Source: Vitrella brassicaformis CCMP3155
Lineage: Eukaryota > Protista > Chromerida
Assembly: GCA_001179505.1 (NCBI GenBank)
Contig: CDMY01000500.1
Span: 667 to 64,666 of the forward strand
Direction of reading: 5' to 3'
DNA: 64,000 bases
The notes beneath the pieces are model-generated. The model was not told where the DNA came from. It saw only the letters and a program-made list of their open reading frames with translations, and did no database searches. The position numbers and the translations under genes were made by a program. This document shows positions 1 to 64,000 of this stretch, piece after piece (the first letter of the stretch is position 1; the number at the start of each line of letters is the position of its first letter).

Positions 1-146
1 CTGCCCCTCCACCGAGTCGTGTGACGGCGTGACTTCGATGTGCCAGCCGTGGCTTCAGCTCAACAACCAGGGGCCCGTCTGTGTGCCCACACGCTCACGC
101 GAACCTGGTAAGTCCGTGTGTGTGTGAGCGACTGAGCCATGCATCC

Positions 147-179
<33 letters not shown>

Positions 180-1297
180 TGTGGCTCTTTCATGCAGTTC
201 GTGTGCCGTCTCACTGTGTGGGCCGTGAGTGCGGGGAGGCCTGGTACACTGTCAGCGGACAGCACTGGAAGGATCAGCACATCACTTTCGACGTAAGCCC
301 GCAAACAGCACAGCACAGCGCCTGACGCAGACACACAGCCACACAAGAAAGGGATTCGTTCAGACGCACAGCGGCCCCTCAACCCCCACAATCGACCGCA
401 GCACCAAATGGCGCGTGTGGCTCGGTATCCCATCCCTGATCACACCACAGACGTGTAGACCCATGTGTGTGTGTGTGCGTGGGGGATCAGGTGAGGCGCT
501 GCACCAGTGGAACCACCGCGACAACCTCGGGACGCTCTGCATGAACGTCCTCGCAAGGCCGGCTGGTATGTGGCTGAGCGTGGACACACACGTCTGCACC
601 CCTCTGTGTGTGTGTGTGTGTGTGTGTGCAGTTGCCTGTCCGGCGTTCCCCTTCTCCACACTCGACAACGGCACTCTCCAGGGCGTCGTTGCCATCAACC
701 ACACGTACGCTGCAGCCACACACACACACACACTCTGTGTGCCCCCCATGTCCCTCTCTCTCTCTCTCTCTGTGTGTATGTGTGTGTGCGTCAGCTCCTC
801 TGACCGCTCCTTCATGGCGGGGGACACCGTGTCTGTGGCGTGCGACACACAGAGGGGATACCAGGCTAAACCAGGGTCGGTGGAGCATCTTGCAATCCAT
901 GCAGACGCTCACTCACTGATTGCATCTCTCTGTGTGTGTGGGTGTTTTGTTTGTGTGCACAGTCATGGTGGGCAGGAGGACCTGTTGTGTCGCTTCCGGG
1001 CCGACTACCGCACCGTCAAGTGGGACGACATCCATATTCGATGCGCCGGTAAGCAGCCTCTCTCTCTCTCTCTCTCTCTGAGCACACTCACACACATGCA
1101 TTGGTTGCCTGTTTAGAATCCACAATCGAGCCGTCATGCTCGCGCGACGAGCAGTGCCGCTGGCCCACACCTTTCTGCCACCCTGACAAGGGCACCTGTG
1201 TCGGTGAGTGAGGTGGCCTCTCTCTCTCCCTCTGCGTGTGTGTGTATGTGTGTGTTCGGTGTGTGCAGAGTGTGTGTCATCGTCATCGAGTGGCTGA
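1..1297 (+). CDS. 3' part of a multi-exon Cys-rich extracellular protein with a Sushi/CCP-like domain and a C-terminal Cys-rich (EGF-like) module; 5' end lies outside the window
   Basis: Hand-spliced GT-AG exons give CPSTESCDGVTSMCQPW..., VACPAFPFSTLDNGTLQGVVAINHTSSDRSFMAGDTVSVACDTQRGYQAKPG..DLLCRFRADYRTVKWDDIHIRCA (C-P..NG...GD.V...C..GY...C...W...C Sushi pattern), then SCSRDEQCRWPTPFCHPDKGTCVECVSSSSSG*. Confidence 0.6.
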
Positions 1298-1329
1298 CGA
1301 ACTTCGTGGCTGTTGATGGGGGGTGACGA

Positions 1330-1730
1330 ACGAGAGATCTGCACGAACACAACAACGAAGATGCCGCTGTTTGCAGCATGTAGTGGCTTCTCCTGCCTCT
1401 CTGACTGCCACCCTACCCTGCAGTGAGTGGCTTGAGAGCTCCAGGGGCTTCGGCTCCCTTCGCCGATCTGCGAGCTTGGGCTGCAGGCAGCAGGCCCCGC
1501 TCTCTCTCGTGTTTTGCGACAGCGGGGCGTTGCAGGGTGTGTGGGAGATGCCCAAAGAGCTGTCGTGATGTCATCGATCGCACGCGCTTTGCCACTTCTC
1601 TCTGAGTGACGCTGATCTGACGCATTGAGGTGAGAGAGGGTGGGCAGGAGGGGCTGATGGCATCAGCAATGACAGTCTGTTCGACCTCTGTGTGTTTGTC
1701 TCAGATTTCCGGCACTTTTATGGCGTCCAG
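1330..1730. repeat. ~400 bp intergenic module, copy 1 (diverged direct repeat of ~4955-5350)
   Basis: Shares long blocks such as gtgtgggagatgcccaaagagctgtcgtgatgtcatcgatcg and gacgctgatctgacgc.ttgaggtgagagaggg..cagatttccggcactttt with 4955-5350. Confidence 0.85.
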
Positions 1731-1879
1731 CAACAGAGCGACAGTCAAAGGCAGCCGAGGAGCCAACTGAGGTACTGCAAGCGAAAGACAAGCCACTCGG
1801 AGGCTCACAGATCGATGAGGCGACACTCATCGCATTCACTGATATGATGTTCGTCCTGTGTTTGTTTGCAGGTGTGCAG

Positions 1880-3163
1880 ATGTCGGCTGCTGCTCGTGAA
1901 GGAGCTGCTGCCTCTACCGACGATCCATCTTCATCTGCTGCGTCGGCTGCTGCCAATGGTAAGCAACACTGTCACTGCAAAATGGCACAATCATGCAGGC
2001 ACGCAGCTGTGTGTGTGTGTGTGTGTGATTGTGTTGTAGGTGCCAGCAGTGCATCGTCACAGCAGCAGCAGCTCCACCACCACCAGGACACCACTCTCAG
2101 CGGCGTGTTGGGCGTCGCGACGTTGATGCCGAGGATCGCCCAACACGTGACGAGCTACTCACAGCTGGCCTACTTCCGCCTCATCGACATCGACCGCCGG
2201 CCGCCCATCTCCCCTGTGCGGGCTGTGTCCCTGACGCCTGACGTCGTGCTGCCCATCCTGATGCGGTTGCTGCCTATTGTGGTGGCGTCACTCGGCCTTT
2301 GTGTGTTGGTGGAGGTGCCCATCCCCCAGCTCAGCCAGGGTGTGGCCGTCACGGTGGCCCTGACCAGGGCCCTCATCGAACAGCTTAGCCGGCGGCTGTG
2401 GATTGGAGAGGGGCGGCAAGTGGGCCAGATGGAAACCTGTGCTGGAGATGCTGTATGTGCTGAGAGGCAAGAGGCCACTGGTGCTGGGTGATGACAACTT
2501 CGGTGTCTTCGGCAGCCGGGCGGCCTTCATGAGTGAGACGGAGGCGGTCCGCCAGTGGAAGATACTCAGCTCGAGGGCCACTTTGATTACTATCAGAGAC
2601 ACCTGATGGACGGCGATAAGAATTTCTGCTGCGGCATTCGCTCAACCTACTATGTCCCCACCCTCCTCAGCTCGGCCAGCCCCCTCTTTCGTCATGCACC
2701 ATTCGACCTCACCGACCCGCACACACAGCTGGCCGGCGGGGCGTACCCCAACTACACGTCCATGGTGGCCTTCGAGCTGTTCCGCTGGCTGATCACCAGC
2801 GGCCACATCAAGCGGATCAGAGCCTGGGCGACTCACCGTCGTGATTCTGCTGCATCCCGGCGTGTGAGTGAGCTGCTCGCGGCCTCTCCCAGCGATGCGG
2901 GGCAGTGGGGGGCGACGGTGGTTGACACGAAGAGGGAGAGTGGATGGCGTTATCGGCTGGTGGTGCTTGGCAGTGAGGCGATGGGCGAGGGGCAGGTGGC
3001 AGCTGTTCTGCTGGCAGATGGGGTGGGAGACTATCGCTCTGTTGAGATCTTCACGACCGAGTCGGCGCCCCACGACCAGACTCGCACTGTCGTGATGAGA
3101 GTGCTGGGGTTTCGCCTGGGGAACACGGTGTTGTGGCGCTTCCCCGGCTGCACGTATGACTAG
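1880..3163 (+). pseudogene. Member of a lineage-specific expanded protein family with two compensating frameshifts
   Basis: ATG 1880, intron 1959-2039. The N-terminal frame stops at 2491; a family-like block LERGGKWARWKPVLEMLYVLRGKRPLVLGDDNFGVFGSRAAFMSETEAVRQWKILS lies in another frame (2403-~2575); the original frame resumes to the stop at 3163. Confidence 0.6.
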
Positions 3164-3459
3164 GAAACAAACACTGGTCGCTGTGTGCCGCTCCTTGACT
3201 GCCTGCCGTCCATGTGATTGACGAAACGCCTTATGGTTATGCAATGAATCGATGTATCCGTCAGATGCGCACACAGATAAGCACTCCCCCACACACCCGA
3301 ACCGAACAGCATCGGACGTTGACACGCATACACACGCACGTGTGAAGAGGGAAAGGCTCCCTCCATCAGTAAACTGCTGTCTCAGTGCAGCCCTTTATCA
3401 ACAGAACAACCCTTTCTTCGCAGCCACACAAATGAAGGGGTGGCCATCTGCGCAATGGA

Positions 3460-3496
<37 letters not shown>

Positions 3497-3803
3497 TGTG
3501 TGGTGACTTCCTGTGAAAGTATCAGGTCATGTGTATCGAGCGCCCCCCAAAGCACACAAACCACCGCACTCAAGGGGTTTTCAGTTGCCGATGAAGTGTG
3601 CTGATCATTCGCTCATTTTTGTGAGTCTGTCAAAGATGAGCACGACGTCCACCCACCCATGGCACTCAGACAATGTAATCAGTCACGTCGCCCATTCAAA
3701 CCCACTCAGTCCCCCTCCACCACTGCTCACACAGACAGGCCCTCTCCACCCATCCAATCCAACAACACCACCCAATCGCCGTCCGGTCACCAGCACTCAC
3801 CCC

Positions 3804-4829
3804 TCACACATCCACCGTCCCCCTGTCGATGACATCACGCTCGAGACCGAAAGCCCTCAGCACACGGCGGACGGCACCGACCGACTCGGGGAAGCGCTGG
3901 GCGATTGGTGCCGGCGCATCAGCAGCAGATGGCTCAGTCGTGTACAGATCGATGCGCCCCGACCCCACCCACAGGTAAGCGGCGAGGGTCTCGTTGCGTC
4001 GGAAGCCGCTCACTATCACAAGACGACAGTCACTCGGGTTTGCAGCATTGAGATGGCCCCCGTCGTAGCGCCAGTCGACAGCGATGCCCTGATCCTCTGT
4101 GATGCCCTCGGTTAGCAGACGGCCATAGCGAGGGTCACCCCGCCCGATGTCTGCCCGCAGCACCCTTCTCTGGCCCACCCCCTCTTCATAGCAGCACTGC
4201 CAGAACAGCCGGGTCAGCAGATATGCCGAGAAGGAGGGGAAGAGATCGCTGCCCCAGCGGTTGGTGGGGTCGGTCCGCTTGTAGCCGTCAGCATAGCGAT
4301 GGCCGCCCGGCAGATCACCATGAGATACCACACGAAACGACACATTACCAATCCGATAGGCCCCATCGTCGGCCTGCTGCAGCGCCAGGCTGGTCCCTCC
4401 GTATGTCAGCTGACGGCCGACGGTTGAGTAGATGGCCATAGTGAGGAGCAGCTGGTGGAAGGCCGTTGCTGTGGGCAGTGAGTCGGCCGACATCTGAAGG
4501 GGCCGAGTCGCATTGGGCGTCAGCCGATAGATGAAGGCCACGCGAAGGAACCGCCCCATCGCTCGCCACTCCTCACCGCTGCCCTGCTCCAGCAGCCAGA
4601 CGACCCTCAAGCCGCCCTCCACGTTACCATCAATGTCGAACGCCAAGACGTCCTCCAAGTCGAGACGCCTGATGGCCTTGTCGATGTGCCGCTGGGCGCC
4701 GTTGAGCAGCGTGCTGGTGACGGTCGCCGAGGTGTGGCCGAGCAGCTCCTGCTGCCGAGTGGGGGTGACGATCTGTGAGGGGAGAGCGGCTCGCGTGGCA
4801 TCGTCAGTCGCCATGGCCATGGCGGCCAT
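3804..4829 (-). CDS. Intronless member of a lineage-specific expanded family (~341 aa), homologous to 22774-24289
   Basis: Uninterrupted ORF from ATG 4829 (MAAMAMATDD...LLEQGSGEEWRAMGRFLRVAFIYRLTP...LYTTEP...). The frame stays open upstream to 5393 through the repeated module. Confidence 0.7.
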   Translation of the reverse strand: MAAMAMATDDATRAALPSQIVTPTRQQELLGHTSATVTSTLLNGAQRHIDKAIRRLDLEDVLAFDIDGNVEGGLRVVWLLEQGSGEEWRAMGRFLRVAFIYRLTPNATRPLQMSADSLPTATAFHQLLLTMAIYSTVGRQLTYGGTSLALQQADDGAYRIGNVSFRVVSHGDLPGGHRYADGYKRTDPTNRWGSDLFPSFSAYLLTRLFWQCCYEEGVGQRRVLRADIGRGDPRYGRLLTEGITEDQGIAVDWRYDGGHLNAANPSDCRLVIVSGFRRNETLAAYLWVGSGRIDLYTTEPSAADAPAPIAQRFPESVGAVRRVLRAFGLERDVIDRGTVDV

Positions 4830-4954
4830 CTTGCTGATGGGCAATGACAGGTCAAAGAGCTCGGCGGGCTGGAAGAGGGGCTGGGACAAAGGCGCTGCAC
4901 CAGTGGGCTGCATCACTCGTGACTGTGGAAAGGTCCCAGAGAGGCGTGGTTTAC

Positions 4955-5350
4955 GTGAGAGATCTGCATGCACACAACAGACACCAAAGGCATCTGGTTT
5001 TTGGCAGTTCGATGCTTCCGCTTCATCTCTGACTGGCATCTTACCCTCCAGTGGGTGGCTTGAGAGCTGCAACGCTTGAAAAGGGGAGCGATCCGTCTGC
5101 GAGCTTGTTTTGCAGATCTCGTCGCGTGGTTTGTGCATTTCGCTGACAGCGTGGCGTTGCAGAGTGTGTGGGAGATGCCCAAAGAGCTGTCGTGATGTCA
5201 TCGATCGGCGCAGATACCGCCGCCCATCTGACTGAGCGACGCTGATCTGACGCGTTGAGGTGAGAGAGGGCGGGCAGAAGGGCCTGCTGGCATCAGTAAT
5301 GACAGTGTGTGCGACCTCTGTGTGTTTGGCGCAGATTTCCGGCACTTTTC
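4955..5350. repeat. ~400 bp intergenic module, copy 2, between divergently oriented genes
   Basis: Direct diverged repeat of 1330-1730. Confidence 0.85.
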
Positions 5351-5394
5351 CGGTGCAGTTCAGAGCCACAACACCAACATCACTGCCACCCACG

Positions 5395-6052
5395 ATGTGT
5401 CAACTACTACTGACCTGCTGTGCAGCACTATGCGGCTGGTGTGGAGCACGATGCGCTTCACTATGCGGCTGTGTGATATGGTGTTTGAGGCCTCTGGGCG
5501 GACCTCTGAGGCGCTGTCTGACGTCATGGTGTCTTCGAAAGAGACTGCAGGTGCGGCGGGTGCTCGTGAATTGGGGCTTTCAACCACCCAACTATGTGCC
5601 TTGGTATCGCTTGGAGCCCGCTGAGTTGCGCGCGGTCTGGCGGTATAGGAACAGCTACCATCATATCAGAAATATAGCCATTGAGATCCGGGACAGCCGC
5701 CTGAGCAATCTGGTAGGCAGCACACACGAAGTCACTGATATTCATTCCCCTCTGCAGTGACTGTCGATGTCGTTTGTCTACCCTTTGTCAGACCCCAGCG
5801 CCGATTGTCATTATCAAGCAGTGCTGCTGTGGCGTCATCACCGTGGCGGCCTTTGTGTGGTTCGCAATCGAGCTGATCAAGTGGTTCCGGCTGGATGAGC
5901 AGTCAACGAAAGGCAAAACAGCCGAAGAAGTCCGCGAGCGGACGATGGAGCTTTGGACTAGTGCAATCTTCGCTGTTTTTGCGGGTGCTGGTACCGCCTT
6001 CGGTGCGTGCATGATGGGGATCCTGGCGGGGATCTGCCCACCCGATCCTTAG
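5395..6052 (+). CDS. Small two-exon hypothetical membrane protein (Cys-rich N-terminus, two hydrophobic segments)
   Basis: Exons 5395-5712 and 5792-6052 join in phase 0 across a GT-AG intron; hydrophobic stretches VITVAAFVWFAIELI and WTSAIFAVFAGAGTAFGACMMGILAGI. Confidence 0.5.
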
Positions 6053-6061
6053 TTAGTCTTT

Positions 6062-6289
6062 ATGTACCCGCAGCCCCAACAACAAGCTCCCGCACCTCCT
6101 CCGGCTCTAATAGGGGTACCTGCTGCTATCCACGTACCTGCTCCTCTGACCGTGGGACTGACAGCGCAGCAGGTGCCGCCGCCGCTGCCCATGCCCCTCC
6201 ATCAGTCGGCCCCAGCACTCGGCGGTGGTGGCGGTGCTGCTGCTACTACGGCAGCTGGTGGCACGGGTATTGGCATTCAGCTGACATAA
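6062..6289 (+). CDS. Possible short Pro/Ala/Gly-rich peptide (75 aa)
   Basis: ATG-initiated low-complexity ORF 10 bp after the preceding stop; no recognisable family. Confidence 0.2.
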   Translation: MYPQPQQQAPAPPPALIGVPAAIHVPAPLTVGLTAQQVPPPLPMPLHQSAPALGGGGGAAATTAAGGTGIGIQLT

Positions 6290-6769
6290 GACGCCGAGGG
6301 GAGGGACGGAGGGAAGTGTGTGTGACGTTTCTGCCTGCCTGTCTATGAGTCGTACGTGGCGTGCGTGTGGCGTTGCTTGCTTGTCTGTCTGTCTGTCTGT
6401 CTGTCTAGTGTGTGTGCGCTGACCGACTCACTGACTGATTCCATTAGCTTTTTGCCTGTATATCGGGATATGATAGACAAAAGACGATTTAATGGATTGA
6501 CTGACACGCGCATGGCCGGCAATGGGTACATCCATCCATCTGTCCATCCAGCAGCTAGATACACAGAATATCAACGCACGAACACGGAGATGAAGGCACA
6601 CACAAGAGTCACACAAGGCATGCAGGCACGCTCTATGCAGGCATCCATTCACACACACACACACACAAACACACGCATTTCTCTTTCTCTCTCTGTGCGT
6701 TCGTGCGTGTGTGTGTGTCGGCCCACCCCCATCAGCCACCGACCGACCGACCCGACCGACACTCCTTCT

Positions 6770-7941
6770 TGATGTACGTCGACACCACTGTTGCGCTGCA
6801 CCCAACCACGCCACAGCCGACACGCATCTGTGCACTCTGTCTGTCTGTCTGTCTGAATGAGCTGCAACCGCCCCAGTGACACCGCTAATCAGACCTGCAC
6901 ACACACACACACACATTCATTTCTGTCAGTATGTGTGTGTGTGTGTGTGTGTACCCACACCATTTCTGTTGCCGAGAGCCGTGGCGAAGAGGCCCACAAT
7001 CCATGTCGCGTGGAGGCCCACCTACACATGCACACATACCATCAACGTGTGTCGTGTGTGTGTGTGGGGGGGGGGGGTCTGTCAGGGTGTGTGGCTACCG
7101 AGGGGTCGAGATTGGCCATGAGGGAGAAGGCCATCGTCTCGGGCACCTGCGCACACACACACACACACACATCAGTACCCATGTGAGTGCGTGTGGGTGG
7201 GTGTGGGTGTGCACCTGTGCGAAGCACACAATGAGGCCGCTGAGTATCTCCGTCTTCCAGTACTGCCACCCCTTCCCCCCTCCCCAGCCATGCACCAGAC
7301 CTGCACACACACACACACACACATCCATATGTGTGTGCCGTGTGTCTATGTGTGTACCTCTTCTCGGAGTCTGCTCTCTCTCTGTGGTGCTCCACATGGC
7401 TGTGGGAGTGGCGGATGGACGGCTTGAGCAAATTAGAGTCACTGCACACCCATCCCGTCCACACCGACACGGACACACAAATCGATAGATACTCGTGAAT
7501 ACACACGTACGATGGATCTGATCTGCCTCTGTTGTGCGCGTGTGCGCGTGCATGTGTGTCCCCACCCCTTCTCACCCACCTGTAAGTGTGCCAGTGTGAG
7601 GGATCCAGCATGACATTCTCGCTACTCGTCGAGCGGGACAGGGGCCACCACCTGCGCGCGTGTCGACAACCACACACAAACGGGATGGGATCATATGATC
7701 CCGTTCTTGTGCTTCGGTGATCGCGCCTCCAAACACACATACACGGACACACTTGTGCACAAAGAGGCGTACCTCTTCCCCTCCCCAAGTCGCTCTCGCT
7801 CACATTCGACACAACACACACACACACATCCGATGCCATTGCGATACAGCTGGATGGATGGATGGATGGATGGATGGAGAGATGGGCGGTCTGCCTACCT
7901 TGCCCAAGAGCTTGAGCTTCCGCCGACGTCTCTGCAGCCAT
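6770..7941 (-). pseudogene. 5'-only fragment of a SulP/SLC26 anion transporter, apparently truncated after the first TM helices
   Basis: Spliced exons give WKTEILSGLIVCFAQ|VPETMAFSLMANLDPS|VGLHATWIVGLFATALGNRN|GLISGVTGA, matching the SulP N-terminal signature (D.LSGL.V....VPE..AF...A..DP..GL.A...G.....G..ISG.TGA). No further SulP exons were found below ~6770. Confidence 0.6.
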
Positions 7942-8270
7942 AGATCAGCCACCCAATGTCCATATCGCAACAACAGCAGAAACCACACAAATATGGACAG
8001 ATCTGCCACGATAGGAGGTCCATTCATTCGGTGTGTGGAGGTGCTGGTGGTGTAGTGGTGCGGCTTACGTCGGCCATGGGCGAGGAGAGGCTGTATGACG
8101 GCAGCCAGGCCAACCAACACGATGGCGGCAAGGCCGGAACGACCCATCATCATCGCTAAGGGTCTGCGAACGGAGTGTGCACTCAGCTGCGGAAAGATCT
8201 CTCCCCGGATGGACGCAGAGAGCGACAAACGCGCAGAAAAAACTCGCGCGCTCGACTGTCCTGGCCACGG
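7830..8270 (-). repeat. ~440 bp module (promoter-like region, first exon and start of intron), inverted copy of 62790-63230
   Basis: Near-identical sequence on opposite strands, including exon MAAETSAEAQALGQ vs MAAEMSAEAETLGQ followed by gtaggcagac and (ccat)n. Confidence 0.9.
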
Positions 8271-8586
8271 ATTGCGAGCTTTCTCTCGAGGGCATCTCGA
8301 TGCGGCCCCTTCCACCGGCCCTTCTGCTTCGCCTCCTTTTGGTTTGCCTTGCATCCATCTTGACGTCACAGGCGTCACGTGTTGTTGTTTCCTTCCTCTC
8401 CTCGCCAGCAGCTCATCCCAGGGGAAGTCTGAAGATCTGGATGAGCACAAGATCTGCAATGACACAGGTGGGTGGGTTGGTGAGGGGGGGACGGTGTGCT
8501 CGTTCATGGTGGTGCTGTGGATGCGCGTGTATGGCTTCGTGTGGTGACTGATCTGCGGCGAGTGCTGCTCTTGTACTGCTTCTCTG

Positions 8587-10056
8587 TTGTCTGTTGACCC
8601 GGTGTTTGGCGCCTGCAATGCCTTGCTCCCTCAGCAAGTGAGCCAAGACAACCTCCCACCCACAACTGCAGAGGTAAGGACAGCATTTGGAGGAGGAGTG
8701 AGACGAGCATGTCACGTCGTGTCTGTTTGTGTGTTCCCTGTCAGGCCTCTTCTGCCGCCCTCCCCTCCCTCCCGCTCTCCCAACGCGTCGCAGTGGCCAA
8801 GTCCTTCGAGCCAGTGCCCTTCATCCCTCCACTATGGGCGCGGAACCAGCACATCCAGACCATCTTCGGCTCAGAATCCGTCCGCACTCGGCTGTTCGGT
8901 CGGCACAGCCAGTGGCCCTTCATCGACGACCTTGTTCGGGCGCGTGTGGACACGCCGGACGGCGATTTCATCGACATGGACTTTTACTACTGGGATGGTG
9001 ACCGTGCCCATGAGCTGCACCGCTGTGTGGCGGAGGGGCGTGTCGAGAAGCCGTCGACCAGCGACCCGCTTGTGCTGGTGCTGCATGGCCTGGAAAGCAA
9101 CTCGAGGAGCCCTCTCTGTCTCAAGATGGCCCGTGCCTTCCACGCGAGGAACTTCGACGTTTGTCTGGTCAACTTCCGATCTTGCTCCGGCGAGTTGCCG
9201 AGAACGGTGAGCAGTCCTGACGCGAGAAACCGTTTGCACATACACACATTCTGACCACTCTCGCCTGATGCCTTGTGTTTAGGTCCGCGCATACAATGTG
9301 GGCTTCACGGAGGATCTGCAGTTCCTCGTCGAGCGGTTCCGTCACATCACTCCCTCGCGGCCACTGTTTCTCGCTGGCTTCTCGCTTGGCGGCAACGTGA
9401 TCACCAAGTGGCTTGGTTCCATGGGAGAGGAGGCCTATGCGGTCAAAGGCGTCAGGGGCGCCGCGGTGGCCTGCGTGCCGTTCGATCCATTGGCAGCCCA
9501 GCCCAAGATCGACTCCCCTGGCTTCTCGCGTCTGGTTTACACCGGGAACTTTCTTCGCACTCTCAAAGTGAAGGCCGAAACTCACCATCAGAGGTGAGAC
9601 AAACGCCCTCTCGCACACAAAATGGGCGCAGGCATCCATGGGTTTCTTGTGCGTGTCAGGTTCCCTGGGTCGTTCAACCTCGATGGCGTCCGCGAGGCCA
9701 AGACCATCGGCGAGTTCGATCGCCACTTCATCGCCCCCATCTTCGGCTTTGCTGACAAGAAGGACTACTACATGAAATCGGCGTCCAAGCCGCACCTGCC
9801 CTTCATCCGCACCCCCTACATGGCCATCAACGCGCGGGACGACCCATTCGTTGACGATGAGTCGCTTCCACAGGAGCGTCACGTCGACCACGTGGCCAAG
9901 CAGCACACCGATGACGTCGGCGCGCCGGTGCGGCTCGTGTATACCGAGAAGGGAGGGCATTGCGGGTTCTACATGGGCAAAGGGGGGTGGTCGCTCGCTG
10001 AGGAGATGGGGAGGTTCTTGGGCGATGTGGACAGAGCCCATAATGGGCTGCTGTGA
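8587..10056 (+). CDS. Alpha/beta hydrolase, YheT/ABHD1-3 family; start codon uncertain
   Basis: NQHIQTIFG, DTPDGDFIDMD, LVLHGLESNS, NFRSCSGE, nucleophile elbow GFSLGGN, acid ARDDPFV, His GGHCGF; introns ~8674-8744, ~9208-9282, ~9594-9659. Confidence 0.9.
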
Positions 10057-10311
10057 AGGCATGAGTGCGCGTGTGTGTATGAGGGAGTTGGGGGCTTTTT
10101 GCCGTTTTGGACAGCAGTCGATGCATTGCGCAGCAATGGACAGTTTTGTGTGTGTGTGTGGGTCCATTGGGACGAGGGCGGGAGTGGAATGACTCACTCA
10201 TGGCTCGTTCGTCAACAGATGTGTGCGTGCCGAGGGAGTGTCTTCACGGGCATGAAGCGTATGTCTTCTCTCTCTCTCCCTCTTCTTGTATATGTGTGTG
10301 TCTGTCTGCAG

Positions 10312-10817
10312 GTCGTAAACCGCGGGCAACAGGGGCGGCCGTCATCCATCCATTTCGTGACAAACAAGATGTGCCCCTTCGCCCAGCGCACCTGGATCGC
10401 TCTGGAGGAGGCGGGCCTGCCTTACAAGCTGACAGAGGTCTCACTCTATGGCGCGGGGGGCAAGCCAAAGTGGTTTCTAGACCTCAACCCAAAGGTACCA
10501 ACACACACACACACACACATGCGTTCGTTCATTCCCTCTGTCTGTCTGTCTGTCTGTAATGGCAGGGCCTGGTGCCCGTACTCGTCATCGACGGCCAGCC
10601 TGTGGCGGAGAGCGAGGCCACCCTCGACGCCATCGCCGAGCTCGCCCCGTCCCTCGCCACCCCCACCCCCAGCAAGCGGCAGCAGTGGCGCGACATGCTC
10701 GAGCAGCGGCTGATCCCCGTCGGCAAGGCGGCGGTGCTCAACCCATCATCGAAGAACATGGCCGCGCTTCGAGTAGTCATTGCCGAGTGGGAGGCTAAGC
10801 TGCGGGAGAGGCCGGGG
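10312..10817 (+). CDS. Glutathione S-transferase, omega/lambda-like, copy 1 (cut by gap)
   Basis: MCPFAQRTWIALEE..., KPKWFLDLNPK|GLVPVL...VAESE (cis-Pro VP and ES motifs); sequence ends at the N gap. Confidence 0.85.
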
Positions 10818-11117
10818 NNNNNNNNNNNNNNNNNNNNNNNNNNNNNNNNNNNNNNNNNNNNNNNNNNNNNNNNNNNNNNNNNNNNNNNNNNNNNNNNNNN
10901 NNNNNNNNNNNNNNNNNNNNNNNNNNNNNNNNNNNNNNNNNNNNNNNNNNNNNNNNNNNNNNNNNNNNNNNNNNNNNNNNNNNNNNNNNNNNNNNNNNNN
11001 NNNNNNNNNNNNNNNNNNNNNNNNNNNNNNNNNNNNNNNNNNNNNNNNNNNNNNNNNNNNNNNNNNNNNNNNNNNNNNNNNNNNNNNNNNNNNNNNNNNN
11101 NNNNNNNNNNNNNNNNN
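10818..11117. other. Assembly gap (300 N)
   Basis: Run of exactly 300 N. Confidence 1.
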
Positions 11118-12317
11118 CTCGCACACAAAATGGGCGCAGGCATCCATGGGGTTTCTTGTGCCTGTCAGGTTCCCTGGGTCGTTCAACCTCGATGGCGTCC
11201 GCGAGGCCAAGACCATCGGCGAGTTCGATCGCCACTTCATCGCCCCCATCTTCGGCTTTGCTGACAAGAAGGACTACTACATGAAATCGGCGTCCAAGCC
11301 GCACCTGCCCTTCATCCGCACCCCCTACATGGCCATCAACGCGCGGGACGACCCATTCGTTGACGATGAGTCGCTTCCACAGGAGCGTCACGTCGACCAC
11401 GTGGCCAAGCAGCACACCGATGACGTCGGCGCGCCGGTGCGGCTCGTGTATACCGAGAAGGGAGGGCATTGCGGGTTCTACATGGGCAAAGGGGGGTGGT
11501 CGCTCGCTGAGGAGATGGGGAGGTTCTTGGGCGATGTGGACAGAGCCCATAATGGGCTGCTGTGAAGGCATGAGTGCGCGTGTGTGTATGAGGGAGTTGG
11601 GGGCTTTTTGCCGTTTTGGACAGCAGTCGATGCATTGCGCAGCAATGGACAGTTTTGTGTGTGTGTGGATCCATTGGGACGAGGGCGGGAGTGGAATGAC
11701 TCACTCATGGCTCGTTCGTCAACAGATGTGTGCGTGCCGAGGGAGTGTCTTCACGGGCATGAAGCGTATGTCTTCTCTCTCTCTCCCTCTTCTTGTATAT
11801 GTGTGTGTCTGTCTGCAGGTCGTAAACCGCGGGCAACAGGGGCGGCCGTCATCCATCCATTTCGTGACAAACAAGATGTGCCCCTTCGCCCAGCGCACCT
11901 GGATCGCTCTGGAGGAGGCGGGCCTGCCTTACAAGCTGACAGAGGTCTCACTCTATGGCGCGGGGGGCAAGCCAAAGTGGTTTCTAGACCTCAACCCAAA
12001 GGTACCAACACACACACACACACACATGCGTTCGTTCATTCCCTCTGTCTGTCTGTCTGTCTGTAATGGCAGGGCCTGGTGCCCGTACTCGTCATCGACG
12101 GCCAGCCTGTGGCGGAGAGCGAGGCCACCCTCGACGCCATCGCCGAGCTCGCCCCGTCCCTCGCCACCCCCACCCCCAGCAAGCGGCAGCAGTGGCGCGA
12201 CATGCTCGAGCAGCGGCTGATCCCCGTCGGCAAGGCGGCGGTGCTCAACCCATCATCGAAGAACATGGCCGCGCTTCGAGTAGTCATTGCCGAGTGGGAG
12301 GCTAAGCTGCGGGAGAG
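11118..12317 (+). repeat. Near-identical tandem duplicate of ~9610-10817 (last hydrolase exon plus GST 5' part)
   Basis: Offset 1507-1509 bp; only a few substitutions and indels, in intronic or intergenic sequence. Confidence 0.95.
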
Positions 12318-12519
12318 GCCGGGGAAGGGCCACTTTCTGTGTGGCGAGGCCTTGTCCATCGCCGACGTGTCAGCGGTGCCTTTCTGGAGCCGATTGCAGG
12401 AGGAGATGGACTGCGTGGGTGCTGAGGAGTTCCCTCTCACACACGAGTGGCTGGCGGCGTGCAGGGCAAGGGAGGCGGTCCGCCGCACTCAGATGAGTTC
12501 ATGGTGGTGGTGGTGGTGA
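11819..12519 (+). CDS. Glutathione S-transferase, omega/lambda-like, copy 2 (complete C-terminus ending SSWWWWW); first exon uncertain
   Basis: CPFAQR active-site motif, LVPVL, AESE, C-terminal GHFLCGEALSIADVSAVPFWSRL; intron ~12002-12073. Confidence 0.9.
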
Positions 12520-12763
12520 CGTGAAGAGAACAGAGCAGATACATAGACTCCGTTGGTGCCGGCTGCATGCATGACAGTCGTGACAATGAATTCGCCAAGC
12601 TAGCAATCATCAAATCAGATCGCCGTGCTGGCGCATAATGCCAGCCAGGCTCATGCAGCAGCAGCAGCAGCAAATTAAGCCAGGTGGGCTGGAGTGCACG
12701 TGGTAAAGGCGCACACAATTTGACCCGAGCTTTGTGTGTGTGTGTGTGTGACTGGCTCGAGCC

Positions 12764-13407
12764 ATGAAGGGCAATGTAGCCGCCATGAATGCCGCAAGGC
12801 TGCCCAAACCTGATGACGATGAGGTGAACCGTCCATCCATCCACACGCATACCATCACACCACCGCTCATTCTCTCATCTCTTTCTCTGGTTATGCAGGA
12901 GACTGAGCCTCAAGATCACGCCGCCCATAACAAATGTCAGCGAGGTGCGCAAGGTCAGCGAGGTACGCACACACACACACACACACAGATGGACGGATGG
13001 GATGAATGGATGGGTGTGGTGGATGTTGTGGTGTGGTGTACATGTGTGGTGTGTGGTGTGTGCGAAGGTCGGGGCCATTCTGCATCAGGGCATGAGCCTC
13101 TTGCCTAACTGGCGTCAACCTGACGCCCAACAAGCAGCTAACAAGGCCGTGGCGGTCGACTCAACCATCCAGGGCAACTCGCAGACAGTAAGTACACACA
13201 CTCACACAGACAGACGGGAGGGTGGGGATGGATGGAGGGATGGATGGATGGGCCCATCCGGCCATGTCATTGGTGTGTGGTGCGCAATTTTCGATTCAGA
13301 TGGAGTTCAAGCACAACCTGGTGCTGCGCGGTGCCTACCTGGAGCAGGAGGCCAACCCTCCCTTACTACATGAACGTAGCCTTCAAGAAGGCGCTGGTGA
13401 GTCACTG
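12764..13407 (+). pseudogene. Multi-exon hypothetical gene fragment with a probable 1-nt frameshift in its last visible exon
   Basis: Spliceable exons (LSLKITPPITNVSEVRKVSE|VGAILHQG...STIQGNSQT|MEFKHNLVLRGAYLEQEAN then PYYMNVAFKKAL in a shifted frame before gtgagt); no family recognised. Confidence 0.3.
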
Positions 13408-13631
13408 TGGTGAGTCGGTGACCCACACCAACCACACATGTACACGGAGATGAACCACACACGCATTTGACGGATGCGCAGCGCTGCCACCTCAAACTGA
13501 GAGGCTCTGTTCAACGGCAACCTTGTACACGTCGGTTACATATTTGTATGGCGTGAGGCCCTCCAGCCAGACACAGACCATATCTCGGAAATCCCTACGC
13601 TACAGATTTCCGTCTTGGTGAGAGGACCTCA

Positions 13632-14205
13632 CATGCCGAGTTTCAGGCCGATTGGCCAAGAAGCCGCAGAGTTGTTTGCGATTTGGTGCCGATGGACATA
13701 AGAAACGTCACGTCGACCTAAGGAAAAGTCTACACAGAAAGCATTTCTCGGGAATCCCCACGCTACACATGTGGGGAAGTGAGTGAGGCGTCCGCTCACC
13801 GAGAATCGTGGCCTGGGACCCTCAGGCCGTTGAGTTGTTAGCATTTTTCGACGGCCATGTCATGTGTACGTATATATCGACCCACCAGCATCTCCACAAA
13901 CAACACCCATCTCCAAAAGCCGAGCTGCGTAAGCTGACAGGCGCACTCAGGGGCCTTCCCATGCCGATTTCCAGCCCGATTGGCCAAGAAGCCGCAGAGG
14001 AGATAGCGATTTTGTGTCGATGGACACATAGAACGTCACGTCGACCTAAGGAAAAGTCCACACAGAAAGCATTTCTCGGGAATCCCCACGCTACACATGT
14101 GGGGAAGTGAGTGAGGCGTCCGCTCACCGAGAATGGTGGCCTGGGACCCACAGGCCGTTAAGTTGTTAGCATTTTTCGACGGCCATGTCATGTGTACGTA
14201 TATGT
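13632..14205. repeat. Two tandem ~245 bp repeats (period ~328 bp), possible subterminal repeats of a non-autonomous mobile element
   Basis: catgccga...gattggccaagaagccgcagag...gtcgacctaaggaaaagtc.acacagaaagcatttctcgggaatccccacgctacacatgtggggaag...gtcatgtgtacgtatat present at 13632 and 13960. Confidence 0.85.
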
Positions 14206-14270
14206 ATGGATGAGATCTATCAGCAGCGATGGTGCAAAAGCTTCAACTCGAGACGGGGCTTGCAGACTGG

Positions 14271-14570
14271 NNNNNNNNNNNNNNNNNNNNNNNNNNNNNN
14301 NNNNNNNNNNNNNNNNNNNNNNNNNNNNNNNNNNNNNNNNNNNNNNNNNNNNNNNNNNNNNNNNNNNNNNNNNNNNNNNNNNNNNNNNNNNNNNNNNNNN
14401 NNNNNNNNNNNNNNNNNNNNNNNNNNNNNNNNNNNNNNNNNNNNNNNNNNNNNNNNNNNNNNNNNNNNNNNNNNNNNNNNNNNNNNNNNNNNNNNNNNNN
14501 NNNNNNNNNNNNNNNNNNNNNNNNNNNNNNNNNNNNNNNNNNNNNNNNNNNNNNNNNNNNNNNNNNNNNN
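14271..14570. other. Assembly gap (300 N), followed by poly-C
   Basis: Run of exactly 300 N. Confidence 1.
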
Positions 14571-14966
14571 CCCCCCCCCCCCCCCGTGACGCATGCATTT
14601 ACAGCAAGCAGCTGCAGGGTAGGAGCAATGAAGAGCGTTGGTAGCCCAAGGCGTTCTCTGTGCCTTCTAAGCCACCATGGGTCCAAAGAAGAAGAAAGGC
14701 CTCAAACGAAAGCCTTTCACATCTGTCAGCCATCCAAGAAAAAGCGCAGCCGCTCATTGACAACCGGTGAGCAGAGAAACCAATAGAGAGAAGCAGCACT
14801 GTTCAACGGCACCATTCATTCACTTGTCCATGTGTCTGCCTCTCACTCAGGTGCGAACAAGCGCCTGAAGGCGAAGCAGCAGGGTAAGCAATGATTGTCA
14901 GTCATTTCACTCTTGCACTGCGACTTCATTCACTCAATCACTCACTCCACCCCTCTCACCGTTCAG

Positions 14967-15932
14967 ATGACGCTTCCGACCGCCATTCGCAGCCAGACGT
15001 GCGAAGGTGCGGATGACGATGCCCTCATGGACCATGAAGACGACGGGCAGCAGCTCTTCTGCAGGCAGGAGGCCAACCGTCACGACGGCCACGCTGAGCT
15101 GGAAGAGATGGAGGAGGGAGAGGAGGGCGAGGCAGTCTGGGAGGAGAGGGCAGGGGATGGGACGGTGACGTGGATGAGGATATGGACGACTGGCCCGACA
15201 ACGCCGAAGCCAATCGCACGCGTCGCGTCGGCGCCAAGGCCCTCGCACTGCAAAAGCAGCAGCGAGAGCTCGAGCGACATCAAAGTCCATGGCAATCAGC
15301 CCCGGCCCGACACAAAAGCCGTGAGTGAAGGATGGATGGATATATATATATCTCTCTCTCTGTGTGTGTGTGTGGCAGGTTGACTGTGACGGGCAGTGTG
15401 TCTGACTTCATGTCGCTGCTGAAGCTCAAGCCTCACGACGGTCTGACCGAGATCGAGCCGTCGTGAGGCTTGAGCTTCAGCAGCGACCGCTGTCTGGAGT
15501 CGAGCACTCGTCCCACCCCATGCAGACCATCAGCCACCACGTGCGTGACCTGGAGGAGCCTCCTCTTGCCTACGACTGCTTTGTCGACTTCCTCGACCAA
15601 CGAGCTGCCGCAAGCGCCCCGGCCACTGCAGTCAGGACGCAGGTGAAGCCAGCTGACCCCGTGCCCATGAGCAAGGTCGGCGACCTCAGTTGCCGTGTGC
15701 CCACCGGCCCTCCAGCGGCGGCGACGTCCGCATGATGCTGACGGGCATCTGTGCCCTGCACGCCTGCATGCGTCTGCTGGAGCATCTGCTTCGGCGTGTC
15801 GCGCAGCGCTGCCCCACCCGCCTCAAGCACCGAGTGCGGCTTCCCACCCTACTGTCGGTTCACTGGCCAGACGAGAATGTCAAGGGCTTTATGGACCTGG
15901 CCAACTCAGAGGCTCATCTCAGTTCTCAGTGA
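14967..15932 (+). pseudogene. Degenerate hypothetical coding region split over several frames
   Basis: Coding-like acidic ORF (DDDALMDHEDDG...EEMEEGEEGE), an intron ~15321-15379, then short successive ORFs separated by stops and frameshifts. Confidence 0.25.
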
Positions 15933-16881
15933 ATAAGACCAAGAGAATCACCCACGCCCGTTTGTCGATGTTGGTGTCTCCAGACATGTGTGTGCATGTG
16001 TGCGTGTGTGTGCGTTGATGCAGGTTGAGTGTGATGGACATTCCTGCTTTGTTGTATTACAACTGATTCGTCGACTTCCGGCAGAACGTGCATTCACTCA
16101 TCCATGCGGCGGCGACAGGCTGGCCAGTGGCCACCGGCAGTCGGCTGTGTGTCGGTCTGTGTGTGTCTATGTATTAATGTCTGTGTGTGTTGTCGCCTAT
16201 CAAACTTTTGTGCCAACAGTTTTTGTCTGTTTCTCGTCTGTTTTGGTCGAACAAAGTCATGCGAATGTCTCAGTGAAGAGAGAGACACACAATCAGACAC
16301 TCAATGACTGATTGCGTGTCCCACCATGACAGCTGCATGTACGGACATGTGTGATCGACATCCAAACACATGCACTCAATGACAGCTGCATTCAATGACA
16401 TGCGGGAGGTCATTTTGTCACTCTGAGTGCATCTTTTGCTGGCCTCTATGAGCCCTCAAATCCCTTTGGAAAAATTCGCAAATATGTTCATAACATGACC
16501 GCTGAACAGCTGCTCTCAGCTTGCTGTGCCGTCTCAGTGTGCTCTATCATATGCGTGTCAAATAAGTGAGTCAACTTGGGTTGTGAGTGAGAGACATGAG
16601 TTTGACTGCTTGGTAGATCGACCGTTGTGACGGTTTGCTTCACTTGTCTGTACCTTTGCTTGTCAGTTGCTGTATGTTTGCTTGTCCTTCTACGTATTTC
16701 TCTGAAACCGATCGACCATATTGACTCAGAGTTTCGCCATACATATTGACTCACTACGTTGTGTCATCAGGGCATCGCTGGTGGTGGTGGTGCTGGACTC
16801 ACACCAGGACCGATTGCCGCAGTGTGGTGTGATACTTTCTGCATGTGTGTGTGTGTGTAAGAGGCCCAACTCTGGATGTAC

Positions 16882-17181
16882 NNNNNNNNNNNNNNNNNNN
16901 NNNNNNNNNNNNNNNNNNNNNNNNNNNNNNNNNNNNNNNNNNNNNNNNNNNNNNNNNNNNNNNNNNNNNNNNNNNNNNNNNNNNNNNNNNNNNNNNNNNN
17001 NNNNNNNNNNNNNNNNNNNNNNNNNNNNNNNNNNNNNNNNNNNNNNNNNNNNNNNNNNNNNNNNNNNNNNNNNNNNNNNNNNNNNNNNNNNNNNNNNNNN
17101 NNNNNNNNNNNNNNNNNNNNNNNNNNNNNNNNNNNNNNNNNNNNNNNNNNNNNNNNNNNNNNNNNNNNNNNNNNNNNNNNN
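16882..17181. other. Assembly gap (300 N)
   Basis: Run of exactly 300 N. Confidence 1.
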
Positions 17182-17747
17182 TATGGCGCGGGGGGCAAGC
17201 CAAAGTGGTTTCTAGACCTCAACCCAAAGGTACCAACACACACACACACACACATGCGTTCGTTCATTCCCTCTGTCTGTCTGTCTGTCTGTAATGGCAG
17301 GGCCTGGTGCCCGTACTCGTCATCGACGGCCAGCCTGTGGCGGAGAGCGAGGCCACCCTCGACGCCATCGCCGAGCTCGCCCCGTCCCTCGCCACCCCCA
17401 CCCCCAGCAAGCGGCAGCAGTGGCGCGACATGCTCGAGCAGCGGCTGATCCCCGTCGGCAAGGCGGCGGTGCTCAACCCATCATCGAAGAACATGGCCGC
17501 GCTTCGAGTAGTCATTGCCGAGTGGGAGGCTAAGCTGCGGGAGAGGCCGGGGAAGGGCCACTTTCTGTGTGGCGAGTCCTTGTCCATCGCCGACGTGTCA
17601 GCGGTGCCTTTCTGGAGCCGATTGCAGGAGGAGATGGACTGTGTGGGTGCTGAGGAGTTCCCTCTCACGCACGAGTGGCTGGCGGCGTGCAGGGCAAGGG
17701 AGGCGGTCCGCCGCACTCAGATGAGTTCATGGTGGTGGTGGTGGTGA
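17182..17747 (+). CDS. Glutathione S-transferase copy 3 (5' end in gap)
   Basis: Same exons as copy 2 with A->S in CGE(A/S)LS and two synonymous changes; 3' flank diverges after ~17830. Confidence 0.85.
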
Positions 17748-18008
17748 CGTGAAGAGAACAGCGCAGATGCATAGACTCCGTTGGTGCCGGCTGCATGCAT
17801 GACAGTCGTGACAATGAATTCGCCAAGCAATCATCAAATTCAAATCAAAACATGAGATCCTCATAGCGTAGCTGTTTGCGCACCGCTCCATCATTGCAGA
17901 GCTGTTTGCGGTTTCCCTCCCCCCTCCCTCCATCATTTGCGAGCTTTTCTGCGAAAAAGAGCAGGCGAACGGCTTTTCCCCGGTCGTCTTCACCTGACTG
18001 CAGCTGGA

Positions 18009-21000
18009 ATGGCGTCGTCATCGAGCGAAACGGCGCCTCCGTTTTACCCAGACATCTATGACGTCAACGACGACCTGCTGTCGGACGCCAGCAACCCGCC
18101 CCTGCTGCTGCGCCACGGGCCCCTGCTCAAGATGCAGAAGGCCATCCATCGACTGCAGGTAGGTCACACAGCTGCCACACACACGACTTATGACACACAG
18201 ACAGACACCACACTGATCAGTGAGTGTGATGAATATGTCTGTCTGTTTCAGGAGCACCACGGATTCCTCTTCAACAACTGCCTGGTGAACACATTATAAA
18301 TCTCGCGCATCTATGCGTGTGCGAATTTCCATCACCTTTGTTGTGCAGGTCATCACCCACCCCTGTCAGCCGACCAACCGCTTCAAGTGGAAGCGGTCCG
18401 TCAGCTTCCGACACGCCGTGGTGAGGGACGTCCGCGAGGCCACGCAGGCCGTCAACGGCATCGGACACGGCATCGTCCTGCTCGAAAATCTGGTGCTCTC
18501 AACAGACAACCGAAGGCATGATAGAATGCCGTCTGTCTGTCTGTTTGTTTGTCTGTCTGTCTGCGTGTCTGTCTGTCCTAAGGAGGGCATCACGCGGCAG
18601 TCTCTCTTGTGTTGGCGATCTCATCAGGAGAAGAAGGAGTGGCTGAGTGCTCTACGGCGCGCCCTGGCCACCTTCGCGCACCCCAACGACACCCCCGCTC
18701 CCGTCCCTCAAGCAGGGGAGCCCTCCCAGCGTCTCAAAGGCCCGCTGCCCCCCCGTCTGGACGACATGACAGTGCTGGTGGCGCACGACCTGGTCAAGGA
18801 CACGGTGCACGCCTTCGCATTGGAGGTCCGTGTGCGCAGACACACCCACAGACAGACAGAGAACCATTGGCTGTGTCTGTCCCCCCCTCCCTCGATGCGC
18901 TTGTCAGAACAAGTGGATACTGATCCAGGAGTGGATACAGCATGCCGTCAACAGGCGAGGCGGGGCGGACATCGGCGACCTCAACGACACTGACGAGTGG
19001 GGGTGGTCGGCCGCACACGTCGCTGCACGGGTCGGCGGTGATGCTCATTCTGTCCTACAACGTCACCGTGTGTGTGTTGTGGGCATGCAGGTGGGCAGCC
19101 ACGCGGCCATGACAGTGCTGGTTGACGGCGGCGTGGACGTTGACGGTGTCAGTGCTCAAGGCGAGACCCCTCTCCTTGTCGCATGTCGTGTTGGCAACGC
19201 GAAGATCGTCCGTCTGCTGCTGCGCAACGGCGCCAACCCACGGGCTGTAAGTATACAGTGCATTTCACCGCGAGGGAGAAACGTGTGTCTTGGATTGTTC
19301 TGCTTGTTCTTCATTTTCATCAGGTTGACAAGGGCGGGAGGAACGTCGTGTACCTGGCAGCATCTCACCCCTCTGCCAAGGGTGAGCTCAGGGCACCACA
19401 CCACACACTGATTGCCCAAATGGAAGGGGCTTGTGTGGTTTGGTGGCGGTGTGTGGTTGGTCAGTGGCGGGCACGACCCTCAAGGTCCTTCGGATGAGCC
19501 ACGTCAACCTCAACGGGTGCGTGTGCCGCCAACCACAAGACGCTTCGTCCACCCCACACCTCTCAGCGCTCCATGTCGCCATACTCAGTGAGCACAGAGG
19601 GGGGGGAGGAAGGGAGGGAGGGAGATCTGTGAGAAAATGTATGTTATGTGTGTTCAGATCACGACGTCGAGATGGTCGGCCGTCTGCTGTCAGTGGGCTG
19701 TGACGCCAACATACAACTGGCCGACGGCTCCGGCAGGACAGCCGTCCACCTCGCTGTCCAGACAGACCACCAGTGAGATGAACAAATTACGGGTGCCACG
19801 GCGCTCGCGCGTGTGTGTACGTTGCTGCTTGGATCAATCAGGCTGCTGGTGCAGTCTGTGCTGGAGTTCGGCGGCCAGCCAAACCTCCGCGACGCCGAGG
19901 GCCTGTCCCCCCTCCACCACTGCCGATCGCTCGAGTGCGTCATCGTCTTGGTGGAATACGGCGCCAGAGGGTGGGAGCAGCTCCCCAATCAGGTGCTCAC
20001 ACCACACCACACCACACAACACACAAGACGCACATTCATCCTCGTGTGTGTGTGTGTGTGTGTGTCTGGGTTCTCGCCCGCCGTCAGATACGGCAGCAGC
20101 TGGGCCTTCCCCTCGAGGAAAAGGACGGCGAGCCTCCGACCGAGGAGGCCGCTGCGGCCCTCGAGGCCGTCAGGAGTGCGCGGCAGAAGTATCGGACTAA
20201 GAAATATGAAGACCACAGAGGCGAGCGGATCTCACTGCCGTGGTGAGCACCCACATACGATGGGGTGGGTGGGGTGCATGCGTCAGATGATCGGATGGAG
20301 CGTGTGTGTGTGTATGTGTATGTGTGTGTGTGTGTGTGTGTGTGCAGGTGGGCGGTGACGTCATCAGCTCGGTGGACGAACGACGCCGATGTGGATGGCT
20401 GTCAGGCGTGCGGAGTCACCTTCACCGTCCGCATCAGACGACACCATTGTACGTCAGTCACACCAACCAGTCCACGCCTCCCCTCTCCCCTCTCCCCTCT
20501 CTCATGCCATCTCTTGATCAGGTCGTTCGTGCGGCCTGTGTGTCTGCGACGAGTGCTCGTCGAAGCGAGCCGTGGTGCCCCACCCCTGCAAAGAGCCCGA
20601 CAGGAGAGCATCCGGCTCACAGCAGCAGCAGTCGTCATCCCCCGACGGCTCACCAACCGCAGCAGCTGGTGGCAGAGGCAGGGGGGCCGGCCGGGCCGAC
20701 CCAAGCTATGACCCATTGGCAGGGTATCAGACCTCCATTGAGTCGATGGACGCCGATGCAGAGGTGGAGCGGCAGGAGGCAGAGCAAGACGACCAGGCAC
20801 CGCAGCCGGACAGAAGGAGGAGCGTGTTGGCTGGTGAGGGGGAGAGACGGGAGATCCTCATCTCTCTGTCTGTGTGCCCACTGTGTGTCTGTGAAGGTCT
20901 GTTCACGGGCCGCAGGCAGAGCGCCATGTCGCCTGTGAGTGTCACCGAGGCGGCGCCGGCGGCGTCGATGGTCCCGCGGTCGAGGCTGCCGATTGCCAAG

Positions 21001-22054
21001 GGTGCGTCGGGGTACCTGCGGACATGCGACGCCTGCTTCAATTTCCTCCAACACTTCGACGTCAGGCATGCACCACACCCACATGAGCGACCGATCAATC
21101 CGTTCCATGTGATGTGTTTAGGTGGAGGCTGCCGACGAGACACAGCTGTCGTCGGCCAACGATGAGAACCAGGTGGGTGTCAGGACACCTACTACCCCAC
21201 CCAGCCATCTCGTGTCGCCCCTCTCATTTCTGTCTGTCTGTCTGTCTGTCTGTCTGTCCATGCGATGCAGATGGCATCTGCCGACGACTGGGTGTTCCTA
21301 GACAACAGCCCCGCGTCACGCCAGCACCGCAACGAGCCGCCCCGAACACCCTCAGGCCGCTCGCTGGAGCCCCCGGCCGCCGCCATGTCCATACCCATCC
21401 CCACACAAACACCCGGGTCATCGCAACAGCGGCTGTCTGCCGATGAAGACGAGATCGCCTCCCTCGTCGGTGACGATGACGAAGGCGGTCCCAACACAGA
21501 CAGCCGGAGGGACAGTGGTGGGCTGGGGTCGGTCGCGAGGTCGTTCCTGGGTGCGATGGGTCTGGGGGGTGGGGGGAAGGGGCGGACTCGGATGAGTGTG
21601 GCTGAGGGGGCCGTGGCTGCGGCGGCGAGAGAGAAACAGCCCCGCCCCCAGCCGCCCCCGCGAGCCAACACCGCCCACACGCTCAAGTACCACCAGGTCA
21701 GTAAGCAGATGAGAGCGTTGTTTTGTTGTTGGTTGTTGGCACGGCGTATGGGTCCTCCTGCTGTGTGTTGGTGCTCCATTCATTCAGAATGCGACTGATG
21801 CGGCAATGGAGTCGGCAGCCGCAGCAAGGGCAAAAGTGGCAGAGAGAGGTACTGAGGGGCGAACGAGGCCGTGTGCTGTCACGTCTGTGTGTGTGTGTTG
21901 GCCTGTGTGTGGCGTGTGGGGTGTAGGTGAGGCGTTGGTGTCACTGAAGGGGACGACCGATCGGCTGGCTGACAATGCCAAGCAATACTATGAGACGGCG
22001 AGGCAGCTCGCCGAGGCGCAGAGGGGATGGGGCAGGGGACGAGGGAAGAGGTGA
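18009..22054 (+). CDS. Multi-exon PH-like domain + ankyrin repeats + FYVE zinc finger + C-terminal R-SNARE-like coiled coil
   Basis: PH-like: LLRHGPLLKM...CWRSHQEKKEWLSALRRAL. Ankyrin: DEWGWSAAHVAAR, QGETPLLVACRVGNAKIVRLLLRNGANP, SGRTAVHLAV, EGLSPLH. FYVE: WTND..CQAC...RRHHC|RSCGLCVCDEC...TCDAC. End: KVAERG|EALVSLKGTTDRLADNAKQY. Confidence 0.85.
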
Positions 22055-22773
22055 TATTATTGTGATGGTGCAAGTATCGTGGGTGTGTATCGTTGCCGCG
22101 ATGCGCTGGTGCAATGAACGCGACAGCTTGGTGTGTGTGCACTAGATCGTTCATGCCAGTATGTCACATAATTGAGTAATTGGTCATGCAATCGGGTCGC
22201 TGGAAAACACGCAGATGGAATCATGTCTGCAGACAGTTCACACAACAGCACAAAAGAACGCCACGCCACTCACTGCAAGAATTGCATGCATCTCGTCGCG
22301 CTATTCTAGTTGCCTTTGTTACGACATAACAACACATCCCAGTACTGCACGACAGCATGCAGCACAGACACGCACACACACATGCCAGCCATCCAGCCAT
22401 GCCAACATGCAGCAGGGACACAGCTGCAGCAGCCACCCGTATATGTCTTTCGCCCTCCCCGCCGCCATTGTCTACACGGGGTTGTCTACATGGTGCCCAA
22501 CCCCCCGCCCCAAAGAAAAAAGGTAAGGCCAATCGATAACGCACGCCCACAATAGGCCTCCCTCCCTCCCTCCCTCCCTCCAAAGCCTCCGAAGATAGCT
22601 AGTTTTATGTACACCCACACACGCATGGCATGAACAGATGCAATCAATGCCATTCGCCAGCCCCACCACTTCGAATGAATGGCACTCTGATTCACAATGG
22701 CCGCCCGGCCGGCCGGCTCTGGAGGTTGTCATGTGATGCATCACGACAACCGTCTATCTGTCTGTCTGTCTGT

Positions 22774-24289
22774 CTACTGCATCTGCATGACGAACATCCG
22801 CCGCCCACTCGCCGAGGTGACCGTCTCGATGCCGATACGGCGCAGCAAACATTCCTCGCAGAAGCATGGCTCCTGCACACATGAGAAAACAACACAACAC
22901 AACACCACACAAGAGCACACACCCACAGATGTGATGCGCGGGGGCGGGGTGACTGGCCAGGCGTATCTCTCACCTGCTGTGCGGGATACTCGGCGTTCAT
23001 GAGTGTGTCGGTCAGGTTGTACTGGTCGAGGATGGGACGGGCAGCCTCCACAGCGACGGGATGGCGAGCGGCGATGGCCGTGGCGCCCTCCACTGTGCTC
23101 TCCGTCGTGTATATGGCCACATGTCCGTTGCCGACCTGACGCGCACACCAATGGGACACACACACATAGATATGGGGCGGCACGGCACACCGCAGCTTCC
23201 ACTCACTCACCGAAATGAAACTGTTGACGGTGTCGCCGTGTTTCAGCCCCTTGAGCATGATGATTCGCCGCAGGCCATCGTCAGCGCCCCAACGGTAGCT
23301 GAGAGACAAGCAGGAGACTCCATACCTACGCATCGATCCATCTCAGTCAGTGTTCTGCACCGCACCGACCTGTCGTGATAGTCCACCGCCGTGTATCCCT
23401 CCAACCTGTCCGTCAGGAGCGAACGGAAACGTTCGTCCCTCTGACCGACACACCAGACGCAACACTCACTTCTGGTGAGAACTCGGTGGTGAGTACGGAT
23501 CGTGGGGGATATATGTGTGTGCCCACCTTGTTGAGGTCTTCGCTAACGACCACGGTCTCCCGCACCCCCTCCCCCGCTTGCTTCCCGCAGCTGTTGATGA
23601 GGTGCCACACCAGCATGGCGCTGAAGTGGGGAAACGTCAGCGTGCTCTGTACCGTCCGCACGGGCGGATCCTCTGGGTTGTAGCTGGCCCGATACATGTG
23701 GTTCACGCACATCTCGCTGAGCTGCACGACGTGGAATCGCAGTCCGAGGATGCTGTAGTTGCCTTCTCCGTCGCTGCGCTGCAGTGCCATGCTCCTTCCC
23801 CGGTGCGTCAGCTGGTCTCCGATGATGCTGTATGCCGCCATGGCGAGCGGCAGGCGGTTCGTCGACGGGGCGGGGCATGATGACACGATGAGACGTTTCT
23901 GCTGTGGAGGGGTGATGCGGTAGATGTTGGCCATGCGTATGAACGACGCAATGACGCTCCACTCATACGTGCCCTGCTCAAGCCTAAGAGGTGCAAAGAC
24001 GCACAGAAACGTAGATCAATGGATCCTTGGGCACGAACGGTAGTGTCTGTTGGACTTACATATCAGCAGAATTCGATAGCCACCCCGCGTCATCCTCACC
24101 GGCACCCTTGATCTCAAGCAGGCCATCGAGAGAGTGGCGAGCGAGGGGGGTATTGATGCGCTCTATGACACGCGCCATTGGAACCTTCTTTCCCCGGGCC
24201 CTTGCGAGCTTTGAAGCGATCATCGGTGTCTTCCTTCCCGTCTCCATTTCTTCTTCCGGAGCTCTCTGTGGGGCATTCCCTGCCTGCAT
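22774..24289 (-). CDS. Six-exon member of the same lineage-specific family as 3804-4829
   Basis: Spliced: ...ADM|LEQGTYEWSVIASFIRMANIYRITP...LPLAMAAYSIIGDQLT...RDERFRSLLTD...VGNGHVAIYTTE... aligns block by block with the 3804-4829 protein; five GT-AG introns keep frame. Confidence 0.7.
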
Positions 24290-24392
24290 TCCCTATTCTC
24301 ATTGCAAGTTTCATCCTTTCCTCTGACAACCATTCCCTATCCTTTCTCGGAGCGCCGATTGCCGCTTTATCCCTCTACTATCGTCAGCTGCA

Positions 24393-27300
24393 ATGAAGCG
24401 CTTTCTGATCCTGATTATCCTCTCACTCAGCCTGAGCGTCCAGTCTGCATCCACTTCTCAGCTGGGAGCACAACATGCCGGGGCCTCCTTCCCTTCTGAG
24501 ACCACTCATCGAATCGTCGAGAACCTGGATGACGCTGCCACTGCAAAGCGGCTCCGGGATGAGTTCCGTCAGCTACCATCATTGCTGCAGCTCGTCAATC
24601 AGACGTCAGCTAAATCACTGCAGAATGCCACTGACGACAGGTGGTCGGCGCTGGCGAGGATACTCCCTACTTCTGCGGTCCATGACACCATCAGTCGGCT
24701 GATATACATGGTAAAGGCCCTCAGAGACCTTATCCCGTCGAAGGCTAAGCCTCCCGTGAATGAATCGCATGTGCCCTACGCCCCTTCTTTTGACCGAAAG
24801 AACATCCCCTACTACAATCCCCTGAAGCACGAGGTCTCTCGTGCGCCCTCGATTACACCGACCTTCCCGCTGTATAGAGAAGGTGCGGCACAAGCCAAAG
24901 CTCAGAAACCGAAAGCTGGCTATCGGCCGGCAGAGGAGCATGTTTTCCCCGAGACAATCGCACCTGCAAAAATCGAGGAGCAAGTGCCTGTGGAAGTGCG
25001 GATCCCGCTGCCCTATCGGCCACCGACAGAACCCACAATGCCGCTCCGCAACTTCTCTGATTTCAACCTGGGTGGCCAGCAGGTATGGCGAGCTCTTGCA
25101 GGTAGAGACATGGCTCCTCACGAGCTCGAAAGGATTCCGCCGGCTCCTTACCCCTCTGAGAGACGTCCTCCCTCTGTCCCCCAAAAGATGCTTCCAGAGG
25201 AGCCCCCAGTGTCACCCTATATAGGGGAAATGAAACCGAATGGGTATGCTACAGAGGCAATGAAAGAGGGACTACTGTCTTTGAGTGTGTGATGCTGGTC
25301 TGTTGGGCTGATCTGTTGAACGCAGGACGCGACAGCCTGTCGCGCCTGCCCCTTATCACGTCCACATCCATGTGAAGATACCCATGCCTCCGACCGCCCC
25401 AACCACTCCGCCTGCGCCAGTAGTTCCTAAGAAGAAGGCAGAGAGCAGTACTGCGTCACCGGCAGAAGAGGAGGAGACGACAGAAGAAGAGCTGGAGGAG
25501 GTGACAGGCCATCGCCCGTCAAGAGAGAAGCCCCTTGAGCCAGTGACGGGCCATCCCCCACCAGAAGAGGAGGAAACGACGGAAGAAGAGCTGGAAGAGG
25601 TGACAGGCCATCGCCCGTCAACAGAGAAGCCCCCTGAGCCAGTGACGGGCCACACGCCAACCCGAGCCCCTGCGCGCGGCAAATTAGAAGAAGGGGAGTG
25701 GATTCCAATCGAGAAAGAGAGGGCCCTGGAGAAGGTGACAGGCCATCCTCCTCCTTCGCCGCCTGTGACACCAAAGGAAGAAAGAGAACAACGACTCGAA
25801 GAGACACGGGGCCATCGGCCGCTAGAACAAAGGCATGAGGGCGAGAAACAGCTCGAGAAGACAGAAGGGCATTCAAAGGAGAGGAAGGCTTTTCGTCGCG
25901 TGCCTGTGCCATGGTATGAGCCACGTGTCAGCTCACCAGGCTTTCGACAGCCAGAAGCGCCAGCAAAAGAGCTCCCACCGATGCCCCCTGAAGTTGCTGA
26001 GAAGAAAAAAATCGAAGAGGAACTTGCACCAGAGGGAGAATCTTACTTGGACGAGCTCGACTGGATTCCTGTCAGCCATCCAATGTTTGAAAAAGAGTCA
26101 CCTGAGCCCATGTCTGTTCGTGAGGTTCATCCATTTCCAGCCGGAGCACCACCCGAAGCGCCTATAGCAGCCATGAGAAGAGGAGAGGAGCTTGAAGAAG
26201 AGTCACAGCCACGAGAGCGAGTTCGAGTCGGGAGGAAAGAAATCGCCCGCCGGGTCCATGCAGCAAAGCCAAAACCTCCGCCGAGGCGGACAAAGACACC
26301 AGTCCCTCTGGACATGGGTGCCACTCTGAAAGAGTCCCTCGAAAGATGTACCGGCATTACAGAGGAGTTGAGAAAGGAAAAAGCGGACATTCACGAGGAG
26401 GTAACCACAAAAAGCAATGTCAATGCCATGTGATTGCCATTTGCATGCAATTCAGCTGATTCGATCCATCCGCACGGAAAACTATAATCGCTTCCTCAAA
26501 ACCCTGTGCACACTGGTGAGAGTCCATTCAATGAACTGTCCTCGCGAAGATCATGTGTTCTGTCAATTTCATCTCAGAAATCTCCAGAACTCAACTACAA
26601 GACGAGAGTGAGCGAATCGCGCGATGATTCGGCACGCTTGCGACCGTCTTGTGCGTGTTGTTGCCAGGCGGGAGGAGACACTGCTTTGACCACTGCGATG
26701 AAGCTGCGGCTTGATGCGGAAAGGTTTGTAGAAGCCTTGTTGGAGGGCGGAGCCGACATAAACCTTCCCAGAGGGGTAACACAACATGCGGCACGCCAAC
26801 CAGCTTACGTCTGTCGTTTTCGTCAGGATGGAACGACGCCTTTGATGCGTGCTGTACTCGGCCATAATCCAGGCATCGTGCAGCTTGTCCTCGACAAGAA
26901 GGCTGACATGGATATTCAAGACGCGGCAAGTCGAATCTCACAGTACTGCAGGATTTAAGGCATGAGCTTTCATGTCTTGTCTGGACAGAATGGCAAAAGT
27001 GCGTTGATGCATGCCGTCGAGGGCGGTGACGATGATTTAATGCGCTTGCTGGTCAAGTCGGGCGCAGACCTCACAAAGAAGACAAAGGTAGAGATGTTTT
27101 TACCCATGTATACTCAGCATGTGCCACTGTGTCTCTCCAGAAAGGAGATACGGCGCTTCATCTTGCTATCCGTAGGGGAAGTGTTCCCGCCCTTCAAGCT
27201 TTCATAGCGGCTGTCGAGGACAGAGAGAAAGCAACGGGCCCTACCGATGTCGGTGGTGAGAAAGGAAAAGAAGAGCCAAGGCCACCACCTCACAAAAGCA

Positions 27301-30300
27301 GCGACGAGGGAGTGGAGGAGAAGCCGACAGAGATGACCGAGGGACACACGCCAACCCGACGCCCTGCGCGCGGCAAATTGGAAGAAGGGGAGTGGATTCC
27401 TATCGAGAAAGAGAAGCCCCCTGCAAGTCGCGAGGAGGAACCATCGACTGGCAAGAACGCCGCGACACCATCAGCGACTACGTCCGAGGGCGGCGCGGCA
27501 TCTTTCGTGGAGCCTGAGGACGATGTGAGCTTCAGCAGCCTCGTAGATGCTTCTACAGAGACGCGAGTTTTCGTGCAGAGACATCGCGAAAGACGAGATG
27601 ATGAGAGCCAGAGCGCGGCATCGCCTCTGCTAGATATCACTGCGCCGAATCTGGTCAGGAGCAAGAGAGGAAAACGGGAAAAATCGATTAGTGCTTTGGA
27701 CGTTTTGTGCTGTGCGTATGCTCGCTAGGTGTCCGACACGCCTCTTTCGACTGCATTAACTTATGCAGTTGAGCGAACGCAGAATTTTTCTGTTCTCTTT
27801 TACCGTGTTTTGTCTTTCTCAGGAAGATTCATTTGCACGGCTTTTGCTTGAGAAGGGCGTGGCGCCAAACCCCGAAAACCTGCACAAATACAATCCTCAC
27901 GGTGTTTCACCAATTATCAACGCAGCATCCAATAACTTTGCCGAAGATATTATGATGAAAGTCATTAAGGTGAAAAAACACACGACTGTCAGCAGGAATG
28001 TGTCTTGATGCTTTATCGATGCCTCTTTGTGTGCCGCGCTCAGCTGGCAGAAAAGGGGCGAGATGCTTTCCTGTGCACGGCCAAGGACGATAAAGGAAGG
28101 GGTCTCATATGGTACGCGGCAAGCCTGATGCGCCTTTTGTTGTCTCATCGGTTCTTGCTCTAAGTGGGAGGCGCACAATGGCCATGTACGAGCTATCAAG
28201 GAGCTCTTGAGCCATTTCAAGGCTGTAGTCGAAGCCAGACTGCCAGGATCCAAGTTCTGCGATCCACACAAACCAGATGAAGCAGGTACTCGATTGAGTC
28301 ACTCAGTTCCGCCAACAGTCTGACATCGTGTTTCTTGGCAGGCGACACACCTCTGCTGGCGGCCATGGAGAGCGGCAACAACCTCGGTGACCTGGAGGGC
28401 ATCAAGACACTTTATACCTGTCTCAACCCAGTGGATGGAGACACAGCTATTCTCGATGCTCTCCAACAAACAAAGGACTTCGACATCATCAGCAGACTGA
28501 TTTCGCGCAGGCCTTCGCCGGTAGAACCCACATTCATGCGATCGATATAGTGGCGCTCGGCTCGGTCTCCTTGTGTGTCTGTTTGTTTGTTTGTTTGTTT
28601 GTTTGTTTGCTGGCGCAGAGCTTCGACCTCCTCCGTTTCGACACACCGAACGATCTCTCTGAGACTGCCCTGCCGAAGTCTGTCGCCCTACAGAAGAAGA
28701 ACAGCTTTCGACTGCTCCTCCGAGTTGCAGTCGAGGGCGAATTCTTCAAGGAAATCGACAAGGCCCTTTACACAGCGGCATGTAAGCAATCCGTACGAGC
28801 CTCGAATGGGCAAATGCCAATTTTTGGTTTGCAGTGATGATGAGTGACGATGAGGTCGACGCAATAATCGAGGCTCGTCCCAAGGCCGTCGAAAACGTGC
28901 TGTCGATGCTTCAGTACAAGTAAGAACTGTATCGTCTGCAGAAGGCCTTGATTGGTGGGTTGCCCGCTGCAGGGGTCCTCGAGATAGTAATGCAGCTCTC
29001 CACATCCTCGACATGCTGCCATCCAATTTTCCGAAATTCACAGATCCGAAAGATGCAAATCCCCTGCGGGTAAGCCTTCTCAATGAACAGTCACGTATGT
29101 TTCTCGGATAGCCATGCGTATTTCTGTCTGTATAGAGGGCGACACTTGCGTCTGAGCTGGCAGTTGTGCGCAAGATGACCGCCCCTAGCCACTACCCCTT
29201 CCTCACGCCGCGGCACTTGAAGCTCACATTGCAAGCGGTGATTGAACAAGTACGAAATCCACATATCTTTCTCCAGCAAAGAGCGATCGTGGAGAGGAGA
29301 GATAACAACACGTCAATATCGCACCGAGATGCAGAAGCCTTGAGCAGCACCAACTCGTCTGAAGCCCCGCCTAGTGAACCTGATTCGATACGGCGGCTGA
29401 TGGCTTCACAGGGTATTCTCGCGGCGGTGCGGCGAGCAAACATCTCTGAGACGGCCAAGGAGATGAAGAAGAGGGGCGACGACAAGTATGCGTCCACCGA
29501 TGCAGCCGACAGCGCCAGCCGCAACAAGCGAAGGACGGCGATCCTTGCGACTCTTTTCAAGTAAATGACATGATGATTCGAAAATGGCTGTCAAGGCAAT
29601 GCTGTCATTGTTGTGCAGCTGTCCGGTTGTCGATGTGGATTCGTTTCTTAAGCGCTTCACTTTGATCGTGACCATAATCTCGTCGGTGTCTTATGCTTTG
29701 TGGCTTGTTGTGATTTCACTGCTCGTCTACATGACTTCCTGGCCCCACATCGTAAGCAAAGCCATATCGCAGCCTGTGGGCTCGTATGGATGGATAGACG
29801 GATGGACGCGTACATCCATCCTCGTGGTCTTGCTGCATCCAGGATATTATAAGCCTTCTGCCTGAGCCATCCGACTACAGCTTTAGTAAAGGTGACCAAG
29901 GGCAAGGACAGAGCTAAGACAGACGTGAGCACCGGGTGTGTCTTGGCTCTTCACAGCGTCATGGATATCCGTCCTCTCGTTTGTCGGCCACCAAACGACT
30001 GCCTTTGCATGGTAAGACAGGAGACATGGTCCAGTCAAGTAGTCGCGTTTTGTATTTCTGTCAACCCAATCAGGGATGTGACGACTATGGAGATGATTAT
30101 TCACTGGGCGATGATCGTCATGCGCCTTGTGAGCCTCTTCGGCGTCATCGCATACCTCTTCTACGTGCAGCGGTTCCTCCACGCCATCTTTCCCTTGGTG
30201 CTGGCCGTCCTGGTGGCAATGATTCGGGGCGTCCAGTCCTTTTGCTTCAACACAAAGGACAACCGAAGCATGGGCACAGGTGAGAAGGATCCACGGCTCC

Positions 30301-32160
30301 TGAGCCTCAGCCAAATTACGCCGACAATGTTAATGTGCCCGATGGATGGCAACAGATCTGCTAAGGCCAGGCACAGAAGCCGAGGATTTCTGGGCGGACG
30401 ACTTGGAGAACCTGATTGCCCAACCCGAGTACCACGACAAACCCGAGCACCTCCGCGTGAGTAGTGCAAGCTGGTCTCCTTTTTTGTTTGCATCACTTGT
30501 TGCTGGTTGCTTTCCTCCTCAGGACTACTACGAGGGACTGAAGCTGGCGACTCGGGTGACGATGCCTCAGTACCTGACCGTATGTGTCGTCTCGGGCACG
30601 GCGGCCTTCATCTTCTCGATGGCTTCGTGCATCCTTCGGCTGGCATTCATGAACTATCTGGAGTTCTACCGATTCACTCGGGCTTATGAGCTCACCAGAG
30701 ACTACCTGTGAGACAGAACCCATACAGACATCCGCTTGCATTGTCTCGTGTGTATTGCAGCTGGTTGGCCGTGATTGCGGAGCTGCTGCTGATTCTCAAC
30801 ACGTGGATCATCGCTATGGATTTCATGAAGCCCCTGAGTCTGCTTATTCTGCAGTCGTCGTCTCACTGGCGGCTGCTTAAGCACTTCATGCGTGATTATA
30901 ACCACAGGGGGCTCATCGAGGTCAGCGACGAGGAGTTCAACCAGACACTCACCGACTGGCTGGACGCACGGTGGGCGGGACACACGCTTATTCGCGCGTC
31001 CATCTGTGCGCCGGCCATTTCATGCTTGCTGCCTGCCAGGCAAGACATACTTGACAAGTTGGAGCTCCGCCGCAATGCCTTGCGGGCGCCTTCTCCTCTA
31101 TATCAGCAATCCTACTCAGTAAGTGCATCCTTGCGTACACGTCTTTTCTCGAACATCCTCTTTGTGTGCGGTGTGTTTGATGTGTCAGTCCTCTTGATAT
31201 GGCAGGCGGCCTTTGCGGTGTACTGCTTCTTGTCGGGCGACACCGGCTATAAGTACCTGTCAACCATACTGACGGAGGAGCTGAGCTTCTACTTGTATAT
31301 CCTGGCTGTGAGCGGCATCCTCTTGTGCATCGTGACCATCATATTCGGCGGACTCGCAAACGATGTAAGCAAGGCAGAACGGGATCTGTATGTTGCGTTG
31401 TTTTTCGTTTGTGGATGGCCATCTGTCACCGATAAGGTGGCGTCCAAGCACTGGTTCCGTCTGAATGACCTGCTGCGCCGCCTGCCACACACAGCCGAGA
31501 GAAGAAAGAGCCTCGAGCGGGCATCCATGTCTCTCAAACCTGAAGACCCTGCCTTCACGGTATACCAAGCCGCTGGAGTATCCCCTCCCAACCCCATCTG
31601 TGTGCTCTTGTCTGTGCAGGTGTGGGGCATCACACTGACTCCCATGGTGTCTTTCGTCCTTACCTTCCTCCTGGTGACGTGCATCATCCTTGGATCACTT
31701 GTGTAAGCATTCACAGGCATATTCTCGATTTTTCAGCATCATGATTGCGTGTATGCGCTGCAGCTATGCCGACAAGAGCGTTATGGACCGATTTGCACCG
31801 CAGGAAGACAGGCTGGCAATGCCCCAGGATACGGCATCGAGGCTTCAGCTAAACGAGGGAATGATAACGCATGCGGCACTCAGACGGCCGGGGACAGACG
31901 TGTTGGATCTGCCCACTGACGACAAAAGGAGAAGAGACCGTGTCAGTGAGTCTCTCCCAGAGATCAACGCGACCGTAAACAAGACATACCAGCACGCCGG
32001 CAACCGGACGTCGCTGTCCCATGGCACGCTATTTGAGTGGCTGCTGGGGCGCCCGTCGAGCTTGTCTGCATCCCTTATCAGCCTGAAACCGTATATACGG
32101 CATGACTCCGCCAGCGATGAGTCACAGGAACTTCAAGGCGAGATGAATAGCAAAAGATAG
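24393..32160 (+). CDS. Very large multi-exon protein: hydrophobic N-terminus, Pro/Glu-rich repeats, two ankyrin-repeat clusters, ~7-8 TM C-terminal domain resembling gustatory-receptor-like (7TMIC/DUF3537) proteins
   Basis: Continuous in-frame splicing path through more than 20 introns; ankyrin motifs GDTALTTA, DGTTPLMRAV, NGKSALMHAV, KGDTALHLAI, KGRGLIWYAAHNGH, GDTPLLAAM; TM region ending ...VSGILLCIVTIIFGGLANDVASKHW...PAFTVWGITLTPMVSFVLTFLLVTCIILGSLV. Confidence 0.7.
25450..25830 (+). repeat. Coding tandem repeats EEEETTEEELEEVTGHRPSxEKPxEPVTGH and degenerate xEKVTGH/ETRGH units
   Basis: Two ~90 bp near-identical units (25465-25555, 25564-25654) plus shorter degenerate copies. Confidence 0.85.
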
Positions 32161-32480
32161 GGCAGTGGCGACCAGCGTACTGAGGATGGAAGGGCGACAA
32201 GGAAGGAGTGATGCATGTAGGCGGGAGGAGACATAGATTGGTGACTGTCTTTGGTACAGTACTCTGTGGCTTGAAGCGATTGTTTGCGTCCGGCCGCAGT
32301 CCGGCGCTTAGCGAGTGAAGGTAGCATCTATGTGATTGGCTTTTGGACATCATTGCAGTGTGTCGTGAGAGACCTTGAGTGCGTCTTTTTTTTAACTGTT
32401 TTCCAACGGCTGCCGTACGCGGTACTGTGGCTGTGTGTGTGTGTGTGCTGGGGCGGGAATCTCCGAGACTGCGTGTCGAG

Positions 32481-34578
32481 ATGCCACGCCCTCCATGCCC
32501 TTTTCCCCTTTGCTGTGTGCTCCTCCTTGCCACTCTCTCGCGATGTCAGCTCACACCAAAAGCGGAGGAACAACTCGAGAAGATAGTCGACCAAGTCGGC
32601 ACACTCTTGACGGGCCGGCGAGAGAAACCTGGGACTGAAGGTTGATGAAGCTCCCCAGTTGCCTGCGTAGGTATGTGCATGACATTGTATGCTTTGTTCC
32701 AGATGCCCCGATAGCGCCAGCGAACGGCTCCAGCCTCGGGTGTCCAGTGTTCAGCATGGTGCCTCCGCAGCCCAAAAGTGACGGTCGAGTCGACTTTTCA
32801 TCCGCACCCGCAGAGACCCTGCCCGCAGACAGCGAGCACTACATCGCCCTGCAATTGGTGGGGGGTGCAAAGCGAAGCACCCACACAAGTAAAGCGACCA
32901 AAGCTCTTGGGTGCCGTCTGTGCATGGCATGCAGAGCCGGGCCGAGATGATGGGCTTCACCCACGTCATCCTTGCAGCCAACTCGCGAAGCGGCAACGCC
33001 GACATCCTCGTGCAGTCACACAATGGGTGGATCTGAACGCACAGAAGGCGGGCGGCATAGGTACCCTTTTCTTTGTCTGTGTCATGACAGCACGGTGTAC
33101 GGGCGATCGAGCGCACCTTCTGATGGTGACAATGGGCTGTATGAGGATTATGTGGTGCTGCCTGTGGAGAGCGGGGCGACGGCCCATGCATTCGTCGTCC
33201 CTGTCGGCAACACACACGCCGATGTGGTCAGTCAATTGCAGTCAGCGGACACACACACGGATCCATCTCTGTCGGCCTGTCTGAGTGCCTGTGTGTCCTC
33301 TGCCCATGTGTGTGTGCAGACGGTGTTGCTGTCGTTCCACAAAGACGGCGATTGTGTGGTGCCCTTCAAGATCACCGGCCTCGACAAACCCGTCAGCGAC
33401 CCCTCAGTCGACCTGAGCGACAACGCAGCGCCGCAGCTGGCGGACGACGCTCCTCGCCCACTGCCGAACACTTCGATGCCCACATTCGCCACTTACAAGC
33501 AGCTGCCTGGGATGCCTGAGGGGCAAGCGGCTGTGGCCAAGCGATTGATCGACGGCATCAGACAGGGCAACGACACAGCCCAGCTGTTGGAGAATGGCGG
33601 GCTGGAGCCGGCGGAGTATCGACTTGCCGAGGGTGTCCTCCACACACTGTGGAAGGCCAAGGTCAGTGGAGGCGGGTGTCATGGTTGCCGGCCGGCTGTA
33701 GTGCGTGGCGTGGAATGGTCTCTGCAGGACGTCCCGGACCCCGAGCAATATTATTATGACTAGTCCGCGAGAGAGACGGGAGGGTGAGAGAAAGCAGACA
33801 CGACCGTGCATGTTGCCATGTCGTTCTTGCAGCTACTATTATTCTTATTACGGATAGTAAGACAAAATGAAGGCAGGCCGGCCGGCTCCCAGCGTGCAAG
33901 TGCCCATTCGTTTGTGTCCCTGTCCGCTCCGCTCCCTCCAGCTACCCCTACTAGTAAGTGTCGCTCACTATAGCCGCACACACAGCTTTCAGGGCTCACG
34001 TGTTGCGTTGATCTGATCCGTCGTATTTTCTGTCAGCTATTATTACTCCTACCCCTATTATTACATCTAGTCAGCGCAGCGCACAGCACACACTGTCGAC
34101 ACATGGGCCGAACTTATGGGTCGTTGTTGTGTGTGTTGATGTGCCTGCTGCTGTTGGCTCCCCCATTCTTATGCCGGCAAACGGCAGCTACTAGTGAGTC
34201 GCACACACACAGAGACACGACCGCATCTTGATGGGATGCACACAGAGACTGTGTGTGTCTCTGCCTGCCTGCCTGTCTGTCTGTATGTCTGTCAGTTACT
34301 ACCCCTACTAGTAAGTGAAGACCTAACAAAGGGCGGTACAGGTGAGCCTGCAGATGCGATTGTCACTCCTGTCCCTCCTGTCCTGCATCGATATCGGCGC
34401 TCGTCTCATCTGAGCAGCTACTACTAGTAAGGAACCCTTACTAGTACTACTATTATTAGTGCGTCTGGGCTCTGCGAAAAGATAAACATGGCCCTGATTG
34501 ATCTCTTTCGTTTGTGTTGTGTGTGCGCGCGTCTGTGTGTGTGGTTCTGTGTGCAGCTACCGGCTAGGAGCCCAATAG
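32481..34578 (+). CDS. Secreted hypothetical protein with a microexon-encoded poly-tyrosine tail
   Basis: Signal peptide MPRPPCPFPLCCVLLLATLSRCQ; five larger exons to DVPDPEQYYYD, then microexons 33833-33856, 33942-33953, 34037-34069, 34188-34193, 34296-34310, 34418-34426 and last exon 34557-34578, all bounded by cag/gt sites. Confidence 0.7.
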
Positions 34579-35272
34579 GATCCGGGAGAGCAGAGAGTGG
34601 TGGTCTAAGGCGTCTGTTGTCCTTTTGATTTATGTACTGTCTGCTTCTGTGTACCAGCACGTTTGTATGTATTTATGTGTGAGTCGAGCCAAGGCCTCAA
34701 GTAGATAGAAATCGGCCTTCTTTCCTTCTTTGTAGGCATGTTGGCGCTATGCTGCATGAGTATATGTATGTCAAGTAGGTCGTCCGCCTTGTGCCGTGAC
34801 GTGCCTCGATATTCCATGTGTGCTTGTTGGTTGAGGGAGGGGTTTTCCGAGTCTTTCAGATAGCGACGAGGGACGGGCGATAAAAGACACGCCGTCTCAC
34901 ACTCGCTGACTCGCTCCCCTTCCATGAGTGTGATGAGCTGGGTGGGTCGGGTTTGTCGGAGAGGGAGTGCGAGAGACAAGGGTCAGTTCATGGGTCATGC
35001 ATGTAGTCACATGAACTCACACCCATCCAGCCTCTCGCCTCTCTCTCCCGTCTGCTGTCTGCAGCAGCCTCCCGCCTGACCCGCTCTATCGGCCTTACGG
35101 GCACACATCACACACACACACACCCCACTCATTCACCGACCAAAATGCCTCACTCACTCATCAATCAAACACACAAGACAAGACACTGACAAGGCAAGAC
35201 AAGACCCACGCACAGTGTTGCGATTGATTGAGCTAGCTAACGTACGTACAGGCCACGCACCGCACTGGTCGG

Positions 35273-36612
35273 TCATGAAGACGGCACGGTCACCTGTCCA
35301 GTCCCGTTGACGAGCTGCCCACCTTCCCCGCCCAGCCCGTAGTTGCGCGTGAGGGAGTCGCGGATGGGCGGCTCCATCCCATTCAGCATGGTCGTCCAGG
35401 CGGCCGCATCCACCTGCTGCCGAAGAGCTGCAGTCAGTGCAGTCAGGTCAGAGCCAAGAGAGAGAGGGATGGGTGAGTGTGATGATCTCCACTCCGTGTG
35501 TGTGTGTGTGTGTGTGTTATGGGGGGTTGGTTGCACCTGTGATGACTTCGTGGAAGAGTTGCGCGAGGTTCTTTGGAGGGTTTGGGATGGACGCCAGCGA
35601 GTGGAGTAGCACAGGAATGTCCTTCATGGCCACGCTCGGGTTGGCCTTGATCAAGGCGTACAGACCTGCACACACACACACACACAGATACACACACGGG
35701 GGGATGGATGGATGGATGGATGTGTGTGTGTGGGTCCCTCTGCCACCAGGTCCCTACCGTGGAATGCGTTCATCTTTTCGTGGTCGTTCCTGGCGTAGAT
35801 CATGATGAAGCACCAGCGGCTGTAGAACTGCTCCAGGTGAACCGCCACCTTAGCAGTGCACACCAACCCCAATCGGCCCTGCACACACACACACACACGT
35901 CTCTCTCTGTGCTCTGTGCGGGGCGCCCATCCGTCCGTCCCGCATCACATACGCTGTCTGTCTGCCTGTCTGTCCGACCAGTGTGATGCATCCGTTCTGG
36001 AGCAGCGATCTGTGAAGGTTTTCCCTTCTGACGACGGTGATGAGCTGAGCGGTGATCTGGTCGACGTAGGGGCTCATGATGTCGCCCCCGCCGTGGACGG
36101 CGATCTCTCCTATCGCCCAGCTGGCGTTGTTGCACACAGACACAGCCGAGTGCACCAGGTGCTGCGTCAGCTGACACACACACACACACACCACACCACA
36201 CACACAGAGGCAATGCGTCCCCCTCTCTCTGTCTGTGTGGTGCGGGTGTGGGTGTGGCGGGGGGCGCTTGGTGACTGCCTTACCTCTGGCATGATTTGTG
36301 GGAGGTATGGTTTGAGCTGCTCCATGGCGCGGCCGGAGACGTCGCCCACCAGGGCGAATGACGACTGCTTCACCTGCATGTTAGAATCCTGGACAGGGGA
36401 GGGACAACACGGCGTCGTGTGGTGTGGTGTGGTGTGGTGTGTTGCTCGGCTTGATCTGATCTCGGGTCTCCACCCACCTGGCAGCACCGTGCGAGCAGTG
36501 GGATGAAGTCGTGTGTCTGCAGCAGCTGCGGGGTCTTCTTGTCCAGAGCCTCCACCACCGCCCCCAACGCGTCCAACGCCGCGCCCAACATATCTCGACG
36601 CGGGCGCTCACT

Positions 36613-36644
<32 letters not shown>

Positions 36645-39582
36645 GGATGCACTCCAGTGCACCGCAACCCTTGTGTGTGTGCGCATGGAAGCTGACCATT
36701 GCCTGTGTGGCGGATTTGTCGATTTCGTCAAGTACGCAGTTGGTTGTCCGGATGCAGCGGACGATGAAGGGCTCCATGTAGGGGATGAAGTCCTCCCCCA
36801 GTGCGTGGCTGACGGCCGTGAGGCACTCGAATATCGGGATCAGCTGCACGTCGTGGTCGGTGGCCTGGGACAGCCGGTGAATCAGTGGCGGGATCAGCGC
36901 CTACGGCATCCACGCCAGGATGCACACACACACACAAGGTACCTTCCTGGCTGTCCAGTCTATGCAGTGTTCCCTCTCTCGCGAGAGATCTCCCTCGGCG
37001 GTTGTTTGGACCTCGATCTCACCTCAATGTACTGTTTTTGCCTGAGGTAGCTGCCCACTGCCTCCGCAAGAGTGCCGATCGCGTCATAAAGAATCAGCAC
37101 ATTCCGGGCCTACCAACCAACCAACCACACACACACACACACGGTCACACAGACGAACACCAGAGGGAGAGGGGAGAGGGCAGAGGACGCGCCCGCCCTT
37201 GCTGACCTGGTAGATGTTGAATGCGGCGACAAGGGTGTTAATGATGTCCTGCAGGTATGGCACGAGGAGGTCGCGCGCCTCCTCCTCCAGCGTGGCGAAC
37301 GCGCTGCACGCCGCCTCCTGCACACGCTTGTTCCGGTCACTCATGTGGCTCAAGATCTATGGACACGGCAACACACACAAGGGAGACACACACACACACA
37401 CACACAGATGGGTGGCGGGGCCGGGCCGGGGCGGGGCGGGGCCGGGTTGGCCAAATCACCCTCTCTCTCAGTCTGTTGCCTCTCACCTCTGCCAGGACGG
37501 TCTTGAAGTATCTGTCTCGGTTGGGCTTGTCGCAGATCCACACAGAGAACCGGGAAATGCACCAACACGATATCGTCCGAATCAAAGGCTACAACCACAC
37601 ACAGAGAGAACACACACAGACCAAGCACAGCAATCCGCACATCGATGTGTGTGTATGGTTTGAGGGCGTGTGTGTGTCCGTGAGGTCTGGGGGCGAGCTT
37701 GCCTTCGGTTCTCTCGTGAGAGTGAGGAGGAGCTCGATGACCTTTGGCAGGAACTGGTTGAGCCCGGCCATGCAGCCCTGGGCTATCGCGCCAAGACACA
37801 GCACAGCGCTCTCCCGCACATCCCAACTCTCTGCCCGCAACCGCTCCTATCACACACACATACACACACACACACACTCATCAACTTTTGCTTTGTCTCC
37901 TCTCCCTGTGTGTGTGTGAGATGTGTGTAGGTCCACCCACCTACCTCTATCGGCCCGAGTAGCTGGGGCAGAATGCTGACGCCGTAGTGGGTGCTGAGGT
38001 GGTCTAGCGCCAGTGCAGCCGACTTGCGCACCGTCCAGTCGCCGCCCCATGCCCCCCGCTGCGTATCGTCGCCCTCGTCCTCGTCAACACTCTCCTGATG
38101 ACACACCAACCAGTGTGTGTGTGTGTGTGTGTGTATGGGCGTCTTACTTGGCCTGCTCTCGGGTGTGACTGGTGGAATCTGGGTCCGATGTCGTGGGCCT
38201 CGTCGGGGACGGCGGTGTTGTCGTCCTCGATCTGACTCACATCCATCGCCAGGTAGTCCCATTCGGTGTAGACCGTGTGGCGCAGCAGCACCGGGATCAG
38301 CCTGATAAACACGACATCACACAAATCAAATCAGCGGATGATGCAATCACACGGGCGGGTGTGATTGCCGAACCACCCTACTTACTTTGGGAGGAACCTG
38401 GCGAGCTCGTTCCTGCATTGGTCGTGTTGGATGACGGGTTGCCAGAACTCCATGGCCTCCATCCTGAGGTTGTACGACTCGCTGTCGCTGCACCCTATCA
38501 TGAACTCCAGCACCGCATCCACCGCAGTCAGTATCAGCTGCACACACACACACACAGACACACACAGACCATCCCTCCCTCCCTCCCTCCCCACTGCAGC
38601 CACACCACACTCACGCAGCTCACCTCCATGTTGGTGTCGGCGAGGGATCCAAACCCCGTGCACACCAGCCGCTTAATGTTGGGGTCAGGGTCTGTCGCCA
38701 GCTGCCCCAGCGCCTCCCAGTAGCTCCGCAGCGACCCGTGGAACGGCTCCCCCACGTCGAATGCCCGGTGGTTGGCGAAGTAGTTGAGGCACTGGATGGC
38801 GTACTTGCGGCACACGGGCCTGGCGCCGGCCTGGCAGAAGGCGAACAGCTTCGGGAACAGGTGGTGGGCCACGAACGACTGGAAGTCGGTGTCGTGCAGG
38901 TAGCGCAGGCCGTCGGTCTCGTCCTCGCAGACCTTGCATAACGCCGAGAAAGAACTGCACCCACACGCACACGCCCATGCGCCGCAGCCACGTGGTGTGG
39001 TGTGGTGTGGTGTGTCTGCCTGCGTGTGTGTGGTGTGGTGTGGTGTGGTGTGCCCACCCGTCGACGATGTCATCGTTCGCGTCGTCGAGGCTTGCGAGGA
39101 GCGCCGTGAGGGCCTCGGGCCACCCACCGGCACCACCGGCCATGATGATGGTCGTTATCGCAGAACCTGCACACACACACACACACTCACGGGACAGATA
39201 TGGCAGACCTCTTCCCCAGTCTGTCTGCCTGTCTGCCTGTCGGTCTGGCTGACCTACCTGCAGTGGACCGAATAGACCTGTTAGGGTCCCTGATGACGGC
39301 AAGCAGCTTGGCCTTGATATCTGCCAGCCTGTTGGGCGGCAGCGACGCCCAGTCGCTCCTGACTCGGTTCTTGAGCATCAGCCCGACCCGCTGCCGCACA
39401 TCGGGGCTCTCCTCGGGCATCATGGCGAAGATGTGACCCAGGTAGTTGAGCGCATCCGGCAGGGCGAAGAACTCATTCAGGTGCGCGTTGATCTGCTGCT
39501 GCACCGCGGTGTCCGGGGTGGAGGCCTGGCGCATCAGCTGCACCAGGGTGGACAGGTGCTGCGGGTTCGGCTGCCACGCCAT
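35273..39582 (-). CDS. TNPO1: Transportin-1 / importin beta-2 (Kap104 orthologue)
   Basis: [50 protein letters not shown], acidic H8 loop then [65 protein letters not shown]. Confidence 0.95.
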
Positions 39583-40047
39583 AAGAGATAGGTGTGGGCA
39601 GGGAGGGAGGGACGCCTGATTGTCAGTCAACCAATGGTAGTGACGCCGACCGGGAGATCTGGCGGCAAAGATGTGCCGTGATCTCAGCTATCGAGGTGAC
39701 ATCTAGCAGCACACTGCACACCCGGGTTCTCTTCTTCTTCCCTTTTGCGCATGCGAGCTAAGAAGAGGTCTGCGAGCTTAGCGGACAGACGGAAAGCAGC
39801 AGACGCCGTGACCATGTCGACCATGGTCACAGGGTGCATGTTCTGAGTGGACATGCACCATGCAGTTTCCACAAGTTCCGACGAGCGGTCCGTCGTGATC
39901 TGCCCGGACAAGCCAACCAGACAGCGTATCGAGTTCTCGTCCCCTCCGTCCCCCACCCCGCGCGAGCAACCGTGAGCGAGACAGCTTGTGGCTGACGATG
40001 TGTGCGTGTTGACCACCCGAGTGACGCCAGCCGACAGGAGCCGCGCC

Positions 40048-40474
40048 ATGCATCATGCCGGTGATCCAACCCTGGTAGGACGTCAGCCGGTCGGGAGCGT
40101 CCACAACGGCAGTCACCAGCGCTACGACGCGCCGCAGCCACAGCAGCATATGCCACCGGTGGGGGGCGTGGCCGTGGGAGCGCCGCCGGCCAGTGCCGCG
40201 CTCGGGGGGCATGCCGGACAGCCAAACAGCGTCGGGGGTGGCGGTGGCGGTGACGGAGGCGGGCCGTATGGCGGACCTCAGCAAGAGTATGTCTACGAGA
40301 ACCTGCCGCCCTCATGTGAGCAACGGGGTGACGGGTGGGCGATTGAAGCGAGGCGATGTGTGTCAATCAGTCGGCCAGCCAGCCACCCAGGCAGACAGAA
40401 GTGATGTGATCGCTTCCTCCTTATCATCCACTGTCTGTGTGGCCTGCCTGTGCTCTGTGTTGGTGTGCTTGTGC

Positions 40475-40508
<34 letters not shown>

Positions 40509-43500
40509 ATGCGCCGATGAGCAAAGGGCCGATGAACAGCCAGGTGAGGTGGTGCTGAGCGCACTCACAGACAGGACGATTGTTGCTCCTCACAGACACT
40601 CACGTCCCCCTTTCCCGCCATGTGTGTGTCTCGCGTCAATGTGTTGTGTTGTGTGCTGGCTGGTCCCAGGGTCCCCCCGCGCAGCCCCCTCCGGTGACCC
40701 GGGCCATGTCGAGCCTCCTGGACGACAAACAAGCCAAAACGTTTCAGCCCTGGCACCTGGGGCCCCGCTCCAGGAAAGCCGTGGACGGCCAGGCCGGCAT
40801 GGGTGACGGCAGCCAGGAGGGATACGGCCACCAGGACACAAACCACATGCCATTGGTCAGCAAGTGCACCGATCCCATCCATCGTGCACAGGAGGGAGCA
40901 TTCTTGTATGTGTGTGTGATTGGGTCGCGTCAGGGTGGTCGTGAGGAGCAGCCGCCCATGTCTTCCCACGGCGGCCACAGCGGTGGTCTGGGGGCATCTC
41001 AGCTGTGGTACCCTGACCAGCAGCACCATCAGCACCAGCAGCAGCAGCAGAGTGGGAGCTTCGTCCCCCCACCGCGAGAGAAGAGGATCCTCGAGATAAG
41101 GGACCCCAAGAGCGGTCAAACGATCAACCCCACCGGCAAGAGCGAGCAGCAGAGGGGCGACCGCGATGGCGCATCCAGCGATGCGGGCAGCACCGTCGAC
41201 GACAAAGGCATGCGACCGTCGGGAATGGGCCCCGCGCCGATCGACGCCTCATCGATGTTGAGGCCCCCCCAGCATCCGGCAACGGCCGCGCCATCCATTG
41301 TGCCCCCCCAGGCCAATGGCGGGCCGGCCAGACCTCCAGCAAGCGTCCCGCCAGCACCTATGGCGGCTGGTGTTGGTGCAGGGGCAGGGGCGGGCGGTGG
41401 CTTGCCGCCCCAGCCGACCTCGTCTCAGCAGCGACGGAAGAAGATCACCAACGTGGGATTGGGCAAGGGGGGCGAGAAGCCCTCGCCCAGCCCGCACAAG
41501 GAGGCCAGCAGCGACGAGCAGCGCACCATGGCGCCGCCAGAGAGCGCTCGCAGCAGCCCACAGCCGTCCAACGACGCCACCCAGATGGACGCCGTCGGCC
41601 ATCCCCCAACCGACGGCCGCCCGTCGGCGTCGGCAGCGAGTATGGTCAGCAGCCACAGCGGGCCCCCGCCGTTCCCTGGCTACCCTGCTACGACGCCTCC
41701 TTACACGCAACAGCAGCAGCAGCAGCAGCAGCCGATGCCCCCTCCCCCAACGTATATGGCGTCACACCACCCACCAACTGCCGCAGCTGCTGCTGGTGCC
41801 CCGTATGGCCCGCCTCAGGGCGATGGCGGCCCTCCTGCGTTCCAGACGCCCCCGCCCCCTCACCCCATGCCGCATCAGCAGCAGCAGCAGCAGCAGAAGA
41901 GACCTAACGGTGCGCCGGTGCGCCAGCCGCCACCGCCCGGCGCGCAGGGAATGTTGGCGAGCCCACAGCAGATGGGCCAGGGGGGCGAGTATCGGGGGAT
42001 GCCGCAGGGGCAGCCGCAGCCCCCGCCCCCTCCACCCCCTCCCCCGCCCACAACGGCTCCACAGCCCACAGGGGGCGAGCAGAAGAGGAAGCATCGCATC
42101 GAGAACCGCGGTCTGAAGCAGGAAGTGGCGGGGGGCAAGAAGCCGGCGGGCGCGGCCACTGGCTCCCTCCCGCCGTCGGCCATGCCGACACCGTCACAGC
42201 CACAGGTGCCGCCGCACGCGCACTCCCACCCGCCCACGCCCTCACAGATGCCTGGGGCTGGCATGAGTAGCGGACAGGGGCTGCTGCCACATCCGTCCAT
42301 CTACCCTCATGGACCGTCGGGGACCGCCCAGCCGCCGCCGCCGCCCCAGCCGCCGTTCGCGACGAGAGGGCACACGACGGAGAGCTATGCCGAGTATCCC
42401 TATCCCGGGCCTCAGGTGGCGAGAGGGGGTGCAGCGGGGCCGGGCAGTCTGTCGCACCAGCATAGCCTAGCTGGGGGTGGTGCGGCGCAGCCCGAGGTGG
42501 GTGGGCCGTCTCGGCCTCCGCCGCCCCCGTTGATGAGTCCTGACGTCGTGGTGGGTTCGCAAGGGCGGCCTCCCCCGCCCGCGCCCTCTTACCCGATGCA
42601 GCAACAACAGCCGCCACTGATGCAACAGCAGCAGCCGCCGGTCAGCCCGACGCCCCCAGACGCGGGCATGCAACAGCAGCAGCAGGTGGGCGGGGCCGAG
42701 GGTCGGGCCAAGCGCGGCAAGAACAAGATCGGCAATGTGGGCATCACAGCCAAGAAACCACCACCCGCAGCCGCACCACCGACAGCGCCACAGCCTGCAC
42801 CGTCGATGCCTCCCCCCCACCAGCAGCAGCCGCAGCCACAGCCCCATGAGAAGCCGCCCCCCGCGTCCATCCCCCCAACGCCCACTCAGCCGCCGGCCAT
42901 GCCACCCCGAGACAGACGGGGGTCGGGGCTGCTCGAGACGCCCTCTCCCTCAGAGCGAATCGTTCCACCCAAGACGGCGCCCCAGGGCCGCGACCAAGAC
43001 AGCTGGCGCAGCAGCCACGGCGGCCGGCCCGACACTCGTGGTGCGCCGTCAGAGCCGTACAAGACGCCGCCCAAGACGATGCCCCAGAAAGGTGTGGCTG
43101 GGCCGTACATCCCGCCGCCACAGCGGAGCCGGCTGCAGAACTTCCCCATGGAGGGGGGCGTGCAGCGGATCGAAGTTCTCTCCACACCTACCCCGACACC
43201 GACGCCCAAGCGCGAGACCAACCTGCAAACCGTGCCCGAGAAGGGGGAGAGTGAGGCGACTGCTCCGGCGCCCACCGCGGCAGCTGTTGCTGAGCCTGCC
43301 CGGGCTGCTGCACCAGTACCAGCACCAGCACCGGCGCCGGCGCCATCGTCAGCGCCACCCCAGCAGCAGCCGGGGCCTCCTGTGGTGATTCCTTATCAGC
43401 CGCAGCCGGTGGTGCCATTCCCCGCCGACAGAATCGCCGATGCATCGGCCGCCATGGCTTACCTGCAGTCACAGCAGCCGCCGCACCACCCTGCCCACCC

Positions 43501-46500
43501 AGCGGCAGGCGTGATGCCCCTGGTCACAGCCCCGCCCATCATGGCGATTCCCCAGGCGGTCATTCCGCCCATTCAGCAGCTGCAGCAGCCTCCGCCACAG
43601 CCACAGCCACAGCCGGTCGATCAGCCATCGGCTCTCGCTGCGGCTGCGGCATCTGCTGGTGCTGAGGAGGGGGCAGGGCGGAAGAAGAAAAAGAAGATCA
43701 CCAACGCGGCGCTGCCGGCAGGCAAGACTGCCCCCACAGAGAAGGAGGGCGTCAAAGCGGTTGAAGACCAGACAGACGAGGTGAGACAAAAGGATATGGA
43801 TGCACCCACCGACCTTTGGAGTGTATCTATTCCTCTGCTCTGTATGTCCTTCCTTCGAGCTGTCCTGTCAGGCGTCCCTGGCCCCGCCGTCCGGCCCCCC
43901 CACAGAACCCACCTCCCCAGCCCCCAAGCCCGACGAGGCCCCCACCGAGCCATCCCCCACCCCACCACCCCTTCCCCCCACACAGGCCCCAGAGGCACCC
44001 CCCGCTGCACCCTCAGAGCCGCCTGCCCCGCCACCCACGGCAGCAGGACCTCCTGCGCCACCAGCTGCGGCGGCTGCTGAAGGCGACACAGTCACTGACA
44101 TAGAGGACCTCAAGCCGAGAGAGCGGCCAGAGGAGCCACACGTGGCAGACGAGACAAGGGAGGATGCAGCAGCAGCAGCAGCAACAGCAGCGGGAGAGCA
44201 GGAGCAGCCACCGACTGCACCAGCAGCAGCAGCGGCCGAGGAGCCTTCAAAAGAGGTTGCTGCTGAGGAGGGTGAGGCCGAAGTTGAGGAGGAGGAGGGT
44301 GAGCGTGAGCGTCGGCAGGAGGGTGATGAGGCGGCTGTGCCGATGGCTTTGCCGGTGTCTGTGCGCGAGAGCCCGTCCAAGCCGGGCGTGGTGGTGGTCC
44401 AGGGCAAGAAGCCCCCGCCGACCCCCACAAAGACGTCGTGGAAGGAGAAGGAGGGCGACCTCGACAAGGACCCCTTCGCCGCACCCAAACCAGGTCAGTC
44501 AGTCACTGAATCAATCCAACCAATGGGGCGACGAACGACCGAACCAAGGAAGAATGAGCCGCCCACCGGTCTGTGTTTATTGCATTGCAGGTTCAGCCGC
44601 GGCAGCTGCTGGTGAGATGGAGGAGCCCGGGGCGCCCGAGGTTGAGGGCCAGGAGGAGGAGGGCCCACCGGAGGGGGAGGAGCCACCGCTAGATGAGGAG
44701 GAAGAGGTCAGCGGGCGGGGAAATGAACGCTGCACTGCACTGTACTGCACTTCATTGCCTGTCTGTCTGTCTGTCTGTCATTGCGTGTGTGCATCAGAAT
44801 CCCGACAATTGGGAGGACATGGCTGAGGCGAGAGTGAGCCAGCCACCCACCATTGTCCGCAGACAACAGCTTGCAGACGACGTACGCTGTCACACACACA
44901 CAACACACACACACACACACACATCGACAGCCGTCAGCTCAGCTCGTGTGCCATTTATTATGTGTTATGCAGGATACCTCCCGCCGCGTGTACTCCCGAG
45001 ACAGACTACTCGCCTACAAGCCGCCGGTAGTAAGCCACCAGAGCCCCCACCCCACACAGAGAGACTGACAAGCCAAGCCATGTGCCAGGGTGCATAGCAT
45101 CGGTGCTCTCTCTGTGTGCAGGTGAGCGACGAGCCGCCCGAGGAGGTGGCCAATCTGCGGGATGCGGCCGTGGAGCGGCAGCCAGGAGGCGCCTTCGACT
45201 CCAGGCCTGGGTTCCGGGGCGGCTTCGGCTCACGGGCGACAAAGAAGCTGTAAGTGCCACATCGCGTCGCATCAATCAAACAAGAGAGAGCACCATTCAC
45301 GAATTAATGAATGGGGAGATGTGTGTGTCGCATCGCTTTGTGTGTCAGCGGCGAGCCTCCCGGCCGCTTCGGCGTCAGTCTGCGGCCTGGCGGAGGGGGA
45401 GGACTGCCATCTACTGTCCCGGTGCGTCTGTCTGTCTGTCTGTCTGCAAACGCCGACACACATGCACTGATTCTTTGCACCTTTGCTTGCTGCAGAAGTT
45501 TGGCCAGGACTTCAAGCCGTCGACAGCCCGGCTGGACAGCTACCCCAAGAAGTCCCCTCCGAGCGACCGGCGGGCGCCCCCCTACGGGGGCTACGGCGGC
45601 TACGGCGGCGGGGGCGGGTACAGCTACGCATCACCTCCCGGCTCATTCGGCAGGGGTCAGTGCAATATTCATTGTACAAGGATGGATGGATGGACGGATG
45701 GCTTTGTGTGTATGTGGCTGGCAGCGCCCCCCCCTGGAGCGGACGGTGGGTACGTTCCAGTGCCGAAGCCGAGTGCCAACGCGTACCGTGTGACGAAGCC
45801 GACGGAGAGGAACCAGGTCATCGAGCGGGACGCCAAGAGCAAACTCAACAAGCTCACCATCGAGAAATTCGAAGTCATCGCCGAAAAACTTGGTGGGTGG
45901 GTAGCTCAGCTCGGTGGCACTCACGGGGAGGGAGGGAGGGAGGGAGGGAGGGGGGCCACGCTTCGTCACGTGTGTGCCTTGTCCGTGTGTGTGTGCGCGT
46001 GCAGCCCAACAAGGCGAGCAGCTGCAGAGTGAAGAGGAGCTCGACCTGTTTGTCGCTATCGTTTTCGAAAAGGTCACTCACACCCATATCCCCACCCTCC
46101 CCACCCTCCCCCACGCATTGGAGCATTGGATGGATCCATGTCTGTCTGTCTGTCTGTCTTGTCTGTGGTGTGTCTGGTGTGTGGTGTGGTGCAACGCATG
46201 AATGAATGAAGGCTGTGTCCGAGCCCAACTTCAGCGAGATGTACGCTGACCTCTGCCAGATCCTCCGCTGGCGGTCACCCGAGTTCCCACACGAGAAGGA
46301 GAAGGGCAAGACCTTCTACAGGGCGCTCCTCAACAAGTGCCAGGAGGAATTCGAAAAGTGGGCGGGGCGACCGAAGCACTCACACAACAGACACACACAA
46401 CTTTGATCATTCCTGTGTGTGTGCGTGTGTAAACAACCAGGCTGCCCGAGACCAAGATGACGCTGAGCGACGAGGACAAGGCGAAGCTCTCGTCCGACGA

Positions 46501-49500
46501 CCAGGAGATCAAGCTCAAGAAACTCAAGGACCGAATACTAGGAAGTGAGCACCTCCAATCCACTCACGACACTCTCTCTGCTATGCCTCTGTGTGTGTGT
46601 GTGTGTGTAGACATCAAGTTCATCGGGGAGCTGTTCCTGCGTCGGTTGCTGTCGGCCAAGGTCGTCAAGGAGGTCGTCACCTCACTCATCGGCGCGGACG
46701 CCTCCTACTCGCCAGAGGAGCTCTTCATCGAATGCCTTTGCAAGCTCATCACGACCATCGGTCGGTACTCTTAACTAACACACAGAGGGAGAGAGAGGGA
46801 GGGAGGGAGGGAGGGAGAGGACAGGCAGACAGACAGGCAGACAGCCGAGGTGCGGTCGCTATGGCTTCAGGATCGACGCTCGAGTCCACTGACGCCGGCA
46901 AGCAGCTGCTGACGCACTTCAGCAGCCGAATGAAGGAGCTCAAGGCCCAGGACAAGTACTCCAAGCGGATCAAATTCGCACTACAGGTACGCACCTGGGC
47001 ACGAGGGCATGTCCATTTGTCGGTCTCTCCCTCCCTCACGCCATCGTGTGTGTGTCTGCGCAGGACGTATTGGATTTGCGTCAGAACGACTGGCGGCAGA
47101 AGGTGCACAAGGAGAAGGCAAAGTCGCTCAGGGACATCAGAAAGGACGTGAGCACACTCCCCTTCCCCCCCACACACATCGCACACAGAGGCAGCAAAGC
47201 TCATACGCCGTTTGTTTGTCAGGTCGAGAGGGAGGAGGCCATGGGCGGTGCCATCCACGCGGCGCAGCAAGGCACCTTCCAGTTCGTCGGCAGAAAGACC
47301 GACGTACGCACGCACACCATTACACACACACCAACCAAACACACTTTGACGCATCCACCATGTCTTTTGGTTGGTCGGTTCATCCATCCTTCAGACGATC
47401 TACGCGTCCTATATGGACAAGCAGCGCGAGGCGTTCGACTCCAAGGAGAAGGCCAAGAAGGAGAAGTCCCAGACCAGCACGCCCACACAACAACCGGCCG
47501 CACCGTAAGCAAGCTGAGCTAAACGACACACACCTAGAAAACGTCCCTCTGATGACCGTCCTTGCCCTGCTGTGCTGTCCTCTCTGTGTGTGTGCGTGTG
47601 TGTGTGTGTGTGATGATGATGATGATGCACACAGCATTCGTGTGGTGCACATGACCAGTGCCGGCACCCACGCCGGCCCGCTGGCGCCCATTCGCGAGAG
47701 GGAGAGCAGGGCCGAGAGACACGCCGCACAACCAGCACCACTCGACGGTACGCCACACACACACACAGAAGACCATCCCCTCACACGCACGACATCCATC
47801 CATCCATCCACGTGCAGTGCGTCGCGACGCGGACCGTTCAGCGCCCCCCACTCCCGCGACGCCCACTTCTCTGGGCTTCGCGGCGCCGACCAGCCCGCCC
47901 GAGGGTTCCCCCGGTGTGCCGCCCAAGCAGGAGAGCGAGGGCGACGAGTTCGTGCTGCGGGACGACGTCAAGCGGGTCGTGTCGGACTATGACACTCACT
48001 ACTGGGAGTGAGTGGGCAGCATAGCAACCGGCTGGCGATTGTGACTGTTGAGTGCACTGGTTGCGTTGTGTGTCGTTGGCTGTTGGTTTAGGCGCACGGT
48101 GCATGAGTGGAAGGCTCTCGGACTTGACGAGGAGACTCACCGGACCCAGCTCATGGCGGTCAGAGAGACTGACACAACTCCACTCGGATCACTGCTCTGT
48201 GTGTGTGCCTTGCACAACTGTCTGTCTGTCTGTCCCTCTCTCTGTGTGTGACTTGTCTTGTATCGTGTGCAGATCTTTTCGCAGGGCCTGGAGGACGTCA
48301 AGAAGTGCCAGCAGAACGCCGACTTGCTGGTCCTGCTCGCATCCGAGGGCGTGGCCTCCTTCGCCGACATCGTCAACATGTCCGCCCGCACCGCATCACT
48401 CACGCACACAGACGACAGACGGCCGGACGGACACATCCTTCTGTGTGTGTGTCTCCCTCGGTGGTGCAGGTGGAACCACTTTGTGGAGCTGGGCGAGGAC
48501 GTGGGCGAGGACGGCGAGCGGCGAAGCTCGCTCGACGACTACTGCCTCGACAACCCCAAGGCCACACACATGTACGCTGAGATCCTCTACCAGACCCTCA
48601 AGGAGGCCTTCCGTAAGCCAAGCCACAAACACACAGCACAGACAGGGTCCTCACCCACACAACACAACACAACACACGTGTGCTGTGTGTGTTGTGTCCA
48701 TAACGGGTGTGTGTCAGGCAATACGCCGGGTGTTGACGAGGCCTTCTTCGCCAGCCTCAACTCGCCCAACTCGCCAGAGAATGAGCATCGCGTCAACGAG
48801 GTACGATACGGTGCATCGTTAGGCAGTCTGGCTGCACCCGGCCGCCCATCCTTCGGTGTCTGTGGCGGGGCGGGCTGTGTGCAGATCCTCCGACAGGTGT
48901 GTGGCACTTGCTTCAAGAGGCCCGTCCGCTGGCTCCTCGCCATCAGGAAGCTCCGGGCGTTCCTCAACAAAAACGACACCAGGGACCTCAGCGACATTCA
49001 ACAGGTCTGCTCATCATTCACCAACACGCACACGCCCACACACACACGCGCATATTCTCTCCCTCCCTGTCCCATTCAGGATCTTCTCGGCCCCTACGCG
49101 CCGTTCGTGTCGGCTCTGCGGAGTCAGCTGGAGCAGGGGCCCATCGGCAGGCCGCAGCTCGAGGATCTGCTGACCCGGGCGCACGACCTGGTCGGCGAGT
49201 TCGACGACTACGGCACCCTCGTGTTGGCGGAGCTCCATGCAGCGGCAGAGACCAAGCAGGAGCCGTGGAAAAGCGCCCTCGAGCAATGTCAGTCAGAAGA
49301 CAGAGACAGAGAGAGAGAGAGAGAGAGAGAGGCCAGAGAGGCCGGCCAGCGATTGCCAGTGGTTGCATGTGTGTGTGTGTGTGTATCGTCTGTCAGCTCG
49401 CGATGCGTTGGACTCTCTGTTGGGTCCGTCTGCCATCGGCGCGGTGCCGAGCCTCAGCCGCACGGCCAAGGAGAAACTCATCGAGGACTTTGGCAGGGAC

Positions 49501-49715
49501 TACGTCATATCCCGACATGGTACGGTCAGACAGACAGTCAGGCCGCACACGCAAAGCAAAGCCGGTGTGTATGCTCATGTGCTTCTGGCGTGTGTGTGCG
49601 TGCGTGCGTGTGTGTGTGTGCAGACGAAAGTGTGCTGGCGTCGATGTTGCAGGAGTGGGGCTTCATGGGCGAGGGCGACGCGGCTGCCGAGGACTCGACA
49701 GCAGGAGATGCTTAA
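40048..49715 (+). CDS. EIF4G: Eukaryotic translation initiation factor 4G (long Pro/Gln-rich N-terminus, MIF4G, MA3-like and W2-like domains); 5' exons uncertain
   Basis: PABP-binding-like REKRILEIRDPKSG; eIF4E-binding YSRDRLL (44991-45011); MIF4G: KSKLNKLTIEKFE, AVSEPNFSEMYADLC, FYRALLNKCQEEFE, IKFIGELFLRRLL, IECLCKLITTIG, SKRIKFALQDVLDLRQNDW. Confidence 0.92.
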
Positions 49716-49719
49716 ACCA

Positions 49720-51250
49720 AACCAACAGTAATGGAGCACTCACACACAAGGGGGCGCTCCGATTTTTCGTGACGACGAGCAGACAGACAGACAGACAGAG
49801 TGCTGTGTGCGGGCGAATGAGTGAGGGAGGGCTGTGAGAGAGAGAGGGCTGTGTTGTTTGTTTATCGCACGCTGCTGCTCAGTCCATCCGTCGGTCAGGT
49901 GGTTCGGTCAGTGTGTGCTTGGTTTAATGTTTGTGGGCTTCTGTGTGTTTGTCTGTCTGTCTGTCTGTCTCTCTCTAGCTACCTAGGGTGGCACCACACA
50001 CACATCCAAGACCAGACCTCACTCAGCACACATGGGGAGGGAGGGTGATTCCAGAATGAGTCTTGGTGCGTGTGCGACTCTTTCTCTTTGCCGCTCTGCC
50101 CCGGCCGCTGTTTGTTTGTCTGTCTGTCTGTCTGTCTCTCTGTCTCTCTGTCTCTCTGTCTGTCTGTCTGTCTGTCTGTCGCGCTGAGCGATGCGACGCG
50201 ATGCGAGGCGTGTGTGTGCGGCCCTTTTTTTCCTCAAGTGGCAGGGCAGGCAGACACAGGCAGTCAGTCCATGTGAGCGGGTTCTATCTATCCACCGGAC
50301 GGTGACGTGACTTTTGGCTTCGCTTCGCTTCTCTTCTCTCTGTGCGTGGGGCTTTCAACAGGGCGGGCGGCATCCATCCATCCATCCATAACCAACCAGC
50401 ACACCCGCGCACATCCATTATATGCAAGAAACACACGGGAAGGCAGGCAGGCAGGCAGGCGGCCCTTGGTCGTCTGTGGCTCTTGGGGGAGAGACGCAGA
50501 CCGACTGAAGGTGCTGTTGGCACAACCAAGGCAGCCCTTTCGCCTCGCTCAGCGGCGACCTACCTCCATGTGGGTGGTGCATACGCTGTAGGTGGGTCAA
50601 GGGGGGCGGGTGTTGTGTCTTGCAGCGGGGAGCGGGTCGGGTGGATGGGATGGGGTGAAATGGGTTGGAATGGGAGTGGGGTGTTTTGCAGTCTTTTTCT
50701 TTCCCTGAGAGTGAGGGACACCGGATGGATGGATGGATGGTCGGTTGCCCGCCTGCTGAGTGTTTCCGTCAGCCTGCCTGCCGCCCTCCCTCCCTCCCCG
50801 CCTGTCGGTCTGTCTGTCTGTGCATGCAGCCCGCCTGCCTACCTGCTGACTGAGGTGAGTGAGAGCGTGGCCGGCTGGCTCATTCAGCGAGGTTGCAGAC
50901 ATGTGAGTGTGTGTGTGTGTGTTGAAGAGGAGTGTCTGAATGCTGCCCGCCCGATTCATCGACTGACTGACTGAATGAATGTCTGGCTGTCTGCCTGCTT
51001 GTGGGGATGGCTTGCTTGAGAGTCTCGTCTGCATGACCTGAGTGTGTGTCCGTGTGTCCGTGTGTGCGTTGAGATGCCTGCCTGCCTCCGATGGATGGAT
51101 GGATGAGAACTGACTGACCTGCAATTTAAGTCGAGCTATTATCACACGCACACACACACACACACACACACGCAGGCACGACACTACTCAACCTCCCCAC
51201 CTCACTCACAAGCAGTCAGCTGCTTATCAACAGTCCTTTCTGCCACATCA
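49720..51250. repeat. Simple-sequence-repeat-rich spacer between convergent EIF4G and methyltransferase genes
   Basis: (CTGT)n, (GGCA)n, (GGAT)n, (CA)n arrays. Confidence 0.75.
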
Positions 51251-51255
51251 GTCAG

Positions 51256-51979
51256 TCAGTCAACTCGGCCTCTCCTTTTCTTCCGCAGCTGATAGATATG
51301 CACAAAGCCGCTCCCCCCTCTCCTGACATACACCCGCTTGACGCCGAACCTCTCGCCAGCCACGCTCAGAAACGCCGCGTACGTCACATCACAGCGTATC
51401 TCAAACGCCACGAGGATCTCTGTCGCTGCGTCTGACAGCGCGTCGAGGCTGTCAATCAGCGGCCGCACCAAGTCGAGGCGGAAGACCACATCGGCCCCAA
51501 GGATGAGGTCAAACGGCGCCACTGAGGACAGCTCTGGCCGCGGTGGCAAATCTCTCCAGTCGAAGGCAAATATGCTCACTTGTGTGTCAGGGTGCAGAGT
51601 GTCCCGGTTCAGTGAGACGTTCTGGGTGAGCAAGGGAACAATACCTGACCACGTCGCGTCGCAAGCAGAGAAAATGATCCATCATGCGCAGAGGACACGG
51701 ATCTCTGTATCAGGCACCTGGCAGATCAGTCAGGACGAGTGCCGCCGGTGGCTGGCCCACCGTCGCAGACGCAATCCCAGCGAGGCCGCACCCCGCGCCC
51801 AGCTCCAGCACTCTCCCGCGCTTCCTTAGAGCCCGCAACGTCGTCCTCTGCTGCTCCAGATACCTGGCCAGATCTCGTGCCGAATCCCACACATGGACGC
51901 CCGTCCCGAGATTTTCGGCTTCATCAGGCCTTGGACACAGCGTCAGACGGTGCCCAGCCACCTCAAATCCCTCCTCCAT
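51256..51979 (-). CDS. Protein-lysine N-methyltransferase, METTL21/EEF1AKMT (Methyltransf_16) family
   Basis: GTGVHVWDSARDLARYL, VLELGAGCGLAGI, VLTDLP, FAFDW, FDLILGADVVF; one intron ~51646-51715. Confidence 0.9.
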
Positions 51980-52378
51980 TGTAGATGCGCGCTTCGGAGA
52001 GGCGAGCTTTTCCGCAAGCTCAAGAGGGAGAGGACGGTGATTTGTATGAGGGCGGAGGCGTGCCCGCCGTCAGAAGGAGGAGTTGAAGGTATAGCTTTGC
52101 TAGAGGGGGGGCTGAGAGGACGGCCGAAGGACTCGACCAGCTTCGCCGGCGCTCTGGGCAAGGCCGTCGGAGCTATGACCAATCGGTGAGGCACTGGCGA
52201 AGCCGGGGAAGCCGGCGACACGACGGAGTGGCTCCTTATGGCGGTCTGTCAGGGTATACGGTCACATGTGGCTGTGCTGTTTGCTCTGTGTGCCTGCAGG
52301 AAGCAGAGAACAAAGGATTCTGCTGACAAGAAGGAACAGCGACAGTCGGTGAGTGAGTGGCCATGTCAATCATTCTAG

Positions 52379-53581
52379 AAAAGTCGTCGGATACCTCCGA
52401 CACCCTTCGCCCGGCATGTCTGTCTCGTCTGCCAGGACACGGGAGACCCACCCACTCTGCCTTTGAAGGGCGTTGGTGGTTCGCAGAAGGCCTCCGGCGT
52501 CAGTAGCAGCTGCGGGATGTCCCCCCCGACGGCCAGCGAGGCGTGTGTGGACAACCAGGACAGTCTCAGCACCGAGTGCGACTCTGACGGGGCGTGCTCG
52601 AGCCACAGCCAGACCACCACCAACACACACGGCCGCTCCGGGAACGGGCTGGACGACCGCTCCCTGACGGCATCACCCATTCGCGACCCCCTCCAGGCAC
52701 CCACTACGGACAGCTGCAAGCCGGCCGGCGCGGGCGGCGGAGGCGGCGAGATTTTGGACCAGGATGCGGACGGACCGAGCTCGTCTTCGTGCTCATCCAC
52801 GGCCGCGTCGCGTCGCTCGCGTCACTCGCTGTCGCAGCACTTTTTGCTGAACTGCAAGGGGGTGGGGCTGGGCATGGGCGAGTTGGGGGACATCCAGGCC
52901 GACGGGCGGGACGAGGACGGCGGTACCAGCTCGGGCGACGACGGACACGGTGGTGCCGTGGGTGGGGCCTCCTTCCCTCTCACACCGTCGGGTGGCAATG
53001 GGTCCGTCAAGACGGCACAGCAGGGCGTGCAGGCCACCGCCCCTTTGGCGGGTGCGGCCGGTCGCAAAGGCAAGGAGGGCGGGGGAGGGGGCAAGGGCGG
53101 GAGCGGCAAGGGAGACGAGGGCGATGACAAGGGCGGCGGCACCAGCACTAGCGCATCTGCGTCCGCGTCGGCATCAGCGGCGGCCACCAAGGGCGGCGGT
53201 GCCAGTGTGGCCAACATGCAGATCAAGACCAACCACGCCGCCAACGCCAACCCTTCGCTCGGTGCCAGTGCCAGCGCATCGGCCTCTGCGGCGGCTGCAG
53301 CTGCCGCCGCCATGCCACCGCCCCGCGCCACCCGCCTCACCGAGCCAGATTACCGCCGCATCACCTACTACTCCAACCGTGTCAAGACTGCACTCGGCCG
53401 CGTGCTGGCCCACCAGGCCACGCTCCGGGCTGGCGCCCAGACGGGAGGAGGAGGAGGAGGAGGCGGCGGGGAGGAGGGCGGCGGCGGGGCCAGTGCGGCT
53501 GCCGCTGCCCCTGCTGGTGGTGGTGGTGGCGATTGTGGAGGAAAGGGCAAGGGGGGCAAGGCCAAGAAGGGGGACAAGTGA
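52379..53581 (+). CDS. Low-complexity Gly/Ala/Ser-rich hypothetical protein (last exon; upstream exons ~52040-52348 uncertain)
   Basis: 400-codon open exon after a tag acceptor, with one ordered motif PPPRATRLTEPDYRRITYYSNRVKTALGRVLAHQ. Confidence 0.45.
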   Translation, partial: KSRRIPPTPFARHVCLVCQDTGDPPTLPLKGVGGSQKASGVSSSCGMSPPTASEACVDNQDSLSTECDSDGACSSHSQTTTNTHGRSGNGLDDRSLTASPIRDPLQAPTTDSCKPAGAGGGGGEILDQDADGPSSSSCSSTAASRRSRHSLSQHFLLNCKGVGLGMGELGDIQADGRDEDGGTSSGDDGHGGAVGGASFPLTPSGGNGSVKTAQQGVQATAPLAGAAGRKGKEGGGGGKGGSGKGDEGDDKGGGTSTSASASASASAAATKGGGASVANMQIKTNHAANANPSLGASASASASAAAAAAAAMPPPRATRLTEPDYRRITYYSNRVKTALGRVLAHQATLRAGAQTGGGGGGGGGEEGGGGASAAAAAPAGGGGGDCGGKGKGGKAKKGDK

Positions 53582-53599
53582 AGGTAGGTGAGCAAAGTC

Positions 53600-56450
53600 A
53601 TCTCTTGCCACCCGCGAGTTACACACACTGGACAGACAGACCGATACGATACGTGTGTTGTGTTGTGTTCAATGTCAGGTTGTTTCCTCGCGCGTCCGCC
53701 TGATTTGCCGGTTCCGTTCGTGTGGTTAACGCCACTGATGGATGGATCTCCCCCACTCTCTCCCCCCCTCTCTCCCTCTGCATCTCTCTCTGCCTGCCTG
53801 CCTGCCTGCCTGTCGTGTGTGTGTGCGGTGATACACCGCACCCACCGCGACCACCATCGTAGCCTGTAGTAACGACCGGACTGTCGACCGAACGGCTGGC
53901 GTGCGTGTTGTTGTGTTGTTTGCGTGGATGTGTACGTGCCTGCCTGCCTGCCTGCCTGCCTCCCCCCTCTTGCCCATCCAATCCATCGTGTGTGTGCGTA
54001 ATCCTCTCCTCTCTCGCCGCCTGGTGCCTGCCTGCCTGCCTGCCTGTCTCCTAGCTGATACGGACGGATGGCGGGTGTGTTGGCGGGCAGAGAGGGGGGC
54101 GGGGCGGCATGCGTGAGTACTTGAGGGTCGGAGAGGGGAGGGGGAAAAGGTGGGTTGGCGGGGCTGCTGTGATATGGCGTGGAGTGGCTCTCGTACTCTC
54201 GTTGTGTATGTGGGTATGTATGCGGCTATGTGGGGGGGTGAGTGAGTGGTGTCTGGCTGCAACTTTCTGCCTGTGTGTCGTCCCTCCCTCCCTACGGCAA
54301 CACTGCCTACCTTCCACTTCTCTGCCTGTCTGTCTGTCCGTCTGCGTGTCGTGTCCATGCGCCACTTTCGCCCTTTTTGTGGCGAGGACACCCATCTGGA
54401 CGCGCCCACGGGACGGACGGACGAACGGACACACACGGTGGTTCCTCTAGTTTCACAAACAGCACAGCAGAGAGAGGGGGCGGCACACACGGTGAGGTAT
54501 TTCTTTGAAGCATGGCTGTGCCTGGCTGGCTGGCTGGCTGCTGTGTTACGGAAATGAGAGGGTCTGTCGGGTGTTTGGCCGGGTGTGGTGGCTGACGGAT
54601 GGATGGATGGATGGACGGAAGTGATTTGATTTTGTTGAGAGAGAGGCACACGAAGAACAGACAGACAGACGGGGAGGGAGGAGGGCGGAAGTGACACACA
54701 CCAACAAAGACACCCCACCCCCCACACCCACTCGCACACACACACCACCGACCAGGAGGTAGCTGCGTCCTCTGTCTCTGCAACACATACGGTCTCTCTC
54801 TTGGCGGCGTGTGTGGGTGTGTGGGTGTGTTCGTGTGGTGTGGTGGCTGCGGTGCCTAAGTGGGTGGCCTGGCTGGCTGAGTGGGCGGCGAAGAAAGGAA
54901 GAACGAAGGAAGGAACGGTTTCATCGCAGCCAGACCTCTCTCCCTCTCTCCTTTCCTCTCTCTCTCCCTCTCTCTCTCTCTCTCTCCCGCGGTTGCTGGT
55001 GCCTGACTGCATGGGGCGGGTGGGGTGGGTGCATGCCAACGTATGTGGGCGTGTGCGTGGATGCATCGGACGGACGGACGGACACGGACACAAACACTAC
55101 ACAGGGGTTCGTCGGGTGGTTAACACCTACCTGCCATTATTCTTCATCTTCTCGTGAGCCGACGGAGTCAATGCGTGGATAAAGAGAGCAACCACTTCTG
55201 GCAGACAGACAGACAGACAGACAGGAGGGAGATAGGTGGGTGACCTGAGCTGACGAGAAGAGGGAGCGAGCAACCACCACCACTCGCCCCGGCATCTACA
55301 GTTTTGCGGAGAGAGGCCGAGAAGGGGAGGGACCTGACTGACTGACTGACTGTCCGTGTGTGTGTGTGTGTGTCTGTACACTATAGGCGAGCGCTGCATG
55401 ACACCCATCTGCCCGTCTTGATCACGGAATGGAATGATGCAATATTGGTGTCCAGTGTGTCTGTCGCGGCTCCCCGCAACACGTGCCTTCCACGCCGGCG
55501 AGGGCATTGAGGCTCCAGGCCAACAAAAGGCCTGGAGAGACCTTGCCTTGTCTCGTTGGAAGGCATGTGGCAGGGGGATCGTGACGCGTCCACACTAGCC
55601 TAACCGTCCGTACTCACCGCGCACAATCTGTCTGTCTGGCACAGATTTTTTGTTCCAAGAGCAGAAACAGGTCACATGGTCCTCTCTCTCTGTCTCTGCC
55701 TCTCCCTCCCTCCCTCCCTCCCTCCCTCCATCTGTCTTTCTGCTTCCTTGCGCTTGTCTAGCGGCTTTGCGAGAGCGTTTGGGCGTGGGCGTGAGGGTGT
55801 GGCTGTGTGGTTGACTGGCTGGCTGCATGCCTGGCTGGCTAGTTGACCCCATGGATGGATGGACAATCGACGACAGACACTACATCACATCGGTTTCAAG
55901 CCATACGTACGATACGAGTGTACACGCCTACCTGCGGCAGGCAGGCTGGTGAGCAGTGGGTGGCCTAGAGCTTTCAACGGCCGGCCGTCCGCCTTCACGA
56001 CACGAGTGAGTGACTAACTTAAGTACTTGACTAACTGGCTGAGGGATACTGACTGACTAGGGAAAGTTAACTGACTGGGGAGGGAGGGAGGGTGAAGTCA
56101 TGCTTCCTCTGGCAGACAAGATGGACGGGTGGGTGCCTGGGAGGGTGTGGTGGTGGTGCGGTCGCTGACTAATGCATGAATGCATGGAGCGATGGGATGG
56201 CTGGACATGTCTCCTCCCCCGCTCCCTGCCTGCCTCCCTGCATCGCACGGATGCCATCCGTAGTCACGCACACGGACGGGCGGCGTCGTGTGTGTATGAC
56301 TGCAGCACTCATTATGTGCGGTGCGGGTGTGGATGTACCCCTTGATTGATGGCTGGCTGGCTGGACTGGGCTTCTTTCTCGTGTGTGGTGTGAGTGAGTG
56401 ACTGAGTGAGTTGATTCATGTGTGTGGACGACTCGGCCATACACTCCTTC
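53600..56450. repeat. Long intergenic tract of mixed simple-sequence repeats
   Basis: Dense (GT)n, (CTGC)n, (GGAT)n, (GACA)n, (GGGA)n, (CT)n arrays; no spliceable coding exons found. Confidence 0.8.
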
Positions 56451-56550
56451 GTTCGTAGTCAACTCAACCGGTGTTCTCATTCCCTTCTCGTAGACGGACT
56501 AGAAAAGTTCAGCCACCGACCCACCCGTCCCACACACGCTATTCACTCCG

Positions 56551-57228
56551 TCACCACCAGCGTCCCCCCTGTCGGCTTTCCCGTGCTGCCGCTGCTGGTG
56601 GGTCCGGCGGCACTGCTGACGTGCTTCTGCACCATCTGCAGCAGCTCAGCAATGTCCTCGGCAGAGAAACGCTCATACAAACTCTCAACCACCTGTGGAG
56701 AGAGAAGAAGCAACTCACGAGGCTTGATTGCCTGCCATGGCCGGTAGTTGCCTGGTTCCCCTCGAGATCTCCCCTCGCCCGCCCACCATTTGCAGCTCCA
56801 CTTCTCTGGTCGGCGCGTGATTGATGATCTGCAGCACGTCCGCCTCGGCCAGGTCGAACCGCCCGATCAGCTCCCCTGTGAGCGCCTCGGCATCGCTCAC
56901 ACGGAAGCGGCCGCACGGCAGCCTCTCGATGTGGTCAACAACCTGCAAACAGAGCGCGGCATCACTCAATTGACCTGTGCGTGTGTGTGCCCTCATTGAT
57001 CATTCATTCTGCCTCACTCACCCCCTGGTGCAGCGTCCTGGCCCTAAGTTCATCGTCGGAGATGTCAGCAAGGGTGGTGTGTGCGTCCGCGGCCTTGGCG
57101 AGGCTCTCGCGCAGCAGCTCTGCCACCTCGACGTTAGTCAGGTTGCCCGCGTTGCTGTCCACTCTGGGAGAGAGCAGAAAAAACCACAGACAAACACAGT
57201 GGATGTGTGGAACTTTGCGGATCTTCAT
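56551..57228 (-). CDS. CRCP: RNA polymerase III subunit C17/RPC9 (CGRP-RCP, Rpb4/HRDC-like family)
   Basis: Spliced MKILDSNAGNLTNVEVAELL...LAEADVLQIINHAPTREVELQM|VVESLYERFSAEDIAELLQMV matches the C17 pattern (NA..LTN.EV; LQIIN..P...VEL...VE...ERF). Confidence 0.85.
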
Positions 57229-57661
57229 TTCTGGTGTTACACTTTCATTCGACGCCTCCCTGTGAGCTCATTGCTTCGCCACTCCAGTTCCTCCTTTCTT
57301 GGTCGCTCTTAAGCTCGCAGGCGCGAAGTTCGGCACAAATCGTTGTTTCCCAAGGCTCCACGAATCACCTGTGAGTTCGCGAGGTAGTCCCACTTCATCC
57401 CCATCCAGATCGACCAAGCTCTTTGTGCCTTTCGACATCGTGTGGAGCGAGGCAGTGGAGGGAGCCCTTAGGGCATTCATCGACACGAAGCCTCGCATCG
57501 CCCGATGGCGGTAAGGACAGACTTTATCCGAAGGGTCCAGAACGGACATTTCGAGGTCACATCGATGCGTGTTTCGCGATTAGTCAAGGAGGGCACCAGA
57601 CGGCGTCCGGAGGGCCTGAGAGTGTCACCCCTTCGCTCGGTGAGCGAGTCATTGTCTTCCG

Positions 57662-60600
57662 ATGGACCGCTCCGCTTATGGTGTGCCGACCGGGAGCGCA
57701 CCCGGACTGGACGCTTCTCCCGCAGCCTCCTCGTCGATGCCAGCAGGGTTCGTCGGCTCTGGTGCCGCATCCCATGCCCCACCAGCCACCGCCGACCAGG
57801 CAGCATTCTCGCAGCCCTACAGCTGCCAGCCGTCCCGCAGCCCCCCGCCGGCCACGCCGCTGCCAGTGAATGAGTTGAGCAAGGCCGTGCCCGACGTGCC
57901 GATGCCCGTGCTGGCCAACCTCCTGGGCAGCCTCTCCCAGGCGGACCTCAAGCGGGTCATCGATGACCCATCGGTGCTGCCGTCGCTCGTGGCCAATGCC
58001 AATGCCTCCTGCTGGATGACCCCCCGGCAGCAGGCAGGATCGGCCAATCCCCCCACCATGGCCTACTCGGGGCCACTCAACTGCCCCTCGCCACACCAAT
58101 CGCCCGGATGCCCACCTCCAGGCGGGCCGTTTGGACCTTGGCCGATGGGCGGCCCTCTGGCTCCTGGGCCAGGCATGCTGGACATGAGTGTCGGTGTTCC
58201 GGGTTTTGCGTGCCTGGCGGCGACCAACCCTGAAATGCCCAACCCTGGACCATGCCCAAAGTGCGGCGATCAGGTGAGGAAGAAACACACACACAAACAC
58301 GACGGGGGAATGTGCTTGGGAGGACACAGATATCTGAGTATTGGGGCTTTGTGGTCGTGTGTTCAGTGGATTCCCTTCAAGAACGACTCCGGTGTGCTGT
58401 ATCTGTGCCGCTCTGGCGACCGTACGCACCACTACCAGTTCCCCTGCTGCGTCCGGTGCGGGGGCGACTGGGCGCTCTCCTACAAGGACGAGAACAGCTA
58501 CGAGCTGGTGTGTCTGGGCCACGAGCCCAGCGGCATCCCCCCCAGCCCCGACCACAACCTCCCCCTCCCCTCCCTCTTCTGCCAAAAGTGCGGGGGCAAG
58601 TACAAGGCCGAGTTCAAGGACGACACCTACGTGTTGCGCTGCCTCGACGACAAGTGGCGCGAGCACGACTGGTGGCGTGAGAACGACCGGTGGTGCAGAC
58701 GACGCACACACCAGAGGCACAGGAAACTCGCCGGCGCGCGCAAGTCCAACCGATCTATGACGGAGCCGCACAGCAAGTCCCTGGACCAGATGCTCGGGAG
58801 GAGCAAACATCGCGGGAGTCAGCACCATCACCAGCACCAACACAAGAACGGGGAGCCACAGCCACAGCAGCTGCCGGGCGGGCCGCTGGCCGTCGAGCAC
58901 CCGCCGCCCGTGCCGTTGTCGTTCGGTTTCAGTGCGCTCGGCAACCCGGGGGCGCCGCCTGTCCAGATGCCTCCACCAGGACCTGGACCTGGACCAGGTA
59001 TGTGCACACGAGAGGGAGAAAGGGCACCGATGCGTTTGCACGTCCTCAAGCATCGCCTTGTGCCGTCCATGTCTGTGTTCAGGGTTCGTTCTGCCCCCTT
59101 CCTTCGGAGGCGGCGCCCGCCCCTTCGAGACGCCGCCCAGCTTCTCGTACGGCGCCCCCGTCGTGGAGCCCCTCTTCTCAGCCCCATACACGCAGCCGTT
59201 CCCCCAGCGCCCCTACGCCAGCGGCCCACTCGCCTCTTTTGACGCATCTCGCAGCGCCTTCGCCGACACCACCAACGCACCACCGCCGAGCAATGCGTTC
59301 GGCAGGCGCGCCACCCTACCGGATGTGCCCAGACTCCCCCACACATCCGCCCCGCGGTTGATTAGGGAGGAGGGAGATGGCAGAGAAGGGCAGCGGGACC
59401 CCTCGGCGTCGCAGCAGCGTGAGGGGACCGATATGGGGCCTCCCTCCCTTGCTGACACGCCTCAGCTGGGGATGCTCGGCATGGGCGAGGGTGACGTGGA
59501 CTCGTTCCCACCGCCCCCTGCATCAGACATGGGCGACGGCAACCCTCTGGGCGGTCTGCCGGCCCCGGCGATAGACGTTGACTCCGGTTTCGACCTCTCG
59601 AGTGCCCGCATTGCTATCGAACACACGCCGTCGAACCTCTCCGAGCTGGATTTGTCCATGGCCATGTCGCCCGAGCAAGTGGCGTCATTCTTCGACCCAT
59701 CCAGAGGACAGTCGTGCGACCCGCCGCGTCAGACGACTGACCAGCTGTCGATGGACACCGACCAGCCTGTGGACGCGAGCACAGCGCCCAACCTGCCGGT
59801 GCCGGTCAATGTCGTCAAGAAAGAGTTGAAGGGAGACGAGATGGCCGCTGCTGCGGCTGCGGCTGCTAGTGGTGCTGGGGCGGCAGGGGGGCGGCCGCGT
59901 GACTCCGTCTACAACCAGCCCAAGCAGCTGCGCGTTGTCATGGACCTCACGGCCTACAAGTGGAACATCCAGCGCATCGGGAGCCTTCTTGGCCCGCAGC
60001 AGCAGCTGGGGACCATCATCAAGGCCCCCAGCGGCGACAACATGCGGGTCATGGCCAACACCGCCATCCAGGCGGGCGCCGGGGCCATCTGTGTGTCGTC
60101 CAATGCCGATGCAGTCGTTGTGCGGTCCCTCTCTGACACCACGCGCATCATCCGGGTGCGGCCCGCCTTTGCTGACGAGGTGGCGTGCGCTCTCCCCTAT
60201 CGCGTGGAGGAGCTGGTGGGCGACCTGGAGAACGCCCGGGAGCTGAGCCTCATTGCGCAGAGGCACCGTGCGCAGATTCCCGTGCACATCGAGATCGACT
60301 CAGGGATAGGGCGGGCGGGGTTCTTTTTGCACCAGATGGCGGACCTCAAGCAGGTGGCCAACATGGCGGGCCTGCGGGTGGTGGGGCTGGTGACGACCTT
60401 CCTGGACAGCGGGGGGCCGAGCAGCAACATGGGCGACCTGGAGAGGCTGCTACAGGCATTCCACCGGTATGCAGACCACCTCGAGAAGGAGGGGGTCATC
60501 CCCCCCAACACGCCACGCTCATGTGGGTCTGTCGCCACCGATGCCGCGCTTATCCGCCTCTTCGTCAAGGTGGGGAAGGAAGCCAAAGAATGGATCCACA

Positions 60601-61359
60601 CATTGATTCGTTTCTAGTTCACACACCGTGTGTGCGCCTCGCCTGTGTGACACATGTGTGTATCATCAGATGAAGATGAGCATCATCCGCATCGGGCGCA
60701 TCGCCTACGGCCTCAAGGAAGCCGCCGCACTCGAGCGCGTCCGGGCCGACCCCTCCCTGTCCTGGGCGGCGGAGCTGCGACCCGTCATGAGTGCACTCAC
60801 CTGGATCGTGTCCATCCGCAAGAGCCCGGCCGCCGCCACCGCCAGCCAGGCCACTGGAGCCAAGGAGGACACCATCCTGGCGACCGTGCCCGTGGGCTTC
60901 GGGCAGGGCTACCCCCGGTCGCTCTCACACCGTGGTGTGGTGCTGGTCAAGGGCCACCGGTGCCGGCTTGCGGGGGCGGTGTCGATGGACATGACCACCA
61001 TCGACGTCACGCCCATCGCATCGCAAACCAACGTGCAGGTGGGCGACGAGGTGGTGCTGTTTGGCGAGAACCTGGCCCTCGACGAGATGGCATCTGGGGG
61101 AGGGGCCGTGAGCGCCGAGGTGCTCATGTCGCTGGCGTGGCTCAACCCGGTCGAGTACATCGGCCAGGGCGACCAGGAGGAGGAGGACGGCCCGCAGCCG
61201 ACGGTCGTTAAGGTGGAGAGGGACTCGCCCAGGGGATGGGAGAACAGCGGAGGGGAGGCCGCCGCGTCGTTTCCAGCAGCCAACCAGGGCGACAGGTCCC
61301 CCCTGGTGGCGATCGGGCAGCCTGTCGATGGCGATACGAGGGGGGCGGGGCAGACATAG
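57662..61359 (+). CDS. 1139-aa fusion: Pro-rich N-terminus, three CxxCG..C..H zinc-ribbon-like repeats, low-complexity linker, bacterial-type alanine racemase-like domain
   Basis: Exons 57662-58273, 58367-58997, 59083-60569, 60670-61359 total 3420 nt. Alr motifs: VMDLTAYKWNI, IIKA, VHIEIDSGIGRAGF, IRIGRIAYG, LRPVMS, ATVPVGFGQGYPRSLS, LAGAVSMDMTTIDVT, VGDEVVLFG. Confidence 0.85.
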
Positions 61360-61919
61360 CAGCTTAGTCGTAGATTCGTTGCAGCCAGGTATGGCGTGGG
61401 TGCTTTGGGGGCAGTGAGTGCGTGAGTCACTTTTTGCTGCCTGTGGGGCGGGGTGGTGGGTCATTCTCTGCATGGTGAATTGGGGTTGCATACGGTGGGC
61501 GTGGTCGGGTGGGCCTTCACAGCACTAAACTAATGGAGACCAGACCGGCCGTATTTTTCGGTGTGTATGCGTCGATTGCATTTATCGGATCAGATCGGGT
61601 TGTGTTGGTGTGGTTGATTCATTCGTCAAGGCTCCATGTGATGTGACGGGTCAGGTCAGATGTGTGGGTGTACGTGTCTGTCGAACCAACAGCTTGACTG
61701 ACAAGGATAAGAGTGTCATCAAGAGGAACCGGATGCCGTGTACTCAGCCAGCTCACAACAGCAGTGAATCGGTGACCCAGCCATGCCCTCTAAATGCCAA
61801 GTGCTCAGAGTGCAGAGAGCTCACGTGAAAGACCTCTTATTCCGTCAACGCAGCGGAACACTCAGAGCAGCAGCCGCTACTACAAATTGACCGTCATGGA
61901 AAAAGGGACACCCATGCTG

Positions 61920-62676
61920 CAGGTCACTAGTTGGCATGTGCGATCACACGACGCGATAAAGAAGGACGTCGGGAAACGGATGGACCATGAAGCCACGCGC
62001 ACGAATTATCATCATCCCTCGCCGCCGCCCCTCTTGGAACGATGACTGATGCCATACGGAGAAGGATCAGACACACTCGGCGATGCTCTGGATCAGCAAA
62101 CACAGGCAGGAAGCGATAGCTGGGTGCACGCCCTTCCCGGTGAGTGAAGGGTTTGGTTGCTTACCCTCTGTTATCTGGCGAGGAGTGTGGTCTGACGGGT
62201 TCTGAGAAGAAGCTGCCAATCCACCGAGTAGCATCCAACACCACATCTGCACACACACACACACACACAGGCCAGACGGCAGGCACAATGGAAAAGTGCA
62301 AGAAACACCGTGAGTGAGGCTCTCTCTTCCCTCACTTGGCTCATCTATCTCGACGACGATGGGGTGCTCAGGCGTTCCCCCCTCCCTGCCAAACAGGTCC
62401 TTGACGAGGGGGTTGGGGATGATGCCCTGCTGCAGCGACTCCACCCACAGGCGCACTGATACCTGAACCCCGGCGGCATTCTCCAGTAGCTTCTCTCGAA
62501 GACCACGTGTGGGAGAGCTGCGTGAGCCTTGGCGTATTGGATCGCAGCCACGGTGAAGTCGAACAGCTTGGTGTTGTCCTTGTACGACACCGTGAAGGGA
62601 CGGACCAAGACGAACTTCTCAAGGTGCCTGCTCTTCTGCTGAACCTCCACCCACTTGCGGTGCTCCATTGCTTCAC
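61920..62676 (-). pseudogene. Frameshifted hypothetical gene of a probable lineage-specific family
   Basis: KFVLVRPFTVSYKDNTKLFDF...WRMPPG continues as QVSVRLWVESLQQGIIPNPLVKDLFGREGGTPEHPIVVEIDEP only if one G is added to a G4 run (~62470); later exons look degenerate. Confidence 0.35.
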
Positions 62677-62789
62677 TCGTTCTTGGGGGAGATCTGCTTT
62701 CCAGCGGCTGATGGGATGAGGGGGTCCAACCCTTCAGGGTGGGCTAAGCTCGCAACTCAACCGCTCTCCTTTGGCCAGGACAATCAGAG

Positions 62790-63230
62790 GGCCAGTTTTT
62801 CTGCGTTTGTCGCTCTCTGCGTCCGTCCAGGGAGAGATCTTTCCGCAGCTGAGTGCGCACTCACTCCGTTCGCAGACCCCTAGCGATGATGATGGGTCGT
62901 TCCGGCATCGTGTTGGTTGGCCTGGCTGCCCTCCTGCAGCCTCTCCTCGCCCATGGCCGACGTAAGCCGCACCACACTACACCACCAGCACCTCCACACA
63001 CCGAATGGACCTCACATCGTGGCAGATCTGTCCATATTGGTGTGGTTTTCTGCTGTTGTTGCGATATGGCCTTTGGGTAGCTGATCTATGGCTGCAGAGA
63101 TGTCGGCGGAAGCCGAAACTCTTGGGCAAGGTAGGCAGACAGCCGATCCATCCATCCATCCATCCATCCATCCATCCATCCATCCGTCGGATGTGTGTGT
63201 GTGTGTTTTGTGTGCAGGGGGGGAGATGGC
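62790..63230 (+). repeat. ~440 bp module, inverted copy of 7830-8270
   Basis: Shared gcgtttgtcgctctctgcgtcc.tcc.gggagagatctttccgcagctgagtgc...cagatctgtccatatt...ggcaaggtaggcagac. Confidence 0.9.
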
Positions 63231-63727
63231 GGCGTTTCAGCAGCAGATGTCGCTCGTGCAGCTGCAGCTGGACCACGTCGCCAGCAGCATCACCGCCGCC
63301 CACAAGATGACGGCCGCCGCCATGGGAGCCATCGACAACGCCCACCGCACCATCCTCCTTCAGATGAATGCCGCCGAAAAGGCCACTCAGCAGCCGGGTA
63401 GTGCGCAAACCGACAGACACCCAGACGGAACGACGTGCGGCCGTCTATCTGTGTGCGTGTGCAGAAAAATTGTGCGAGCTGTGTGCAAAGATGGCCAGCG
63501 ACAAGGAGGACTACTTTTGCCTGGCCAGGGAGGAGCTAGAGACGGACAAGGAGTAACAGGTGTTCGCCGTGATCGAAGACGGCGAGTGCGTCTCTGGTGA
63601 GGACGCGATCGCGACGATTGGCGCGGAGCAACTGTCTGAGATGAGGGGCGTTTGCCACCAAACCGAACAGGAGATGCATGGAGGAGAGCCGCAAATCTGG
63701 TGCGGGTTGGTGGCCAGCACGGCTTAG
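63088..63727 (+). pseudogene. Three-exon hypothetical gene with an in-frame premature TAA
   Basis: MAAEMSAEAETLGQ|GEMAAFQQQMSLVQLQLDHV...|EKLCELCAKMASDKEDYFCLAREELETDKE*QVFAVIEDGECVSGEDAIATIGAEQLSEMR...: coding-like sequence continues in frame past the TAA at 63554-63556. Confidence 0.45.
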
Positions 63728-64000
63728 ACAGAGATGTAGAAGGCAAAGGAGGGAGAGAGAGGGGGAGAGAGGGAAAGAGGGGGACACTTCTGCTGACAGC
63801 GTTAGATAGCTGAGCAGCTACACCGGGTGGTGCAGACAGACGGGCTGGCGGGACACACACATGGGGGACACGGACACACAGAGTTTTAGTGGTCATCTTG
63901 GAGTGTGTGCGTGTGTGATTTGGATTATCCCATCGGCTGTCTGTGTGTGGCTGTGGCTGCCTGTATGTGTTGTGTTGGTGGATGGACTGCCTGACTGTCT

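What the first reader, a model, noticed from the sequence alone, without database searches (positions are those of the whole stretch)
18009..22054. PH-ankyrin-FYVE protein ending in a TM-less R-SNARE motif
Seen: C-terminal AMESAAAARAKVAERGEALVSLKGTTDRLADNAKQYYETARQL aligns with the synaptobrevin core ([26 protein letters not shown]) with the zero-layer Arg, and there is no TM anchor. Established: amisyn (PH plus R-SNARE) and tomosyn are soluble R-SNARE decoys; Vam7 uses a PI3P-binding PX domain in place of a TM anchor; FYVE binds PI3P. Inference: a lipid-targeted soluble R-SNARE for endosomal fusion or its inhibition, in a four-domain combination I do not recognise from model organisms.
Basis: partly seen in the sequence, partly recalled or inferred. 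Interest (0 to 1): 0.7.

Follow-up and report, generated by a model that had tools for sequence, protein, structure and literature searches.

The report
Lipid-targeted protein ending in anchorless R-SNARE
An alga (Vitrella brassicaformis) has a gene that joins three membrane-targeting or scaffold modules (PH, ankyrin repeats, FYVE finger) to a real membrane-fusion (R-SNARE) helix with no in-frame membrane anchor, so it probably regulates endosome fusion and does not drive it.

Summary
Observation confirmed. Window 18009-22054 (+) holds an 18-exon GT-AG gene whose 897-aa product is identical to the public record CEM18449.1 / A0A0G4FUP4 of Vitrella brassicaformis, named only as a FYVE-type protein.

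- **Domains:** Pfam finds PH (25.2 bits), ankyrin repeats (90 bits) and FYVE (48.6-57.8 bits). The closest solved FYVE is EEA1, and here the finger is split by a 118-aa insert.
- **R-SNARE tail:** residues 826-897 score 26.3 bits on Synaptobrevin (cut-off 26.4). Their three best matches among solved structures are all R-SNAREs: VAMP4 (E 3.3e-4, ungapped across both predicted exon junctions) and Snc1 twice. Arg855 sits at the zero layer. Layers +1 to +8 are canonical; layers -2 to -6 are Ala/Thr/His.
- **Anchor:** there is no transmembrane segment and no cysteine in frame. A transmembrane-like stretch does lie in the +1 frame directly after the stop codon (background 0.3-0.9% under criteria chosen after seeing it). 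An independent read assembly has the same DNA.
- **Relatives:** none found with this PH domain, tail or architecture.

Best reading: a PI3P-tethered, non-fusogenic R-SNARE competitor or placeholder. This is a new variant of the tomosyn/amisyn kind, seen in one species. The scan had not noted it before on other DNA.

The parts
18009..22054 (+). Whole gene: 18 exons, 17 GT-AG introns of 60-105 nt, 897 codons plus TGA. Product is CEM18449.1 / UniProt A0A0G4FUP4.
   Evidence: Model built. It is identical to P0001. The annotated gene span is the same in CDMY01000500.1. In-frame GC3 is the highest codon position in 14 of 18 exons, with exons 6, 11, 13 and 17 as the exceptions.
18105..18666 (+). PH domain, aa 33-137, spread over exons 1-4.
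   Evidence: Pfam PH 25.2 bits (cut-off 25.1) and SOS1_NGEF_PH 26.9 bits (cut-off 27.7) on P0001. The weak best solved match is the Exo84 PH domain.
18977..19986 (+). Ankyrin repeat block, aa about 214-430, exons 5-10.
   Evidence: Pfam Ank_2 90.1 bits and Ank 69.7 bits. Exon-wise hits.
20370..20598 (+). FYVE finger, N-terminal part (aa 492-543), with the WTND and RRHHCR motifs.
   Evidence: Pfam FYVE 48.6-57.8 bits. EEA1 FYVE 1hyi_A E 4.3e-14, chain residues 2-52. Motifs located.
20599..21015 (+). 118-aa low-complexity insert inside the FYVE finger (aa 544-661), spanning intron 13.
   Evidence: The EEA1 alignment breaks between KKP and VRVC. Alternative larger introns that would remove the insert exist on paper but lack good acceptors. 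The public annotation keeps the insert.
21016..21060 (+). FYVE finger, C-terminal part (aa 662-676), with an RTC motif in place of RVC and the last Cys pair.
   Evidence: Second aligned stretch to EEA1 residues 53-64..
21277..21303 (+). SADDWVFLD, a candidate Atg8/LC3-interacting (LIR-like) motif at the start of exon 16.
   Evidence: It is the only match in the protein to an acidic-[WFY]xx[LIV] pattern. It lies in a stretch predicted disordered. Untested.
21271..21681 (+). Disordered linker (aa 694-830, most of exon 16).
   Evidence: No Pfam hit. AlphaFold2 pLDDT about 50 with no secondary structure. No homologue.
21682..22009 (+). R-SNARE motif, aa 831-883 (layers -7 to +8), encoded by the end of exon 16, exon 17 and exon 18. 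Introns 16 (21697-21787) and 17 (21849-21926) lie inside this span.
   Evidence: Pfam Synaptobrevin 26.3 bits. VAMP4 and Snc1 alignments. Layer residues are L H T A A A V R L L T L A Y A L. AlphaFold2 predicts a single helix over aa 827-890, with pLDDT up to 96. The three nearest named ESM Atlas clusters are all Synaptobrevin.
21845..21847 (+). Codon of the zero-layer Arg855, one base before the exon 17 donor.
   Evidence: Aligned to the zero-layer Arg of VAMP4 and Snc1. Coordinates.
22019..22054 (+). Basic, Trp-containing end QRGWGRGRGKR plus the TGA stop. It resembles an R-SNARE juxtamembrane stretch.
   Evidence: HMMER aligns W890-x-R-G to the W-W-R-G of VAMP4. No Cys is present for lipidation.
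22053..22145 (+). +1-frame ORF that starts on the last two bases of the stop codon: Asp, then a 16-residue hydrophobic stretch, then 13 more residues and TAG. It looks like a tail anchor.
   Evidence: 16-residue Kyte-Doolittle mean 2.45. Background 0.3-0.9% of positions under matched criteria. Codon usage is not coding-like. No downstream RNA structure. The DNA is identical in a Logan contig of run ERR558149.

Best explanation
The gene encodes a cytosolic, peripherally membrane-bound protein. Its EEA1-type FYVE finger, probably helped by the PH domain, would hold it on PI3P-rich endosomal or vacuolar membranes, and the ankyrin block offers a protein-docking surface. A disordered linker of about 150 residues presents a C-terminal R-SNARE helix. 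That helix is homologous to brevin-type R-SNAREs (VAMP4, Snc1). It has a zero-layer Arg and fully canonical C-terminal layers, but a weakened, alanine-rich N-terminal half and no C-terminal anchor. It could therefore bind endosomal Qa/Qb/Qc acceptor complexes without passing zippering force to a membrane. On this reading it acts as a local competitor or placeholder for the anchored R-SNARE, as tomosyn and amisyn do at the plasma membrane and the Hrs coiled coil does on early endosomes. Shown here: gene structure, domain identities, R-SNARE homology, and absence of an in-frame anchor. Inferred: PI3P binding, Q-SNARE pairing, and inhibitory or placeholder action.
For: The 18-exon model is identical to the public protein. 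FYVE carries WxxD, RRHHCR and R(T)C with 8 zinc-ligand Cys positions, and EEA1 is the best solved relative at E 4e-14. Synaptobrevin scores 26.3 bits, E 6.7e-6, on the tail. VAMP4 E 3.3e-4 and Snc1 are the three best hits among 177,635 solved sequences, aligned without gaps across two predicted exon junctions. The nearest named ESM feature clusters are all Synaptobrevin. AlphaFold2 gives one 64-residue helix after a disordered linker. There is no hydrophobic segment and no Cys in the tail. Precedents: amisyn is a PH domain plus an anchorless R-SNARE-like coil that competes with synaptobrevin-2 (PMC10670990). The Hrs coiled coil displaces VAMP2 from an endosomal SNARE complex (PMC2172712). Tomosyn and amisyn are described as R-SNARE mimics (PMC11730294).
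Against: No orthologue was found, so conservation of the tail cannot be shown. The Synaptobrevin score is 0.1 bit under Pfam's cut-off. Layers -2 to -6 are A/A/A/T/H, which may make pairing weak. A transmembrane-like ORF abuts the stop codon in the +1 frame, so the anchorless state may be recent, partial or wrong. Inhibitory action cannot be told apart from fusion-promoting action by sequence.
Confidence: 0.5

Rival explanations
1. The SNARE helix is an evolutionary leftover or a generic coiled coil. The protein works only as a PI3P/ankyrin scaffold, and the tail at most mediates self-association, not Q-SNARE pairing.
For: N-terminal layers -2 to -6 are degenerate. It is a single-species orphan with no conservation evidence. 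The Pfam score is just under the cut-off.
Against: Layers -1 to +8, the zero-layer Arg and the RGE-x-L signature are all intact and match VAMP4 and Snc1. A decaying relic would not be expected to keep nine consecutive canonical layers.
Confidence: 0.2
2. The protein is really membrane-anchored. The hydrophobic stretch in the +1 frame right after the stop (22053-22145) would be joined to the SNARE motif, either because the deposited base at the stop is not in the mRNA or by +1 ribosomal frameshifting at AGG-UGA-U. The result would be a fusogenic tail-anchored R-SNARE with a PH-ankyrin-FYVE N-terminal region, possibly alongside the soluble form.
For: A 16-residue hydrophobic stretch (Kyte-Doolittle mean 2.45) starts one residue into this ORF, then 13 residues and a stop follow. 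That is the layout expected after an R-SNARE juxtamembrane stretch. Such a layout occurs at 0.3-0.9% of positions in this window under matched criteria. The UGA-U context recalls the antizyme +1 site (own knowledge).
Against: An independent Logan assembly of run ERR558149 has identical DNA. Codon usage of the +1 ORF is not coding-like. The downstream RNA folds no better than shuffles, z -0.12. The criteria were fitted after seeing the site, and a looser test gives 1.5-4.6%. The stretch is short and contains Gln and Ser.
Confidence: 0.12
3. Gene-model artefact. Exons 16-18 form a separate small gene, with Met694 falling exactly on the first codon of exon 16, and encode a 204-aa anchorless R-SNARE. 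The FYVE protein would then end earlier.
For: Exon 16 starts with ATG. The link from exon 14 to exon 16 runs through a 17-codon exon and has no homology support. No RNA evidence was available. The size would resemble amisyn at 210 aa.
Against: Only 98 nt separate exon 15 from exon 16, and this gap carries the same (CTGT)n tract and GT-AG ends as the gene's other introns. The frame is kept. The public annotation joins them.
Confidence: 0.1
4. Chance resemblance: an amphipathic helix that happens to look like synaptobrevin.
For: Single-sequence searches of the last exon alone found nothing among solved structures. Coiled coils often cross-match.
Against: Three methods agree on the same family. 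HMMER reports no composition bias (0.0) for the VAMP4 and Snc1 3b5n_A alignments. E 6.7e-6 over 24,736 models is about 3e-10 per model.
Confidence: 0.08

Closest known systems
Amisyn (STXBP6) and tomosyn (STXBP5), regulatory R-SNARE mimics
   Same: A C-terminal R-SNARE-like coil with no membrane anchor. Amisyn also uses an N-terminal PH domain for transient lipid targeting and competes with synaptobrevin-2 (PMC10670990; PMC11730294).
   Different: Here there is no WD40/Lgl domain. The architecture is PH-ankyrin-FYVE, the likely lipid is PI3P and not PI(4,5)P2, and the lineage is alveolate. The motif matches brevins (VAMP4, Snc1), and no tomosyn or amisyn chain appeared among solved-structure hits at E up to 10. 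The N-terminal layers are alanine-rich.
VAMP4 and yeast Snc1 (brevin-type R-SNAREs)
   Same: These are the closest sequence relatives of the motif. They share the zero-layer Arg, the KV-x-ERGE-x-L core, the +1 to +8 layers and a Trp-containing basic juxtamembrane stretch.
   Different: They are small tail-anchored proteins. Here the motif ends an 897-aa multidomain protein and the in-frame anchor is missing.
Vam7 (PX domain plus Qc-SNARE, yeast vacuole)
   Different: Vam7 is a Qc SNARE with a PX domain. This protein is an R-SNARE with FYVE and PH domains. Pfam finds no PX domain.
Hrs (VHS-FYVE-coiled coil)
   Same: A FYVE-bearing endosomal protein whose coiled coil binds Q-SNAREs and displaces VAMP2, which inhibits early endosome fusion (PMC2172712).
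   Different: The Hrs coil is not a recognisable R-SNARE motif. No VHS or UIM domain is found here.
Ykt6
   Same: An R-SNARE without a transmembrane segment that acts in endosomal, vacuolar and autophagosomal fusion (PMC6168255, listed).
   Different: By own knowledge, Ykt6 has a longin domain and C-terminal lipidated cysteines. Here Pfam finds no longin domain and the last 100 residues hold no Cys.
EEA1 FYVE finger; rabankyrin-5 (ANKFY1) and oomycete Ank-FYVE proteins
   Same: The FYVE finger is EEA1-like. Ankyrin plus FYVE combinations exist elsewhere.
   Different: The finger carries a 118-aa insert. None of those proteins carries a SNARE motif in the listed Pfam content.

Membership tests
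R-SNARE (Pfam Synaptobrevin PF00957 / v-SNARE coiled-coil homology) | Arginine at the central zero layer | tested here: met
   Arg855 aligns with the zero-layer Arg of VAMP4 and Snc1. Heptad register.
R-SNARE (Pfam Synaptobrevin PF00957 / v-SNARE coiled-coil homology) | About 53 residues with 16 heptad layers (-7 to +8) of hydrophobic residues | tested here: inconclusive
   Layers -7, -1 and +1 to +8 are canonical (L, V, L, L, T, L, A, Y, A, L). Layers -6 to -2 are H, T, A, A, A. AlphaFold2 predicts one continuous helix over aa 827-890.
R-SNARE (Pfam Synaptobrevin PF00957 / v-SNARE coiled-coil homology) | Profile score at or above the curated cut-off | tested here: inconclusive
   26.3 bits against a cut-off of 26.4 for the tail alone, and 20.4 bits within the whole protein. 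Only profile positions 23-60 of 89 match, and the transmembrane part of the model has nothing to match.
R-SNARE (Pfam Synaptobrevin PF00957 / v-SNARE coiled-coil homology) | Significant sequence similarity to experimentally defined R-SNAREs | tested here: met
   VAMP4 2nps_A E 3.3e-4 over query 6-68. Snc1 3b5n_A and 9cru_J come next, and the three best hits are all R-SNAREs.
R-SNARE (Pfam Synaptobrevin PF00957 / v-SNARE coiled-coil homology) | C-terminal transmembrane or lipid anchor | tested here: not met
   The maximum 19-residue Kyte-Doolittle mean is 1.2 and there is no Cys in the last 100 aa. A transmembrane-like stretch exists only in the +1 frame after the stop.
R-SNARE (Pfam Synaptobrevin PF00957 / v-SNARE coiled-coil homology) | Forms a four-helix QabcR complex | not testable with these tools
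   Needs recombinant proteins.
Tomosyn/amisyn regulatory R-SNAREs | Anchorless C-terminal R-SNARE-like motif | tested here: met
Tomosyn/amisyn regulatory R-SNAREs | Homologous N-terminal region (Lgl-type WD40 propellers in tomosyn; the amisyn N-terminal domain) | tested here: not met
   Pfam finds no WD40 or Lgl family on P0001. No tomosyn or amisyn chain appears among solved-structure hits of the tail. The protein works like this family but is not a member.
FYVE finger (PI3P-binding type) | WxxD, R(R/K)HHCR and RVC motifs with eight zinc-binding cysteines, and a profile score above the cut-off | tested here: met
   WTND at 493, RRHHCR at 514, RTC at 663 (Thr in place of Val), and Cys at 502, 505, 518, 521, 526, 529, 665 and 668. 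Pfam 48.6-57.8 bits against 27.8. EEA1 E 4.3e-14. A 118-aa insert precedes the RTC motif.
FYVE finger (PI3P-binding type) | Binds PI3P | not testable with these tools
   Needs a liposome or lipid-strip assay.
PH domain | Profile score above the cut-off | tested here: met
   PH 25.2 bits against 25.1, a marginal pass. SOS1_NGEF_PH 26.9 against 27.7. Lipid specificity is unknown.
Vam7-type soluble SNARE | PX domain and a Qc (Gln zero-layer) motif | tested here: not met
   No PX domain or Q-SNARE family hit. The zero layer is Arg.

The most novel reading that the evidence does not exclude
The stop codon sits exactly between an R-SNARE motif and its former or alternative tail anchor. Skipping one base (the T of TGA at 22052) would link the motif to a hydrophobic tail-anchor-like segment. 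On this reading the gene either shows the recent birth of a soluble R-SNARE decoy from a membrane-anchored giant R-SNARE, or makes both soluble and anchored forms by +1 frameshifting at AGG-UGA-U. The second case would switch one gene between fusion inhibitor and fusogen.
Probability: 0.15. Interest if true: 0.8.

Novelty: new variant of a known kind. Interest (0 to 1): 0.55.

Why it matters
Anchorless R-SNARE regulators are known mainly from animals and fungi (tomosyn, amisyn), where they act at the plasma membrane. This would be an independent invention in a relative of the apicomplexan parasites, tied to PI3P membranes through a FYVE finger. It would show that lipid-addressed SNARE decoys are a recurrent solution. 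It would also give a handle on endosome, vacuole or autophagy-like fusion control in the chromerid/apicomplexan lineage. The weak N-terminal half and canonical C-terminal half resemble the C-terminal synaptobrevin fragments used in vitro to pre-structure acceptor complexes (own knowledge). That makes a concrete placeholder mechanism testable. The out-of-frame tail anchor, if real, would show how such a regulator arises from a fusogenic SNARE.

Tried and rejected
- **Run finder:** it was closed. No RNA or DNA reads could be laid, and read laying was not used because it needs run ids from that tool.
- **Last exon against solved structures:** single-sequence searches of the last exon, and of the intron-containing ORF, gave only noise. 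The signal appeared only with the spliced tail.
- **Orthologue searches:**
  - An exhaustive HMMER search with the PH exons returned only the protein itself.
  - Word-based searches with exon 16, the tail and the whole protein returned nothing, only the protein itself, and the protein itself plus generic ankyrin proteins, respectively.
  - A metagenome scan with the tail returned nothing.
  - These searches have length and word limits. Shorter relatives, under about 490 aa, were never searched with the tail.
- **Removing the FYVE insert:** larger introns that would do this are possible on paper, but they have poor acceptor contexts and contradict the annotation.
- **Downstream anchor exon:** none found. 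The only other hydrophobic window within 1.3 kb lies antisense to the next gene.
- **+1 frameshift support:** downstream RNA structure scores z -0.12 and codon usage is not coding-like. Neither supports it.
- **The +1 peptide alone:** no Pfam hit, as expected for a transmembrane stretch.
- **Literature:** searches for this domain combination found no report.
- **Joined model:** it was never typed into a search tool. Exons were searched by reference. The joined protein was searched only through the public record P0001 once a tool had returned it. In-script joining was used only for translation, hydropathy and codon statistics.
- none occurred.
Full report
**Organism and record**

Earlier notes of this scan name the genome as Vitrella brassicaformis. 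I confirmed this. The protein encoded here is CEM18449.1 / UniProt A0A0G4FUP4 of V. brassicaformis CCMP3155, on contig CDMY01000500.1. Its sources call it only an 'unnamed protein product' or a 'FYVE-type domain-containing protein'.

**Gene model**

From the raw sequence I derived 18 exons between 18009 and 22054 on the + strand. All 17 introns are GT-AG and 60-105 nt long. Together the exons give an open frame of 897 codons.

- In 14 of the 18 exons, GC3 is the highest of the three codon positions in the assigned frame. The exceptions are exons 6, 11, 13 and 17.
- An exhaustive HMMER search with the PH exons, given by reference, returned one protein from 1.84 billion representatives. This is P0001, 897 aa, and it is letter-for-letter my joined model.
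- This is agreement between predictions, not RNA evidence.
- Internal support comes from domains that continue across junctions without gaps:
  - the FYVE finger across junction 12/13, aligned to EEA1;
  - the R-SNARE motif across junctions 16/17 and 17/18, aligned to VAMP4 without a gap in that stretch.
- The weakest link is exon 14 to exon 16 through the 17-codon exon 15. Exon 16 begins with ATG, so a separate small gene cannot be excluded. However, the 98-nt gap has the GT-AG ends and the (CTGT)n tract seen in this gene's other introns.

**How the spliced model was searched**

The joined sequence was never typed into a tool. It was searched only as the public record P0001 once a tool had returned that record. 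Joining inside scripts served only translation, hydropathy and codon statistics.

**Domains**

Pfam results on P0001:

| Family | Bits | Cut-off | Residues |
|---|---|---|---|
| Ank_2 | 90.1 | 27.3 | best stretch 214-284; whole ankyrin block about 214-430 |
| Ank | 69.7 | 21.1 | best stretch 255-286 |
| FYVE | 48.6 (57.8 on the isolated region) | 27.8 | 492-538 |
| PH | 25.2 | 25.1 | 35-137 |
| SOS1_NGEF_PH | 26.9 | 27.7 | 33-135 |
| Synaptobrevin | 20.4 | 26.4 | 850-886 |

- The best solved relative of the FYVE finger is EEA1 (1hyi_A, E 4.3e-14).
- The FYVE finger keeps WTND, RRHHCR and RTC, and the eight zinc-ligand cysteines.
- A 118-aa low-complexity insert sits between the position of EEA1's KKP and its VRVC.
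- The PH domain has only weak solved relatives, with Exo84 best at E 0.11.

**The C-terminal segment**

- The last exon alone scores 15.7-15.9 bits on Synaptobrevin.
- The spliced tail scores 25.9-26.3 bits, E 6.7e-6 to 8.9e-6, on profile positions 23-60 of 89. That is 0.1 bit below the gathering cut-off. The remaining profile positions, which by my own knowledge of the family cover the transmembrane helix, have nothing to match here.
- phmmer of residues 826-897 against 177,635 solved sequences gives VAMP4 of the early-endosomal SNARE complex (2nps_A, 24.6 bits, E 3.3e-4, query 6-68 to chain 10-70). Yeast Snc1 follows (3b5n_A, 9cru_J). All three best hits are R-SNAREs.
- The alignments place Arg855 on the zero-layer Arg. 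They share the KV-x-ERGE-x-L core, the L-x-DNA stretch and even a Trp-x-Arg-Gly juxtamembrane stretch.
- The protein-language-model search of the last exon also lists only Synaptobrevin clusters as its three nearest named neighbours (0.86). That score makes it a lead, not proof.
- In heptad register the layers from -7 to +8 read L, H, T, A, A, A, V, R, L, L, T, L, A, Y, A, L. The C-terminal nine layers are canonical. Layers -6 to -2 are small or polar.
- AlphaFold2, run on a single sequence, predicts residues 827-890 as one helix. pLDDT reaches the 90s in the C-terminal half. The preceding stretch of about 150 residues is predicted disordered.
- I take the R-SNARE homology as established at about 90%.

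**Anchor**

In the annotated frame the protein ends QRGWGRGRGKR. No 19-residue window exceeds a Kyte-Doolittle mean of 1.2, and the last 100 residues hold no cysteine for lipidation. The observation 'no TM anchor' therefore holds.

The +1 frame complicates this. Starting on the GA of the TGA stop (22053), it reads Asp, then a 16-residue hydrophobic stretch (mean 2.45), then 13 residues and a stop. That is the layout of a tail anchor at the spacing expected after an R-SNARE juxtamembrane stretch.

- Under criteria matched to the site, 0.3-0.9% of positions in this window show such a layout. A looser criterion gives 1.5-4.6%. The criteria were chosen after seeing the site.
- An independent Logan assembly of run ERR558149 is 100% identical over 7,373 bases including this site. 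A slip in the reference assembly is therefore unlikely.
- Codon usage of the +1 ORF is not coding-like.
- The downstream RNA folds no better than shuffles.
- I rate a used or recently lost anchor at about 12-15% and report it as a rival and as the novel case.

**Relatives**

I found none with this PH domain. None turned up with this tail among proteins of 0.55-1.75 times its length. The whole-length search returned only generic ankyrin proteins, none with FYVE. The metagenome scan found nothing. The ESM Atlas neighbours are PH-ArfGAP-ankyrin proteins, an oomycete Ank-FYVE cluster and rabankyrin-5, and none lists Synaptobrevin. These searches are limited, so 'unique' means 'not found'. Literature searches found no report of this combination.

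**Mechanism**

1. The FYVE motifs argue for PI3P binding. This follows from established knowledge of EEA1-type fingers.
2. The R-SNARE helix lies at the far end of a long disordered linker and has no C-terminal anchor. It can bind Q-SNARE acceptor complexes but cannot couple zippering to bilayer merger. This is inference.
3. The nearest functional precedents are:
   - amisyn, a PH domain plus an anchorless R-SNARE-like coil that competes with synaptobrevin-2 (PMC10670990);
   - tomosyn (PMC11730294);
   - the coiled coil of the FYVE protein Hrs, which displaces VAMP2 from an endosomal SNARE complex (PMC2172712).
4. A weak N-terminal half with a canonical C-terminal half also fits a placeholder role. 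Such a placeholder would pre-structure the acceptor complex and be displaced by the anchored R-SNARE, which nucleates from the N-terminal end. This rests on my own knowledge of C-terminal synaptobrevin fragments in vitro and is untested here.
5. The SADDWVFLD motif at 696-704 is a candidate Atg8-interacting motif. It hints at autophagy-type or plastid-directed traffic and is pure speculation.

**Verdict**

- The protein works like a tomosyn/amisyn-type regulator but is not a member of that family. Its motif belongs with brevin-type R-SNAREs.
- It is a new variant of a known kind, so far in one species, and the protein is already deposited but not recognised as a SNARE.

Noticed in passing
window 21277-21303: SADDWVFLD at the start of exon 16 fits the acidic-W-x-x-L core of Atg8/LC3-interacting motifs. 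It is the only such match in the protein and lies in a stretch predicted disordered.
   Followed up: partly
window 18493-18582, 19031-19090, 20834-20896, 21849-21926: Four of the 17 introns (3, 5, 13 and 17) are multiples of three and free of stops, so retaining them would keep the reading frame. Retention of intron 17 would insert 26 residues right after the zero-layer Arg of the SNARE motif.
   Followed up: no
window 20599-21015: A 118-aa Ser/Gln/Gly/Asp-rich insert splits the FYVE finger just before its last zinc-ligand pair. EEA1 has no residues at this position.
   Followed up: partly
window 18159-21270 (introns 1, 3, 4, 15; also 10 and 11): Introns of this gene carry (CTGT)n / (CAGA)n tracts or (GT)n runs near their 3' ends. 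This may be a genome-wide intron signature useful for gene modelling.
   Followed up: no
window about 16880-17190: A run of N (an assembly gap) lies just upstream, next to or inside the neighbouring GST_C-like gene (annotated product 191 aa).
   Followed up: no
window 22774-24178 (-): The convergent downstream gene (annotated product 331 aa) has no Pfam family on record. Its 3' end faces this gene across about 720 nt.
   Followed up: no
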